A DNA stretch of 64,000 nt, taken from positions 32,001 to 96,000 of the forward strand of contig JASFQK010000001.1 of the NCBI GenBank assembly GCA_050115495.1. Direction: 5' to 3'. Below the pieces are notes generated by a model. It made no database searches, was not told the origin of the DNA, and saw only the letters and a list, made by a program, of their open reading frames with translations. The translations under genes and the position numbers were made by a program. The DNA is from Phycisphaerae bacterium (lineage in GTDB: Bacteria > Planctomycetota > Phycisphaerae > UBA1845 > Fen-1342). Of this stretch, positions 1 to 64,000 are shown in pieces. The first letter of the stretch is position 1; each line of letters begins with the position of its first letter.

Positions 1-624
<624 letters not shown>

Positions 625-628
<4 letters not shown>

Positions 629-739
629 CGTGCGACCTCCGCGCCGGACGTCTTCCGTAGCGTCGGCCCCCCGTGGCCGACGTCGAACCCCAACAACCCC
701 TCGTCATCGCCCCGTAGCGTCCGACCTCCGTGTCGGACG
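625..739 (+). repeat. Cluster of three REP-like palindromes (GTAR + hairpin)
   Basis: GTAGCGTCGGCCCCCCGTGGCCGACG (657-682), GTAGCGTCCGACCTCCGTGTCGGACG (714-739) and a degenerate copy at 625-650; the 657 copy is identical to 10391-10416. Confidence 0.85.
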
Positions 740-785
740 TCGACCACCAAGAACGCCCCGCCCGCGCGCACACTGCCCGCCGGCA

Positions 786-820
786 GACTTCTGACTTCTG
801 ACTCCTGTCTTCTGACTTCC
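786..820. repeat. Heptamer tandem repeat (GACTTCT-like x5)
   Basis: gacttct gacttct gactcct gtcttct gacttcc between convergent genes. Confidence 0.8.
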
Positions 821-824
821 TCTT

Positions 825-1913
825 CTATCCCCTCGTTCGCGGCCGTCGATTCGGCGGCGGCTCGCCTTCCGGCCGCCCGAAGATCATCCGCCCCGCCGAC
901 GTTTGCAGCACACTGGTCACGACCAGCGTCACTTCCTGGTTGATCCTCTCGCGCGAGTTCTCGGCGACGACCATCGTGCCGTCCTCGAGGTACCCCACAC
1001 CCTGCCCCAGCTCCTCGCCCGGCTTGATGACCTTCACCACGATCGTCTCACCCGGCATCACCACAGGCTTCATGGCGTTGGCCAGGTCGTTGATGTTGAT
1101 CACGTCCACGCCGCGGAGCTGCGCGATCTTGTTGAGGTTGTAATCGTTCGTGACGATGCGGCCGTCGATCTTCTTGCCCAGGGCGACGAGCTTCTGATCG
1201 ACGTCGCCGCCTTCCTCGCCCGCCGGCAGCCGGGCGTCGGAGATCTTGATCTCGACCTTGTCGTTCGTCTGAAGCTTGTTCAGCATGTCCAGCCCGCGCC
1301 GCCCGCGATTGCGCTTCAGCTTGTCCGAGCTGTCGGCGATGGTCTGCAACTCCTGAAGGACGAAGCGTGGGATCAGCAGCGGCGAGTCGATGATCCGCGT
1401 CTCGCAGATGTCGGCGATGCGCCCGTCGATGATCACCGACGTGTCCAGAATCAGCGCCCGCGACCCGCGCGACTGCTTCGTGAACTCGACGTACGGAATC
1501 ACGAAGCGCACGTCGTCCTTCGTCTGGAGGATGAAGCTGATCGCCAGGTAGCAACACACGATCGCCAGCAGCAGCTTCATCCCCGCCAGCACGGGGTTCG
1601 GTTTGCCCTGCTCAATGGCGTCGGCCAGGGAAGGCGCGTACGTGCCCACCACCATGTCGAGAATCACGCCCAGCCCGTACGCCACGACCATACCCACGAC
1701 CAGCCCCAGAAACGCACCCGATAGCGCCGCCAGCGACTTCCGCGGCACAAACAGGTCCAGGGCCACCATCGCACAGCCCACCACCAGCGCCGCCACCATC
1801 AACGTCGCCCGATGCTGGCTCAACTCGCCACCGGCTTCGGTCTCCCCGACCGCCGAGAAACCCACGGCGGCGATCAGGACGAGGAACAATGCCCGCAGTA
1901 CCCACAGCACCAT
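825..1913 (-). CDS. Membrane PIN/TRAM-domain protein (YacL family)
   Basis: N-terminal TM helices; LDTSVIIDGRI PIN motif, RGRRGLD, TNDYNLNK, GVGYLEDGTMVV and VTSVLQTSAGRMIF TRAM motifs. Confidence 0.95.
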   Translation of the reverse strand: MVLWVLRALFLVLIAAVGFSAVGETEAGGELSQHRATLMVAALVVGCAMVALDLFVPRKSLAALSGAFLGLVVGMVVAYGLGVILDMVVGTYAPSLADAIEQGKPNPVLAGMKLLLAIVCCYLAISFILQTKDDVRFVIPYVEFTKQSRGSRALILDTSVIIDGRIADICETRIIDSPLLIPRFVLQELQTIADSSDKLKRNRGRRGLDMLNKLQTNDKVEIKISDARLPAGEEGGDVDQKLVALGKKIDGRIVTNDYNLNKIAQLRGVDVININDLANAMKPVVMPGETIVVKVIKPGEELGQGVGYLEDGTMVVAENSRERINQEVTLVVTSVLQTSAGRMIFGRPEGEPPPNRRPRTRG

Positions 1914-1939
1914 GTCGATCTCCCCTATACAATGAGGTT

Positions 1940-3790
1940 ATGTATGAGAGCAGCGATTCTCCACACCACGTCGGCCGCGGCCGGGTCAGCGCCGGGACTC
2001 GCCCGCACACCACCCCCGAAGCCGTGCCGTTCACACGAAACCGGCATTCTACGGCCCGATCCCGCCGAGTCCTAGGGGCTGCGGCCCTCACTCTCGCCCT
2101 GCTCAGCTCATTCGCACCGGCCCAGGAGCCGGCCGCCGCCAACCTCGAACTCCGCGCCGAGCTCACCCGCCTGCTGAAGGCCGGCTCGCCCGACCAGGCC
2201 GTCCGCACCGCCCAGCAGGCCCTCCAACACCACCCCGACGATCCCGGCGTTCGCCACGAATACGTCGCTCTCCACCTCGCCCTGGCCCGCGACTGGCTCG
2301 CCGCCCGGCAATACGACGCCTGCCTCGCCGCCCTCGAAGCCGTCCTCGCCGTCGAGCCCCAAAACGAGACCGCTCTCGCCCTGCGCACCCGCATCCGCGA
2401 GGCCCGCGCCCGCCTCGACGATCAGGTCAGCGAGGTCCGGGAACTACTGCGTTTGGAGCTGTTCGACGCCGCCTTGGCCCGTCTGCGCGAGTCCATCGCC
2501 CTCCGGCCGGACCTCACCGAGTCGCTGCAGGATGACCTGCGTGCCGCCTGGCTCGGCGCCGCGGACGACCACTACCTCGCCCGCAACTTCGCCGAGGCCT
2601 TCGCCCTGTACGAGGAAGCGCTCGCCCGCGACGGCGGCGCGCCGGCGGACGTGCATTCGCGCTGGGTCCTCTCGCTGGCCCTGGCTTTATCGGAGACGGA
2701 CGCCGCCGAGCCGCTGGACCCCAACGTCGCCGGCGAGTTGCTCGCCCGGGCCATCGACGTTTTGCGCCGCACAAACGAGCCGGTGCTCGGGCAGGTGGTT
2801 GGCGGTTTGCTCGCCGAGCGTGCCGGGCACCTTGTCGACGCCGGCCGCACCTACGCTGAGGCCCTCGGCCAGACGTGGGAGCTGCCACCGGTGGACCGCC
2901 GACGGGAGACGGTCGCCAAGCTGCGCCGCCAGGCCGTGGCCCGCGTCCGCGCTCTGTACCAGGTCACGCCAACCCGGCGGCGCGAAGGCGAATGGACGAT
3001 CGCTTTGCCTGACGTGTGGAAGCAGCGCCGCACGCCGCACTTCGACGTCTACGCCCGCAACGACCTGATCGCCACGCGCGTCGCCGAGACACTCGAATAT
3101 CACTACCCGCGCCTCGCCGAGTGGCTGGGTGTGCCCGCCCGCGATGCATGGGACCCGCCGCTCGAAATCCGCGTGCACGCCACGCGCGACGACCTGCACA
3201 CCGCCACCGGCACGCAGGGTATCACCAACGCCGTCAGCCGCACGCGTCTCCAGGGTCAGCGCGTCCTCTCGCGCAAGCTCGAAGTGTTCCAAGCCGATCC
3301 GTGGTTGCTCAGCGCCACGTTGCCGCACGAGCTGACGCACGCCCTATTGCACGACGCCTATCTTCAGAACAGTCCCGCCCTGGCCATCGACGAAGGTCTC
3401 GCCCTCCAGGCCGAGCCGCCCGCCCGGCGACTCATGTACCGCCGCCGGCTCACGGGTTCGCCCCCCGCGCCGGCGGAGCTACTCGCCGCCACCACAACCG
3501 GTGCGGATCTCGAACGCTTCTATGCCCAGGCCGACGCGTTGACGAGCCTGCTGCTCGACCGGCAGGGCAGTCGGCCGGCGGCGCAGACGCAACCAACGCC
3601 GATACCCGCCTTGCTGGCGGCGTTGCGCACCAGCCCGGCGGACAAGTGGTGGCAGCGCTTCGGCTGGTCGTCAGAGGCACAGATGAGCGCCGATTGGCAG
3701 ACTTGGTTCGCCGCCCGCGCCGCCCCGCCGCGCATGCCCCTCATGATCCGCGTCCCTCCCGCCCCCGAGCACCGCCAGCCGCATCCGTAG
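1940..3790 (+). CDS. Exported TPR-like protein with C-terminal zinc peptidase (gluzincin / peptidase MA-like) domain; start uncertain (1940 ATG or 2024 GTG)
   Basis: Signal-like SRRVLGAAALTLALLSSFAPA; helical TPR-like repeats; HELTH followed by IDEGLA. Confidence 0.75.
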   Translation: MYESSDSPHHVGRGRVSAGTRPHTTPEAVPFTRNRHSTARSRRVLGAAALTLALLSSFAPAQEPAAANLELRAELTRLLKAGSPDQAVRTAQQALQHHPDDPGVRHEYVALHLALARDWLAARQYDACLAALEAVLAVEPQNETALALRTRIREARARLDDQVSEVRELLRLELFDAALARLRESIALRPDLTESLQDDLRAAWLGAADDHYLARNFAEAFALYEEALARDGGAPADVHSRWVLSLALALSETDAAEPLDPNVAGELLARAIDVLRRTNEPVLGQVVGGLLAERAGHLVDAGRTYAEALGQTWELPPVDRRRETVAKLRRQAVARVRALYQVTPTRRREGEWTIALPDVWKQRRTPHFDVYARNDLIATRVAETLEYHYPRLAEWLGVPARDAWDPPLEIRVHATRDDLHTATGTQGITNAVSRTRLQGQRVLSRKLEVFQADPWLLSATLPHELTHALLHDAYLQNSPALAIDEGLALQAEPPARRLMYRRRLTGSPPAPAELLAATTTGADLERFYAQADALTSLLLDRQGSRPAAQTQPTPIPALLAALRTSPADKWWQRFGWSSEAQMSADWQTWFAARAAPPRMPLMIRVPPAPEHRQPHP

Positions 3791-3799
3791 CGAGCCGTT

Positions 3800-3880
3800 G
3801 AAAAAGGGGACTGGCTCCGCGCGCCAACAGGCCCGCGTGTCTCGAACAACCGCAACAGCGCGGTGCCTGTCCCCTTTTTC
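3800..3880. repeat. Inverted-repeat element AAAAAGGGGAC...GTCCCCTTTTT (MITE/REP-like; may double as bidirectional terminator)
   Basis: 23-bp arms at 3800-3822 and 3858-3880 with 2 mismatches; 17 bp of the left arm recur exactly at 22782-22798. Confidence 0.8.
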
Positions 3881-4066
3881 ATCGGCGGCCGACGCGCAAA
3901 ATCGGTAGGAAGCGAGGTAGGCCGGGCTCTGCCCGCCGCCTCCTGTCGTTCGACGTCGGCCGACCGTGTAGGAACCTGTAGACTTGCCCGGCCGACACTG
4001 CACACCTCGCCGAAGACATGCTAGGCTTCAAGCAGGGAGCCGGGGACCGGGGCAGGAGAAAACGCC

Positions 4067-4666
4067 ATGCAACGACTGACTGTGTTGCTCTGTGCGTGGG
4101 CGGTCCTGGCCTGCTCGGGATGCACGATCACCAATTGGGACTGGGGGGGCATGTTCGACGCCGTAGACCCTCAACTGAGCGCATTGTACGTCGTCGCCTA
4201 CCATGTGAATTGGCTGGGCGAGGCCGAACTGCTGAACCTCCCCGGGTCGACGTTTGAGGTCGACCCGGATTTCGTCCGCGCTGAGGTCTGCCGACCCGCC
4301 ACGCCGGCACGCTGCGGCCTGGCCGGCTTCGGCGTGATAGACGACAATGACACCGAAGCGCTCTTATTCGTGGGTCCATCGGATGGCTGGCACAACATCC
4401 TGGGGTCGGCAGAGCAGAAGCTCGGAGCGGTCCGCAAGCCCAGCGACTGCGAGGTGGCCGTATCGTTCTACCTGTCGTGCGACGAGCTTCCTGCTGATCG
4501 CCTCGCCAGACTAACCTTCACAACGCGGGATACGCCCACCGTGCCGCCCAAGGTCGAAGTACGCTGCTCCTCGGCGTCGCTGGTCTCCGCGGACGCACTG
4601 ACGACTCAACCGGATAAGGGGGACCCTCCCGACACCGCTCGGCCAACAGCAGACCCCCGCTACTGA
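4067..4666 (+). CDS. Hypothetical lipoprotein
   Basis: AGGAG RBS; hydrophobic N-terminus ending in lipobox-like ACSGC; no recognisable domain. Confidence 0.65.
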   Translation: MQRLTVLLCAWAVLACSGCTITNWDWGGMFDAVDPQLSALYVVAYHVNWLGEAELLNLPGSTFEVDPDFVRAEVCRPATPARCGLAGFGVIDDNDTEALLFVGPSDGWHNILGSAEQKLGAVRKPSDCEVAVSFYLSCDELPADRLARLTFTTRDTPTVPPKVEVRCSSASLVSADALTTQPDKGDPPDTARPTADPRY

Positions 4667-4673
4667 CCGCCGT

Positions 4674-6791
4674 TCACGCCGCGTCGATCAGCGCCAGCTT
4701 GTCGCCGTAGAGGCGCTTCAGCTCCGGCAGCAGCAGCCGATGCTCGGCCTCGCGCAGCGTCGGATCGCGCCGCACGATATCGAACGCATCAGTCCGAGCC
4801 TGCTCCAGCAGGGCGAAGTCCCGAATCGCATCGCCGAACCGCAGCTCCGGCAGACCGTGCTGCCGCGTGCCAAACAGCTCGCCCGGACCGCGCTGCCGCA
4901 GATCCGCCTCCGCGATGCGAAAGCCATCCGTCGTCTCGGTCATCACCGCCAGCCGCTCGGCCGCCTTGCCCCGCCCGCCCGCGCGCGTCACCAGCACGCA
5001 CAGACTGTCGCGCGGCCCGCGCCCGATCCGCCCGCGAAGCTGGTGCAGTTGCGACAGACCGAACCGCTCGGCGTGCTCGACGATCATGATCGTCGCGTTG
5101 GCCACGTCGACACCGACCTCGACCACCGTCGTAGCCACCAGCGCCTGCACTCGACCCGCAGAGAAGTCCCCGACGACTTCCTCTTTCTCCGCCGACTTCA
5201 TCGCCCCATGCAGCAGCGCCACGCGCAACCCTTGCCACGGCCCGCTCGTCAGCCGCTCGTGCGCCTCAACCGCCGACAGCAGCTTCCCGCGCCCCGCCGC
5301 GGACCCCGCAGCAACCTCGTCCGTCGCCGTCGTCTCACCATCGCCGATCGTCGGACACACCACGTACGCCTGCTCGCCCCGCTCCAGCCGCGCCCGCACC
5401 TCGCGCATCACCGCCGGCCACTGCCGCGCCGGCACCACGCGTGTGTCGATCCGCCCTCGTCCCGGCGGCGACGCCCGCAGGCACGACACATCCAGATCGC
5501 CGAACACCGTCATCGCCAGCGTCCGCGGAATGGGCGTGGCCGTCATCACCAGGTAATGCGGGCTCGGCCCCTTCGTGCGAAACGTCGCCCGCTGCACAAC
5601 GCCGAACTTGTGCTGCTCATCGACGACCACCATCGCCAGCCGGTCGAAGACGACGTCCTGTTGAATCAGCGCCTGCGTGCCCACCACCAGATCGAGCTCC
5701 CCCGCCTCGATCGCCGCCAGATTCTCCTGCCTCTGTCGGCGGCCGGCCTGCCCGCTGAGCAGCACGCTCCGCACGCGGCTGCCCGCCAGGTAACGAGCGA
5801 TGTTCGCGTAGTGCTGCTGTGCGAGGATCTCCGTCGGCGCCATGATCGCCGCCTGTCGCCGATGAGCGACGGCCACCAGGCACGCATACAGCGCCACGAC
5901 CGTCTTCCCGCTGCCGACGTCACCTTGCAGCAACCGCGTCATCGGCCGGCCGCTGGCCAGATCCGCCGCGATCTCCCCCACCACCTCGTCCTGCGCCGCC
6001 GTCAGCGCGAACGGAAACCGCGCCCGAATCCGTCGATCAACCTCCGCCGACACGGACAGCGCCTGTCCCGCCTCCAGCTCCTGCGACCGCCGGCGGCGCA
6101 GCGCCATCGCCAGCTCGAGCAGCAGGAACTCCTCGTACGCCAGCCGGGCCCGCGCCTTCCCCAGCGCCGCCTCATTCTCCGGAGCATGCATCTGCCGCAC
6201 GGCCTGCTCGCGCGTCGGCAGTTCGTGCCGCGACCGCAACCCCTCCGGCAGAAACTCCGCCACCGGCAGACTTGGCTGCGCCAGCACCTCCTGCACAACC
6301 CGCCGAATCACGAACGAACTCACACGAGCGTTGGCGCGATAGACACCGACCTGCCGCGCCCCGCGCCCCTGCGGCAGCACCACCGTGTCTTCATCGAAGA
6401 CCTGCACGCGCGGCTGCACCAGCTCGATGCGATCCTGGTATTCCTGCGTCTTACCGCTGGCGATCACCGTCACCCCGACGCGCAGTTGCTTCGCTGCATA
6501 CGGCCGCTGAAACCAGCGCAGCACGCACGTCCCCGTCCCGTCGTCAATCTCCGCCGACGCCCCGCCCCCTCGTCCGCCGCGCAGGCGCACCACCGACCCC
6601 TGCACCGTGGCGTTCATCCCCGCCACGAGATCGGCGATCTCAACCTCGCCGCACTCCTGGACAAAGCGAAAGGGGAAGTACTCGAGCAGGTCGCCGACCG
6701 TGTTCAGGCCGAGACTGCCCAGCGCCGCCGCCCGGGCCGGACCGACGCCCTTGATGTACTGGAGCGGACTATCACTGTAGAGCGTGGCCAT
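4674..6791 (-). CDS. recG: ATP-dependent DNA helicase RecG
   Basis: IKGVGP, LLQGDVGSGKT, DEQH, MTATPIPRTL, AERFGLSQLHQLRGRIGRG, DGFRIAEADL..RGPGE. Confidence 0.98.
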   Translation of the reverse strand: MATLYSDSPLQYIKGVGPARAAALGSLGLNTVGDLLEYFPFRFVQECGEVEIADLVAGMNATVQGSVVRLRGGRGGGASAEIDDGTGTCVLRWFQRPYAAKQLRVGVTVIASGKTQEYQDRIELVQPRVQVFDEDTVVLPQGRGARQVGVYRANARVSSFVIRRVVQEVLAQPSLPVAEFLPEGLRSRHELPTREQAVRQMHAPENEAALGKARARLAYEEFLLLELAMALRRRRSQELEAGQALSVSAEVDRRIRARFPFALTAAQDEVVGEIAADLASGRPMTRLLQGDVGSGKTVVALYACLVAVAHRRQAAIMAPTEILAQQHYANIARYLAGSRVRSVLLSGQAGRRQRQENLAAIEAGELDLVVGTQALIQQDVVFDRLAMVVVDEQHKFGVVQRATFRTKGPSPHYLVMTATPIPRTLAMTVFGDLDVSCLRASPPGRGRIDTRVVPARQWPAVMREVRARLERGEQAYVVCPTIGDGETTATDEVAAGSAAGRGKLLSAVEAHERLTSGPWQGLRVALLHGAMKSAEKEEVVGDFSAGRVQALVATTVVEVGVDVANATIMIVEHAERFGLSQLHQLRGRIGRGPRDSLCVLVTRAGGRGKAAERLAVMTETTDGFRIAEADLRQRGPGELFGTRQHGLPELRFGDAIRDFALLEQARTDAFDIVRRDPTLREAEHRLLLPELKRLYGDKLALIDAA

Positions 6792-6857
6792 GCTCGTCGC
6801 GCGGCGCAGTGCCGCCGGCACCCGCCGCGTTCAGGTTCGGACCTGGCCGGCCTCGCG

Positions 6858-7241
6858 TCAGGGAATGGTCAGCCGCGTGCCGATCCGCAGCACGTTCTTG
6901 TCCGGAACCGCCGCCCGGTTCGCTTCCCAAATCACCTTCCACTTCGACTGATCGTTGTAGTACTGGCGGGCGAGCCTGTATAACGTGTCACCCTTGCACA
7001 CGACGTGCGTGCGCGCCCCACCGGCCGCGGGCGCGAGCGGTTCATCCGCCGGCGCCGCGGGCGCCGCATCCCACTCCACCGGCTCACCCACGTACGCGTC
7101 GTCCGTCGGCGGTTCCTGCTCCATCTGCGTCAGCGGCGTGTAGGGCTGCTCCACGTGCGTCTGGGGTTGGTTGTTCGGTTTCTGACAGGCCGTCAAACAA
7201 ACGGCCACAGCACAGACCAGCATCAAGGCCAGGGACTTCAC
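6858..7241 (-). CDS. LysM peptidoglycan-binding lipoprotein
   Basis: GAGGAGG RBS before GTG; lipobox LTAC; C-terminal HVVCKGDTLYRLARQYY...IWEAN...LRIGTRLTIP. Confidence 0.9.
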   Translation of the reverse strand: MKSLALMLVCAVAVCLTACQKPNNQPQTHVEQPYTPLTQMEQEPPTDDAYVGEPVEWDAAPAAPADEPLAPAAGGARTHVVCKGDTLYRLARQYYNDQSKWKVIWEANRAAVPDKNVLRIGTRLTIP

Positions 7242-7494
7242 GGCGACTCCTCCTCGTTCCATGAGCATCGGGCGCATCCGTTGCGCCTCATGTGACCCGA
7301 ATGCCGATAACTTGTAAAGACGGGGCCGTACCCCCGCCGAGTCAGCGGTATCGCTCTCGACTGTCGGAATATGTCAACTGCCGGAGGGCTTCTCGTCAGT
7401 GCCGCACCCGGGCGTTACACTCCCGCTGGCGACGCGATGGGGGGGCGTTCCGGGCGAGACCCAAAGGAATCCTCACGATTATTGGAGACTGGCC

Positions 7495-10251
7495 ATGAGA
7501 CACAACCCAATGTGGTGGTTCGCGTGCCTGCTCGGCACGCCCGTAATCCTCCTTCTGGCCCTCACGCCACTCCTGGCCGCCCAGGAGCAGGCCACGCCCC
7601 CCGGCGCGGAGGTGGCCCAAAACCCCCCGCCGGCGATGTTGCAGAAGGAGGCGGCGCCCCCCAAGGACAAGAACCCCAAGCGCTTCGCCGACATCGACGA
7701 CGTCACGAAGGACATGGGCAAGCTCTCCGGCCTGTTCGACATCTACCGCTTTGATCCGTCCGATAAAAAGCGGGATCCCGAGAAGCTGCTTGCCAGAATC
7801 CCCGCCAAACTCCTCGGCCAGGACATCCTCTTCGCCACCAGCATCTCCCGCGGCGCCCAGGCCGGCTTCATGTGGGGCGACGCCCTCATCCGCTTCGAGG
7901 TCGTCGGCGACCAGCTCAAGCTCGTCACCCCCGACCTCCGCTACGTCCACAAGAACGGCGCCCCGGTCACGGAGGCCGTCGAACGCACCTACACCGGCGG
8001 CTATATCGCTGCCGTCCCCATCAAGGCCATGTCCCCCCAGGGCGATGTCATCATCGACCTGGAGGCCCTCCTCAAATCCGACCTCGCCGAAGTCGGCCGC
8101 GGCCGCGTCCGACCCGACCTCAGCACCTGGAACACCGTCAAGGTCTTCCCCGACAACGTGCTCATCGACGTCGACCTGGCCCTTTCCGGCGGGCAGGGTG
8201 GATCGTCGGTCGGCGTCGCCTACGCCTTCCGCCGGCTGCCGCCCCTGAACGCCTACAAGCCGCGCCAGGCCGACCCGCGCATCGGCTACTTCCTCACCGC
8301 CCAGATGGACTGGTCCAAGGGCTACAACGAGCGTGAGACTTTCGATCGCTATATCCACCGCTGGAAGCTCGAGAAGCAGGACCCCTCCCTCGAACTCTCC
8401 CCGCCCAAAGAGCCCATCGTCTTCATTATCGAGAAGAGCGTGCCCATTCAGTGGCGACGCTGGATCAAGGAAGGCATCGAGGAGTGGAACCGCGCCTACG
8501 AGAAGATCGGTTTCACCGGGGCGATCGTCGTCCAGCAGCAGACCGAAACCAACGAGTACGCCGACTACGACCCCGAGGACGCCCGCTACAACTTCCTCCG
8601 CTGGGGCGTGACCGGCCGCGGTTTCGCCATGGGTCCCTCGCGCGTTGACCCACGCACCGGCCAGATCCTCGACGCCGACATCTTCTTCGACGACGCCTTC
8701 ATCCGCGCCTGGATGTACGAGTTCGACCTCTTCGCCCCCAGTGCCGCGGCCGAATCCAAGGGCCCCGGCTTCACCGAGTGGCTGCGGGCCAACCCGGAAT
8801 TCGTCCCCGAGTCGATCAAGCAGAGCTGGGCCGAGCAGGACACCGACCCCGAGCAGACCTTCTGGGCCGACCTCGAGGGCAAGCTCTGCGCACACGGCCG
8901 CAGCGAATGCTGCTACGCCGCCGGCATGCAGCGCGAGTTGGCCATGGTTCAGCACGCTCTGATCGCCACCGGCTCCGGCCCGAAGAAGCTCCCCGAGCGC
9001 CTGATTGGCGAGGCCATCCGCGAGATCGTCACGCACGAGGTCGGCCACACGCTCGGCCTGCGCCACAACTTCAAGGCCTCCGCCTGGCTCTCGCTCGACG
9101 AGATCAAGCGCCGTCGCGACGAGACCGACTTGCCCTCAACCGCCTCGGTCATGGACTACAACCCGCTGCTGTTCTTCACCGGCGACAATCTCGAAAACGT
9201 CCGGCACTTCGTCTCGCCGTGCATCGGCCCCTACGACGAATGGGCCATCGCCTACGGCTACGCCATCCCCCAGGGCAAGTCGGAAGACGACATGCTCAAG
9301 GAAATCGCCAGCCGCTGCACTGAGCCGGAGCTTCAGTTCGCGACAGACGAGGACTCCAACTGGCTCTATTCGCCCGATCCGCTGGTCAACACCTACGACC
9401 TGTCGTCCAACCCGATGGACTTCGCGCAGTCACGTATTGACCTCTGCGACGAGCTGCTGAAGAACATCACCGACTGGGCCATCCAGAAAGGCGAGCCGCG
9501 CTACTACCTGACGCAGGCCTTCACCACGGTTTGGTATCAGCGCTACAGCAACCTCGACTACGTGGCCCGGCTCGTCGGCGGCCAGTACTTCTACCGCGAC
9601 AACCAGGGCGATCCCGACGCTCGCCCGGCGTTCGTCCTCGTCGAGCCCAAGCTGCAGCGGGCCGCCCTCAAGTACCTCGGCAAGACGCTCTTCCAGGACC
9701 AGTTCTTCCGCGTCGATCCGGGGCTGCTCAACATGCTGGCACCGTCGCGCTGGTCGCACTGGGGCTCGCGCGCACCCAACCGCATCGACTACCCCATCCA
9801 CGGCCGCATCTCCACGATGCAGACCATGGGCCTGCTGAACCTCATGGCCCCGCCCGTGCTCGAACGCATCTACGACGCCGAGCTCAAGGCCACCGGCGAT
9901 GACAAGTTCACCGTGGCCGAGCTGCTCACCACGCTGAACGAGCAGATCTGGCCGCAGCTTGGCAAGGCCGAGGACGGCACCTACACGGACACCAAGCCGC
10001 TCATCAGCTCCATCGAGCGCAACTTGCAGCGGGCCCACCTGCTGATCCTCTGCAGCCTCGGCGGCGCCTCACCGGGCAGCACGATGTCCGCGGACGTGCA
10101 GTCGATGGTCCGCCTCGCCCTGCGTGATCTGAGCGAGCAGATGGCCCGAGCCCTCCAGTCGCCGAAGCTCGACTTCGCCTCGCGCGCCCACCTGGTCGAA
10201 AGCCAGTCGCGTATCGAACGCACGCTGGCCGCACCGTTCCAGGGCCGCTAG
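7495..10251 (+). CDS. Exported zinc-dependent metalloprotease (EcxA / DUF5117-DUF4953 type metzincin)
   Basis: Signal peptide; ADPRIGYF, PIVFIIE, VDPRTGQILDADI, HEVGHTLGLRHNF, Met-turn SVMDY, IGPYDEWAI. Confidence 0.92.
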   Translation: MRHNPMWWFACLLGTPVILLLALTPLLAAQEQATPPGAEVAQNPPPAMLQKEAAPPKDKNPKRFADIDDVTKDMGKLSGLFDIYRFDPSDKKRDPEKLLARIPAKLLGQDILFATSISRGAQAGFMWGDALIRFEVVGDQLKLVTPDLRYVHKNGAPVTEAVERTYTGGYIAAVPIKAMSPQGDVIIDLEALLKSDLAEVGRGRVRPDLSTWNTVKVFPDNVLIDVDLALSGGQGGSSVGVAYAFRRLPPLNAYKPRQADPRIGYFLTAQMDWSKGYNERETFDRYIHRWKLEKQDPSLELSPPKEPIVFIIEKSVPIQWRRWIKEGIEEWNRAYEKIGFTGAIVVQQQTETNEYADYDPEDARYNFLRWGVTGRGFAMGPSRVDPRTGQILDADIFFDDAFIRAWMYEFDLFAPSAAAESKGPGFTEWLRANPEFVPESIKQSWAEQDTDPEQTFWADLEGKLCAHGRSECCYAAGMQRELAMVQHALIATGSGPKKLPERLIGEAIREIVTHEVGHTLGLRHNFKASAWLSLDEIKRRRDETDLPSTASVMDYNPLLFFTGDNLENVRHFVSPCIGPYDEWAIAYGYAIPQGKSEDDMLKEIASRCTEPELQFATDEDSNWLYSPDPLVNTYDLSSNPMDFAQSRIDLCDELLKNITDWAIQKGEPRYYLTQAFTTVWYQRYSNLDYVARLVGGQYFYRDNQGDPDARPAFVLVEPKLQRAALKYLGKTLFQDQFFRVDPGLLNMLAPSRWSHWGSRAPNRIDYPIHGRISTMQTMGLLNLMAPPVLERIYDAELKATGDDKFTVAELLTTLNEQIWPQLGKAEDGTYTDTKPLISSIERNLQRAHLLILCSLGGASPGSTMSADVQSMVRLALRDLSEQMARALQSPKLDFASRAHLVESQSRIERTLAAPFQGR

Positions 10252-10271
10252 GCCGACGCGCACGAACCACA

Positions 10272-10472
10272 ACGGGACGGCCGCCACGAACCCCGCGGCG
10301 GCCGTCCCGTACAACAACTGTGGCACCCGTAGCGTCCGAGCTCTGTACCGGACGTCTCCGCCGGATCCGGGCTCCGTACCGAACGTCTTCGTAGCGTCGG
10401 CCCCCCGTGGCCGACGTTGCCTGGAACAAACGCCCCGCACGCGAACGTAGCGGCCGACATCCGTGTCGGCCG
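10272..10472. repeat. REP-like palindrome cluster
   Basis: GTAG-hairpin units at 10329-10354, 10391-10416 and 10447-10472, plus a separate long hairpin ACGGGACGGCCGCC...GGCGGCCGTCCCGT at 10272-10310. Confidence 0.85.
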
Positions 10473-10554
10473 TCGATCACCGGAATGCGGCCGCAACGCA
10501 ATCATCTGCTACAATGCGCCGGGCAATGAACCCGCTGCACAAGAGGTCTGACGC

Positions 10555-10875
10555 ATGGACATGCACATCGTTATTCGTAACGTCGAAGACGGCGGCGAGC
10601 TCCGCCACTACGCCGAGGAACACCTGTCCCACGCCCTGGAACGCTTCGAGGACCGCATCCTCACGACCACCATGCGCCTCGAGGACGTCACCGGCCCCGA
10701 CAAGGGCGGCGTCGACAAGCAGTGCAGCATCGAGGTGCGCCTGCGCACCGGCGAAGTGCGCATCAAGGAAACCGGCGACGACTTCTTCGCCACGATCAGC
10801 ACCGCTCTCGACCGCCTCAAGGCCGCCATCAGCCGCGAGACGGCCAAGGCCAAGCGCGGCATCGGCGAGGGCTAA
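10555..10875 (+). CDS. HPF/RaiA family ribosome-associated protein (short HPF)
   Basis: 106 aa; LRHYAEEHL..ALERF, DVTGPDKGGVDKQC, DFFATISTALDRLKAAI; TACAAT -10-like box at 10509-10514. Confidence 0.88.
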   Translation: MDMHIVIRNVEDGGELRHYAEEHLSHALERFEDRILTTTMRLEDVTGPDKGGVDKQCSIEVRLRTGEVRIKETGDDFFATISTALDRLKAAISRETAKAKRGIGEG

Positions 10876-10911
10876 CGCGCCGCCGCGGGCCGAGACACCG
10901 GAGGCCAAGCC

Positions 10912-11166
10912 ATGGCGCCGCCGGACAAGTCCGCCTACAAGCAAGCCAAGAAGGAGCTGAAGGCCGCGCAGAAAGCGGCCAAGAAGGGCCAGTCCGTCCC
11001 AAGCGCTCCAACCCCGTCATCGGCCGACCCGGATTCCCCCGCCGAGCGTGCCGCCCGCGCCGCTGAGCGCAAGGTGATGCTGGAGCACTGGCGCATCTGG
11101 CTGGCGGTCGCCGGCCTGCTGGTGGCTGTGCTGACGTTGCTGTTCACGTTGCTGCGCAGGGGATGA
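10912..11166 (+). CDS. Small Lys/Ala-rich protein with C-terminal TM helix
   Basis: GGAGG RBS; basic KQAKKELKAAQKAAKK N-terminus; terminal hydrophobic helix followed by RRG. Confidence 0.7.
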   Translation: MAPPDKSAYKQAKKELKAAQKAAKKGQSVPSAPTPSSADPDSPAERAARAAERKVMLEHWRIWLAVAGLLVAVLTLLFTLLRRG

Positions 11167-11175
11167 AGTCGGCGC

Positions 11176-12948
11176 CTATTCCTCCGGCGGCACGGACAAC
11201 GTCGGCGCCGTCCCGTCTGTGGCGAGGCGTCGCAGCATCTGCCGGAACAGGGCCCAGACCCGCTCGCGATTGACCGGGGCGTCGGTGTGCCGGAGCACCA
11301 CCAGGTACCACGGCCCGCCGGGCTCATCAACGCCGGTCAGACGCACAAGATCCGGCACATATCCGCGGCTGACCAGCGTCCGCGGCCACTGCTGCTCAAC
11401 CGTCCAGCCCCAGTGGGCGATTCCCTCGGCCACCTGCCGCGGCGTCTCCCCGTTGTGCAGATTGAAGTAGACGAGTGACGGCTGGTCATCGAGGAAGAAC
11501 CACGGGGCCACGTTCTTGTCGTGCCCCGGCGAGCGCATCCGCTCGTCCGCCTTGACCTCCCGCCGGCCCACCTCCGGCGTCACCAGCCCGTTCATGTCGT
11601 AGATGTGCAGGCCGGAGTAGTAGCCCAACGCGCCGATCGCGCCAGCGATGGTCGAGGCACCCGGACCGAAGTTCTCCTGCGTGTACGCCTTGAGAGCCAG
11701 CCCCTCCAACCGCCAGCGCCAGCGGTTGTTCACCTGCTGCTGCCACTTGCCATATTCGCTGAGGTAGTTCGGCGTGTTGCGGCGGAAGTGGAAATTGGCC
11801 CGCACATTGTGCGGCACGAGATGCCGGTCCCAACCCGGTAGCGCCCCCAGCACGACCACCGCCAACCCGACCAGCAGCGCCGCTCCGCGTCGCCACGCCC
11901 GCTGGCCGCCCAGGTCCTCCAGCATCCACGCCAGCAGAATCGTGTTGAACGCCAGCCCCGGCACGAGGAACCGCCCCATCGCCATGAAGTCCCCGGCCGT
12001 CACGATGGCGTACGCCGGAAACGCCCAGGCCATCGCCGCCACCGCCAACCCGATCGCCCGCCGACCCCGCCGCAGCACAAACCAGCTCGTCACCACCAGC
12101 AGCAGCGGCGTGACAAAGCTCAGCGCATAGACCGCAACATAGTCGAAGCCGCGTTGGAGCAGCGCCGCCGACAGCCCGGCCTTGGCATACGCCGTGTTCG
12201 GCAGCAGGCTCTGGAAGTACCACCAGCGCCAGCCGAAGTACACGCCACAGCCCACGCCGACGACCAGCACGAACGGTAGCCACGGCCGCAGCCGGCGTTG
12301 GCCCGCCAGCCAGCGTGACACCAGCGCCATGACCGCCATCACCACGACCCAGGCGATGCCCTCCACCCGCACCAGGCCCAGCAGCAACCCGCAGATGCCG
12401 GCTCCCACACCGTCGATGTCATCCGCCCGCAGCACCAGCCGGTCGAACACCAGGAAGATCAGCAGGGCGAACGGCATCGTCGCCAGCCCGCCCGTCGACC
12501 ACAGCGCGTACGGCGGAAAGAAGCCGAGACTCAGCGCCGCCACGCCGGCCACGGGCAGGCTCAACCCCAGCCGCCGATGCAGTCGGTCGAACACCAGCAG
12601 CAGCAGCGCACTACCGCAGCCTGCCGACAGCAGCGGCAGCAAGAATGTGATATCCAGCCGCAGCCACTCGACGACCGCCCCGATGATCACCCACAGGAAG
12701 TTACTGTAGCCCTCGACCGGCACGCTTTCGGTGAGATTGTAGCGCAGCCCGTGGCCCATGGCCAGGTTGTGGGAATAGCGGTAGGAGATGAACGCGTCGT
12801 CGGTGACGAACCAGAAGCGGCGCACGAGGTACGCATGCGCCAGCCAGATCAGGGTGAACACACCAATGTAACCGAGATCACCCGGCGAGCGCCACCCCGC
12901 CGGCGCTGTCGGTTCCCCGGTTCCACCCTGCTTGTCCGCGCGCACCAT
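11176..12948 (-). CDS. Multi-pass membrane protein, probable GT-C-type glycosyltransferase (AftB-like)
   Basis: TDDAFISYRYS, VEGYSNFLW, LLPNTAYAK, GDFM..GRFLVP, AIGALGYYS, DMNGLV motifs; start uncertain. Confidence 0.75.
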   Translation of the reverse strand: MVRADKQGGTGEPTAPAGWRSPGDLGYIGVFTLIWLAHAYLVRRFWFVTDDAFISYRYSHNLAMGHGLRYNLTESVPVEGYSNFLWVIIGAVVEWLRLDITFLLPLLSAGCGSALLLLVFDRLHRRLGLSLPVAGVAALSLGFFPPYALWSTGGLATMPFALLIFLVFDRLVLRADDIDGVGAGICGLLLGLVRVEGIAWVVVMAVMALVSRWLAGQRRLRPWLPFVLVVGVGCGVYFGWRWWYFQSLLPNTAYAKAGLSAALLQRGFDYVAVYALSFVTPLLLVVTSWFVLRRGRRAIGLAVAAMAWAFPAYAIVTAGDFMAMGRFLVPGLAFNTILLAWMLEDLGGQRAWRRGAALLVGLAVVVLGALPGWDRHLVPHNVRANFHFRRNTPNYLSEYGKWQQQVNNRWRWRLEGLALKAYTQENFGPGASTIAGAIGALGYYSGLHIYDMNGLVTPEVGRREVKADERMRSPGHDKNVAPWFFLDDQPSLVYFNLHNGETPRQVAEGIAHWGWTVEQQWPRTLVSRGYVPDLVRLTGVDEPGGPWYLVVLRHTDAPVNRERVWALFRQMLRRLATDGTAPTLSVPPEE

Positions 12949-13081
12949 CAGGCGGATTCCCGGCGGCCACGCCGCGGGCGCTGCGCCCCGGCCCGCGCCG
13001 GTCGCCTGCGCCATGCATGCCTGGCGCCACAATCACGAAAGGGCGCGAGTATAGCTGCGGCCGCCGGGCCGGACAAACCGC

Positions 13082-14389
13082 CTATGCCACCGCCGCCACC
13101 GCCTTCAGGTCGGCCTGCGCGTCGCTGCCGGTAAGCTGCAAGTCGTACTGCTCCTGGAGGATCTTGAACACGTTGGGCGAAACGAACGCCGGCGGGTTCG
13201 GCCCCACGCGAATGCCCTTCACACCGAGGTACAGCAGCGTCAGCAGCACGGCCACCGCCTTCTGCTCGAACCACGACAGAACGATCGTCAGCGGCAGCTC
13301 GTTCACCGAACAGTTGAACGCCCTGGCCAAGCCCACCGCCACCTGGATCGCCCCGTATGCATCGTTGCACTGCCCCATGTCCAGCAGCCGCGGAATCTCG
13401 CCGACGCCCTCCAGCGCGATCGTCCCGAAATCCTCGTTGCGAATGCGGAACTTCCCGCAGCCCAGCGTTAGCACCACCGAGTCGCGCGGCGTCGCCGCGG
13501 CGTACTGGGCGAAGTAGTTGCGGCCCGGCTCGGCCCCGTCGCAGCCGCCGATGAGGTAGAAGTGGTTGAGTTGCCCCTTCTTCACCGCGGCGACGATCTT
13601 GTCCGCCAGCCCGAGCAGCACGCTGTGGTGGAAGCCGATCGTGGACTCGCGCACCGGTTCTTCGGGCAGCGGCTCGCAGCGCTTGGCACACTCGATGACC
13701 TCGGAGAAGTCGCTCGACTTCAGCCGCCGGCCGCCGGGAACCGCCGTCACCCGCGTCGTGAACAGCCGATCCTGGTACGCCTTGCTCGGAATGAGCACGC
13801 AGTTCGTGGTGGCCAGCACGGGGCCGTTGAACGCGGCCCATTCCTTGCGCTGCTTCTGCCACGCGTCGCCGTAATGGCCGGCCAGGTGGCTGTGCTTGCG
13901 CAACTCCGGGTACATGTGGGCCGGCAGCATCTCGCCGTGCGTGTACACGTTGATGCCCGTGCCGCGCGTCTGTTCGAGCAGGTCGCTCAGATCGACCATG
14001 TCGTGCCCGGTGACCAGAATGCCCGGGCCTGCTCGCGTGCCCTCGTAGACCTTCGTGGGCGATGGACTGCCGAACCGCTTCACGTGTCCCTCGTCGAGCA
14101 TCTGCATCACCCGCAGGTTGTGCTTGCCGCAATCCAACACGAGCTCGAGCAGCGTGTTCATATCGAAGTTCACGTTCGTGACCGTGGCGAACAGGGCCTC
14201 CTCGACGAACGCATCGACTTCTTCATCGACCATGCCGAGCCGCCGGGCGTGATGGGCATACGCCGCCATCCCCTTGACCCCGTACAGCAGCGTCTCCTGC
14301 AACGATTGCATATCCGGGTCCTTCCCGCAGACGCCGATCTCGGTGCAGCCGACTCCCTTGAATACCTGTTCGCACTGGTTACAGAACAT
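13082..14389 (-). CDS. hcp: Hybrid cluster protein / hydroxylamine reductase, short (class III-like) form
   Basis: MFCNQCEQ..GC.....CGK, GHD, YTHGEMLPAH, TTNC, GGCDG, DMGQCND, WFEQKA; AAGGAG RBS; 435 aa. Confidence 0.96.
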   Translation of the reverse strand: MFCNQCEQVFKGVGCTEIGVCGKDPDMQSLQETLLYGVKGMAAYAHHARRLGMVDEEVDAFVEEALFATVTNVNFDMNTLLELVLDCGKHNLRVMQMLDEGHVKRFGSPSPTKVYEGTRAGPGILVTGHDMVDLSDLLEQTRGTGINVYTHGEMLPAHMYPELRKHSHLAGHYGDAWQKQRKEWAAFNGPVLATTNCVLIPSKAYQDRLFTTRVTAVPGGRRLKSSDFSEVIECAKRCEPLPEEPVRESTIGFHHSVLLGLADKIVAAVKKGQLNHFYLIGGCDGAEPGRNYFAQYAAATPRDSVVLTLGCGKFRIRNEDFGTIALEGVGEIPRLLDMGQCNDAYGAIQVAVGLARAFNCSVNELPLTIVLSWFEQKAVAVLLTLLYLGVKGIRVGPNPPAFVSPNVFKILQEQYDLQLTGSDAQADLKAVAAVA

Positions 14390-14501
14390 GACCGCTCCTT
14401 GTCGTGCATGTGGCATGGGTCAAGCCGGCGCGCCACCCACGCAGCGCGCGGCGACGCTTGCCCACTCGGGAGAAGTGTCGGACAATCCATGGTCACTCGC
14501 C

Positions 14502-14515
14502 TTGATTTGTATCAA
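14502..14515. promoter_or_regulatory. FNR/DNR/HcpR-type binding box
   Basis: Perfect TTGAT-TTGT-ATCAA between divergent hcp and Crp/Fnr genes. Confidence 0.9.
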
Positions 14516-14548
14516 CCGAGACCGGCGATTTCCGCGGAGACCAGTGAA

Positions 14549-15247
14549 GTGGATGCGGCGTGTCGAGATATCCTGCGTGACTGCGGCTTGTGCGCGAGCC
14601 TCGGCGATGCGTCGCTCGACCTGCTCGCCGCCGCCGGCACGATCCGGATATTTCGTCGGGGCGAATTCGTCTTTCGCCAGGGCGACCCCTGCCCCGGCCT
14701 CTATGTCGTCGGCCAGGGGCTCATCCGCGTCTACAAGCTGGCCCCGTCGGGCAAGACGCACGTGCTGCACTTCGCCGGCCCGGGCAAGACCTTCGCCGAA
14801 GTCGCCGCCATCGGCGGATTCACGTGCCCGGCGCATGCGGAAGCCGTCGAGGACACCCGCTGCGTCCTGATCCCGGTGGAGCCGCTGCACAGCCTGCTCG
14901 ACGACAACCACGCCCTCTGCCGCGAGCTGCTCGTCGGCATGTCGCGCTGGGTGCATCAGCTCATCGGCCTGCTCGAAGACGTCGTCCTCCGCGACGCCGG
15001 CGGCCGCGTCGCCCGCCACCTGCTCGCCTCGGACACGACCGGCGGCCACGAGGCCTTCGCTCTGCCCGTGCTGAAGAAAGACCTCGCTTGCCACCTCAAC
15101 CTAACCAGCGAAACGCTCTCCCGCACGCTTCGCCGACTCGCCGCCACCGGCCTCATCGAGCTCTATCCCGACCAGAGCCTGCGCATCGCCAACACCGACG
15201 CCCTGCGCGAGGTCGCCGACGGCATCCTGCCGGCGGAGTTCGACTGA
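14549..15247 (+). CDS. Crp/Fnr family regulator (HcpR-like)
   Basis: cNMP-fold GEFVFRQGD..GLIRVYK..TFAE; HTH LNLTSETLSRTL; GGAG RBS before GTG at 14549. Confidence 0.9.
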   Translation: MDAACRDILRDCGLCASLGDASLDLLAAAGTIRIFRRGEFVFRQGDPCPGLYVVGQGLIRVYKLAPSGKTHVLHFAGPGKTFAEVAAIGGFTCPAHAEAVEDTRCVLIPVEPLHSLLDDNHALCRELLVGMSRWVHQLIGLLEDVVLRDAGGRVARHLLASDTTGGHEAFALPVLKKDLACHLNLTSETLSRTLRRLAATGLIELYPDQSLRIANTDALREVADGILPAEFD

Positions 15248-15320
15248 GCCGTGTTGCCCTCGCCGCCGGCTTGGCCGATCATGCCGTTCAGCCGACCGAA
15301 TCGGCGACGGACGCGAGGGT

Positions 15321-16190
15321 ATGCTGGAACGGTCCCTGGACGAGTTTGAGGCGATCTTCGAGCGGGCGACCATTCCCGTGCTCGACATCCGCGAACTCGC
15401 CCTGACCCGCCTCTCCGCCGTCCTGAAAGGCGACCCGCTCGACGCGTCGATCGTCGCCTTGGCCAGCCACATGCAGCGGCGCTTCGACGCCGAAGTGCAG
15501 GTGTACTGGCCCGCCGGCCGCGAGGCGGCGCTCGAACCGGCCCGTGCCGCCGGCCTCACGCCCGCCGAGCGCCCCTTCGCCTCAACGGCGGAACTGGTCG
15601 GCCAGGTGGCTATCAGCCGGCGACAGCTCATCCTCGTGCCCGAGCCAGCCAAAGAGGGTCAGCGCCTCCTCGACGTCGCCGCCCTGATCCAGGGCACCGC
15701 CCCGCCCGTGCTGCTCGTCCGCCGGCCGATCGCCCAACCCGAAGAGGTCTTCCGCCGGATCCTGCACAGCCTGACGGGAAACTTCCGCCAGACGCAGAAC
15801 TTCTCGTACTCCTTCACGCTCGTGGAGAACACCGGCGGGTCACTGCTGCTGCTGCACACCATCGACGAAACCGACCTCGCGGACGTGCGACACGCCCTGC
15901 GCGTCTCGCCACACGTGCCCGCCGATGGACGACAGGAGTTGCTCGCCGGCCTGAGCAAACAGGGGGAGCGCTATCTGAAGGCGGTCGTCGCCGCCAGCCG
16001 CAAGTACCCCTACGAAGTGACCTATCGCCTCGCCCTGGGCGAGGTAGTGCCGACGGTGCAGGAGGAGCTGCGCCGCGGCGGACATACGTTGCTCGTCGTC
16101 GGCCACCACCGCGAGGGCCACAGCTTCATCGAGGCGGCCGACTACGAGCTGATGCACGAAGTGCTGGACATCCCGGTATTGGCCCTGTAG
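15321..16190 (+). CDS. Universal stress protein family (two degenerate USP domains)
   Basis: PPVLLVRRP, LLLLHTID, LLVVGHH, C-terminal DIPVLAL. Confidence 0.75.
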   Translation: MLERSLDEFEAIFERATIPVLDIRELALTRLSAVLKGDPLDASIVALASHMQRRFDAEVQVYWPAGREAALEPARAAGLTPAERPFASTAELVGQVAISRRQLILVPEPAKEGQRLLDVAALIQGTAPPVLLVRRPIAQPEEVFRRILHSLTGNFRQTQNFSYSFTLVENTGGSLLLLHTIDETDLADVRHALRVSPHVPADGRQELLAGLSKQGERYLKAVVAASRKYPYEVTYRLALGEVVPTVQEELRRGGHTLLVVGHHREGHSFIEAADYELMHEVLDIPVLAL

Positions 16191-16221
16191 CGGCGCGGCC
16201 CTACCGCCCGCGGAATCACAC

Positions 16222-17616
16222 GTGGAAATGGACGCTGTATCGCTGTCGCCGCTGCTGCTCGCCACCGCCGAGCCTGCGGCCGCGGTGCCCCACTACCAGA
16301 CCTGGATCTGCGCGGCCATCCTCGTGATCACGCTCGTCGTCCTGGCCAGCGAACGCATCCACAAGACCGTGCTGGCCCTCCTCGCCGGGGGCGTCTGCCT
16401 GCTGCTCGGCGACCTGTGGGGCTACTTCCCCCACGACGCCGGCCACCACCTGCCCCCCTACATCGCCATGATCGAGTGGGAGGTGATCGGCATCGTCATC
16501 GGAGCGACCGTCTTCGTCGAAATCGCCGCCCGCTCCGGCATCTTCACCTTCCTCAGCATCCGCATGCTCAAGGCCAGCGGCGGCGACCCCTTCCGCCTGC
16601 TCGTCCTCTTCTCGATCCTCACCGCCGTGTTCAGTGCCTTCCTGGACAACATCACGGCGATGATCATCATCGGTTCGCTGACCATCGTCGCCTGCCGCAA
16701 GCTCGCCCTCGACGCCAAGCCGTTCCTCATCACCGAAGGAATCATGACCAACGTCGGCGGGCTGCTCACGCTCATCAGCTCCCTGCCCAACATCATCGTC
16801 GGCCAGGCCGCCGGGATCAGCTACCTCGACTTCGTCATCGTCGCCGGCCCGTACACCGTGCTGGCCACCGTCGTCACGCTGATCGTCGCCCGCTTCTGTT
16901 TCGGCAAGGCGGTCGCCCCGCTGCGCGACCCCGCCGAGCGCCGGCACAACCGCGAGCTCGCCCTCGCTTTCGACGAATGGGAAACCGTCGGCAGCAAGCG
17001 CTTCTTCTACACCTCGATCGTCGCGGTCGTCGTGGTGATCCTGGCCTTCGCCCTGCGACCGCAGATCCCCATCCTGCGCGACTTCGGCATCGAGGTCGTG
17101 GCCATGGGCGCCGCCGTGATCATGCTTCTCCTGCACGCCCACGACGTCGAGGAAGACCTCAGTCACGTGCAATGGTCACTGGTCTTCTTCTTCATCGGCC
17201 TGTTCACGCTGATCGGCGTGCTCGAGCGCGCCGGTGTCCTGCACTACATCGGCGTCGCCCTGGAGAAGCTCACCACCTACACCGGCCACGTCGGCCTCAT
17301 GTGGTTCACCGCCGCCTTCAGCTCCGTCACGGACAACATCCCCCTGGCCGCGATGCTGGCCCGCATCTTCGGTCCCACCCCCGAGGCCGCCCAGGCCGTT
17401 GCCCCCGTCCAATGGTGGGCCATCGTCTTCGGAGCCAACCTCGGCGGGAACATCACCCCCATCGGCTCCGCCAGCACCGTCGTCGCCGTCACCATCCTCA
17501 AGAAAAACGGACTCAGGATCACCTTCCTCGAGTTCGTCCGCCTCGGCGCGATCTTCGCGGCGGCACAACTCCTCCTCGGCAGCGGTTACCTGCTCATCCT
17601 CCGCGCCATCCTCTAA
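16222..17616 (+). CDS. ArsB/NhaD/SLC13 (ion transporter superfamily) permease
   Basis: SAFLDNIT, TNVGGLLTLI..PNIIV, SSVTDNIP, GANLGGNITPIGSAS; about 12 TM helices. Confidence 0.9.
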   Translation: MEMDAVSLSPLLLATAEPAAAVPHYQTWICAAILVITLVVLASERIHKTVLALLAGGVCLLLGDLWGYFPHDAGHHLPPYIAMIEWEVIGIVIGATVFVEIAARSGIFTFLSIRMLKASGGDPFRLLVLFSILTAVFSAFLDNITAMIIIGSLTIVACRKLALDAKPFLITEGIMTNVGGLLTLISSLPNIIVGQAAGISYLDFVIVAGPYTVLATVVTLIVARFCFGKAVAPLRDPAERRHNRELALAFDEWETVGSKRFFYTSIVAVVVVILAFALRPQIPILRDFGIEVVAMGAAVIMLLLHAHDVEEDLSHVQWSLVFFFIGLFTLIGVLERAGVLHYIGVALEKLTTYTGHVGLMWFTAAFSSVTDNIPLAAMLARIFGPTPEAAQAVAPVQWWAIVFGANLGGNITPIGSASTVVAVTILKKNGLRITFLEFVRLGAIFAAAQLLLGSGYLLILRAIL

Positions 17617-17709
17617 GGTCGCCATCCCCTGGAAAAACAACACCTTTTTATGTCTTTGTTGTCGTAAATATTTTTGTACAAACGACTTATTGCATTTTTC
17701 CGATACCCC

Positions 17710-17770
17710 TTTACTTTGAACAGGTGTATCGTATACTTGTTTTGAACAATCGTTCAGTACACGTGTTCAA
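17710..17770 (+). promoter_or_regulatory. AT-rich promoter with TetR-type operator palindromes
   Basis: TTTACT-16-TATACT (17710-17737); palindrome TGAAC-AATC-GTTCA (17743-17756); inverted pair TTGAACAGGTGTA (17716-17728) / TACACGTGTTCAA (17758-17770). Confidence 0.75.
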
Positions 17771-17783
17771 CGGAGCCTCGACG

Positions 17784-18434
17784 ATGGCCACGGACGAAAC
17801 CATCAAACGGATCCTCGACGCCGCAGGTCCGATCTTCGCCGACAAAGGCTTCCGGGAAGCGCACGTCCGCGACATCTGCGAGGCCGCCGGCGTAGGTCTC
17901 GCCTCCGTGAACTACCACTTCGGCGACAAGAACCAGCTCTATGTGCGGGTCGTCGAGGCCGCCTTCGAGTACGTCATCCAGAACGAACCGACGCCCACGT
18001 GGCCGCCGGGTACGCCACTCACCGAACGGATGCGGACTTGCATCCACGACCTTGCCCGCCGAACACTGCGACCCAAGGACGAGTCCTGGCAGGAACGTCT
18101 GCTGACCCGCGAGATCCACGCTCCCACACCCGGCTGCGAGGGAGTCATCCACAAACACATCAACGAGCATCTCCAACCGCTCACGGCCCTCCTCAACGAG
18201 GTCTTGCCGGCGGACTTGCCCGATATCGAACGGTGGCGCTACGTGCTCACCATTACCGGCCAGATCCTGCATTACGACAGCCATCGCGACGTCATCGCCG
18301 TGATCATAGGCGAGGCGGCGGACGGACCAGCCTTCAGCGCCGAGGCCCTCGCCGAGCACATCACCCGCTTCACGCTGGCCGCCCTGGGGCTCGCCCCAAC
18401 CCTCGGACAACAAACAGGGAGTGACCCTTCATGA
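17784..18434 (+). CDS. TetR/AcrR family regulator (CecR/DUF1956-like C-terminus)
   Basis: RILDAAGPIFADKGF..VRDICEAAGVGLASVNYHFGDKNQLY HTH; C-terminal part of track ORF 16416..18434. Confidence 0.92.
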   Translation: MATDETIKRILDAAGPIFADKGFREAHVRDICEAAGVGLASVNYHFGDKNQLYVRVVEAAFEYVIQNEPTPTWPPGTPLTERMRTCIHDLARRTLRPKDESWQERLLTREIHAPTPGCEGVIHKHINEHLQPLTALLNEVLPADLPDIERWRYVLTITGQILHYDSHRDVIAVIIGEAADGPAFSAEALAEHITRFTLAALGLAPTLGQQTGSDPS

Positions 18435-19699
18435 GTACGCTCGATACGGCGACGCAGCAATCCACCACCGATGCCCCTCAGCCGGTGCAGACCCGCGGAC
18501 GGGGAGGCCGCTGGCTCCTCGGCATCGGCGGCGGCCTGATCGTCATCGCTGCCATTGCCGGCGGTGGCTATCTGATGAACCGCGACAAAGCCACCGCGGC
18601 CGATCCCACTGAGACCGACGCACGCCCGGCCGTACACGCCATCGTCGCCCCGGCCCGCCAGATGGAGTTCCAGAACACGCTCGTCGCGCAGGGCAACGTC
18701 CAGGCCAAGAACTTCGCGATGATCTCCCCCCGCGTCGCCGGCACGCTCGAGACCATCATGGTCGACGAGGGCGATACGGTCGAAGCCGGCGTCACGCGCC
18801 TGTTCCAGACCGACTCGGTGCGGCTGGCCAAGGCACTCGAAGTGCGCGAGCACGAGGTCAACGTCGCCGAGCAGTCGCTGCGTGAGAAGCGGGCCTCACT
18901 GGAGAAGAGCCAGGCCGACTTCGACAAGGCCGAGTACGACTGGAACCGCTACCAGGACCTCTACGCCCGCGGCGTGTCCTCCCAGGATGAATACGAAGAA
19001 GCCGAGGCCGAGTACCGCCGTTGCACGGCCCTGCTCAAGCTCGCCGACGCCCAGGTGGACTTGGCCGACGCCCAGTTGGCCCAGTCCCGTTCGGCCCAGG
19101 CCATCGCCGAAAAGGATCTGGCCGACTCCCTCGTCGTCGCCCCGATCAGCGGGCGGGTCACCGCCCGCTACCAGGAACCGGGCGAGATGGGCGCGCCGGG
19201 CCAGCCCGTCCTGCGCATCGAGGATCCGTCGCTGCTGGAGGTGTCGGTGTACCTGCCGGCACAAGCCTACGGCAACGTCGAACCCGACCAGACGCCGATG
19301 TGGGTCACCGTCAACGGCGTGGACCTCGGCGAGCACGCGGTGAGCTACAAGAGCCCGACGATTGACACCACCCTGCGAACGTTCGAGGCGCGCTGCCTGC
19401 TGCCCGATCCGCCCGCGGCCGTCGCCGCCGGCGCGATGGCCGACGTGCGCGTCGTGCTCGAGCGCCGCCAGGGCCTCGGCGTGCCGCGCGATGCGCTCCA
19501 GCGGCGCAGCGGAGGCGAGGTCGTCTTCATCGTCGAGAACGATCAGGCGCGGATGATCCCCGTGGACGTCGGCCTGGAGACGGACGGCATGGTCGAGGTC
19601 AGCGGCGAAGGGCTGACCGCCGGCGCGGCGGTGGTCACCGTCGGCGGCTACTTCCTCGATCCCGGCCAGCCGGTCACCGTGCAGCAGGAGACGCCCTGA
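18431..19699 (+). CDS. RND efflux periplasmic adaptor (membrane fusion protein)
   Basis: N-terminal TM; ISPRVAG..VDEGDTV, coiled coil, VVAPISGRV, VDVGLE; ATGA overlap with TetR gene. Confidence 0.93.
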   Translation: MSTLDTATQQSTTDAPQPVQTRGRGGRWLLGIGGGLIVIAAIAGGGYLMNRDKATAADPTETDARPAVHAIVAPARQMEFQNTLVAQGNVQAKNFAMISPRVAGTLETIMVDEGDTVEAGVTRLFQTDSVRLAKALEVREHEVNVAEQSLREKRASLEKSQADFDKAEYDWNRYQDLYARGVSSQDEYEEAEAEYRRCTALLKLADAQVDLADAQLAQSRSAQAIAEKDLADSLVVAPISGRVTARYQEPGEMGAPGQPVLRIEDPSLLEVSVYLPAQAYGNVEPDQTPMWVTVNGVDLGEHAVSYKSPTIDTTLRTFEARCLLPDPPAAVAAGAMADVRVVLERRQGLGVPRDALQRRSGGEVVFIVENDQARMIPVDVGLETDGMVEVSGEGLTAGAAVVTVGGYFLDPGQPVTVQQETP

Positions 19700-22600
19700 T
19701 GTTTCTCTCCGACGCCTCGGTCAAGCGACCGATTGCGATGAGCTGCATCATCATCGGGCTGTCCCTGCTGGGCCTGAACGCCTATCGCAAGATGGGCCTC
19801 GAGCTCATGCCCCGCATCGACCTGCCCTACATCACCATCACGACGCTCTACCCCGGGGCCAGCCCCGAGGAAATCGAAACCGACATCGCCAAGCGCATCG
19901 AGGACCAGGTCGTCGGCATCGACGGCCTTAAGCACGTCAGCTCCTCATGCATGGAAAACGTTTGCCAGACGCTGCTCGAGTTCCACCTCGACGTCGACGT
20001 CGACATCGCCGCCACCGACGTGCGTGAGAAGATCGACCTGGTCCGCGCCGACTTCCCCGAAGGCGTCGAGGACCCGCAGATCCTCAAGTACGACGTCAAC
20101 TCCAAGCCGATCATCCAGTTGGCCCTCACCGGCGACGTCCCGGTCGATGAGCTCTACGACTACGCCGACAACACGCTCAAGGACCGCCTCACGGTCATCT
20201 CCGGCGTGGCCGAAGCCAGCCTGATCGGCGGCGCCGAGCGCGAGGTGCACGTCTCCCTCGACCGGGACGAGCTCGCCGCCCGCGGCCTGTCGAGCACCGA
20301 CGTCGTCACCGCCGTCCAAAACGGCGTGCGCACGATCCCCTCCGGCCGCGTGCGCGAACGCGGCACCGAGTATTCGGTCAAGTTCGACGCCGACTATGAC
20401 CGCGTCGAGGACATCGGCAATCTCGAAGTCGCCAACCGCGACGGCCAGCGTTGCTATCTCAAGGACATCGCCGACGTCGACATGTCCACCGAGGAGCTGC
20501 GCCAGGCCGCCGAAATCGACGGCCGCCCCTGCATCGCCATCAAGGTCGTCAAGAAAGCCGACGCCAACGCCGTCAAGGTCGTGCACAGCGTCCGCGACGC
20601 ACTGGACCGGCTTCAGGCGGAGCTGCCCGGCGGCATGGAGCTCGTCTGGGTCACCGACGACGGCACCTTCACCGAGGCCACCGTCAACAGCGCCTGGATC
20701 AACGTCGGCCAGGGCATTCTCCTGACCGCCGCCATCCTCTTCATCTTCCTCTACAACCTGCGGGCCCTGCTGGTCGTCTCGATCACCATGCCGCTGACGA
20801 TCATCATCGGCCTGTTCTTCATGCAGTTGTGCGGCTTCACCCTGAACTTCTCGACGCTGGTCTCCATCGGTATGTCCGTGGGCATCCTGGTGACCAACTC
20901 GATCGTCGTGCTCGAGGCGATCGTCAAACGGCTGAACGAAACGGGCAATCCGAAGGAAGCCGCCCGCCTCGGCAGCAGCGAGGCCTTCGTCGCCGTCCTG
21001 GCCAGCGCCGGCACGAACATCGTCGTGCTGTTCCCCATGGCCATGATGGGCAGTCTCGTCGGCCTGTTCACCCGGCCGTTCTCGGTCACGATGCTCATCA
21101 TGACCGCCGTCTCACTCTTCATCTCCTTTACGCTGACGCCGATCCTCTGCGCCGTGCTGCTCAAGCCGCAGGCCCCCAACTCGCGCTCGCTGCTCACGCG
21201 GCTGGAGCGCGGCTGGAACCGCGGTTTCGACCGCGTGATCGCCGCCTACCGCGCTGTACTGACCTTCAACGAGCGGAACCGCCCCGTCGCCGTGCTCACG
21301 CTGCTCGTCGTCGCCGCCATCCTCGTGCACTCGCTGCGCCTCGGCGGCAGCCTCGGCACCAGCATGGCCACCGACGCCGACCGCGGCGAAGTGGCCGTCA
21401 AAGTCGAATTCCCCTCGCGCTACAGCCTGAATCAGACCCGAGAGCGCGTCGCCGAGATCCAGGACATTCTTCGCGACCTGCCCGAACTGCGCCACACGCT
21501 CGCCGTCATCGGCAAGGTCGAAGGCGTATTCGGCCAGTCCTCCGAAGGTGTCCAGCTTGCCCAATTCACCCTCAAGTTCTCCGAGCGCACCGAGCGCACG
21601 CTGACCATTCACGACCTCATGACCAACATCCGCTCGCGGATGGCCGGCCTCCCCGACGCCATCGTCACCGTCAGCATGCCCTCGTTCATCGGCGGGCAGG
21701 AAGCCGACGTCCAACTCGAGATCGCCGGAGACGACTTCACCGCCCTCGACCGCATGGCCCTGGCCAGCCGCGACCTGGCCGAACGCATCCCCGGCCTGCT
21801 GGACTTCGATACCACCGTGCGCACCGGCAAGCCCGAGCTACGCGTCCGGCCGCAACGCGCTGTGCTGGCCGATCTCCAGTCGCCCGCCACCGGCCTCGGC
21901 ATGGCCCTGCGAGCCAACATCGAAGGCCTCGAGGCCGGCACCTACAAGCGCGGCGCCCGTACCTACGACATCGTCGTCAAGCTCGACGAGCAGCCCGGCA
22001 AGGACCAGGTTGCCGGCTTCCTCTTCCCGGGCGGCGCCGGCCACCCCGTGCTGCTGACCGGCCTGGGCAGCGTCGAGGAGGACCTCGCCCCCGTGCAGGT
22101 CATCCGCAAGGACAAACGCCGCGTCTCGAAGCTCTTCGCCAACCTCGGCTCGACGTTGCCCCTCGGCACCGCGGTCAACGAGATCAGCGCCACTATCGAC
22201 GATCACAAGCTGCTGCCGACCGGCTTCGATTACGACTTTGCCGGCCGCTACGAGACGATGTCCGAGGGGCAGGAAGCGCTCGGCGAGGCCGGCCTCATCG
22301 CCGTCATGCTCGTCGTGCTGACGCTCGCCGCCATCCTCGAATCGTTCAAGCAGCCGATCCTGATTCTGGTCACGCTGCCGCTGACGCTCATCGGCATCTT
22401 CTGGTCTCTCGCCCTCACCGGTAACAACGTCGAGATCTTCGTCATCATGGGCGGCGTCATGCTCATCGGCATCGTCGTCAACAACGCCATCCTCATCATG
22501 GACCAGTTCAACGTCCACGTTCGCGAAGGTGTGCCGCGCCACATGGCGATGGTGAGCGCAGCCTGCGAACGCTTGCGCCCCATCGTCATGATCACGCTCG

Positions 22601-22773
22601 CCGCCGTCCTCGGCATGCTCCCCATGGCCTTCGGCCGCGGCATCGGCGCCGAGATGCGTAACGCCATCGGCATCTCCTCCGCCGGCGGCATCCTCGTCTC
22701 CGGCATTCTGACCATGCTGGTCATGCCGATCCTCTACGACCTCTTCACCCGCCGCGGCACCGCCAAACACTAG
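19699..22773 (+). CDS. RND efflux permease (AcrB/HAE1 family)
   Basis: SVKRPI, YPGASPEEIE, IGIVVNNAILIMD, RLRPIVMITLAAVLGMLP; 1024 aa; TGATG overlap. Confidence 0.96.
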   Translation: MFLSDASVKRPIAMSCIIIGLSLLGLNAYRKMGLELMPRIDLPYITITTLYPGASPEEIETDIAKRIEDQVVGIDGLKHVSSSCMENVCQTLLEFHLDVDVDIAATDVREKIDLVRADFPEGVEDPQILKYDVNSKPIIQLALTGDVPVDELYDYADNTLKDRLTVISGVAEASLIGGAEREVHVSLDRDELAARGLSSTDVVTAVQNGVRTIPSGRVRERGTEYSVKFDADYDRVEDIGNLEVANRDGQRCYLKDIADVDMSTEELRQAAEIDGRPCIAIKVVKKADANAVKVVHSVRDALDRLQAELPGGMELVWVTDDGTFTEATVNSAWINVGQGILLTAAILFIFLYNLRALLVVSITMPLTIIIGLFFMQLCGFTLNFSTLVSIGMSVGILVTNSIVVLEAIVKRLNETGNPKEAARLGSSEAFVAVLASAGTNIVVLFPMAMMGSLVGLFTRPFSVTMLIMTAVSLFISFTLTPILCAVLLKPQAPNSRSLLTRLERGWNRGFDRVIAAYRAVLTFNERNRPVAVLTLLVVAAILVHSLRLGGSLGTSMATDADRGEVAVKVEFPSRYSLNQTRERVAEIQDILRDLPELRHTLAVIGKVEGVFGQSSEGVQLAQFTLKFSERTERTLTIHDLMTNIRSRMAGLPDAIVTVSMPSFIGGQEADVQLEIAGDDFTALDRMALASRDLAERIPGLLDFDTTVRTGKPELRVRPQRAVLADLQSPATGLGMALRANIEGLEAGTYKRGARTYDIVVKLDEQPGKDQVAGFLFPGGAGHPVLLTGLGSVEEDLAPVQVIRKDKRRVSKLFANLGSTLPLGTAVNEISATIDDHKLLPTGFDYDFAGRYETMSEGQEALGEAGLIAVMLVVLTLAAILESFKQPILILVTLPLTLIGIFWSLALTGNNVEIFVIMGGVMLIGIVVNNAILIMDQFNVHVREGVPRHMAMVSAACERLRPIVMITLAAVLGMLPMAFGRGIGAEMRNAIGISSAGGILVSGILTMLVMPILYDLFTRRGTAKH

Positions 22774-22781
22774 CCGCCGAG

Positions 22782-22882
22782 AAAGGGGACTGGCTCCGAG
22801 CCCCCAGCGCTCCCCCGAACGCAATAAAAGGGGACATTCTACTTTATCCAACCACTCCCTCCCTCAGAAAGTAGAATGTCCC
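22782..22882. repeat. Composite AAAGGGGAC-type inverted-repeat element
   Basis: Left-arm copy of the 3800 element (22782-22798), then a perfect 15-bp IR GGGACATTCTACTTT (22831-22845) / AAAGTAGAATGTCCC (22868-22882). Confidence 0.8.
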
Positions 22883-22907
22883 TCTTAAGTGTTCGTATTC
22901 GCGTGTC

Positions 22908-22963
22908 CCCTTTGCCCCTCTGTTCCTTTGTTCCTCCGCTCCTCTGCCCCTTCGCCCCTCCAA
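22908..22963. repeat. Octamer tandem repeat (YCCTYYGY-like x7)
   Basis: ccctttgc ccctctgt tcctttgt tcctccgc tcctctgc cccttcgc ccctccaa. Confidence 0.7.
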
Positions 22964-23011
22964 CCCCGCCCGGCGCGTTACAATGCCCCCGGTCGATCCG
23001 GAGGACCCGCC

Positions 23012-23875
23012 ATGACGACCCGACTCCTGCTTCTGGCCGTGGGGTTGGTCGCGGCGGCGGTGCTCCTGCTGTCGCTTGTTCCGCAGGACTCGCCACCGCC
23101 GGACAGAATCACTCCCGCCACCTCTCAGCCACCGACAACCCAAGCCGCCGACCTGCCACCCCACGTCACACGCGACGAAAACGGCGCCCTGCAATGGCCC
23201 CGGCCGCGCACCAAGGATCGCGAAACCGACCGCCACCGCATGGTCGCCACGCAAATCGCCCGCGGCGACCACACCAGTCAGGCCGTCACCGACCCGCGCG
23301 TCCTCGACGCCATGCGCGCCGTCCCCCGCCACGAATTCGTCCCCGAGGACCGCCGCCGCAGCGCCTACGCCGACACGCCACTACCCATCGGCTACGGCCA
23401 GACCATCTCGCAACCCTACATCGTTGCCCTGATGACCGAACTCCTCTGCGTCGAGCCCGGCCAGAAGATTCTCGAAATCGGCACCGGTTCCGGCTACCAG
23501 GCAGCGGTGCTCAACGAACTCACGCCCTTCGTCTACTCAATCGAGATCGTCGCCCCGCTCCATCGCCAGGCCTCCGACCGCTTCCGCCGACTCGACTACC
23601 AGACGATTCAGCTCCGCGAAGGCGATGGCTACGACGGCTGGTCGGAAGAGGCCCCCTTCGACGGCATCATCGTCACCTGCGCCGCCGGCCACGTTCCGCC
23701 GCCGCTTTGGGACCAACTGAAGCCCGGCGGGCGCATGGTCATTCCCGTCGGCGGCATTTACGACACGCAGCGTCTGCTCGTGCTCGAGAAGCAGGCCGAC
23801 GGCTCGCGTCAGAGCCGCAACGTCTTGCCGGTGCGCTTCGTGCCGATGACGGGCAAAGCCCAACAACAACCATGA
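23012..23875 (+). CDS. pcm: Protein-L-isoaspartate O-methyltransferase with N-terminal signal/anchor
   Basis: VPRHEFVP, AYAD.PLPIGYGQTISQPYIVA, LEIGTGSGYQAA, GDGYDGW..APFDGI, VRFVPM; GGAGG RBS; hydrophobic N-terminus and Pro/Thr-rich linker. Confidence 0.93.
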   Translation: MTTRLLLLAVGLVAAAVLLLSLVPQDSPPPDRITPATSQPPTTQAADLPPHVTRDENGALQWPRPRTKDRETDRHRMVATQIARGDHTSQAVTDPRVLDAMRAVPRHEFVPEDRRRSAYADTPLPIGYGQTISQPYIVALMTELLCVEPGQKILEIGTGSGYQAAVLNELTPFVYSIEIVAPLHRQASDRFRRLDYQTIQLREGDGYDGWSEEAPFDGIIVTCAAGHVPPPLWDQLKPGGRMVIPVGGIYDTQRLLVLEKQADGSRQSRNVLPVRFVPMTGKAQQQP

Positions 23876-26346
23876 CCGCGGCTCCCGCCGACCCACCGCT
23901 CGCCCCGCGTCTGGCCTCAACCGCCCTCGCCGTCGCCTGCCTCAGTGCCGGCCTGCTCGCCTGGGAAATCGAACTGATGCGCCGGCTGCTCATCGAGCGC
24001 TGGCATCACTTCGGCTACCTCGTAATCAGTGTGGCCCTACTGGGCTTCGGCGCCAGCGGCACACTGCTCGCCCCACTCGCTGGCCGCATCCGCCGCCGCC
24101 CACAGCGCTGGCTCTTCGCCCTGTCGGCGGCGTTATTCGTCGCCCTGCTCGTGTTACCGCGTGTCGCCGCCGAGTTGCCGGTAGCCGCTCGCTTCATTCC
24201 TCAGGACTTGTGGCGCCAGGTCGGCTGGTGGTCGCTGTACTGGCTCGCAGCGCTCATACCCTTCCTCCTCGGCGGAGCGTACATCGGCGCCGCCCTCCTG
24301 ACCGCCGGCCCGCACGTCGGCCCCATCTACGCCGCCAATCTCGTGGGCAGTGCCATCGGTGCCGCCGGCGCCGCGCTGCTCAGCTCCAGATTGGTGCCGA
24401 TTCACGCGCACTGGCCCTGGCTGGCGGCGATTCTCGTCGCCGTGCTCTGCGGACCGCTCCCGCCCGCCGCCCGCTACAAGCACTGGCCACGGCTCGCGAT
24501 CGTCGCTGCGCTCACTCTCGCCGCCGTCGCCACCGAAACCAGCTGGCCGCTCGCCCCCGTCTACGACGAGCACAAGTACGCCGCCCGCCTGCAACTCCTG
24601 GCCAAACAAGACGCGGTCCGCCGCATCGCCGCCCGGGCCGATCCCCACGGCTACGTCGAACTCTACGCCAGCAACCTGTTCCACGACCTGCCCTTCCTCG
24701 CCCTCAGCAGCCCGCCCCCGCCGATGTTCAGTCTCGTCGTCAACGGCGATCCCGCCGGCTCGGTCCTGCGCATCGACGACGCGTCCGGCGCCGCCGTCAT
24801 GGACCGCACGCTCATGGCCCTGCCCTATCGCCTGCTGCCGGAGCGCCCCCGCGCGCTCCTGGCCGGCGAGACCGGCGGCACAAACGTCTGGCTCGCCCGG
24901 CGTCAGAACGCCGCCCGAATCGATGCGACCCAGCCGAACACCGCCATTTTCGACCTGCTCCGCGCTCACGCGCCCGCGGTCCTCGCCGACGACCACGTCC
25001 ACTGGCACACGCACCACACACGCGCCTTCCTCGCCACCGCCCCGCCCGGCCAGATCGACCTCATCCAGATCGCCGCCGTCGAGGGCCTCGGCTTCGGCGC
25101 GACCGGCCTGCACGGTCTCGCCGAAGATCACCTGCTGACCGTCGAGGGTCTCGCCGCCGGCCTGCGGGCCCTCAGCGACGACGGTGTCCTCGCTGTCTGC
25201 CGCGGCCTGCAATACCCCGGCCGCGAGAACATCCGCCTGCTGGCCACCCTGTCGGCCGCCCTCGAAAGCGCCGGCATCCGCGACGCCGGCCCGCATCTCA
25301 TCCAGGTCCGCGACTACCTCGGCATCTGCACGCTCGCCCTGAAGCAACCACTCGACAACACACGCCGCCAGAAGCTGCGCGACACCATCACCGAACTCGG
25401 CCTCACCCCCATCTGGTATGACGGCGTCCCCGCCGCCGACCTCAACCGCCCCGACGTACTGGAAGACCCGCCCGGCCATCCGCACGACTGGCTGCACGAA
25501 GCCGCCGTCGAGATCCTCTCCCCCCGACGACAGGCGTTCTTCAACCGCTGGCTGCTCAACGTCCGCCCGCCACATGACGACAGCCCGTTCTTCTGGGATT
25601 TCTACAAGCCCGGGGCGATCGCCGCCCTGAAGCAAACCTACGGCGATCTCTGGCTCACCCGCGCCGAGCTCGGCCGCCTGTTCCTCTACGTCTCGCTCGT
25701 ACTCACGTCGGCCGCCGCGGTCGTGCTGATCCTGCTACCGCTCGGCGTTGTCGAGCTGCTCCGCCGACGAAGCACCGCCCGACAACAGCGCGCCAATCAG
25801 GGAAGGGGAAACGCGCCGCGTATGGTGCTCTACTTCGCCGGCATCGGCCTCGGCTTCATGGGCATCGAGATGGCCCTCATCAGCCGCGCCATCCGCTGGC
25901 TCGGCGAACCCGTGCTGGCCAGCGCCCTCGTCATCGGCGGACTGCTCGTGCTCAGCGGCGGCGGCAGTCTCATCTCCCGCCGAATCGTGCGCCAGCGGAT
26001 CTGGCTCGCGCCAACAATGGCGGCCACAGGAGCCATCGCCCTGTGGCTGCTCGGTTGGGGCCTGACCGGCGGCGTGTGGTGGCTGCTGGCGGCGGTGCCC
26101 ACCGCCTGCTGCCTCGGCATGTCGCTACCCAGCGGCATCCATCAACTGAATGAGCATGCCCCCCGGCTCGTCCCCTGGGCGTGGGGTGTCAACGGCGTTG
26201 CTTCGGTCTGCGGTACATCCGCCGCCATCGCCCTGGCCATGATCGGCGGCTATCACATCGTGATGCTCGCCGCGGCGGCTGCGTATGCCCTCGCCGCCGT
26301 GGCCGCTATCTCACGTGCCCCCGCGCCCGCCGTGTGCTTGCCTTAA
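23872..26346 (+). CDS. Multi-pass membrane protein with spermidine-synthase-like SAM-MTase domain
   Basis: VISVALLGFGASG, IYAANLVGSAIG, E.HLLTVEG, DDSPFF, YFAGIGLGFMGIE, WAWGVNGVASV; ATGA overlap with pcm. Confidence 0.8.
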   Translation: MTAAPADPPLAPRLASTALAVACLSAGLLAWEIELMRRLLIERWHHFGYLVISVALLGFGASGTLLAPLAGRIRRRPQRWLFALSAALFVALLVLPRVAAELPVAARFIPQDLWRQVGWWSLYWLAALIPFLLGGAYIGAALLTAGPHVGPIYAANLVGSAIGAAGAALLSSRLVPIHAHWPWLAAILVAVLCGPLPPAARYKHWPRLAIVAALTLAAVATETSWPLAPVYDEHKYAARLQLLAKQDAVRRIAARADPHGYVELYASNLFHDLPFLALSSPPPPMFSLVVNGDPAGSVLRIDDASGAAVMDRTLMALPYRLLPERPRALLAGETGGTNVWLARRQNAARIDATQPNTAIFDLLRAHAPAVLADDHVHWHTHHTRAFLATAPPGQIDLIQIAAVEGLGFGATGLHGLAEDHLLTVEGLAAGLRALSDDGVLAVCRGLQYPGRENIRLLATLSAALESAGIRDAGPHLIQVRDYLGICTLALKQPLDNTRRQKLRDTITELGLTPIWYDGVPAADLNRPDVLEDPPGHPHDWLHEAAVEILSPRRQAFFNRWLLNVRPPHDDSPFFWDFYKPGAIAALKQTYGDLWLTRAELGRLFLYVSLVLTSAAAVVLILLPLGVVELLRRRSTARQQRANQGRGNAPRMVLYFAGIGLGFMGIEMALISRAIRWLGEPVLASALVIGGLLVLSGGGSLISRRIVRQRIWLAPTMAATGAIALWLLGWGLTGGVWWLLAAVPTACCLGMSLPSGIHQLNEHAPRLVPWAWGVNGVASVCGTSAAIALAMIGGYHIVMLAAAAAYALAAVAAISRAPAPAVCLP

Positions 26347-27166
26347 GGACCACCGCCGCCCCCACCACGATGCTCAAGCCGCCGAGACCGGCCAGCATCG
26401 ACTTCGGCCAGCGCCGCGAGACAGTCACGCTGCGCCCCTCCATCCCCACCTTCTTCAGCGCCAGCACCAGATCATCAAGCGGCACCCGCATGTGCCCGTC
26501 GCATTCCGTCATGAAGCGCCCCCCCTCGCCCTCCACGGACGAATAGCTGCCACCCTTTTCGACCGGCCCAGTCATGATCCGCCGGACGACGCGCTCCGGC
26601 GCATCCGCCGGCGCGTCACGCAACAGACTCTGCACGCGAGCCAGCGACGCCGGCGCCCGTTTTCGCACCTGCCGCAGCCACTCGGTCAGCAGCCGGCCCA
26701 TATACGCATCCGCCGCGTCGAACACATCCTCCTGAACAGGAGCCTCCAGCGTGCCGTGCTTCGTCGGCTCCCAGGTCAGCGTGAACTTGGTGTGCAGGTC
26801 AGCGGCCCCGTCGCGCAGCTCCGGCCAGCCGACCGCCGCCACTTGCTCCGGCACCGGCGGCAGCACCACCCGATAATCACCCAGTCGCAGATCGCCCGAC
26901 CCGATCGACAGCGGCCAGTCTCGACCGCCGATCTCCAGGCCCACGGCGACGTCCGTGGCCCGGCGCCAGGCATCGCGCTGCGCCTCGGCTTCGGCGGCCC
27001 GCTCACGCTCCACCGTGCGGACCTCAGCAAACATGAACGCGCCGACCAGGACAAGAACCAACCCCACGACCAGCAACATGCCCAGCACCGGCCGCCGCGG
27101 GACCAGCACAATCACGCCCACGCCGAGCAGCAACAGCAACAACACCGCGATGACGCCCACGCTCAT
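26306..27166 (-). CDS. Hypothetical membrane protein (last gene of kinase operon)
   Basis: GGGAG RBS; two N-terminal TMs and one C-terminal TM; starts 20 bp after the kinase stop. Confidence 0.7.
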   Translation of the reverse strand: MSVGVIAVLLLLLLGVGVIVLVPRRPVLGMLLVVGLVLVLVGAFMFAEVRTVERERAAEAEAQRDAWRRATDVAVGLEIGGRDWPLSIGSGDLRLGDYRVVLPPVPEQVAAVGWPELRDGAADLHTKFTLTWEPTKHGTLEAPVQEDVFDAADAYMGRLLTEWLRQVRKRAPASLARVQSLLRDAPADAPERVVRRIMTGPVEKGGSYSSVEGEGGRFMTECDGHMRVPLDDLVLALKKVGMEGRSVTVSRRWPKSMLAGLGGLSIVVGAAVVLKASTRRARGHVR

Positions 27167-27185
27167 GTTCCACTCCCGGCGTGCC

Positions 27186-30100
27186 TTACACAACAACGGC
27201 GTTCGACCGCCGGTGCGACGGCCAACCCAACAGCACAACCGCCACCAGCATCGGCACGACCGTGGCCAGCGCCGGGCTGACGATCGCTTTCGGTTCGATG
27301 GTCCGCCAGTCCGTTTGGAGCAACCCCTGCCAGGCAATGCTCGCCTCGGGCGACAACGCGTTCACCACCGCCCACAACAGCAGCGCACAACCCAGGCAGC
27401 CACGCAGCAGGTGCGCGCCGCCCCCGCGCCGCCGGGCCATCAGCAGCAGAGCACCGCCGGCCACCACCAGCCCGAGCATGAGTGCCCCCGGCACGCCGTC
27501 GCGGATGAAGCTCAACAACTGCGGCGGCAACTCACCCGAGCCCCGCTCCTCCGCCCACTGGCTCAGCGCCCCATGGCTCACCGCCAGCACGACCCCCGCG
27601 AGCAGCAGCAGCTTGCCCACAAACGACACGCCCGCATCCACCGTCCGTCCCACGAACGACGGCGCCGACGCGTCGATGATCACCGGCTCGACCGGCTCCA
27701 TCGCTTCCGCCGCCGGAGGCGCCACGCGATCCTCCGCCACGGCCACCGCCGGCCCCGCCGACGTGCTCGCCCAGCCGGCGTCCTCCGCCATGTCGTACTC
27801 ATCGTCTGCCGGCGGCGGTGGCGGTACCTGGTTGCCGACGGTCGAACCGCCGCGCCGACCGGGCGCGAGCAGCGCCACCAGGGCCACGACACTCCCCACC
27901 ACCAGTCCAAAGATCGCCCCCGCCTGCTCATCCCCGTGCGGCATCTCGGTGTACGCGAGAATGCTGCTCATGCCCGCCGCCAGCGTCAGGCCCAGCGAGA
28001 CCACGAGCATGCGCATCGTCCCGCCCCAGATCGTCCGCCGCCGCTGCTGAAACGTCTTCGTCAACAGGAAGGGCAGCCATGCCAGACCGCCCAGCAGCGC
28101 AAACAGCAGCGCCGCACCAGCGTCGCCGCAGGGCGCCACGCTGATCAGGGTAACCAGCGCCGACACCATCCCCACCAGTACCAGCAGGCTCAGCACGCCG
28201 AACACGCCCTGCAGCATGTGGCTGCGCGGCCGCGTGCCGTCCGCCTCCAAAGCCACCAGCGTGACCGCTCCCCCCGCCACCAGCCCGAAGATCGTCCCGC
28301 CCAGCTCTTCATTATCCAGCTCCATAAAGGCCGTCACGCTGACCATGCCCGCCACCAGCGTCAGCCCCAGCGAGACCACCAGCGGACGCAACGTCCCACG
28401 CCACAACCCGCGCTGGCGCTGCTGATACGTCTTCGTCAGCAGAAACGGCAACCACGCCACCCCGGCCAGCGTCGCAAACAGCAACCCCGCACAGGCCTCT
28501 CGGTCGCGTCCGAAAACCCAGTTGTATTCCCCGTCGTGCGTGTAGCACTGCGGCGGCGCGATCACCAATACAAAGAACGCCCCCAGCGCGCACGCCACCA
28601 CCAGCGTGCTCAGCACACCATACCACCCGCGCACGGCCGCACTCCGCGGCGGGCCGGTCTCCACTTCGACGGGCGGCGCCGGCGGCGGGCCCTGGCGGAC
28701 CGGCGTCCGGCTCCCCGCCGGGTCACGCCACCGCACCGCTAACCGGCCCCACAGGCTGTGACGCCGGCTCCGCCCGCCCGGACCAGACGGCGGTGTCGTG
28801 CCCGTCGCGACCCCAGGAGTACCGCCCCACAACGATGCCCCCGCCTGCGTTAGCAGTGACATCGTCGCGCACAGACACGCCGCCGGGAACGAGAATTTCC
28901 CGGCGTCCAGAATCGCCGCCGCGATCGCCCCGATGATCGCCGGCCACACCGCCCGCCCGGCGCTCACCTCGCCCCGCTGGCCCGCCTCGATGCGCCCTGT
29001 CCAATCACACAGGACCAGCACCGCCAGGAGCGCCACCAGCATGCGGGCCAGTGGCTCGCTCTCCTCGGCCGCCACGGCGAAGGCGGGGACCATGAACATC
29101 GCCGTCACCCCCGCATACGCCAGCCGATTCCACATCCCTCCCTTCCACGCCGACCAGCGCAACACCCGGAAGTACGCCACCAGCGGACCAGCGCAGCCGG
29201 CCACGTTCGCCAGCACAAAGACGATCGCCCGGTCGATGTTGCCCGTCACCAGCGCCAGGCCGAGACCCACCGCTACGGCCACCGCCACCAGCACGAACCG
29301 CTGCGCCCGCCGGGCCCGCAACGCCTCCGTCTGCACCGGATCCCGCCGCGGCCCGCCGCCCGCCTTGCGCCGCAGCTTCTCCGCCGCCCGCTCCAGCTTC
29401 TGCGAAAACCGGTCCACCTTCTCCTGGTACCGCCGCCCCATCTCGTCCGCCCGCCCGGCCCGCTCGCGCACGTCCAGCGGCGGCACCGGTGGCAGGCGCG
29501 GCGGTGTGGTCATCGTCCGCTCCGGATCGAGCGCCTCCGGATGTCGCGGCCCGCGCGTCAGCGTCGCCGGATCGAACGACGCGATGCTCGCGTCCACATC
29601 GGCGCACTGCCGCAGCTCGTCCGCCATCTCGTTCGCGCTCTGGTAGCGGTCCTTCGGATCCTTGGCCAGGGCCCGGGCGATTACGTTGGCGAACGGCTCG
29701 GGAATGCCGCTGAGATCCGGATGGTCCGTCAGGTGCCGCATCAGGATCTCGCCCATGCTCGACCCCGTGAACGGCAGGCTGCCGGTCAGCAGCTCGAACA
29801 GGATCACGCCCACCGCGTAGATATCGATCGCCTGCGTGTAGCTGCCCGAGCCGATCTCCGGCGCCATGTAGTGCACCGTGCCCACGCTCACCGTCTGCCC
29901 GCTGTGCCGGCTGACGGACATGTGCTTGCTCAGCCCGTAGTCACCGATCTTCACGTAGCCGTCGTCGTAGAACACATTCGCCGGCTTCAGATCGCGGTGC
30001 ACGATGCCCCGCTCGTGCAGGTAGGAGAGCCCGCGGGCCATACCGTCCACGAAGAACGCCGCTTTCTGCGGCCCCAGCCCTCGCGGCTCGGCCAGCATCA

Positions 30101-30386
30101 GCTCGCGCAGCGACGGCCCGCTCACGTACTCCATGATGACGAACGGATCGCCCTCGCTGTTGTGCCGCACGTCGTAGATCGTGATCAGGTGCGGGCTCTT
30201 CAGGTTCATCACGTGCGAGATGCCGCGCAGCTCGATCTCCGGGTTCTCACGCAGGTACTTCAGCGCCACCTGCTTCCCCGAGTCGGTCAGGGCGTAGTAC
30301 ACCTCGCCGAAACCACCGCGACCGACGGCCCGCTGCACCGTGATCCCATCCAGCGGTCGATCGCCATGTCGAAACGTGTACGCCAC
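27186..30386 (-). CDS. Ser/Thr protein kinase with large multi-TM C-terminal region
   Basis: GRGGFG, VALK, HRDLKPAN, DYG, YMAPE; GGAGG RBS; many TM segments with an internal duplication. Confidence 0.93.
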   Translation of the reverse strand: MAYTFRHGDRPLDGITVQRAVGRGGFGEVYYALTDSGKQVALKYLRENPEIELRGISHVMNLKSPHLITIYDVRHNSEGDPFVIMEYVSGPSLRELMLAEPRGLGPQKAAFFVDGMARGLSYLHERGIVHRDLKPANVFYDDGYVKIGDYGLSKHMSVSRHSGQTVSVGTVHYMAPEIGSGSYTQAIDIYAVGVILFELLTGSLPFTGSSMGEILMRHLTDHPDLSGIPEPFANVIARALAKDPKDRYQSANEMADELRQCADVDASIASFDPATLTRGPRHPEALDPERTMTTPPRLPPVPPLDVRERAGRADEMGRRYQEKVDRFSQKLERAAEKLRRKAGGGPRRDPVQTEALRARRAQRFVLVAVAVAVGLGLALVTGNIDRAIVFVLANVAGCAGPLVAYFRVLRWSAWKGGMWNRLAYAGVTAMFMVPAFAVAAEESEPLARMLVALLAVLVLCDWTGRIEAGQRGEVSAGRAVWPAIIGAIAAAILDAGKFSFPAACLCATMSLLTQAGASLWGGTPGVATGTTPPSGPGGRSRRHSLWGRLAVRWRDPAGSRTPVRQGPPPAPPVEVETGPPRSAAVRGWYGVLSTLVVACALGAFFVLVIAPPQCYTHDGEYNWVFGRDREACAGLLFATLAGVAWLPFLLTKTYQQRQRGLWRGTLRPLVVSLGLTLVAGMVSVTAFMELDNEELGGTIFGLVAGGAVTLVALEADGTRPRSHMLQGVFGVLSLLVLVGMVSALVTLISVAPCGDAGAALLFALLGGLAWLPFLLTKTFQQRRRTIWGGTMRMLVVSLGLTLAAGMSSILAYTEMPHGDEQAGAIFGLVVGSVVALVALLAPGRRGGSTVGNQVPPPPPADDEYDMAEDAGWASTSAGPAVAVAEDRVAPPAAEAMEPVEPVIIDASAPSFVGRTVDAGVSFVGKLLLLAGVVLAVSHGALSQWAEERGSGELPPQLLSFIRDGVPGALMLGLVVAGGALLLMARRRGGGAHLLRGCLGCALLLWAVVNALSPEASIAWQGLLQTDWRTIEPKAIVSPALATVVPMLVAVVLLGWPSHRRSNAVVV

Positions 30387-30440
30387 CGCATATCCTCCGC
30401 GCGCCGGCGGCTCCCGCCGCCCGGACGCCCGCCGTCCTCA

Positions 30441-32039
30441 TTACGCCAGCGGTTCGTCCTGCATCTCGTAGACCTTCATCGTCAACCGTACATCGCCGAA
30501 ATCGTGCGTCGTACCCAGCCGCAGCGCCTTCGCGTCGCCCAGCTTCCCACCGCCCGACGTCGCCTCTCGCCCGCACAACCGCCCACCCCGATCGAACAGC
30601 ACGACCTGCGTCGCTCCGTCGGGGGTGCGCACGTGGCAGCTAGTTTGCGGCCCGATCAGACCCGTCTCGCGGAACAGCAGCACCTGGCTTACATCCTGCG
30701 GCAGCCGGCACCGGTGCGACACATGCAGCACGGCCGTGTCACTCCGCACGCTCGGCTTGCGGAACACCAGCTTGCCGCCCGGCTCGAGCACGATCCGGTC
30801 TCCGTCCCGCAACAGCGTCCGCTGCACGTCGCGCCGATTCACCCGCACTCGCCCATGCGCCACCAGGAAGTAATCGCCGCCGTCGCGCACGATGTCCGCA
30901 TGATGCGACCGAATGCTCGCCGGAATCGGCACGTCGATCTCCCGACTGCCACCCGACCGCCCCAGCCGCACACGATCCTGCCCCAGCACCAGGCTGCTCC
31001 CCGCCCCATCCACCAGCAGCAGCAGCGCCTTTCCCCCCAGCAGCGCATCGTGCGGACTCGCCGGCGGCGGTGGCGGCACAACCTCGTTCGCCCGCACCGT
31101 CGGCGCAGCTTTCGCCGGCGCGGCCGCCGGCCCCGCCATCGTCGCCAGCAGACCCAGCGGCGACGCCAGCAGCATGTCCTGACCCTCGGTGATCCGCGTC
31201 AGCGCCGCGTGCAACTCATCCACCCAACCCAGCCCCGACCGCGCCGCCCGCAGCCGCAACACCGTCTCCCGCAAACCGGCGTAGTTCCGCTCGCCGAGCT
31301 GCTCCGCCGCCCGCCCCCACAGCCCCGCCATCCGCTCGTACACTTCCAGCCCGGGATGCCACGCGCTCAGCGCCCCCAGCCCCGCCCGCGCCGCCAGGAA
31401 CCGCCCCAACTGCCCCTGCCGCAGCCATTCCTCCAACACGCGCTCGTACGCCGTCGCCAGCCGACCGGCGAACGCATCGCTCTCCCGCGAGCGTCCGTGC
31501 CGCTCACCCGCCTCCTGCCACAAACGCAACGCCGTCGGCACGTCGCCACGATCCAGCGCGTCCCCCGCCTGCGTCAGCAACTCCGCACTGCGCTGCACCC
31601 GGATATCCAGCCGCTCGCGCAGATCCTCGCGCTGCTGCGTATCGTCAACCCGCTCGATGGCCAGCCGCCCCGAATCCAGCCGGCCGGCCTGCACGTTCGC
31701 CGCCGCCTCGTCATAGACCGCCCGCTCGGCGGACTCCCGCTGCCGCCGCTCGGCGGTGTGGGCCTGCACGCGCTGCCGCAATTCCTCCGCTTCGGGTCCG
31801 CCCCGCCCCACGGCCTGCAAACGCTCCAGGTCTTCCCCCGCCGCCTCGTAACGACCCGCCTGCAAGTGCAGCCGTACCCGCGCCAGCAGCGGACGCACCA
31901 GGTCATCCAGCAGCTTCTGCCCCCGCCGCTGCTCCCGGATGTCCGGTTCGGCCGCCAGCCCGTACGCCTCGTCGAGGCGTCCCTCGGCCAGCGCCCGCTC
32001 GGCGGCCCGCAGCCTTACGAATAACCAGTGACTGAACAT
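30441..32039 (-). CDS. Helical (TPR-like) plus FHA-domain protein
   Basis: RVRLGR..DVPI..RSHHADI....RVN...LLRDGDRIVL FHA pattern; lies directly upstream of the kinase. Confidence 0.8.
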   Translation of the reverse strand: MFSHWLFVRLRAAERALAEGRLDEAYGLAAEPDIREQRRGQKLLDDLVRPLLARVRLHLQAGRYEAAGEDLERLQAVGRGGPEAEELRQRVQAHTAERRQRESAERAVYDEAAANVQAGRLDSGRLAIERVDDTQQREDLRERLDIRVQRSAELLTQAGDALDRGDVPTALRLWQEAGERHGRSRESDAFAGRLATAYERVLEEWLRQGQLGRFLAARAGLGALSAWHPGLEVYERMAGLWGRAAEQLGERNYAGLRETVLRLRAARSGLGWVDELHAALTRITEGQDMLLASPLGLLATMAGPAAAPAKAAPTVRANEVVPPPPPASPHDALLGGKALLLLVDGAGSSLVLGQDRVRLGRSGGSREIDVPIPASIRSHHADIVRDGGDYFLVAHGRVRVNRRDVQRTLLRDGDRIVLEPGGKLVFRKPSVRSDTAVLHVSHRCRLPQDVSQVLLFRETGLIGPQTSCHVRTPDGATQVVLFDRGGRLCGREATSGGGKLGDAKALRLGTTHDFGDVRLTMKVYEMQDEPLA

Positions 32040-32264
32040 CGCAACCCTCGAGCTCCGGTCACCACGACGGGACGGACCGCATTCTAGCCGCAAACGTCGG
32101 CCGCCCGGCCCAACGCCCCGCCCTGGGCGCGGCCTGTGTCCGGCACAGACGTATTCACCCGCAACGGGCGGTTATTCACGCATTCCCCCCCACGCGGGGC
32201 CAATGGCCGCTTGGTCCACTCCAGGTGCCAGAACCTGCCCAGTGCGAAAGAGAATGGTGCCTGC

Positions 32265-32390
32265 ATGTCAAGTAACACCGTGGTCATCGAGTTGCTGCAG
32301 ATTCTGACGCAGCCCTGTGAGTACGTCACCCTGGGGGTCGAGGAACAGACATGTCCTCGCCTCTCAGATCGGCTGCCGGCGGGCAGCTGA
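32265..32390 (+). CDS. Small peptide A (41 aa), paralogue of peptide B
   Basis: MSSNTVVIELLQILTQPCEYVTLGVEEQTCPRLSDRLPAGS; 12/18 identity to the 33117 peptide over the core; weak RBS. Confidence 0.55.
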   Translation: MSSNTVVIELLQILTQPCEYVTLGVEEQTCPRLSDRLPAGS

Positions 32391-32569
32391 CCGCAGCATA
32401 TGGTAGTTCAGGCCTACCCATCCCCATTTAGTAGTACATGCCGTCCGGCCGACGCGCAAAAACTGCGCGACCAGCGATCGCGGTTGACAAACGCTTATCA
32501 CCGACCGGTAAAAGGTCGATGCCCTGGATGTGGCGCACGGATTGCGCTGGCGAAAGTCGGAGTCATGCC

Positions 32570-32920
32570 ATGAGATCCGCCCACGCTTGGTACCTGCTCT
32601 TCGCCGCCCTGCTGTTGCTGGGCGTGCTGGCGGTCCTGCTCATCGGCCTCGGTATCCTGCGCAGCCCGGCGGAGACACGTTGGATCGGCGTCGCACTCGT
32701 GCCGGTGATCGGCCTGGTCGTGAAACTGCTCGGCCAGGAGTTCCAGCGCTTGGGCGAACGACGGCGTCCCCTGAGCCCCCCACAACCCCCGCCCGTCCCA
32801 ACTTTCCGTTCTGACGAGCGCAATCTTTGCGCCGCGCCCGGCGCAACGCAGCGAGAAGAACCGCCCGCGCCAAGCCCGCCGCAAACAAACCTCCAGGATC
32901 CTTACCCATTGCTCCAGTGA
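32570..32920 (+). CDS. Small two-TM membrane protein with Pro-rich tail
   Basis: GGAG RBS; two hydrophobic helices; GC3-rich codons in the TM part. Confidence 0.65.
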   Translation: MRSAHAWYLLFAALLLLGVLAVLLIGLGILRSPAETRWIGVALVPVIGLVVKLLGQEFQRLGERRRPLSPPQPPPVPTFRSDERNLCAAPGATQREEPPAPSPPQTNLQDPYPLLQ

Positions 32921-33116
32921 CCGCGATAATCGCAAGGTTCTGCAAAATAGAGATTTACGCTCCAGATTGTGTCGCAAAGCCAGAAACGCGATACCGCGCG
33001 GAAATAATCTCTCGATTGCCTCAAGCCACACTCACACTCAACCGATGTCCAATGCCAGCCAACCGCGCCCGTACCGTTTCTTTGGTGGAGTTTTCGAGAG
33101 AAGCGGAGGCTGCAGG

Positions 33117-33197
33117 ATGTTGCCCTGGTGGTTGTGGGAACTCCTCAGAACACTGTCCCAGATGTGCGATTACGTATGCCTGGGGGTGGAGCTCTAG
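33117..33197 (+). CDS. Small peptide B (26 aa), paralogue of peptide A
   Basis: GGAGG 7 nt before ATG; MLPWWLWELLRTLSQMCDYVCLGVEL. Confidence 0.6.
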   Translation: MLPWWLWELLRTLSQMCDYVCLGVEL

Positions 33198-33199
33198 CC

Positions 33200-33316
33200 A
33201 TGGACGGCTGGCCGCTCGAAACCTGTTTCTCGCCTCGTGAGCAGCGGTGGGGCCGCTACATGGAAACCGCCATGTGGCTGGTTAGCGCAGCCTTGTTGGC
33301 AGCCCTCTTCGCCTGA
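33200..33316 (+). CDS. Small single-TM peptide (38 aa)
   Basis: ATG 2 nt after the peptide B stop, GGAG upstream; MDGWPLETCFSPREQRWGRYMETAMWLVSAALLAALFA. Confidence 0.45.
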   Translation: MDGWPLETCFSPREQRWGRYMETAMWLVSAALLAALFA

Positions 33317-33388
33317 CGCCGGCTGTCAACCGCAGAACCTTCGCGACACCGGGGACGGCGGATGACCGCCCGCTGACGGTCCTCTCGC

Positions 33389-35779
33389 TCACCCGCCGGG
33401 CGCATTCGCCCCCCGGGATCTTTCATCCCTCTTCCCGCCGGCCAGCAGCGTGCTAGACGCAGCCTCGCCGTCGGCGAGCCAGACCGGTCCGGGCCCCAAC
33501 TGCATCTGCCGCACGCGCAACGCGTTGACCAGGTACACCACACTCCCGCTCACCAGCAGCGTCCCCAGCGCCAGGAACACGTGCACCTGCCACAGCGCGA
33601 CCGACCAGCGCGCCCCCAGCGCCACCGTCACGATACCCCCGGCCAGCGCCAACAGACACACGCCCCCCAGCAACCGCCGCGGCCATGTCGGTGCCGCCGG
33701 CAGTAGCCCCACCAGCACCGCCGCCAACGCCGCCCACAGCACGATCGTCGCCCCCAGCATCTTCCACTCGATCTTTCCCTGCGACGCCCCGCCCAGCAGC
33801 GCCCGCAGCGCCTGCACGTGCACTTCACACCCGTAGACCCCCTCGCCTGCCGCTGTCCGGTAGTAGTCCATCAGCGGCAGCGTGTGCCCCACCAGCACCA
33901 CCTGCCCCGCAAACCACCGCCGCACCTGTTCATCGTCCGCGGCGAGCACTTGCTCCAGCGACAGTCGGCGCGTCGCCTCCGGCGGTCCCGGGTCGATCCG
34001 CACGTGCATCCGGTACACGACGTCACCCGCCCGCAACATGCCGTCGCCCGAATTCCGGCCGATCCGGTCGACCTCCCATACGGGAATGCGGTCGGTGCCC
34101 GTGTGCCAGCGCTGTTCGCCCCGGGCCACCTGCCGCTTCCGGTAGCTGAGCATGACCTCCCCCGGCTCCACGTTCAGTTGCAGCGCCGCGTCCGGATAGC
34201 GGGCCGCCGCGAAACCGGCCACGGCCAGCCCCGGGACCGGTGGAGCCAATCCGCGCGACACGCACACCGGCACGATCCACTCGTGGCCGCGCTCGTCCGG
34301 ATCCGCGGACAGCAGCGTCCCCCAGCTATGCACGCGCGAGCGAATCTCCGCGCACATCACCGGCTCGCTGTTCAGATCAATCTCACGCGTCCCCATCACC
34401 ACCGGCACACCGCTGTTCCGCAACGCATCCAGACCGCGCAACAACTCCGCGTCGTAATCCGGCTTGCACTGCGGCAGGAAGTAGTCGCAGATGACCACCT
34501 GCGGCTGCACCGTGGCCAGCCGCTGCAAGAGCAGGCCGAGCACCACTCGCCACGTGCCCGAGTCCCTCGCCTTCATCCCCGCCGCCTGCTCGATCTCCCC
34601 GCGCGCCAGCGTCTCGATCGTCCCCGGCGTGAACGCCACCAGCGAGATCGGCGGCACGTCCACCGCCGCCCCGAACCAGCGCGCCTCTGCCCGCCAGGCC
34701 AGCACCGTCAGCAGCACGGACACGACCATCACCAGGAAGACGCGCACCGCCAGCGGCCGCGTGCGCAGCACGTACGACGCCGACCGCGCCAGTTGATAGC
34801 CGAGCGTCGGATTGCGATATGCGCGAATGACCCGCCCGGCGAGGTAATGGTCGAGATCGTCGATGAGCTCGGCGCAGTTGGCGTAACGCTGCTCGGGCAA
34901 GGGGGCCACGCAACGGCTGATGATCGCCGCCAGATCCTCGGCCCGGGCCACACCACGAGCCTGCAGCGTCCGCAGCAGCCGGTCCGGCCACGTGGCCAGC
35001 CGGGCCGCCTCCCCGGTCACGCAGTGGTACAGCAGCGCCCCCAGGGCGTAGACATCCGCCCGCCCGTCCACGTTCTCACCTGCCATCTGCTCCGGCGCGA
35101 TGTAGCCCAGCGTGCCCAGCGCCCCCTCAGACACCGGCATCGGCGTGCGCTGCGCGTCGTCACGCAGCTTCAGCCGAGTGGCGATGCCGAAATCGAGAAT
35201 GTGCGGCTCGCCATCCGCATCAATGAGAATGTTCTGCGGCTTGATGTCGCGGTGCACGACGCCCTGGGCATGGGCGTAGCCCACGGCGGCGGCCACCGTC
35301 TTGATCAGCTCTATGCGCTTCGCCAGCGACAAATGCCGCCGGCGGATGTGCTGGTCCAGTTGCTCGCCGGCCACGAAGTCCATCGTGTAGTACAGCGGCG
35401 GCTTGCCCAGATGGGCCTCGTACAGCGTGGCGATGTTCGGGTGCCGCAGCCGGGCGATCAGGTGCACCTCGTTCTGGAAGTAGCGGGCCCGCACCGGCGT
35501 CTTGCCGAAGAGAATCTTCAGCGCCTCGGTCCGCTGCTTGGCATGGTGCACGACCTTGTAAACCACCCCGAACCCCCCCTCACCGATCCGCTCCACCACC
35601 GTGTAGTGGGGCAGACGCGGCAGCCGACCGAGCGTCGCCTCGCGATAGCGCCGCCGGCAGGCGTCACACGTCTCAAGGTGCTCCTGGGCCTCCTCGTGCT
35701 CGCGGCCCGCCAGGGTCCCGTGCACCAGGCTGTCGGTCACCGCGTCCCGCGGGCAGCGCTGGCCCAACCGTTCCATCAT
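33389..35779 (-). CDS. Ser/Thr kinase with N-terminal HxxxCxxC zinc finger and C-terminal CHASE2 sensor
   Basis: HLETCDAC; GEGGFG, HRDIKPQN, DFG, YIAPE; TM; CHASE2 motifs PQVVICDYF..D..L, FAGQVVLVG, GCEVH; three terminal TMs. Confidence 0.88.
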   Translation of the reverse strand: MMERLGQRCPRDAVTDSLVHGTLAGREHEEAQEHLETCDACRRRYREATLGRLPRLPHYTVVERIGEGGFGVVYKVVHHAKQRTEALKILFGKTPVRARYFQNEVHLIARLRHPNIATLYEAHLGKPPLYYTMDFVAGEQLDQHIRRRHLSLAKRIELIKTVAAAVGYAHAQGVVHRDIKPQNILIDADGEPHILDFGIATRLKLRDDAQRTPMPVSEGALGTLGYIAPEQMAGENVDGRADVYALGALLYHCVTGEAARLATWPDRLLRTLQARGVARAEDLAAIISRCVAPLPEQRYANCAELIDDLDHYLAGRVIRAYRNPTLGYQLARSASYVLRTRPLAVRVFLVMVVSVLLTVLAWRAEARWFGAAVDVPPISLVAFTPGTIETLARGEIEQAAGMKARDSGTWRVVLGLLLQRLATVQPQVVICDYFLPQCKPDYDAELLRGLDALRNSGVPVVMGTREIDLNSEPVMCAEIRSRVHSWGTLLSADPDERGHEWIVPVCVSRGLAPPVPGLAVAGFAAARYPDAALQLNVEPGEVMLSYRKRQVARGEQRWHTGTDRIPVWEVDRIGRNSGDGMLRAGDVVYRMHVRIDPGPPEATRRLSLEQVLAADDEQVRRWFAGQVVLVGHTLPLMDYYRTAAGEGVYGCEVHVQALRALLGGASQGKIEWKMLGATIVLWAALAAVLVGLLPAAPTWPRRLLGGVCLLALAGGIVTVALGARWSVALWQVHVFLALGTLLVSGSVVYLVNALRVRQMQLGPGPVWLADGEAASSTLLAGGKRDERSRGANAPGG

Positions 35780-35843
35780 CACGCACTCTGACGATGAAGG
35801 CCGCCGCCGGCGTCCGCGCCGCGCGGCCGGACTCGCAACAACC

Positions 35844-35929
35844 ATTCTAGACCCCCGCCCCAACCTTTGCACGCCCGCCACCGCCGCGCGCATCTTCTCT
35901 TGAAATCGCCGCCGGCGATTCGGTACAAT
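35844..35929. promoter_or_regulatory. Divergent sigma70-like promoters
   Basis: Minus strand GTGCAA-17-TAGAAT (35872-35844) toward the kinase; plus strand TTGAAA-18-TACAAT (35900-35929). Confidence 0.55.
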
Positions 35930-36051
35930 CGCCGCATGGCGCGAGAATCGCGCTGAGAGCCACCTCTTTCGGGTCTTTGGCCTACCGCAAGCAGCGATCA
36001 TTCCGGCATCGCTTGCGAGTGACCTGCCCATCCCCAAGTCAGGAACACAGA

Positions 36052-37173
36052 ATGTCTGCGCCCAGCCCCCGCACGTGCGCCTCCTGCTTCGTCTCCGATA
36101 AGTTCCCCGCGGCCGCTGTCACCGACGACGGCCGCTGCTCACTGTGCCACAGCGACACCGCCCCCATCAACCAGCGCGGCCGGACGACCTCGAACCTCGC
36201 CGAGCTCCGGCGCATCGCCGACGACCTCAAGGCCCAACGCCCCGGCGGACCCCATTGCCTCGTCGGCGCCTCCGGCGGCCTCGACAGCTCCTACCTCGTC
36301 TACATCGCCCGCCGGGTGCTCGGCCTCACACCGCTCGTGCTCCACTACGACCACGGCTTCAACAACGAGGTCTCCCAGGAGAACCTGAGGCGCATGTGCC
36401 GTGCACTGGACCTCGAACTGCGCATCGTCCGCAGCCCGAAATCCAGAGACCGCAAGTACGTCCGCTCGACCGTGCGCGCCCTTCGCAAGGTCGGGCTCTA
36501 CTGGGGCGTGTGCAGCTTCTGCCAGTTCATCGTCCCGGCCGTCATCATCAAGTGCGCCCGCGAAGAGAACGTCCCGGTCATCCTGACGTCCTCCAATGGG
36601 TACGAAGGACGCCTCCGTCTGACGAGGCGCTTCAAGATGGGCGCCATGCTGCGCGGCGTGCGCAGGGCCGGCCTCGCCAACCTGCCCGCCACGGCCCTGC
36701 ACCTGCTCATCGCCCAGTACCACCTGCTGCGGCTCAAGCTGGAGTTCTACACACCCCCGCTGAGCAACCTGTACGACGGCCACCCCAGGGTCCCCACCGA
36801 CAAGATGCTCAACTTCACCAAGTACGTCCCGTGGGACATCGACACCATGGTGGAGACCCTGCAGCGCGAAGTGGGCTGGCAGCCGCCGGCGGCCTCGGCA
36901 GCGCTGCCCATGCGCTTCGACTGCAAGATCGAGGAAGGCCTGCTGAACTCCACCTTTCAACAGGCGACCGGCACGACCGTCCACGGCATCATCTGCAACA
37001 ACATGATCTACGATGGCGTCCGGACCAAGGACGAGCTGCGGGGCGTGGTCGAACACTACGAGGAGATCATCGAGCCGCGGTTGAACGAAACGATGCAGCA
37101 GCTTGGGCTGAAGCCGAGCCAGCCCGCCCCCGCAGCAGACAACCGCTCGCCCCGGATTTCCCCAACCGCCTGA
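36052..37173 (+). CDS. PP-loop ATPase, N-acetyl-sugar amidotransferase (WbpG-like) related
   Basis: N-terminal CASC..CSLC; GASGGLDSSY; YDHGF; CSFC; RFDC. Confidence 0.78.
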   Translation: MSAPSPRTCASCFVSDKFPAAAVTDDGRCSLCHSDTAPINQRGRTTSNLAELRRIADDLKAQRPGGPHCLVGASGGLDSSYLVYIARRVLGLTPLVLHYDHGFNNEVSQENLRRMCRALDLELRIVRSPKSRDRKYVRSTVRALRKVGLYWGVCSFCQFIVPAVIIKCAREENVPVILTSSNGYEGRLRLTRRFKMGAMLRGVRRAGLANLPATALHLLIAQYHLLRLKLEFYTPPLSNLYDGHPRVPTDKMLNFTKYVPWDIDTMVETLQREVGWQPPAASAALPMRFDCKIEEGLLNSTFQQATGTTVHGIICNNMIYDGVRTKDELRGVVEHYEEIIEPRLNETMQQLGLKPSQPAPAADNRSPRISPTA

Positions 37174-37197
37174 TGCGCGGGCCCACCATGCGTCGCG

Positions 37198-37617
37198 TCA
37201 CGGCCGCGCCGACAGCTCCGCCTCGTCGGACGCCGGCTCGTCCATCGGCAGTTCCCCCAGCACGGGCACGTCCGCCTGTTCACTCTCTGCCTCTGCCGCG
37301 GCTCCGTTGCGCTGCGCCCGCCGGGCCCGCACGCGCCACTGCCGCTGGTAGATCAGCATCAGGTTGCGCACGTAGATCGCCACGCCCAGAAGCTGCCCGG
37401 CCATGAACACAACGTCCTCGCGAATCGTCGCATAGACGAACAGCATCAACCCGCCCAGCAGGCTCAACCACCAGAAGGCCACCGGCACGTGGCTGCGCCC
37501 CCGCTGCTCTGACACGAACCACTGCACGACAAAGCGCATCATGAACACGGCCTGCGCGGCGAAGCCGAACAGGGCCAGCGGATTGAAAAAGTCGTCCAGC
37601 GAAAATGCCGCCAGCAT
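37198..37617 (-). CDS. Stand-alone lipid A biosynthesis N-terminal (LAB_N) domain protein
   Basis: FGFAAQAVFMMRFVVQWFVSE..GRSHVPVAFWWLSLLGG...YVRNLMLI. Confidence 0.88.
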   Translation of the reverse strand: MLAAFSLDDFFNPLALFGFAAQAVFMMRFVVQWFVSEQRGRSHVPVAFWWLSLLGGLMLFVYATIREDVVFMAGQLLGVAIYVRNLMLIYQRQWRVRARRAQRNGAAAEAESEQADVPVLGELPMDEPASDEAELSARP

Positions 37618-37638
37618 GTGCGCCCTGCGAGCAGGAGC

Positions 37639-38463
37639 CTACTTGTTGCAGTAGTCGATGATCCGCGCAATCTCGCTGCGCAGATCCTTGCGGTGCACGA
37701 TCCGATCCACGAAGCCGCGCTCCAGCATGAACTCGGCCGTCTGGAACCCTTCCGGCAGCGTCGCCTTGATCGTGTTGGCGATCACCCGCGGGCCGGCGAA
37801 ACCGATCAATGCCCCCGGCTCCGCCAGCGTCACGTCGCCCAGAAAAGCGAAGCTCGCCGCCACGCCCGCCGTCGTCGGGTCGGCCATCACCACGATGTAC
37901 AGCCCGCCGGCCTCGTCCAGCCGGGCCACCGCCGCCGCCGTCTTGGCCATCTGCACCAGCGAGATCATGCCCTCCATCATCCGGGCCCCGCCGCTGCACG
38001 TGACCATCACCAGCGGCAGCTCCTCCTCGACGGCCCGCTCGGCCGCCGCCGCCACCTTCTCCCCCACCACGGCGCCCATCGAGCCCATGATGAAGTCCGG
38101 ATTCATCACGCCCATGATCACCGGGCGACCCTTGATGAACCCCTTGCCCACGATGATCGCTTCCGGCTCCCCCGACTCCTTCTTCACCTGCGCCAGCCGC
38201 TCCTTGTAGCCCAGGCGATCCTTGAACTTCAGCGGGTCCGTCGACTCCAGGTTCGGCAGAAACTCCTCGAACGTCCCCGGATCGTTGAGCTGCGCAATAC
38301 GCGTCCGCGCGTCCACCCGGTAGTGGTACCCGCAATCCGGACAGACGTGGAGCTGCTCCTCCAGAATCCGGCGGTAAATCATGTTGCCGCAGCGCTTGCA
38401 GCGGATCCACAGCCCCTCGGGGACGTCAACGTTGCGGCGCGGCTGGATCGAATTGTCCGGCAT
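37639..38463 (-). CDS. accD: Acetyl-CoA carboxylase carboxyltransferase beta subunit
   Basis: VPEGLWIRCKRC..CPDC zinc finger, MGSMG.VVGEK, SGGARM.EG, DPTT.GV.ASFA, IGFAGPRVI. Confidence 0.97.
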   Translation of the reverse strand: MPDNSIQPRRNVDVPEGLWIRCKRCGNMIYRRILEEQLHVCPDCGYHYRVDARTRIAQLNDPGTFEEFLPNLESTDPLKFKDRLGYKERLAQVKKESGEPEAIIVGKGFIKGRPVIMGVMNPDFIMGSMGAVVGEKVAAAAERAVEEELPLVMVTCSGGARMMEGMISLVQMAKTAAAVARLDEAGGLYIVVMADPTTAGVAASFAFLGDVTLAEPGALIGFAGPRVIANTIKATLPEGFQTAEFMLERGFVDRIVHRKDLRSEIARIIDYCNK

Positions 38464-38471
38464 GCGTACTC

Positions 38472-39071
38472 CTACGACGGCCGGGCCGGCCGCTTCTTCT
38501 TCGTCCCCGCGAGCGCTTCCCCCGCGTCGAGCACGACCGGCTCCCGCCTCTGCTTCGCCGTCTCCCACAGCGCCGACGGTGCCCGCCCCTCCAGCGCACA
38601 CTGCGCCATGGCGAACGACACCGGCCGTAGCACCAGCCCCACCACCGCCTCGCCGTTTCGCTTCGCCTGCTTGCGCAGAAATGCCTTCAACCGCTCGTCC
38701 GCCTCCCCCAGATTCTCGCCCCCCGGCGGGCTCACGTTCAGCGGCGCCTCGCACAGCTCCCGGTGCGCCGAGGCATACCGCGACTTCAAATCGTCTTCTG
38801 TAAGCCCCGTCCACAACCCGACGTCTACCTCCGCCAGCCCATCCGCCGACCGCGTTGGCACGACCAGCTTCCGCCCGAGCTGCCGGGCCGTCCGCGTCGC
38901 CAGCTCATCCGGCGCGTGGTAGATCTCTTTCAGACCCAGGCCAGCGAGCGTGGTCGCCCACTGGGTGGTCTCCTGCTCCAGGGCGGGACCAGCCGATAAC
39001 TCGACCCGGCCCATCAGCCGCCCCTTCTCCACCCATTCGGTCGCGGCGCAGGGTATCAGCACGACCTTCAT
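38472..39071 (-). CDS. Histidine phosphatase (phosphoglycerate mutase) family protein, catalytically degenerate
   Basis: Fold cues RLMGRVEL, LAEVDVGLWTGL, PPGGE; the RHG motif is replaced by IPCA. Confidence 0.8.
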   Translation of the reverse strand: MKVVLIPCAATEWVEKGRLMGRVELSAGPALEQETTQWATTLAGLGLKEIYHAPDELATRTARQLGRKLVVPTRSADGLAEVDVGLWTGLTEDDLKSRYASAHRELCEAPLNVSPPGGENLGEADERLKAFLRKQAKRNGEAVVGLVLRPVSFAMAQCALEGRAPSALWETAKQRREPVVLDAGEALAGTKKKRPARPS

Positions 39072-39760
39072 GCCCGCCGCTCCACCCCCGTCGCCAGCGC
39101 CGTCATCCCCGCGTGGCGCAACGCCACCACCGCCGCTCCGGGATCCTTCTGACCGAAGACCGCCGAGCCGGCCACCAGCGTATCGGCGCCCGCGGCCACC
39201 ACTTCCGCCGCCGTCTCCACGTCAATCCCGCCGTCCACCTGCAGCCACTGGTCCGCACGCATCCGCTGGGCGATCGAGTAGATCTTCGACAGACACTCCC
39301 GCATGAACTTCTGCCCGCCGAAGCCCGGCCAGACGCTCATCACCAACACCAGGTCCACCTGCTCCAGCCACTCAGAAACCGCCTCGGCCGGTGTGCCCGG
39401 GTTGAGCGAGATACCCACCTTCGCGCCCAGCGCCCGAACCTGCTCGATCAACGCCGCTGGATCCTTCGTCGCCTCGACGTGAAACGTGATGAGCCCGGCC
39501 CCGGCCTCGACAAACGCCGGCGCATACCGCGCGGGATCGTCGATCATCAGGTGTGCATCGAGCAGCAGATCCGTGTGCTGCGAGATGCTCGCCACCACCG
39601 GCACGCCGAACGACAGGTTCGGCACGAAATGCCCATCCATCACGTCCAGGTGCAGCATGTCCGCCCCACCCGCCTTGACCGCTGCAATCTGCTCGGCCAG
39701 CCGTCCGAAGTCGGCGGCCAGCACCGACGGTGCCACCCGGATTGTCCGCGTACTGCTCAT
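39068..39760 (-). CDS. rpe: Ribulose-phosphate 3-epimerase
   Basis: APSVLAADF, HLDVMDGHFVPNLSFG, DAHLM, MSV.PGFGGQKF, VDGGI. Confidence 0.97.
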   Translation of the reverse strand: MSSTRTIRVAPSVLAADFGRLAEQIAAVKAGGADMLHLDVMDGHFVPNLSFGVPVVASISQHTDLLLDAHLMIDDPARYAPAFVEAGAGLITFHVEATKDPAALIEQVRALGAKVGISLNPGTPAEAVSEWLEQVDLVLVMSVWPGFGGQKFMRECLSKIYSIAQRMRADQWLQVDGGIDVETAAEVVAAGADTLVAGSAVFGQKDPGAAVVALRHAGMTALATGVERRA

Positions 39761-39769
39761 ACCCTCGTC

Positions 39770-41020
39770 CTACGCGTTGTCCAGCACTTCCAGTGACTCG
39801 AAGCGCTTGCCCTCCAGAAACTCCAGCGAGGCACCGCCGCCCGTGCTGATGTGCGTCATCCGCTCGGCCAGGCCGGCCTGCTCGACCGCCGCCGCCGAGT
39901 CACCGCCGCCGATCACGGTCACCGCCCCGCGGTCCGTCGCCTCGGCGATCGTGTGGGCCAGGGCGTACGTCCCCGTCTCGAACGGCCGCGTCTCGAACGC
40001 GCCCAGCGGTCCGTTCCAGACCACCGTCCGGGCCGTGCTCAGCCGCGCCCGGAACTCCTTGAACGTCTTCGGACCGATATCCAGACCCATCAGGTCGTCT
40101 GGCAGGTCACCGTCGAGGATCTTCGTGGCGACGCCCGGCGCCAACTCCGCCGCCGCCACCGAGTCCGTCGGCAGGACGATCTTGTCGCCGCCCTCTTCGA
40201 GCAGACTGCGGGCCAGGTCCAGCTTGTCGCGCTCACAAAGGCTCTTGCCGACCGCCTTGCCCTGCGCCGCCCAGAACGTGTACGTCATCGCTCCGCCGAT
40301 CAGAATGCAATCCACTCGCTGCAGTAAGTTCTTGATAACGTTGATCTTATCGCTGACCTTCGCCCCGCCCAGGATAGCCACGAAAGGGTGCTTGGGCGCC
40401 TGGAGCGCCTCGCCCAGGAACCGCAGCTCCTTCTCCACCAGGAAGCCGACCGCCCGGCCGCCCGCCAGCAGCAGCCGCGGCACGTCGTACATGCTGACGT
40501 GCTTGCGGTGGCAGGTGCCGAAGGCGTCATTGACGTACATCTCGCCATGGGCCGCCAGGGCCGTAGCGAAGGCCGACCGCTGGGCCTCCTGCTGAGGCGT
40601 GAGCTTCTTGTCCGGGTTCTTCTTCGCCTTGTCGATGACGTTCTCGCCCTTGTGGAACCGGAGGTTCTCCAGCAGGAGCACCTCCCCGTCCCGCAAGGCC
40701 CCGACCGCCTCGGCGATCTCCGGCCCGATGCAGTCCGTAGTGAAGCGGACCTCACGCCCGAGCAGCTCCGTCAGCCGGGTCGCCACCGGCCGCAGGGAGA
40801 ACTGGGCATCCGCCACCGGATCCCCCTTCGGCCGGCCCAGGTGGCTCATGACGATGGCCCGCCCGCCGGCGTCGACCACGTGTTGCAGCGTCGGCAGGAA
40901 CATCCGGATCCGCCGATCGTCCGTGATCTGCTGCCCGTCATCCAGGGGGACGTTCAGGTCCGCGCGGATCAGCACCCGCCGACCGCGCACCTCGAGCTCG
41001 CGCACCGTCTTTTTCGCCAT
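39770..41020 (-). CDS. pgk: Phosphoglycerate kinase
   Basis: RADLNVP, SHLGRP, LLENLRF, NDAFGTCHR, GGAKVSDKI, HISTGGGASLE. Confidence 0.98.
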   Translation of the reverse strand: MAKKTVRELEVRGRRVLIRADLNVPLDDGQQITDDRRIRMFLPTLQHVVDAGGRAIVMSHLGRPKGDPVADAQFSLRPVATRLTELLGREVRFTTDCIGPEIAEAVGALRDGEVLLLENLRFHKGENVIDKAKKNPDKKLTPQQEAQRSAFATALAAHGEMYVNDAFGTCHRKHVSMYDVPRLLLAGGRAVGFLVEKELRFLGEALQAPKHPFVAILGGAKVSDKINVIKNLLQRVDCILIGGAMTYTFWAAQGKAVGKSLCERDKLDLARSLLEEGGDKIVLPTDSVAAAELAPGVATKILDGDLPDDLMGLDIGPKTFKEFRARLSTARTVVWNGPLGAFETRPFETGTYALAHTIAEATDRGAVTVIGGGDSAAAVEQAGLAERMTHISTGGGASLEFLEGKRFESLEVLDNA

Positions 41021-41102
41021 TCGCGCACCCGACCGTTACGCGCACGGCCCATCCGCAGGGACGGGCCGTGACGCTGAAGCTATATCCTATGCCCGGCACA
41101 GC

Positions 41103-42218
<1,116 letters not shown>

Positions 42219-42316
42219 TCAACCCCGCCGCCGCCCCGCCGGCCACCTTCCCGCCAGCGCAATTTCGGCATACCCTATCCCCTGCACAGAGAGCCGTATC
42301 CGGAGTCGTCCTCGAT

Positions 42317-43093
42317 ATGCGTACCATCAGCGAAACCGAAGTCTCCCAGGCCATCATCCGGGCCTACCACGAGAAACTGTCCGCCTGCCTCACCAGCGAC
42401 GTCATCATCGTCGGCGCTGGCCCCGCCGGCCTCGTCGCGGCCTTCCGCCTCGCCTCCCAGGGCCGCAGCGTGACCGTTCTCGAAAAACGCCTCGCCGTCG
42501 GCGGCGGCATCTGGGGCGGCGGCATGGGCATGAACGAGGCCGTCATCCAGGACGAAGCCCTCCCGCTCGTCGACGAATTCGGCGTCCGCCACCAGCCCGG
42601 CTACGAAGGCCTGCATACCGTCGATACCGCCGAGCTCACCTGCGCCCTCTGCCTCAAGGCCCTCCAGGCCGGCGCCCGCGTCCTCAACCTCACCACTGTC
42701 GAGGACGTTGGCGTCCGCGCCGGTCGCGTCACCGGCGTCGTCATCAACCGCACCATGATCGTCGGCGCCCTGCCCGTCGATCCGCTCACCCTCGCCGCCA
42801 AGGCCGTCATCGACACCACCGGCCACGAGGCCATCGTCGTCGCCGCCCTCCGCAAACGCGGTCTGCTGCCCACGCCGGCGGCGGGTGCTTTCGGCGAGGG
42901 TCCGATGGACGCCACCGCCGGCGAGGCCTTCGTCGTCGAGCGCACCAGCGAAATCTACCCCGGCCTGTGGGTAGCGGGCATGAGCGTCTGCGCCGCCCTC
43001 GGCGGGCCGCGCATGGGTCCGATCTTCGGCGGCATGCTCCTCTCCGGCGCCCGCGCCGCCGACCTCATCACCCCCACCATCCGCGAAACGTAA
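42317..43093 (+). CDS. thi4: Thiazole synthase Thi4, non-cysteine (sulfide-dependent) type
   Basis: DVIIVGAGPAGL, GGGIWGGGM, LPVDPL, DTTGH, PRMGPIFGGMLLSG. Confidence 0.93.
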   Translation: MRTISETEVSQAIIRAYHEKLSACLTSDVIIVGAGPAGLVAAFRLASQGRSVTVLEKRLAVGGGIWGGGMGMNEAVIQDEALPLVDEFGVRHQPGYEGLHTVDTAELTCALCLKALQAGARVLNLTTVEDVGVRAGRVTGVVINRTMIVGALPVDPLTLAAKAVIDTTGHEAIVVAALRKRGLLPTPAAGAFGEGPMDATAGEAFVVERTSEIYPGLWVAGMSVCAALGGPRMGPIFGGMLLSGARAADLITPTIRET

Positions 43094-43104
43094 CCCCCGG
43101 CTGT

Positions 43105-43133
43105 GTGGCATGCCGAAGCGCAGCGCCGGCATG
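43105..43133 (+). repeat. REP-like palindrome, GTGG type
   Basis: GTGG-CATGCCG-aagcgcagcgc-CGGCATG between convergent thi4 and hmgA. Confidence 0.5.
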
Positions 43134-43234
43134 TCCTCCGCGCGCATCAAGGACAACGTGCCCGCGCCACCCGGGGCATAACCCCGTCCCTTGCCAACAC
43201 GCCCCCGACCTCGCCGCTTCTGACTCCTCTCTGC

Positions 43235-44407
43235 TCACTCGATCCAGCTCTCGTGATACCGCGCATCTTCCACCCCCGCCGCCACCGTCGTCATCCGAAA
43301 CGGCGTATACGCATCGCACATCACCGCCAGCTCGTCCGTCCGCTTGGTCCCGATGGACTTCTCGTACATGCCCGGATGCGCCCCGTGCGTCACGCCCAGC
43401 GGGTGCAGACTGATCGACTCGGCGTCGATCCCCTTGCGAGACGTAAAATTCCCCTGAACGTAATACAGGATCTCATCCATATCCAAGCTGGCGTGATCGT
43501 ACGGACACGGGATGGCCTTCTCGTGGTAGTCCACCAGCCGCGGCACGAACGAGCAGATCACGAACCGTTCGCCGGCGAACGTCGTGTGGATCGTCGGCGG
43601 CAGATGCACCAGTCCCGTCTTTGGTTCGTAATCGTGGATGCTGAACGCCACCGGATACAGCACGCCGTCCCATCCCACCACCTCGAACGGAAAATGCGCA
43701 TACCGGCGCAGCGTCAGCTCGCCGCCACATTTGACCACCAGCTCGTACGGCGGCCCGCCGTGGCGATCCGGGTCGGCGACGAGTAGCTCGGTCGGGACCC
43801 GGAAATCACGATGCGAGTAAGGCGCGAAGTCCGATAGCTGCCCCCACGAATTGCGATACGCCCCGGGAACGCCCAGCCACGGGCGGCCCTCGAACACCAG
43901 CAGGGTTGCCCGGTCGTTATCGAACACCAGCCGGTAAGGCGTCCCCTTGGGAATGAGCAAATAATCGTGGGTACGGAAAGGCAGGACGCCGTACAGGCTC
44001 TCCACGCGACCCGCACCCTCCGTCACGAAATAGCACTCGTCACCGTCGCCGTTGCTGAAGAACCGCCGCGTGGGCTGGCACGGCTTGCAGACGCCCACGT
44101 CGACGCCCTCGCTGACGCAGAGCGTCCGTCGGCCGCTGAGAAAATCGCCGGCCGGAGCAAGATTCTGCGTCCGTATATGGCGACGGCGCAATGGTTGCTC
44201 GCCAAGCAGCTCGTGCGGGCAGAACCCGGGCAGCTCCAGCCGCTCGACCGCCGTCTCTGCCGTCGGCGAATTGCGGTAGTACAGCATGGTGAAGGGACCC
44301 TCGAAGCCCTGTCGCGTGATCATCTGCTCGCGGAGTAGTCGACCATCCTCGTACATGGCCGTGTGCGGCTTGGCGGGAATCCGGCCGAGGCTCAGGCGGT
44401 GGATCAT
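43235..44407 (-). CDS. hmgA: Homogentisate 1,2-dioxygenase (short bacterial form)
   Basis: IPAKPH, NGDGDE, FEVVGWDG.LYP, HLPP.IH.TF, CSFVPR..DYH, DE..YY, SLHP.G..HG.HPG, ELAVM.D. Confidence 0.9.
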   Translation of the reverse strand: MIHRLSLGRIPAKPHTAMYEDGRLLREQMITRQGFEGPFTMLYYRNSPTAETAVERLELPGFCPHELLGEQPLRRRHIRTQNLAPAGDFLSGRRTLCVSEGVDVGVCKPCQPTRRFFSNGDGDECYFVTEGAGRVESLYGVLPFRTHDYLLIPKGTPYRLVFDNDRATLLVFEGRPWLGVPGAYRNSWGQLSDFAPYSHRDFRVPTELLVADPDRHGGPPYELVVKCGGELTLRRYAHFPFEVVGWDGVLYPVAFSIHDYEPKTGLVHLPPTIHTTFAGERFVICSFVPRLVDYHEKAIPCPYDHASLDMDEILYYVQGNFTSRKGIDAESISLHPLGVTHGAHPGMYEKSIGTKRTDELAVMCDAYTPFRMTTVAAGVEDARYHESWIE

Positions 44408-44450
44408 GACGTGTGCTCCTGCGGGCGAGGACGCGAGCGGCTCTTTTTGA

Positions 44451-44520
44451 ATTATAAGGCACGCACAGGCGATCCAACATGCGTCAGCATCTTGACGGAG
44501 CGCGCGCGCCGCGGCATGAT
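44451..44520. promoter_or_regulatory. Divergent promoters for hmgA and rrf2
   Basis: Plus strand TTGACG-17-CATGAT (44492-44520); minus strand TATAAT (44456-44451). Confidence 0.6.
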
Positions 44521-44704
44521 ACGTGCCGACTGATCGGTGCGTTCGGGCTGAAGCGCGTCTGGCGCGGGTTGTGGGGGTTACCCGTCCAACGTCGGCTGTA
44601 CGTGGGAGTTTGACGACGGCCCGGCGAAGCGAGCCGAGGAACCTACCGAGCGGTCAGACAACGGCCGCTGCACGGGCCGCGAGCGACTGGAGGTACACGA
44701 AGTA

Positions 44705-45103
44705 ATGCGACTCGGACGTGCCGCGGCGTATGCCATCTTTGCCGTAGTTTACATTGCCAGAAGCGGGAAGAAGGGGCCCGTCCAAGGCAAGGACATTGCC
44801 GGCTCCTGCGACATGCCGCCCGGACGCCTGCTGAAGATTCTGCAGCAGCTCGTGCGGGCCCGTATCCTGGCCAGCGAGCGCGGACCGGCAGGGGGATTCC
44901 AGTTGCGCCGACCTCCTTCGGAGATCAGCGTCCTCGACATCGTCGAGACCGTCGAAGGTCCCATCGATGGCGACCTGCTGGCGGGAAACGGTGTCGCCAA
45001 CATGGAGCGGGCGCGCACCAAGGTCGGCGCCGTCTGTAGCCAGGTGGCGCACTTTGCCCGCGAGAGTCTCGGGGCGCTGACGGTCACCGACCTGGCGTCC
45101 TGA
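44705..45103 (+). CDS. Rrf2 family transcriptional regulator lacking the Fe-S cysteine triad
   Basis: LLKILQQLVRARILASERGPAGGFQL..PPSEISVLDIVETVEG; GGAGG RBS. Confidence 0.92.
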   Translation: MRLGRAAAYAIFAVVYIARSGKKGPVQGKDIAGSCDMPPGRLLKILQQLVRARILASERGPAGGFQLRRPPSEISVLDIVETVEGPIDGDLLAGNGVANMERARTKVGAVCSQVAHFARESLGALTVTDLAS

Positions 45104-45313
45104 GTCCAGCCGTTGTGGGGGGGCAACGAGTCTGAGTTTCGCAGGCCTTCGGCAATGCGCGGGCTTCGTGCGCCCGCCGGCCGACGATTACGCGCCGTTG
45201 TCCGCCCGCCACCCCCACCATAGAATCACGATGTTCGGCCGTGTAGAACGGCGGCCCGAGCGCGGGGGCTGCGCGCGTCGGCCACGAGCTGAGGGGCTGC
45301 CGAGGGACCCGAC

Positions 45314-48300
45314 ATGAGCGACGCTCGCAAGACGAGAGCACAGCTTTTCGAGGAGCTGCGCGCGTTGCGCGAGCGGCTGGCCGCCGCCGCCGAAGTACGG
45401 GCCCACCGGGCCGCGGCGCCCGGCCGCCCGCTGGAGCCCGCCGACTGGCCACGCCTCGTCCCGCTCGCCGTCCAGCAGAGCAACAAAGGCATCGCCATCA
45501 CCGAGCCGGACGGCCGCCTGCTCTTCGTCAACGCGGCGTTTGCCGCCGGCCACGGCTACACCGCCGAAGCCCTCGTCGGCCAACCGCTGTCGTCGGTCTA
45601 CCCTGCCCCCGAGACCGCCGCCGCCGCCGAGCACCTGCGCTTCGTCCGCGAAACCGGCGCCTTCGGAGGGCCGGTGCAGCACGCCCGCCACGACGGGACG
45701 ACGTTCTCCGCCTACATGCACGGCACACTCATCCGTGAGGAGTCCGGCCAGCCGCTGGCCGTGTTCATCGCCATGAGCGACGTGCCGGCCCTCCAGCAGG
45801 CCGAAGAGGCCCTGCGCCGCAACGAGCGCTTCCTGCAGGACATCTTCGAGGGCATCCAGGACGGCCTGTGCGTCCTCGACCGCGACCTCGCCGTTCTGCG
45901 CGTCAACGGCTGGATGGAGCGCCGCTACGCCGGGCGAATGCCCCTCGTCGGCCGCAAGTGTTACGAGGTGTTTCTGCAGCGCGACACGCGCTGCCCGGAC
46001 TGCCCCTGCCTGGCAGCGCTCGAAAGCGGACAGGTGCAAACGGCCATCCTGCCCTCTTCCCGCGCGACCGGCGTGACCGGCTGGGTCGAGCTCTCCGCCT
46101 TCCCGCTCCAGGACGCCGCCGGCCGCCCCTTCGGCATCATCCAGCATGTAAAGGACGTCACCGACCGCGAGCGGGCCCAGGCCGCCCTGCACGACAGCGA
46201 GCAGCGCCTCCGCAGCCTGTTCGACGGCCTGCCGGTCGGCCTCTACCGGGCCACGCCCGCTGGCCAAATCCTCGAAGCCAACCCGGCCATGGCCGCCATG
46301 TTCGGCTACGACGACCGGACGGAGCTGATGGCCCAAAACGTCGAAAGCCTCTACGTCGACAGCGACGAGCGAGCCCGCGCGCTGCGGGAGCTCGGGCAGG
46401 GGGACGGCCCGTACACTGCTGAAGCCCGCATGCGCCGCCGAGACGGCCGCATCATCTGGGTCAGCGACTGCGCCCGCGTCGTGCGCGACGACGCCGGGCG
46501 CGTCCTGTATTGCGAGGGAGCCCTCGAGGACATCAGCCTCCGCAAGGAAACGGAGCTCGAGCTGGCCCGCTATCGCGGCCACCTCGAGGAGCTCGTCCAC
46601 TCCCGCACCGAGGAGCTCACCCGAGCCAAGGAGCGGCTCGAAGCCGAACTCGCCGAACGCTCCCGCGCCGACGCTGCCCTGCGCGACCAGGAGCAACAGC
46701 ACCGCCAGCTCTTCCAGAACGCCCAGATCGGCATCTTCCGCTCCAAGCTCGACGGCTCCCGCCTCCTCGCCGCCAACCAGAAAATGGCCGAGCTCATCGA
46801 GCGCCCGCTCGCCGAGATCCTCGCCCTGCCGGCCACCGCGCACTGGGCCGACCTCCGCGACCGCGCGGATATGCTGCGTCGCCTCAGCCGCGAAGGCGTC
46901 GTTACCAACTTCGAGTCTCGCCTCGTTACCGGCGGCGGCAAGCAGAAAACCTGCCTGTTCTCCGCCTCCCTCTACGCCGACCGCGGCTACCTCGAAGGAA
47001 CCGTCCTCGACATCAGCGACCGCAAGCAGGCCGACGACCTGCTGCGCATGCAGCGCGACCTCGGCGTAGCCCTCAGCGCCGCCAACAGCCTCCAGGAGGC
47101 CTTCACGCACTGGCTCGACACCGCCATGCGCATCGAGGGCATCGACGCCGGCAGCGTGCACGCCGTCGACGAGCAGCGCCGCCACCTGACCATGGTCGTG
47201 CACCGCAACCTCACGCCGCACTTCGCCGCCCTCGCCCAGCAGCTGGACCTGACCATGCCACCGGCGCGCGCGGTCCTCGACGGGCAGCCGCTCTACTGGC
47301 GGGTCGGCACGTTCGGCTACCTCGACGACCACGCCCGCCGCGACGGCTTCCGCATCGCGGCCGCGTTCCCCGTGCCGTACGCCGGCGACGTCGTCGCCGT
47401 CCTCGTCGTCGTCTCACGCTCCCTCGACCGCATTCCGGAAAGCGCCTGCCAGGCCCTCGAATCCATGGCGGTCCGCCTCGGCGGTCTGGTCGCCCACTTC
47501 CGCGCCCGCGAGGCCCTGCGCGAAAGCGAAGAGCTCTTCCGCACCATCGTCACGTCCAGCATGGACGCCATGCTGGCCATCGACCAGAACGGAAACATCT
47601 CCATCTTCAACCCCGCCGCCGAGCGCATGTTCGGCTGTCGTGAGGCCGAGGTGCTCCACCAGCCGCTCGACTGGCTGATGCCCGCTGAGCAACGCGCCCG
47701 CCACGGAGACTACGTCCGCCGCTACTTCACGACCGGCGACCCGCAAAACGCCATCGGCCGCACCGCCGAACTCACCATCATGGATCGTTCCGGCCGGGAG
47801 TTTCCGATCGAGGTTTCGCTCTCCGCCGGCCAGCGCAGCGGCGAGCCCTTCGTACTGGCCGTCATCCGCGACATCACCGAACGCAAGCGGGCCGAGGCCG
47901 AAAGAGCCCGCCTTCAGGAGCAATTGTACGAGGCCAAGCGCATGGAGACCGTCGGCCAGGTCGCCGTCGGCATCGCCCACGACTTCGGCAACCTGCTCGC
48001 CGTCGCCCGCAACGGCGTTCGCCAGTTGCAGAGCCACCCCGCGGCCACCGAGCTCCGGGCCGGCCTCGAAACTGTCGCCCAGGCCGTCGACGAGGCCAGC
48101 AGCAGCATCCAGTCGCTACTGCTGTTCAGCCACAAGCTGCCCGTCGAGCGTGTCCCCCTCAAGCTTTGCCGGCTCGTCGAAGAATCCGCCCCGATGCTCC
48201 GCCATCTCCTCCCCGACGACGTCGACCTGTGCGTCTCCGTCCACGAGGGCGGCGGCTGCCTGATCAACGGCGATCCCGGCCAGTTACAGCAGGTCCTCAT

Positions 48301-49066
48301 GAACCTCGCCCTGAACGCCCGCGACGTCCTCCTCGATGGCGGCGTCCTGAACATCGACGTCCAGACGCTCGGCGACGACGCCTCCCCGGAAACACCTCGC
48401 GCCGTCTGCCTCACCGTCCGGGACAGCGGCCCGGGCATCCCACCGGAAGTCCAGCCGCGCATCTTCGAGCCCTTCTTCACTACGAAAAGCGCCGGCCGCG
48501 GCACCGGCCTCGGCCTGGCGACCGTCCGCAGCATCGTCCGTGATCACGGCGGACACATCGCCGTCGCCTCAACGCCCGGCCAGGGCGCCACCTTCACCAT
48601 CGTCCTGCCCACCATCGCCGCCACGCCCAGCGAGGTCATCCCCATCCCCGACGGCCGTGGCCGCCTCGTGCTCCTGACCGAGCCCAACCGCCACGCTCGC
48701 CGGCTGATGCTCTCCACGCTCCGCTCGTGGAACTACGACGTGCGCACCCCGGCCAGCGCCGATGAACTCCGCGAAACCTACACGCAGGTGCAGCCACCAT
48801 CCGCCCTGCTCATCCTCAGCGTCGATACCCCCGCCGACCCCAGCCTCGCTTGCCTCGAGGAAATCCGCGCGGCCGGCGGCCCGCCCGTCATCTTGATGTG
48901 CGGCCAGCCCGACACCGATCTCGCCGCCCACCTTGACGAACGAACGCTACTGCTGCACAAGCCGTTCCAGATGTCTGAACTGGGGCGCACGCTGGGCAGG
49001 TTGCTCGAACGACCTCGTCCCGAGGGGCAAACCGCCGATGAACCCGATCAAGATCCTGATCGCTGA
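45314..49066 (+). CDS. Cytoplasmic multi-PAS/GAF hybrid sensor histidine kinase
   Basis: About five PAS/PAC repeats (DVT, DIS, DIT ends), a GAF-like segment, H-box IAHDFGNLL, NLALNARD, DSGPGI, FEPFFTTK, GTGLGL; degenerate C-terminal receiver. Confidence 0.93.
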   Translation: MSDARKTRAQLFEELRALRERLAAAAEVRAHRAAAPGRPLEPADWPRLVPLAVQQSNKGIAITEPDGRLLFVNAAFAAGHGYTAEALVGQPLSSVYPAPETAAAAEHLRFVRETGAFGGPVQHARHDGTTFSAYMHGTLIREESGQPLAVFIAMSDVPALQQAEEALRRNERFLQDIFEGIQDGLCVLDRDLAVLRVNGWMERRYAGRMPLVGRKCYEVFLQRDTRCPDCPCLAALESGQVQTAILPSSRATGVTGWVELSAFPLQDAAGRPFGIIQHVKDVTDRERAQAALHDSEQRLRSLFDGLPVGLYRATPAGQILEANPAMAAMFGYDDRTELMAQNVESLYVDSDERARALRELGQGDGPYTAEARMRRRDGRIIWVSDCARVVRDDAGRVLYCEGALEDISLRKETELELARYRGHLEELVHSRTEELTRAKERLEAELAERSRADAALRDQEQQHRQLFQNAQIGIFRSKLDGSRLLAANQKMAELIERPLAEILALPATAHWADLRDRADMLRRLSREGVVTNFESRLVTGGGKQKTCLFSASLYADRGYLEGTVLDISDRKQADDLLRMQRDLGVALSAANSLQEAFTHWLDTAMRIEGIDAGSVHAVDEQRRHLTMVVHRNLTPHFAALAQQLDLTMPPARAVLDGQPLYWRVGTFGYLDDHARRDGFRIAAAFPVPYAGDVVAVLVVVSRSLDRIPESACQALESMAVRLGGLVAHFRAREALRESEELFRTIVTSSMDAMLAIDQNGNISIFNPAAERMFGCREAEVLHQPLDWLMPAEQRARHGDYVRRYFTTGDPQNAIGRTAELTIMDRSGREFPIEVSLSAGQRSGEPFVLAVIRDITERKRAEAERARLQEQLYEAKRMETVGQVAVGIAHDFGNLLAVARNGVRQLQSHPAATELRAGLETVAQAVDEASSSIQSLLLFSHKLPVERVPLKLCRLVEESAPMLRHLLPDDVDLCVSVHEGGGCLINGDPGQLQQVLMNLALNARDVLLDGGVLNIDVQTLGDDASPETPRAVCLTVRDSGPGIPPEVQPRIFEPFFTTKSAGRGTGLGLATVRSIVRDHGGHIAVASTPGQGATFTIVLPTIAATPSEVIPIPDGRGRLVLLTEPNRHARRLMLSTLRSWNYDVRTPASADELRETYTQVQPPSALLILSVDTPADPSLACLEEIRAAGGPPVILMCGQPDTDLAAHLDERTLLLHKPFQMSELGRTLGRLLERPRPEGQTADEPDQDPDR

Positions 49067-49691
49067 CGACCACGCCATGTTCGCCTCAACCCTGTCGGGT
49101 TGGCTCCGCGGGCAGACCGATATCGAGGTGCTCGGCATCGCCGCCAGCGCCGAAGAAGCCATCAACCAAGCCGTCGATCTCCAGCCCGACGTCGTCCTCA
49201 TGGACATCGACATGCCCGGCCTGGCCTGCTTCGCCGCCGCCCGCATCCTCTCCGACCGCTGCCCCGACTGCGCCGTCATCTTCGTCAGCGCCTACACCCA
49301 CGACCACTACATCGAACAGGCCCTCGCCGCCGAGGCCGCCGGCTACGTCACCAAGAGTGAACCCCCCGAATCCGTCGCCGCGGCGATTCGGGCCGTCGTC
49401 TCCGGCGGAGCCTACTTCTCGCCCGAAGTCCAGTCCCGCATCATCGTCGACGACAGCGGCGCCCGCCTCGCCGAGTCCGCCCGCACGCGCCTCTCGCTGC
49501 TGACCCCCCGCGAACTGGACATCCTCCGCTACATCGCCCGCGGCCTCACCAAAAGGCAGATCGCCGACACGCTCAGCGTCGCCGTCAAGACGGTCGACTC
49601 CCACACCGCCAATCTCATGCTCAAGCTGGATATCCACGACCGCGTCGGCTTGGCCCGCTTCGCCATCCGCGAGGGTCTCGCCGAAGCGTAA
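49038..49691 (+). CDS. NarL/LuxR family response regulator
   Basis: IADDH, PDVVLMDIDMP, GYVTK, LTPRELDIL..GLT..IA..L HTH. Confidence 0.95.
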   Translation: MNPIKILIADDHAMFASTLSGWLRGQTDIEVLGIAASAEEAINQAVDLQPDVVLMDIDMPGLACFAAARILSDRCPDCAVIFVSAYTHDHYIEQALAAEAAGYVTKSEPPESVAAAIRAVVSGGAYFSPEVQSRIIVDDSGARLAESARTRLSLLTPRELDILRYIARGLTKRQIADTLSVAVKTVDSHTANLMLKLDIHDRVGLARFAIREGLAEA

Positions 49692-49698
49692 CCCCGAC

Positions 49699-50202
49699 TC
49701 AGGCCGGAACCGGCTCTGGATCAGCCGAAACCGCCGCCGGCCGGCGACGACGACGAAGCCACTCCAGGCTCGCCTCGAGCACCAACAGCAGCAGCAGCAC
49801 GACATTCGTGCCCACGCCAATCCAGCCGTCAAAGAGCACGTGCAGGAAGCTCGACGTCGGCACGCAGCCACAATCGAACACGTGACCCTGCGCCAACAGA
49901 TACCCCTTGGCCGCCGTGAAGACGATCAGCATGCCGGCGATCACCAGCCGCGCGTCGCGCCGCCAGAGGTCCAGCACCAGCAGCGCCGCCACGATCACCT
50001 CCAGCCACGGCAGCACGTACGCCACCGCGTTGCTCCACAGCATCGGCACCATCTCGTACGCCCGCACCTCCTTGATGAAGGTCTCCGGGTCGAGAATCTT
50101 CGTGATGCCCGTGTACGCGAACAGGACCGCCACGAGCAGGCGCGGCACCCACTCCAGCACCCGCCGTCCCGCCGACCCCTTTGGCAACGTTGAAGCTGAC
50201 AT
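49699..50202 (-). CDS. MauE/DoxX family membrane protein
   Basis: TKILDP.TF...AY, LPWLE, DCGC motif; four TMs. Confidence 0.85.
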   Translation of the reverse strand: MSASTLPKGSAGRRVLEWVPRLLVAVLFAYTGITKILDPETFIKEVRAYEMVPMLWSNAVAYVLPWLEVIVAALLVLDLWRRDARLVIAGMLIVFTAAKGYLLAQGHVFDCGCVPTSSFLHVLFDGWIGVGTNVVLLLLLVLEASLEWLRRRRRPAAVSADPEPVPA

Positions 50203-50823
50203 CTAGCCTCCGCCGGAATCGTCCGGGATCTCGTCGAGCGGCTCGTCCCCCATCTCATCCCCCGTCTCGTCCCATTCGCTCTCGTCCGGGCTGATGGACC
50301 CGTCGTCGGTGTACTCGTCGGCCGGATAGCCGTACGGATCCGGCCCCGTCGTCGCCGGCAAACCGGCCGCCACCATCCCCGCCCATCCCGCGTGAAACAC
50401 GCGCACCTCGTGCGAGAACCCCCAGCTCTGCAGCACGTTCCAGAGATCCTCAGCGTCCTCACACAGGTCCGACGAGCAATACACCACTACCGGCAACCCG
50501 ATGTACGCACTGACCCGGTCGTAGTGGTAACCATCCTGCGCCTCGCCCGCCGGGATGTTCATCACCAGCGGCGCGTTGAGGTGCCCCTCCTCAAACGCCT
50601 CCCGCGAACGGGCGTCGATCACCAGCGAGCCTACCTCGTAGTGAGCGATCAGCTCCTTCAGCGAGATCCCCGTCTCCGCGAGCCAGCGCTCGTGCTCCGT
50701 CTGCTCCTGCTCGATCTGCTGCAGATTCGGCACCAGCGGCCGGCCCTGGCTCCACGCCAACCCCAGGCCCACGCTCGCCGAGAACAGCACGATCAACAAG
50801 ACGCGTACAGCCATCCACTTCAT
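50203..50823 (-). CDS. Membrane-anchored rhodanese-domain protein
   Basis: N-terminal TM; IDARS..FEEGH, VVVYCSSDLC, FHAGW; acidic tail. Confidence 0.87.
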   Translation of the reverse strand: MKWMAVRVLLIVLFSASVGLGLAWSQGRPLVPNLQQIEQEQTEHERWLAETGISLKELIAHYEVGSLVIDARSREAFEEGHLNAPLVMNIPAGEAQDGYHYDRVSAYIGLPVVVYCSSDLCEDAEDLWNVLQSWGFSHEVRVFHAGWAGMVAAGLPATTGPDPYGYPADEYTDDGSISPDESEWDETGDEMGDEPLDEIPDDSGGG

Positions 50824-51896
50824 GGACTCTGCGGCCCCTCCTCCGGCTGGGCGGCCGGCTTCTTAACCGGCTCCACCACCTGAATGCGGATCGTCAGCTC
50901 CCGGTACTGCTCGTCCCGGGCATCCGTACGCAACGTCACCCACGCGTCGCCCGGCGGCAGCTCCGCCCCCGGCGGCAACGTGATCTGCACCGTCTGATCC
51001 ACCCAGCCCCCTCGCGGACTCGACGGTTCACGAATCTCACACTTGATGCTCGGATCGCTCGGCCGCGCCTCCAGCACCTTCACCGGCATGTCTTCCCGGC
51101 TCGTGACCTTCACCCGCTTCGGCATCGGGTACATCGCCTGCCGCGACAGCGGCAGCGTGCTCGGACTGCACTCCACGTCCGGCCGCACGTACGCCTGAAT
51201 CGGCACGCGGAACATCGGCGAGTGGTCCAGCCCCGTCTCCACCTCCACCTCGATCGCGTTGTACCCCTGCTTCATCGGCGGCTTCGTCCGGGCCGTCAGC
51301 TCGAACTCCATCCCCGGCTTCGTCTCCTTCAGCTCGACCGCGAATACGCCGAAGTCCTGCCCCTCCTTCAGCCGGAAGTGCACGGGTCCGTCGTACTTGC
51401 TCTTGAAGACGATCGTCTTCGACTCCTCCGCCGACCGATGCAGCCGGTAGAAGCCGATCCCGCCGTTAGGCTTCACCTCGTACAGCGGCTTGACGTTGCC
51501 GGTCACCTCGATGGGCACGCGCGGCTGCGCCGGATCGTTCGTGAGCAGCGTGATCGTCTGCCGGGCGGCCCCCTGCCGCTTGAGCGTGTCGTACGTGATC
51601 GTCATGGTGTCCGCCTCGCCGGGCGGCAACGGGCTCTTTGGTTTCGTCGGCGCCGTGCAGCCGCACGACGTCTTCACCGAGATCGTCAGCGGCGCCGTGC
51701 CGATGTTCTTGATCAGAATCTCCTTCGATACCGGCTCGCCCTGCCAGACCTCGCCGAATTCGAAAGACGTGGCGCTCAGCTCCATCTCCGGCGTGCCCGC
51801 CGGCTGGCTCTGCGGTACCTGCGCCACGGCCACGCCAGTCGCCACCAGCAACCAGAACAGTACAGACCCGATCAAACACTGATGCATCATGTCCAC
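50820..51896 (-). CDS. Exported DUF1573 (Ig-like) domain protein
   Basis: Signal peptide; FEFGEV, N.GTAPL.I..TSCGCT, LPPGE, TNDP. Confidence 0.82.
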   Translation of the reverse strand: MDMMHQCLIGSVLFWLLVATGVAVAQVPQSQPAGTPEMELSATSFEFGEVWQGEPVSKEILIKNIGTAPLTISVKTSCGCTAPTKPKSPLPPGEADTMTITYDTLKRQGAARQTITLLTNDPAQPRVPIEVTGNVKPLYEVKPNGGIGFYRLHRSAEESKTIVFKSKYDGPVHFRLKEGQDFGVFAVELKETKPGMEFELTARTKPPMKQGYNAIEVEVETGLDHSPMFRVPIQAYVRPDVECSPSTLPLSRQAMYPMPKRVKVTSREDMPVKVLEARPSDPSIKCEIREPSSPRGGWVDQTVQITLPPGAELPPGDAWVTLRTDARDEQYRELTIRIQVVEPVKKPAAQPEEGPQSP

Positions 51897-51976
51897 CTCT
51901 TTCAGGTCGCGGGAAGCGTCTCCCTGTTATTCGCGGCGACCCACGCCGCGCACGAAGCTCGGCCGGGCGCGCCCGG

Positions 51977-53071
51977 TTACGGGACCGGACGCCGCTGGCT
52001 GTGCGCCTCCGCAAACCGCCGAGCCTCTTGGTATACCTTTACATCCGAGGTAACAAGCATGGTGATCTCGGGGAACTCCGGGTCGTTCGTGAAGATGGTC
52101 AGCTTCACACCCTCCGCCGGCACCGTCACGCTCGCGGCTAGGTCCACCAGGATCCGCACGTTCCGGGTCGGCACCGCCGTGTCCAACGCCACCTGCCGGG
52201 CCTCCTCGGGCTCGCCCACCGTCAGCTTCATCCCCGGCTGCCCGCACTCCGCCCGCGTCACCCGAAATGACGCATCGTCCCCGAAGTAACGAACCACGAT
52301 GACCCGCCGCAGCAAGTCCGGCGACTCCGGCATATACAACGCCATGGGGTACAGCTCGACCCGATCCACAACCTGTGCCCGAACCAGAATCTCGATCCGC
52401 GGCTCCTGCTCCAGACCCGTCGTGAAATAGACCTTCTCCTCCACCGGAATCCGTTCGAACGGCGGCCGCGTCGTCACCGTCAGCTCGTACGCCCGCCCCT
52501 CCTTCAACGTCTTCAACTCCGCCACGAACTTGCCCGTCTTCAACGGACGCATCTCCAGCCGCATCGGCTCCTTTTCCTGGTTCACCAGCCGGATCTTCTG
52601 CGTCTGCGTTTTGTTCGGTTCCAGCGTGTTGAAACGCAGGCCGTGCGCCGGCGTGAGCTCCACCGACCGCTTCACGATGCCGGTCACCGCGAACAGCACC
52701 GCCGGCCGCTGCGGATCGTTCGACTTGATCGTCACCCGCGCCTGCGATTTCCCGCTCTTCAAGCGAACATCAAAGCTGATCTTCGCCGTCACCTGCTCCC
52801 CCGGCGCCACCTCGTACTTCTCCAGCGGCGTCACCGTGCACCCGCAACAGCCAAACACGCGACTCAGCCGCAGCTCCCCATCCCCGGTGTTCGAGATCGT
52901 CAGCTCGAACTGCACCTGGTCCGTGGGATGCACCGTCCCGAAATCCCAGAACGGCTGCGACAGCGCGATGCGTGGCGTGCCGTCGGCCAGCGCCGCCGGC
53001 GAGACCACCGCCAACACCACAACCATCCCGAGTCCGAATAACCAGAATATCCTTGGCTGCATGGAATTCAC
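51977..53071 (-). CDS. Exported DUF1573 (Ig-like) domain protein, paralogue
   Basis: Signal peptide; WDFGTV, NTGDGEL, GCCGCT, VAPGE, SNDP. Confidence 0.82.
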   Translation of the reverse strand: MNSMQPRIFWLFGLGMVVVLAVVSPAALADGTPRIALSQPFWDFGTVHPTDQVQFELTISNTGDGELRLSRVFGCCGCTVTPLEKYEVAPGEQVTAKISFDVRLKSGKSQARVTIKSNDPQRPAVLFAVTGIVKRSVELTPAHGLRFNTLEPNKTQTQKIRLVNQEKEPMRLEMRPLKTGKFVAELKTLKEGRAYELTVTTRPPFERIPVEEKVYFTTGLEQEPRIEILVRAQVVDRVELYPMALYMPESPDLLRRVIVVRYFGDDASFRVTRAECGQPGMKLTVGEPEEARQVALDTAVPTRNVRILVDLAASVTVPAEGVKLTIFTNDPEFPEITMLVTSDVKVYQEARRFAEAHSQRRPVP

Positions 53072-53230
53072 CTCGGCAAGTCTGCGTGGATCCCGCCGGA
53101 AAGCGAACTACGCCCCGGCGCTGGTCCCCCAGCCAGATCCGTGCACTCCTGACGGATTTGCGATTCTATCGCCCGCGACATGGAGTAGCCAGCGCCGCCC
53201 GCCCGCGGCGCCGGCTGAGTCGTCCGGTAA

Positions 53231-54175
53231 TCAGTTCAGCGTGGGGTTGTCCCGCAGTGCCGCCAGCATCTTCAGCGCCGCCGGCCCCGCCAGCACCACG
53301 CCCATCGCCGGGAAGATGAACAGCACCAGAGGGATCATCAGCTTGACCGCGGTCTTCTGGGCCCGCTCTTCGGCGGCCTGGTGCCGCTTCGTGCGCAGCG
53401 TGTCCGCCTGGTTGCGCAGGGCCTTGGCGATGCTCGTGCCGAACTTCTCCGCCTGGAGCACCACCGTCACCAGGCTGCGCATCTCCTCCACGCCGCAACG
53501 CCGGGCCATGTTCTCCAGCGCCTCCCCGCGCGGAATGCCCATCTGCGTTTCCATGGTGGCGATGCGCATCTCTTCCGACAGGTCGTGATGCACCAGGGCC
53601 ATCTCTTCGCCGACGCGCTTGATCGCCGCATCCAGCGCCAGGCCCGACTCCACCGACACCACCAGCAGGTCCAGCGTGTCCGGCAAACCGTGGCGGATCT
53701 TCTGCTTGCGCCCGCCCGAAGCCACCGACAGCCAGAAGTTCGGCAGCATGAAGCCCGCCCCGGCGCCGAAGGCCACGAGGCCCAGCAGCGTCGTCAACTG
53801 CGCGTTCACCGACAGGGCGACGAACGCCGCCACCAGCAGCCCGACGATCGCCAGCACGCTCTTGCTGGCCAGGAAGATGGTCTGCGCCCCGGCCTGCCGA
53901 TAGCCGGCGTTGGCCAGCTTCAGGCGCAGCATATTCTGATCCTGGTCCGACGAAGGCAGCACCAGCTTCGACAGCATGGGCGTGGCCCGCTTGACCAGTT
54001 GGGCCGTCGCCGTGCTGCGGGCTCTTTCGCGGATTTCCGCGATCTCATCCACGCCCCGCCCGCCGGCCAGCCGGCGTTTAACCGCGTCGCGCCCGTCGCG
54101 CTTGCGCGGCATCAGGCTGTACAGCACGAGGCCGATGGAGACCGCTAACAGGATGCCGAGCGTCCACAGGTTCAT
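53231..54175 (-). CDS. tadC: Tad pilus inner-membrane platform protein
   Basis: LPDTLDLLVVSVESGLALDAA, QAEKFGTSI, AEERAQK.AVKL..PLVLFIFP. Confidence 0.93.
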   Translation of the reverse strand: MNLWTLGILLAVSIGLVLYSLMPRKRDGRDAVKRRLAGGRGVDEIAEIRERARSTATAQLVKRATPMLSKLVLPSSDQDQNMLRLKLANAGYRQAGAQTIFLASKSVLAIVGLLVAAFVALSVNAQLTTLLGLVAFGAGAGFMLPNFWLSVASGGRKQKIRHGLPDTLDLLVVSVESGLALDAAIKRVGEEMALVHHDLSEEMRIATMETQMGIPRGEALENMARRCGVEEMRSLVTVVLQAEKFGTSIAKALRNQADTLRTKRHQAAEERAQKTAVKLMIPLVLFIFPAMGVVLAGPAALKMLAALRDNPTLN

Positions 54176-54186
54176 TGGCCGCCCTC

Positions 54187-55200
54187 CTACACCTTGATGT
54201 TCACAATCTTCTTGATCATGGCCCAGCCCATGAGCTGCATGACGATCGCCACCGTCAACATCATCTTCCCCGCCGGCTCGGTCAGCAGCATCATCGCATA
54301 CTCACGGTTCACCTGGAGCATGACCACGAACACGACCACCGGCAGCGCCAGCAGCACGTAACCCGACAGCCGGCCCTCGGCGGTGAGCGCCTGCACCGTC
54401 CCGAACAGCTTGATGCGGTCGCGAATCACCGTGCCGATCTTGTCCAGCACCTCGGCCAGGTCACCACCGGTCTGCCGCTGGATCAGCACGGCCGTCACAA
54501 AGAACCGCACGTCGAGCATCCCCACCCGATCCGCCATGTTCTTCAGGGCGTCCTCGATCTTCAGACCCAGGTTCTGCTCGTGGAACACGCGCCCGAATTC
54601 CGTCCCCGCCGGATCCGGCATCTCCTTCGCCACGAGCTGCATCCCGCTGGCCAGCGAGTGCCCGGCCCGCAGCGCCTGGCTCAGCAGCTCGAACACGTCC
54701 GGCAACTGGTCCACCATCTTCGCCAGCCGCTTCTTCCGCCGCCGGAACAGGTACAGAATCGGCAGGATGAACGTGCCCGCCGCCGCACCCAGGGCCACCA
54801 GCAGCGACACCTGGAACATCAGCAGCACCGCCAGCAGCACGCTGGCCGCGGCCGTCAGCCGCACCATCACCTGCGGTGCCGACCAGGCCACGTTCGCCTG
54901 GTCCAGCGCCCGCTGTAGCTTCGCCGTGAAGCTCAGCTTGGCGAAGGCCTGGGCCAGGATGCCCGTGGCCTCCACCGTCTGCCGGCGAAAGTCCTCGAAT
55001 CCCGCCGTCGCCGTCGCTGCCTTGCGACGCCCCCCACCCTTCAACCGGTCCATTACCCGCTTGCGCGTGTTCGAGCGGAGGTCATACACCGCCTGAAACA
55101 CGCCGTAGGCGAGCATGACCGAACCGGCCAGGGGCGCCAGGATCAACAGGATCCCCTGTACGCTGCCGATGCCCTGAAGGGCCAGGATCGCGCTGCACAT
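54187..55200 (-). CDS. tadB: Tad pilus inner-membrane platform protein
   Basis: QLPD..ELL..ALRAGHS, IQRQTGGDLAEVL, ALTAEGRLS. Confidence 0.93.
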   Translation of the reverse strand: MCSAILALQGIGSVQGILLILAPLAGSVMLAYGVFQAVYDLRSNTRKRVMDRLKGGGRRKAATATAGFEDFRRQTVEATGILAQAFAKLSFTAKLQRALDQANVAWSAPQVMVRLTAAASVLLAVLLMFQVSLLVALGAAAGTFILPILYLFRRRKKRLAKMVDQLPDVFELLSQALRAGHSLASGMQLVAKEMPDPAGTEFGRVFHEQNLGLKIEDALKNMADRVGMLDVRFFVTAVLIQRQTGGDLAEVLDKIGTVIRDRIKLFGTVQALTAEGRLSGYVLLALPVVVFVVMLQVNREYAMMLLTEPAGKMMLTVAIVMQLMGWAMIKKIVNIKV

Positions 55201-55203
55201 GGC

Positions 55204-56712
55204 TCAGTCGTCCACTACCAGGTCACGTTGTTCAAACCACGCCGGATCCAGCACGCATCCGGCGGCCCTCAGACGGTCGACGAACTGCGGACGCACACCC
55301 GTGGCCACGATCCGACCACAGGCCTTGCCGTCCGCCGTCACCCCGTCCTGCTCAAACTTGAAGACGTCCTGCATCGTAATCACGTCCCCCTCCATGCCCT
55401 GCACCTCGGTGACGCTGACGATCTTGCGCGGCCCACCCGTCAGACGGGCGGCCTGCACGATCAGGTTGATCGCCGAGGCGAACTGCTGGCGAATGGCCTT
55501 CGTCGGCAGCTCGAACCCCGACATCATCACCATCGTCTCCACGCGCTGCACCGCGTCACGCGTGTTGTTCGCGTGAATCGTCGTCATCGAGCCTTCGTGG
55601 CCCGTGTTCATCGCCTGCAACATGTCCAGCGTCTCGCCGCCACGGCACTCACCGACCACGATCCGGTCCGGCCGCATACGCAACGAGTTGATCAGCAGGT
55701 CGCGAATCGAGATGCGCCCCTTCCCCTCGATGTTCGGCGGCCGCGTCTCCAGCCGCACCACGTGCGGCTGCCGCAGTTGCAGCTCCGCCGCGTCCTCGAT
55801 CGTCACGATACGCTCGTCCTCGGGAATGAACGACGACAGGTTGTTCAGCAGCGTCGTCTTGCCCGAGCCCGTACCGCCGGCGATCAGAATGTTCAGCCCG
55901 GCCGCCACGCACGCCTTCAGAAAATCCACCATCTGCGGCGCGCACGACTTGAACCGCACGTAGTCGTCCCACGTGATCGGATCCTTGCCGAAACGCCGAA
56001 TCGACATCGATGGCCCGTCAATCGCCAGCGGCGGAATGATGGCGTTCACACGGCTGCCGTCCTTCAGACGGGCGTCCACCATCGGGCTGGTTTCGTCACA
56101 GCGCCGGCCCAGCGGCGCCACGATCTTGTCAATCACGTGCAGCAGGTGCTGGTTGTCCTTGAACTTCACGTCCGTGAGCGTGAGCTGCCCTTTGCGCTCC
56201 ACGTACACCTGCTTCGGCCCGTTGATCAGAATGTCCGACACCAGCGCGTCGGCCAGCAACGCCTCCAGCGGCCCCAGCCCGAACGTCTCGTCCAGAATCT
56301 CCTGCGCCAGCCGCTCCCGCTCGCTGAAGTTCAGCAGCGTGTTCTCTTCATCACACAGCGCCTTCACCACCTGCCGGACCTGCTCGCGCATCTCCGGCGT
56401 GGCCTCCCGCTCCAGCTTGGTCATGTCGAGCTGCTCGACCAGCTTGCGGTGAATACGCCCCTTCAGCTCCTGAAACCGCTGCGCCCGCTCATCGGCCAAC
56501 CGGTCGTCCTTCGACCGCGCCGGCTTCGGCGGCACGGGCGCCACGGCCGGCACCGGTACCGGCACCGGCGCCGGCGCCGGAGTCTTCGCCGCCGGCGCTT
56601 CCGCCGCCGCGGCCGGCTCAGCCGGCGCCGGCTCGCTCACGGGTCGCTCTTCCGCCACTGGCGGCGGTGGCGCCGTCGCCGTGTTGTTCTGCTTGCGAGA
56701 AAACAAAGCCAT
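55204..56712 (-). CDS. cpaF: Tad pilus assembly ATPase CpaF/TadA
   Basis: [56 protein letters not shown]. Confidence 0.96.
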
Positions 56713-56800
56713 ACCTGGCTCCACAACAAAGTCCTGCGGCGCTTCCGTGCCCGATCACCGGCATCCCTGTCCGGGGCCCACGCCCCGCCCCTCCGGCGGA

Positions 56801-58048
56801 CTACTTCTGACCGGCGAAGAGCGAGAACAACCCCTTCTTCTGGGGTTCGGCGCCCTCGCCGTCCGGTGCGTCCTTGCCCTCCTCGCCGCCGACAGCGCCG
56901 GCCAGCGCTTGCGCGATCTGCCGATACGCCGCCCGCAGCTTCGATTTCGGTGCCCACTCCAGCAGCGGCGTCCCCACGTTCACCGCCGTGCTGCTCGTCT
57001 TCCAATCGTCCGGCATCACCCAGTCGAGCTTCCGCCCCAGCGTCGCCTCGACGTCCGCCTGCTCGAGGTACCCCGCCTCCCGCCCGAAGCGATTGCACAC
57101 CAGGCGGATGCGATCCATGTTGTAGCCCTTCCGCGCCAGGTCGGTCAGCAGACGATCCGTGTTGCGCACCGACGGCACCACGAGCTGCAGCACCACCAGG
57201 CACGCGTCCGCCATGTCCAGCACGGCCCGCGCCGTCCGGTCGAACCGGATCGGCCCGTCCACCATCACAAAGTCGTAGTGCTCCTGCAGCGCCGCCAGCG
57301 CCCCCGCCGTCTGCGCTGCGCTGATCTGCTCCGCCCGCTCCAGGTCGTTCGGCTGCGCCAGCACGTGCACACCGGTCGAGTGCTTCACCACCACGCGCTC
57401 GATCATCTGCGCCTCAATGCGCTCCGGCGTGTCACACAGGTCCGCGATCGTGTAGGAGGCCTGCGCATCCAGGAACATGGCCACCTGCCCGAAGCGGAAG
57501 TCCAGGTCCACTACCGCCACGCGCGGCGGACCCGCCACCCCGCTCGGACCGATCCAGCTCTTGAGCTGCGCCAGCTCCACCGCCAGGTTCGTCACCAGCG
57601 TCGTGGCCCCCACGCCACCGCACGTTCCCAGCACCGGAACCAGCCGCCCCACCCGCCGGCCCGAACCCGCACTCTCTCCGCCCACCCGGTGCAGAATCTC
57701 GCTGAGCTGCTCCGGTGGGAACGGCTTCCAGAGGAACTCCCGCATCCCGGCCCGCATCGCCCGCACCACCAGCTCCGCGTCGCGATCCTCGGTCATCGCG
57801 ATCGCCGCGAGGTGCTCCTTCCGCGCCTCGATCAGCGGCGCCACCACGTCCATCATCGCCGTCGGATTCGGATCCAGGTGGATCAGCAGTGCTTCGGCGG
57901 GGAATTGGTCGAGGGCCTGGGCCAGGAAGACGGGTTCGTCGATCTCGGCGACGATTTTGACGTGCTCAATGCTCAGCAGATAATTGCGCAGCTCCGCGGT
58001 GGCTTCCTCGTCGCTGTTGACCACGATGACGCGGATAACCTGGCTCAC
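56801..58048 (-). CDS. cpaE: Tad pilus localisation protein CpaE/TadZ (pseudo-receiver plus MinD-like)
   Basis: AMRAGMREFL, deviant Walker A GTCGGVGATT, DLDFRFG, AVNVGTP. Confidence 0.88.
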   Translation of the reverse strand: MSQVIRVIVVNSDEEATAELRNYLLSIEHVKIVAEIDEPVFLAQALDQFPAEALLIHLDPNPTAMMDVVAPLIEARKEHLAAIAMTEDRDAELVVRAMRAGMREFLWKPFPPEQLSEILHRVGGESAGSGRRVGRLVPVLGTCGGVGATTLVTNLAVELAQLKSWIGPSGVAGPPRVAVVDLDFRFGQVAMFLDAQASYTIADLCDTPERIEAQMIERVVVKHSTGVHVLAQPNDLERAEQISAAQTAGALAALQEHYDFVMVDGPIRFDRTARAVLDMADACLVVLQLVVPSVRNTDRLLTDLARKGYNMDRIRLVCNRFGREAGYLEQADVEATLGRKLDWVMPDDWKTSSTAVNVGTPLLEWAPKSKLRAAYRQIAQALAGAVGGEEGKDAPDGEGAEPQKKGLFSLFAGQK

Positions 58049-58214
58049 CGCTGCTGTGTGTCCTTCCGTGCGGCCGGCCTTGGCCTACGGACCGGAGCGC
58101 GGACGGCGACCTCGCGGGTCACGCCGCTCATACCAGGCTCGCCGCCTGCGCTCCGCGACCGGTCCGGCCGGTGGACGCCCACCTGCCGGCCCGGCCCGTC
58201 CGTTGCCTACCGGA

Positions 58215-60452
58215 CTACTCGAATAAGGCCACCGGGCGCTTACCGCCCAGCGTCCGGAAAATCTGCTCCAACTGCTCGGTGTATTCCTCCGGCGTGCCGA
58301 CCGCGTAGAACTCCTGTCCGTTCGCCGTGGCCGCAATCGCCTGCATCAGTTCACGATCCACGTTGTAGCCGACACTCACCGCGTAGATGCGGAAGCCGGC
58401 GTCCGCCGCAATCTCCGCCTGGTCCAGGGCGAAGTTCTTGGCGGCCTCCGACCCGTCACCGGTGGAATGCCCGTCCTCGTCGATGTTCGGCACACCGTCC
58501 GACATCAGCACGATGACCTTCGCCGACGCCGAGCGCGCCCGATCCGATCGCAGCTCCGCAATCGCCTTCTGCAAACCGCCGCCCAGGTTCGTGCTGCGGT
58601 CGTAGTGGCCCGACTGCCGGGTATACAGCGTCTGCGAGATCGACTGGAGGTCGTCCGTCAGGTTCACCTGGTGCCGGGCGGTCGACGCAAAGATCTCCAG
58701 CGACATGTGATCCAGGCTGTCCAGCGACTCGATCACATTCACCATCGTCTGCACCGCGTCCTTGATGGCCCGTAGCGGCTGCTCCGGCGTCGCCCACAGG
58801 ACTTCCGTCGAGTACGACTCCGGCTGCTTCTCCATCAGGTAGTCGGTGTACGTCTTCAGCCCGTAGCGGTACCTGAACCCGCTGCGCGAATAGTCAATGT
58901 ACTGGTACCACTGCCAGTCCAACGCATACTCCGGCATCGGTATCCAGGTTATCTCTCCGTAGCTGTCGTCCACGTAACTGTCACCGTTGCCGCCCGGGTG
59001 CGAACCCATGCCACTGGCCCAGTCGGCCAGCCCCAGCACCGTCGCCACCCGGTACCGCCAACGCCAGGTCGACGCCGACCCGTAACCGTCCGGCGGCGGG
59101 TTGATGTAATGACTGACCGGCGACCACTGCGGACTCGCCTTGCACACGATGTCGACGTCGCTGACGTACGAGCTGGCCGGCACGTCGAAGGCGAACCACT
59201 CCGTCTCCGACACACCGTCTTCACCCAGCGTCGTATCCTCAAACTTGATGCCGACCAGCCCGGTCTGCGGGTCTGGATTCACAATGCTGTGTGGATGGTT
59301 GTTCATGCTGCCTGCGGTGGAGTTGGCCAGCGACAGCGCCGACGCCGGCAACGAGATCTGGATGTTGCTCAGCGCCGGAGTATGCGTATCGGCATCGCTC
59401 GTCACGTACACGACGATCCAGTCGCGGTAGCTGGTGCTGCCATACACGCGGCTGTACCGCGTCTTGTGCACCACGCGCGTGGTGAAGCCCAAGCCGTCGG
59501 TTGCCGCCGCGCTCATGTAGCCCTGCTGCTCGTTCGACAGCACCGACCAGCGCTCGAAGACGTCGTAACCGCCGTCCACCAGCATGTCGTTCGCTCTGCT
59601 GTCGTTCCACGGCCCCAGCACGTTCTCCGGGTTCAGGTCCGTCGCCCACACGTACGAGCCCTTCGGCAAGTACACCAGCCCCGGATCGCTCGACGCGCTG
59701 TACGCGCCCGGCAACAGCGGATCGCCCCACTCGGACATCCGCCCGACGGTCGGTCCGAGGTCTCCGGCGTACTCCGTCTCCAGCTCCGAACCGGGGATGT
59801 ACGGCCGCGACGGCTCCGGCCCATCCAGCGCGCACCAGACGTCGCGCAGATTGGCATAGCCGCCATCGTTGCGGTTCCAGTAACGAAGCTGGCTGTCCCA
59901 GCACATCGAGTTCGACAGGTCGATCACGACCGCCACGTCACGCGGGGTCAGCACTGCCGACGCCTGCGCCCACATGTCCTTCTCCGCCGCTCCATAGATG
60001 TTCGCGAACATCAGCGGAATCGGACCACTCGGCGACTCGGACGTCCGCTTCACGGTCACCCGCACCGAGTCGTACGTGCTGCCCCCTGGCTGGAACTCGA
60101 ACTTCTCCGTCGCCGGGTTGTACACCGCCTTGCCCAGCTCCACGTCGCTGTACTGGTCGAGATAGACCGGATCCCCGGCGACGCGATGCTTCATCGCGTA
60201 CTCTTGCGCCGCTTCCCGGGCCAACTGCTCCGGATCCCCCTCCGTCTCACCGCCCAACTGGGCGGCCCCGGCCAGCGCCGCGGCATCCGCCGCCGCCTGT
60301 AGCTCGGTCTTGCTCGTGTACAGCATCCCGACGTCGACCGCCAGGGCGCCGAAGCCCATGATCAACGTGGACATTACCGCCACCTGCACGATGACGGCCG
60401 CACGCCGCATGTGACGTCGGCGATACGCCTTTCTCATTCTCCGCATGCGCAT
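58215..60452 (-). CDS. TadG-like pilin with vWA domain carrying a large insertion
   Basis: Tad N-terminus GALAVDVG....ELQAAADAAALAGA; MIDAS DLSNS, TNLGGGL, VLMSDG; GGAGG RBS. Confidence 0.85.
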   Translation of the reverse strand: MRMRRMRKAYRRRHMRRAAVIVQVAVMSTLIMGFGALAVDVGMLYTSKTELQAAADAAALAGAAQLGGETEGDPEQLAREAAQEYAMKHRVAGDPVYLDQYSDVELGKAVYNPATEKFEFQPGGSTYDSVRVTVKRTSESPSGPIPLMFANIYGAAEKDMWAQASAVLTPRDVAVVIDLSNSMCWDSQLRYWNRNDGGYANLRDVWCALDGPEPSRPYIPGSELETEYAGDLGPTVGRMSEWGDPLLPGAYSASSDPGLVYLPKGSYVWATDLNPENVLGPWNDSRANDMLVDGGYDVFERWSVLSNEQQGYMSAAATDGLGFTTRVVHKTRYSRVYGSTSYRDWIVVYVTSDADTHTPALSNIQISLPASALSLANSTAGSMNNHPHSIVNPDPQTGLVGIKFEDTTLGEDGVSETEWFAFDVPASSYVSDVDIVCKASPQWSPVSHYINPPPDGYGSASTWRWRYRVATVLGLADWASGMGSHPGGNGDSYVDDSYGEITWIPMPEYALDWQWYQYIDYSRSGFRYRYGLKTYTDYLMEKQPESYSTEVLWATPEQPLRAIKDAVQTMVNVIESLDSLDHMSLEIFASTARHQVNLTDDLQSISQTLYTRQSGHYDRSTNLGGGLQKAIAELRSDRARSASAKVIVLMSDGVPNIDEDGHSTGDGSEAAKNFALDQAEIAADAGFRIYAVSVGYNVDRELMQAIAATANGQEFYAVGTPEEYTEQLEQIFRTLGGKRPVALFE

Positions 60453-60633
60453 TCTCAACCCTCCGCTTTCCTCCGCACCGCAGTGCATCCTTCCCCGCAA
60501 ACCCGAACGCGATCTATGCTCCTCACCCCGGCAGCCCCGCTCGCCGCCCGACGCTGCGCAGCGCCCGACGCGGCCGCCCACGGCGACCGCGACCACGCCC
60601 CGAACAACGCCGGACGGGTCCACACCCTCACGT

Positions 60634-62175
60634 CTAACCTCCTTCTCCCGCTCCGGCCGGTCCCACCGGCCCACGTAACCGACAAATCCCCGTCCCATAT
60701 AGCTCACCCGGTTTCACCGGCCACGCTGTCCGCGGCGACTCGTCCACCGGTTTCTCCGCGCGCCGCCCCTCCAATTCGCCGTTCATGAACAGCTCCGCGT
60801 CGTTCGGCGACACGAGGTCCGAACCCGGTACATAGGCCACCTGGTCCGGAGTCAGCGGTTCCACCAGCTCCGGCGTCACCAGCACGACGAGTTCGGTCTC
60901 GCTCGACTGGTACTCCACCGAGCTGAACAGCGCGCCCAGCACCGGAATGTCGCCCAGCAGCGGCACCTTCCGGCTCACGCCGCGCGTCCGCTCGCTGAGC
61001 AGCCCGCCCAGCGCAAACGTCTGGCCCGGGCCCAGCTCCACCACGGTGTCCACCTTCCGCTGAATCAGACCCGGCACGACGAAACCGCCCAGCGTCACCG
61101 CCGAGCTGTAGTCCGGCTCGCTCACTTCCGGCGCCACGTGCAGCCGGATCGTGTTGTCGCTCAGCACCGTCGGCGTGAACCGCAACTGCACGCCGAACTC
61201 GCGGTACTCGATCGTGACCGAGTCCCGTTGCGGCACCGGCACCGGAAACTCACCGCCCGCCAGGAAGCTCGCCTCCTGCCCGTTCACCGACACCAGGTTC
61301 GGCTCGGCCAGGATCTTCAGCAGCCCGTTCTCCCGCAGCGCCTGGATGAACACCTGCATCTGCACGCGCGGGAAACCGATGCTCAGCGTCGGCGTTTCCG
61401 TCAGGTTCAAACCGTTTTGATCCGTCGCGAACGGGATTGTCCCCGCGGCGTTCACCGCGCCGGCGGCCCCGATGTTCACCGGGTTGAGCCCGCCCAACTG
61501 GCTCACCGCGAACGCGTCGCGGAAGTGATCGCCAGCCATCCAGCCGTTGAAGCCCAACTGCCGCGTGGCCGTCTTGTTCACCTCCGCCACCGTGCAGCGC
61601 AGCAGCACCTGCTGCACCCCGGCGACGCGCATATGGTTCACCACGTTCGACGAGTAGATGTTCGCCACTTCCATGATTCGCAGCGCCGCTTCGGCGTCCG
61701 GCACGTGCCCGCTGAGCACCACCGTGTCCAGCACGCTCCGCGCCTCCACCCGCGCTCGCGGCACCGTCGAGCGAATGCTCGCCTGCAACCGCTCCAGGTC
61801 GATGTCCACCGCCACGTCGAACAGCGCCTGCTGGTCGCCGTCCACCCAGGCCACCAGTTGCGTCGTCCCGAAGGACTTCCCGCTCACCAGCACCTGCCGC
61901 GGCCCGGTCACGCGGAAATCCGCGATCTCCGGATTGGCCATCTGCACCTCGCGCACCGGTACGTTGAAGTCCACCAGCACGCTCTTGTTTACCGGCACAC
62001 AGATCAGCTTCCCCTGGTCGGGAAGCGCACTCACCGTGAAATCCACCGCCGGCGGTGCCGGCGCACTTTCCTGGGCGCACGCCAACGGCGCCGCCACGGC
62101 CAGCACACCGAACAGGGCGGCGGCGGCCCATAGCAATCGGCGATGAGGTTCGGCGATGTAAGGCTGCGGGGTCAT
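60634..62175 (-). CDS. cpaC: Tad secretin CpaC/RcpA
   Basis: GKSFGTT, QQVLL...VAEV, LAEPNL..VNGQEASFLAGGEFPVP, VPLLGDIPVLGALF, ETELVVLVTP. Confidence 0.94.
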   Translation of the reverse strand: MTPQPYIAEPHRRLLWAAAALFGVLAVAAPLACAQESAPAPPAVDFTVSALPDQGKLICVPVNKSVLVDFNVPVREVQMANPEIADFRVTGPRQVLVSGKSFGTTQLVAWVDGDQQALFDVAVDIDLERLQASIRSTVPRARVEARSVLDTVVLSGHVPDAEAALRIMEVANIYSSNVVNHMRVAGVQQVLLRCTVAEVNKTATRQLGFNGWMAGDHFRDAFAVSQLGGLNPVNIGAAGAVNAAGTIPFATDQNGLNLTETPTLSIGFPRVQMQVFIQALRENGLLKILAEPNLVSVNGQEASFLAGGEFPVPVPQRDSVTIEYREFGVQLRFTPTVLSDNTIRLHVAPEVSEPDYSSAVTLGGFVVPGLIQRKVDTVVELGPGQTFALGGLLSERTRGVSRKVPLLGDIPVLGALFSSVEYQSSETELVVLVTPELVEPLTPDQVAYVPGSDLVSPNDAELFMNGELEGRRAEKPVDESPRTAWPVKPGELYGTGICRLRGPVGPAGAGEGG

Positions 62176-63362
62176 TCCTTGGGCTCCTCGGGGTCCTGGT
62201 CGCTCTCGTCTACCGTCTCGTCCCCCTCCGGATCCGTCGCCGGCACGGCCACCGCCGGCGCCGACGAACTACCAAAGCTCTTGAACATGCGGCCGAGCAG
62301 ACTGCTCGCCGGCGTGGCCTTCTGCGGGGCCGGCACCGGGTTCGTCCCATCCGCCACCGCCGCCGTGGCCGGCGCGGCCACCGGCTGCGCGGGCGCAGGC
62401 GCCGGCACATAGCCGTCGCCCCTCGGCCAACCCTGGGCCGTGCCCGGGTTCCGTCCCTTGTCCTCAACCACGCGCTCGCGCGAATCCCGGTTCTTGAACC
62501 GCACCACTTGCAGCTCACCCCCACGCCACTCGTAGACCACCCACTCCGGCTCCACCGGCGGCGCCGCCACCGGCTCGGGCGTCGGCTCAACCGCCACCAC
62601 CGCCGGCGTCACTTCCACGACCTGCGGTTCCTCCGGCTCTTCCGGGCGCCGCCCTTCCCGTACCTCCTCCGCGGTGATCGGCCGCGACTCCCCCATCGAC
62701 TCGCCGTCGTCCTCACCGCGCATGCTCAGCTTGATCTTCCCCGTCTGCTCCGCCATCAGCAGCACCGGCACCTTGTCCGGCTTGACCAACAGCGTCACGG
62801 CCCGCGTCGGCCGCGTCGACTTCTCTTCGCCTTCGGCCGTCACGACGCTGAGCCGCGCCCCCACCGCCGCCACCTCGACGTCCTCGAGCACCGTGCGGGC
62901 CACCGTCTCGTCGCGCCCGCCGACGCGCAGCTTGAAGTACCCCACCACGTCCACGTGACAGCCGGGCTCGAGGTGATAGTCCACACCCGAGCTCTCATCG
63001 ATCTTCACCGCCACGGCCCGATAGCCGGTCGGCACGTGCACACCCGCGGGCTGACCCTCGGGCAATAGCATGTTCTCCAGAACCGGAAGCCCCGCCGGCG
63101 CGTCCATCCGCGGCACACGCCCCAACAGCTTGTCCTTCTCCGTGAAAGCCCCGGTCGGCACCAGCTTCGCCGGGAACGACACCGCGCTGAGCATCTCCTC
63201 GGAGATCCGGCTGCCCCGCGGAATGTCCTGCTGGGCCGCCCAGACCTGTTTCGTTGCTGCCGGCGTTCCCTTCGCCTTCTGCAACGTATCCAGACCCATC
63301 TTCAGCGCAAAACCACCAATGGCCAGGCCGGCAACCAGCGGGATGAGTGCCTTCACGTTCAT
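62172..63362 (-). CDS. cpaB: Flp pilus assembly protein CpaB/RcpC
   Basis: N-terminal TM, SAF domain, GYRAVAVKID..SGV...LEPG..VDV, VLEDVEV.AV, AVTLLV.P. Confidence 0.92.
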   Translation of the reverse strand: MNVKALIPLVAGLAIGGFALKMGLDTLQKAKGTPAATKQVWAAQQDIPRGSRISEEMLSAVSFPAKLVPTGAFTEKDKLLGRVPRMDAPAGLPVLENMLLPEGQPAGVHVPTGYRAVAVKIDESSGVDYHLEPGCHVDVVGYFKLRVGGRDETVARTVLEDVEVAAVGARLSVVTAEGEEKSTRPTRAVTLLVKPDKVPVLLMAEQTGKIKLSMRGEDDGESMGESRPITAEEVREGRRPEEPEEPQVVEVTPAVVAVEPTPEPVAAPPVEPEWVVYEWRGGELQVVRFKNRDSRERVVEDKGRNPGTAQGWPRGDGYVPAPAPAQPVAAPATAAVADGTNPVPAPQKATPASSLLGRMFKSFGSSSAPAVAVPATDPEGDETVDESDQDPEEPKE

Positions 63363-63564
63363 CGCTACCGTCCTTCGTACCCGATACTGGGCGCGCGCTC
63401 GGGCCGTCTCACCGCTGGAGACGGCCACCGTCCGATTCCCGGCGCGAACGTCCGCGCCGTTGCGAGCTCCTCGCCCCGCACCTGCGGCCGGGGCCGGCAA
63501 CTCCGCTCACCCTGTATCATCGTCTAGAGAGCGACCGGCCTTATTTTCTGGGGCGGTCCCCCGC

Positions 63565-63978
63565 TTAACCGCCCAGAGCCTCCTTCCTCATTGAGCACGT
63601 GGCCCCCAGGTCGTAATCCGTGCTCCCGAAGAAGCTGCCGATCAAAGTCACGTCCGCATAAGGAATCGTGACGTGCACCGTTTCCGTCGGATCCTGCGGC
63701 GTTGAACGGGTCAGTTCCAGGTTATAGGTCGACAGACCCATCGGCGTCAGGTAGTTCGCCACCCGCTCCTGAACGTCCTCTTCCGTCGAACCCGGCAGTG
63801 CCGCCGTCCGGGCGCCCTCACGGGCGGCCGTCACGAGCGCCTGCTTCACCGAGAAGACCCAGCCATACTCGATGATGCCGAACAGCATCGTCAGCAGTAG
63901 CGGCGTTACAACGGCCAGTTCCACCGTCGCCGCCGCCCAGCGCTGCTTCTTTCCCTTTCTGCGTATCACGACAACCAC
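63565..63978 (-). CDS. tadE: TadE/TadG-family pseudopilin
   Basis: AAATVELAVVTPLLLTMLFGIIEYG...AAREGAR; GGAGG RBS. Confidence 0.9.
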   Translation of the reverse strand: MVVVIRRKGKKQRWAAATVELAVVTPLLLTMLFGIIEYGWVFSVKQALVTAAREGARTAALPGSTEEDVQERVANYLTPMGLSTYNLELTRSTPQDPTETVHVTIPYADVTLIGSFFGSTDYDLGATCSMRKEALGG

Positions 63979-64000
63979 CCTCCGAAGTAGTAGGTCAGCA

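Follow-up and report, generated by a model that had tools for sequence, protein, structure and literature searches.

A two-gene microprotein cassette set between Ser/Thr kinase loci in a family of Phycisphaerae, with a possible role in kinase modulation

What are two tiny, similar peptides encoded between two membrane Ser/Thr kinase loci of a Phycisphaerae bacterium, and are they genes at all? The question was raised by a sequence-only reading of a 64,000-nucleotide stretch of DNA (the whole stretch analysed here, hereafter the window), which pointed to two forward-strand open reading frames (ORFs) in the gap between an FHA/kinase operon and a CHASE2 kinase gene: a 41-aa ORF at 32265–32390, MSSNTVVIELLQILTQPCEYVTLGVEEQTCPRLSDRLPAGS, and a 26-aa ORF at 33117–33197, MLPWWLWELLRTLSQMCDYVCLGVEL. 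Both ORFs are present at these coordinates, the 26-aa ORF is preceded by a GGAGG ribosome-binding site at 33105–33109, and the gap is indeed less GC-rich (0.58–0.65) than its surroundings (mostly 0.66–0.75). The two cores are alike at 12 of 18 residues, six of the 12 being encoded through synonymous codons, with 34 of 54 bases identical. The proposal that selection acts here on a peptide and not on a DNA repeat was borne out, with pS of 0.77 and pN of 0.24 between the cores (Fisher p=0.002) and dN/dS below 1 in both gene families described below. What had been taken for two parallel pairs of peptide and membrane protein is instead one two-gene cassette, microprotein A (the 26-aa ORF) with microprotein B (38 aa, 33200–33316, forward strand), accompanied by an altered extra copy of A, and the observation is larger than first described.

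Members of the two families were collected starting from full-length orthologues of the downstream CHASE2 kinase, by inspecting the region behind each. At 22 of the 36 orthologue loci, which come from 35 genomes and include three with fewer than 600 bases downstream, the kinase gene is followed by a homologue of the 26-aa peptide, always on the strand opposite to the kinase and 240–840 bases past its aligned end. Profile searches of relatives, suggested together with the original observation, recovered A with a conserved frame: of the 72 genomes that represent this Phycisphaerae family, a first pass matched 46, and profiles with local follow-up gave 73 loci in 66. No A was found in G015, G051, G062, G068, G069 and G075, and in G062, G069 and G075 the contig ends at the expected places. 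B is present in 62 of the 72 genomes at E≤1.3e-6, the next score after the gap being 1.3e-3, and G082 and G083 carry a divergent B-like ORF directly behind A. Weak B matches in G051, G062 and G075 have no preceding A and were rejected. A was matched in 0 of 179 genomes from other families of the order and in 0 of 400 from other orders of the phylum; two B matches among the 179 lie inside frames of 363 and 1139 aa and were taken as chance. Neither A nor B was found upstream of the TPR-FHA gene at the 20 of 20 other-family loci checked, or behind four distant kinase paralogues, and a nucleotide search with the gap against 40 relatives returned one real homologous stretch only (G005). These ranges describe samples of genomes, absence holding for the genomes searched; related genomes are not independent, many are assembled in fragments, and copies adjacent to the kinase gene served as seeds for the first profiles.

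Microprotein A is 22–32 aa long and has a negative net charge in 64 of 64 copies. Along the whole length, E/D, R and D interrupt the hydrophobic columns with the periodicity of a helix (median hydrophobic moment 0.58 in 63 copies), a pattern consistent with an acidic amphipathic helix. A basic N-terminus is missing, K or R occurring within the first six positions in 1 of 63 copies. In a 59-row alignment one Gly is invariant and a Glu is kept in 55 rows; in 54 of 61 copies a single residue separates G-x-E from the stop codon, and in five there are three. The last aligned residue is Gly in 32 of 59 rows and Ala in 14, with Glu inside the last three residues, and the copy in the window ends L-G-V-E-L-stop. 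All four codons are used for the invariant Gly (17, 15, 11 and 7 copies), so it is conserved at the protein level. Where B is present, the terminal Glu is encoded by GAG in 43 of 50 copies and by GAA in seven, against 70% GAG in neighbouring genes; this codon often yields GAGG ahead of B and may double as the ribosome site of B in part of the family. The motif first proposed, ELLxxLxQxC[DE]YVxLGVE, does not hold for the family in that form: E/D...Y-V-x-L-G-x-E-x-stop is conserved, and the Cys occurs at its position in 2 of 61 aligned copies, both in the genome carrying the window (G000, 5.97 Mb, 92% complete, in which the window is C1:32001–96000). Any Cys at all is found in 10 of 64 copies.

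The Cys bears on an early comparison with AgrD, whose defining features are a conserved Cys, an acidic tail and the partner AgrB (PMC5789755, as far as the accessible part of that source goes). An N-terminal amphipathic helix is common to AgrD and A. Identity with AgrD was rejected on the rarity of Cys at that column, the missing acidic tail and the lack of an AgrB match: the AgrB family PF04647 has 0 matches in G000, in a search where no control genome passed the cut-off, and AgrB is not among the conserved neighbours. Nor do the conserved neighbours include a RiPP enzyme or a peptidase-transporter; G000 has two C39 peptidase genes, both on other contigs.

Microprotein B, 38–59 aa in most copies, carries F-[T/S]-x-x-E and basic residues followed by a single hydrophobic helix, whose two Trp are conserved in 51 and 46 of 54 copies; the copy in the window stops short of the second Trp. 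The mean number of K/R is 2.8 before the helix and 0.16 after it, and from this distribution of charge we infer that this single-pass membrane protein has its N-terminus inside. Among 1.84 billion library representatives B has 131 matches, 126 of them at most 60 aa long. One library protein (P0126, 351 aa) begins with a B-like segment, apparently serving an unrelated domain as signal or anchor, and one database copy of B is labelled Phycisphaerae. Neither microprotein belongs to a named family in Pfam (64 members of A and 141 of B searched, with stray matches in 1–2 of each), NCBIfam or the PDB sequences, and the best ESM Atlas matches, 0.87 for A and 0.89 for B, fall in hypothetical clusters only. 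The FHA motif for phospho-threonine usually includes G-R, Ser, His and Asn; the FHA domain encoded next to the cassette keeps G-R and His, without the usual Ser and Asn. A role of F-T-x-x-E in B as a phospho-site for this domain was considered and set aside, given Ser instead of Thr in 15 of 54 copies, the incomplete FHA motif and a helix cap that would fit equally well.

Both families are under purifying selection, with pS 0.35, pN 0.11 and dN/dS 0.25 for A (16 hand-picked pairs of close copies, 403 codons) and pS 0.36, pN 0.15 and dN/dS 0.34 for B (13 pairs, 549 codons), and no other reading frame is open in all copies. The start of B lies from −4 to +6 bases from the stop of A in 49 of 55 cases, a survey in which start codons were picked by their Shine-Dalgarno sequences, making any count of the latter circular; in the window, B begins two bases behind A. 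Cassette-type B is always preceded by A, and A can occur alone. A natural fusion in G001 joins the two in a single 68-aa ORF without the G-x-E end of A (L044:3032–3238), and the same fusion is library representative P0103. In RNA libraries, an assembled contig of run X1 (record 8, 375 bases, 33066–33440, no strand assigned) matches the window with 0 differences and bridges A and B, as does record 10 of run X2, a metatranscriptome from another study (33138–33342, 0 differences). The bridging X1 contig has a depth of 108 and the other seven X1 pieces listed 2–6, with one of 44, figures that cannot rank genes and, as strand and ends are not shown and DNA may be present, speak of cover only. The contig of depth 44 (28660–29230) maps to the multi-pass kinase gene, within its membrane part. 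Among the RNA pieces listed none covers the 41-aa copy, most of the CHASE2 kinase gene is likewise bare, and a gap in cover proves nothing. A and B are two real, selected and coupled genes with a describable anatomy, range and neighbourhood and with RNA-library contigs over both. Duplication and decay of the cassette recur: L053 (G050) holds a near-identical duplicate of A whose stop is lost, and L081 and L118 (G093) hold a duplicate with a frameshifted B.

The 41-aa ORF reads as a true but altered second A. A family profile of 59 members from which it was left out finds it genome-wide at E=8.3e-4 as one of two matches, and no prominent third copy is seen in the 5.97-Mb genome, where the next score is 30.5 against 77–78 for self-matches. 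The copy aligns to the 26-aa gene from the ribosome site through the ATG behind: CAG at 32346–32348 replaces the family stop, the ATG persists two bases on (32351), and no B-like ORF follows. Its core shares 39 of 54 bases with the copies of G047, G070 and G013 as against 34 of 54 with its 26-aa neighbour, a distance that, together with the pS and pN values given above, shows it to be no recent duplicate. The hydrophobic N-terminus is lost, and among the copies of A only this one and that of G050 run well beyond the conserved end. The 41-aa copy is about as likely to be a working variant as a gene in decay. A second, B-less A beside the FHA gene also occurs in G024, G064, G043, G073 and G050 and is the sole copy in G052 and G074, with selection evident in the pairs G024–G064 (pS 0.52, pN 0.19) and G043–G073 (pS 0.67, pN 0.22). 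The sequence-only reading had also placed a small hydrophobic ORF behind each peptide. The one at 33200–33316, now B, is kept family-wide; the 116-aa ORF at 32570–32920 (forward strand), overlapping a palindrome discussed below, lies outside the conserved system, with three weak matches in 71 genomes, two of them with internal stops, and no likeness to the B profile.

The cassette is divergent from one kinase operon and convergent with a second kinase gene. The first gene of the divergent operon (30441–32039, reverse strand) encodes a protein with a TPR-like helical repeat domain and FHA-type domains (Pfam FHA), whose model (pLDDT 89) has EmbR, GarA and TPR structural matches and whose helical part keeps 11 nearly invariant Arg; it is found, mostly in single copy, in 230 of 251 genomes of the order and in 161 of 179 from other families. 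Behind it lies a Hanks-type Ser/Thr kinase gene (27186–30386, reverse strand) with many transmembrane helices by Pfam and hydropathy, followed in 17 of 32 loci of relatives by an ECF sigma gene; the ECF orthologue of G000 is on another contig (C17:73723–74613) and is 74% identical to the G023 copy. The convergent gene (33389–35779, reverse strand) encodes a Hanks-type kinase in which Pfam and hydropathy indicate a weak zf-HC2 match, the kinase domain, a transmembrane helix, CHASE2 and three further helices. Full-length orthologues occur in 35 of 36 family genomes, and in 24 other-family genomes the best matches are mostly restricted to the kinase domain, two being longer at 32–33%. A fold search with the CHASE2 part, modelled at pLDDT 90, gave nothing in the PDB at E≤0.001.

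Recurrent synteny with the neighbouring genes, proposed as a check when the peptides were first noticed, is seen for both the FHA gene and the CHASE2 kinase gene: A adjoins the FHA gene at 47 of 68 and the CHASE2 kinase gene at 42 of 68, compared with 17 of 32 and 13 of 27 for two control pairs of local genes. Among 64 loci assembled on both sides, 27 retain both flanks, 18 the FHA gene only, 14 the kinase only and five neither, close to what independent loss of the two flanks would give, while the FHA-kinase pair is kept in 40 of 41 cases. The conserved neighbours comprise kinases, TPR-FHA, ECF, TIM, SecG and SpoIIE. Upstream of the CHASE2 kinase, a conserved unnamed protein without a Pfam match (L043:1353–1976 and 13 other loci; C1:185052–185645 in G000) presumably resembles a 3D-domain cell-wall protein. 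In four loci a SpoIIE-type phosphatase gene precedes that of the CHASE2 kinase, and such a gene also faces the second cassette of G024 in convergent orientation (L069 and L150 (G024); L066, L175, L177).

A motif search of 64 upstream regions gave two DNA elements. The palindrome GCGCAA-N3-TTGCGC (32818–32832, no strand assigned) lies about 300 bases upstream of A, with looser copies at 32454 and 32533, and was seen in 27 of the 58 sequences lying ahead of A, against 0 of 14 ahead of FHA genes that lack the cassette and 127 of 5000 random stretches, the pattern having been derived from the same upstream regions. It travels with the cassette and looks operator-like. Five more perfect palindromes are present in G000 (C2:196272, C7:29824, C11:84166, C14:135973, C33:844), a count within the range of shuffled patterns. 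The bipartite GAATA-N17-GAATAC (32151–32177, reverse strand), found in 30 of the 64 upstream regions, is 111 bases ahead of the TPR-FHA gene, remains next to that gene where the cassette is located elsewhere and has the look of an ECF promoter; at 5 of the 20 other-family loci it likewise precedes the FHA gene. With spacers of 16–18 bases the element has eight sites in G000, several of them 40–110 bases ahead of an ORF (those outside the window are C1:190135, C8:52520, C9:24927, C9:43593, C12:17931, C16:61338 and C19:90746), which together form a candidate ECF regulon that would include the TPR-FHA/kinase operon. No sigma-70 promoter was found in the gap, and Rfam gave no meaningful match over 31900–33600.

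The best explanation, which we hold tentatively and at somewhat less than even probability, assigns A and B a modulating role towards the Hanks-type kinases next to them, comparable to that of MgrB or UgtS/UgtL towards PhoQ; the kinase-modulator option of the sequence-only reading is the leading one. One short transcript with its own operator-like site would yield A and B, co-translated. B would insert N-in via its one transmembrane helix, and A, an acidic amphipathic helix whose C-terminus is fixed, would remain at the cytoplasmic face. As presumed partners the two would tune, in whichever sense, the adjacent membrane Ser/Thr kinases, with the CHASE2 kinase as the most probable target, and through them the TPR-FHA/kinase/ECF pathway.

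Known systems lend this reading some precedent, and it is with small-protein modulators of membrane kinases that the anatomy and location of the cassette agree best. B has the anatomy of small kinase modulators, being below about 60 aa with one transmembrane helix and, judging from charge, an inside N-terminus. MgrB, of 47 aa, inhibits the histidine kinase PhoQ, with W20 and two N-terminal Lys as key residues in the part of the source available (PMC8404706), and B is like it in size class, single transmembrane helix, N-terminal basic residues and a conserved Trp in the helix. Unlike MgrB, B lacks a periplasmic Cys pair, comes with a second microprotein and neighbours Hanks-type rather than histidine kinases; no MgrB model appears in the Pfam matches of the 141 B members or in the NCBIfam matches of the B in the window. 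In the Salmonella UgtS/UgtL bicistron, as described in the accessible text of two sources, 34-aa UgtS binds UgtL and PhoQ (PMC8896665; PMC12648545), and the cassette recalls it as a two-gene operon of narrow taxonomic range in which a tiny upstream protein precedes its partner. Here too there are differences: most copies of B have 38–59 aa, not 132, no homology was seen, inheritance is family-wide, and the kinases are Ser/Thr kinases.

Weak signs, drawn from comparisons of genomes, point to the CHASE2 kinase as the target. Cassette and full-length CHASE2 kinase are both limited to this Phycisphaerae family among the genomes searched, whereas TPR-FHA is order-wide. The three genomes with two strong copies of the kinase (G043, G061 and G073, from two genera) all have at least two A, as do 5 of 63 others, and kinase, A and B are jointly absent from G015 and G068. 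Divergence of B tracks that of the kinase with FHA held fixed (partial r 0.26, permutation p 0.03) and not that of FHA given the kinase (−0.02; 16 genomes, kinship uncorrected). On the other side, G051 has both kinases and no cassette was found in it, G052 has the kinase and A without B, and the cassette belongs to neither kinase operon. In addition, 8 of 9 A-only copies, none picked via the CHASE2 kinase, adjoin the TPR-FHA gene, and divergence of A follows the two neighbours about equally (0.29 and 0.23). In a complex prediction with the membrane and CHASE2 part of the G004 kinase plus A and B, run without folded controls, B scored 0.29 and 0.15 against a mark of 0.32, which weighs neither way.

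The linkage of cassette and kinase may be partly inherited gene order, since the two flanks break about independently and the FHA-kinase pair is kept far better. This is the ground for a rather unlikely alternative, in which A and B would be outputs or bystanders (envelope-stress proteins or subunits of another membrane complex), switched by a palindrome-binding regulator and placed by inherited order. The operator-like site of the cassette itself and its position beside neither kinase locus in 3 of 66 genomes fit such an account, which fares less well with copy number and loss that track the CHASE2 kinase in the few informative genomes, and with adjacency kept more often than in the two control pairs.

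Quite improbable is that A is a self-made peptide signal whose free C-terminus is read by the TPR domain of the TPR-FHA adaptor inside the cell or, after export, by the CHASE2 kinase in the manner of SHP/Rgg, with B as a dedicated membrane co-receptor or carrier that presents or moves A. SHP pheromones carry a basic N-terminus for export. A lacks this feature and is coupled to a membrane protein; the conserved neighbours include no peptidase or exporter, and the Rgg model TIGR01716 has 0 matches in G000, with a Lactococcus control positive. In the partial text available, SHPs are 22–23 aa long with an acidic residue and a C-terminal Gly of importance (PMC3150281), and A recalls them as a hydrophobic ORF of 22–32 aa on the strand opposite to a helical-repeat gene, and perhaps also in the acidic residue near its end and the Gly that is often terminal. 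The fixed stop after G-x-E, the divergent TPR gene with its nearly invariant Arg, and A-only copies by that gene that are still under selection would suit a ligand. That neighbour, unlike Rgg, has FHA domains and no DNA-binding domain that we detected, and most other-family genomes carry TPR-FHA with no A matched in any of them. Were A such a signal, it would make a peptide-controlled Ser/Thr-kinase-to-ECF relay in a diderm bacterium and a first candidate ligand of a CHASE2 kinase.

We regard as highly doubtful the idea that A is a cis-acting leader or ribosome-arrest peptide setting the level of B, its end being a stalling motif and partly the ribosome-binding site of B. Conserved residues do cluster at the stop, and the excess of GAG over the neighbouring genes, often creating GAGG before B, is what such a leader might leave; but Gly appears in all four codons, Glu persists as GAA in seven copies, the amphipathic pattern runs over the full length of A, and A-only copies retain frame, end and selection without B. 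A toxin–antitoxin pair (B the membrane toxin, A the antidote) or an AgrD/RiPP-type precursor is hardly credible: B of the cassette type is never found without A ahead and A is sometimes alone, and B is in the size range of small membrane toxins (PMC12648545, in the portion available), yet the cassette is nearly always single-copy in one inherited place in one family, and the precursor idea of the sequence-only reading falls with the scarce Cys, the stop so soon after G-x-E, the lack of an AgrB match and the absence of a maturase or other modifying enzyme among the conserved neighbours.

We found no literature on the cassette, PMC11032199 in its accessible part included, in a search that covered few subscription papers. 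Planctomycete kinase-associated ECF groups comprise ECF59, 61, 62 and 217, the ECF61 kinases having at least five helices and lying upstream, and the consulted portion of their description names no FHA, CHASE2 or microprotein partner (PMC7826278). The flanking operon is like these groups in that an ECF gene adjoins a multi-pass Ser/Thr kinase, a comparison of gene order and kinase only. In the section available of one review, small kinase modulators act mostly on histidine kinases (PMC12648545). A and B are new small-protein families, and their likely role is of a type already described elsewhere, here in a new context.

Most gene callers would miss A because of its shortness, and annotation lists B as hypothetical; the two families are now defined by alignments, range, selection and regulatory sites. 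Both peptides are amenable to synthesis or to co-expression in a laboratory strain, which makes a cultured host unnecessary for testing. Planctomycetes depend on Ser/Thr kinases tied to ECF sigma factors, and little is known of their inputs. Should the adjacent kinases be targets of A and B, microprotein control would reach bacterial Hanks-type kinase/ECF signalling.
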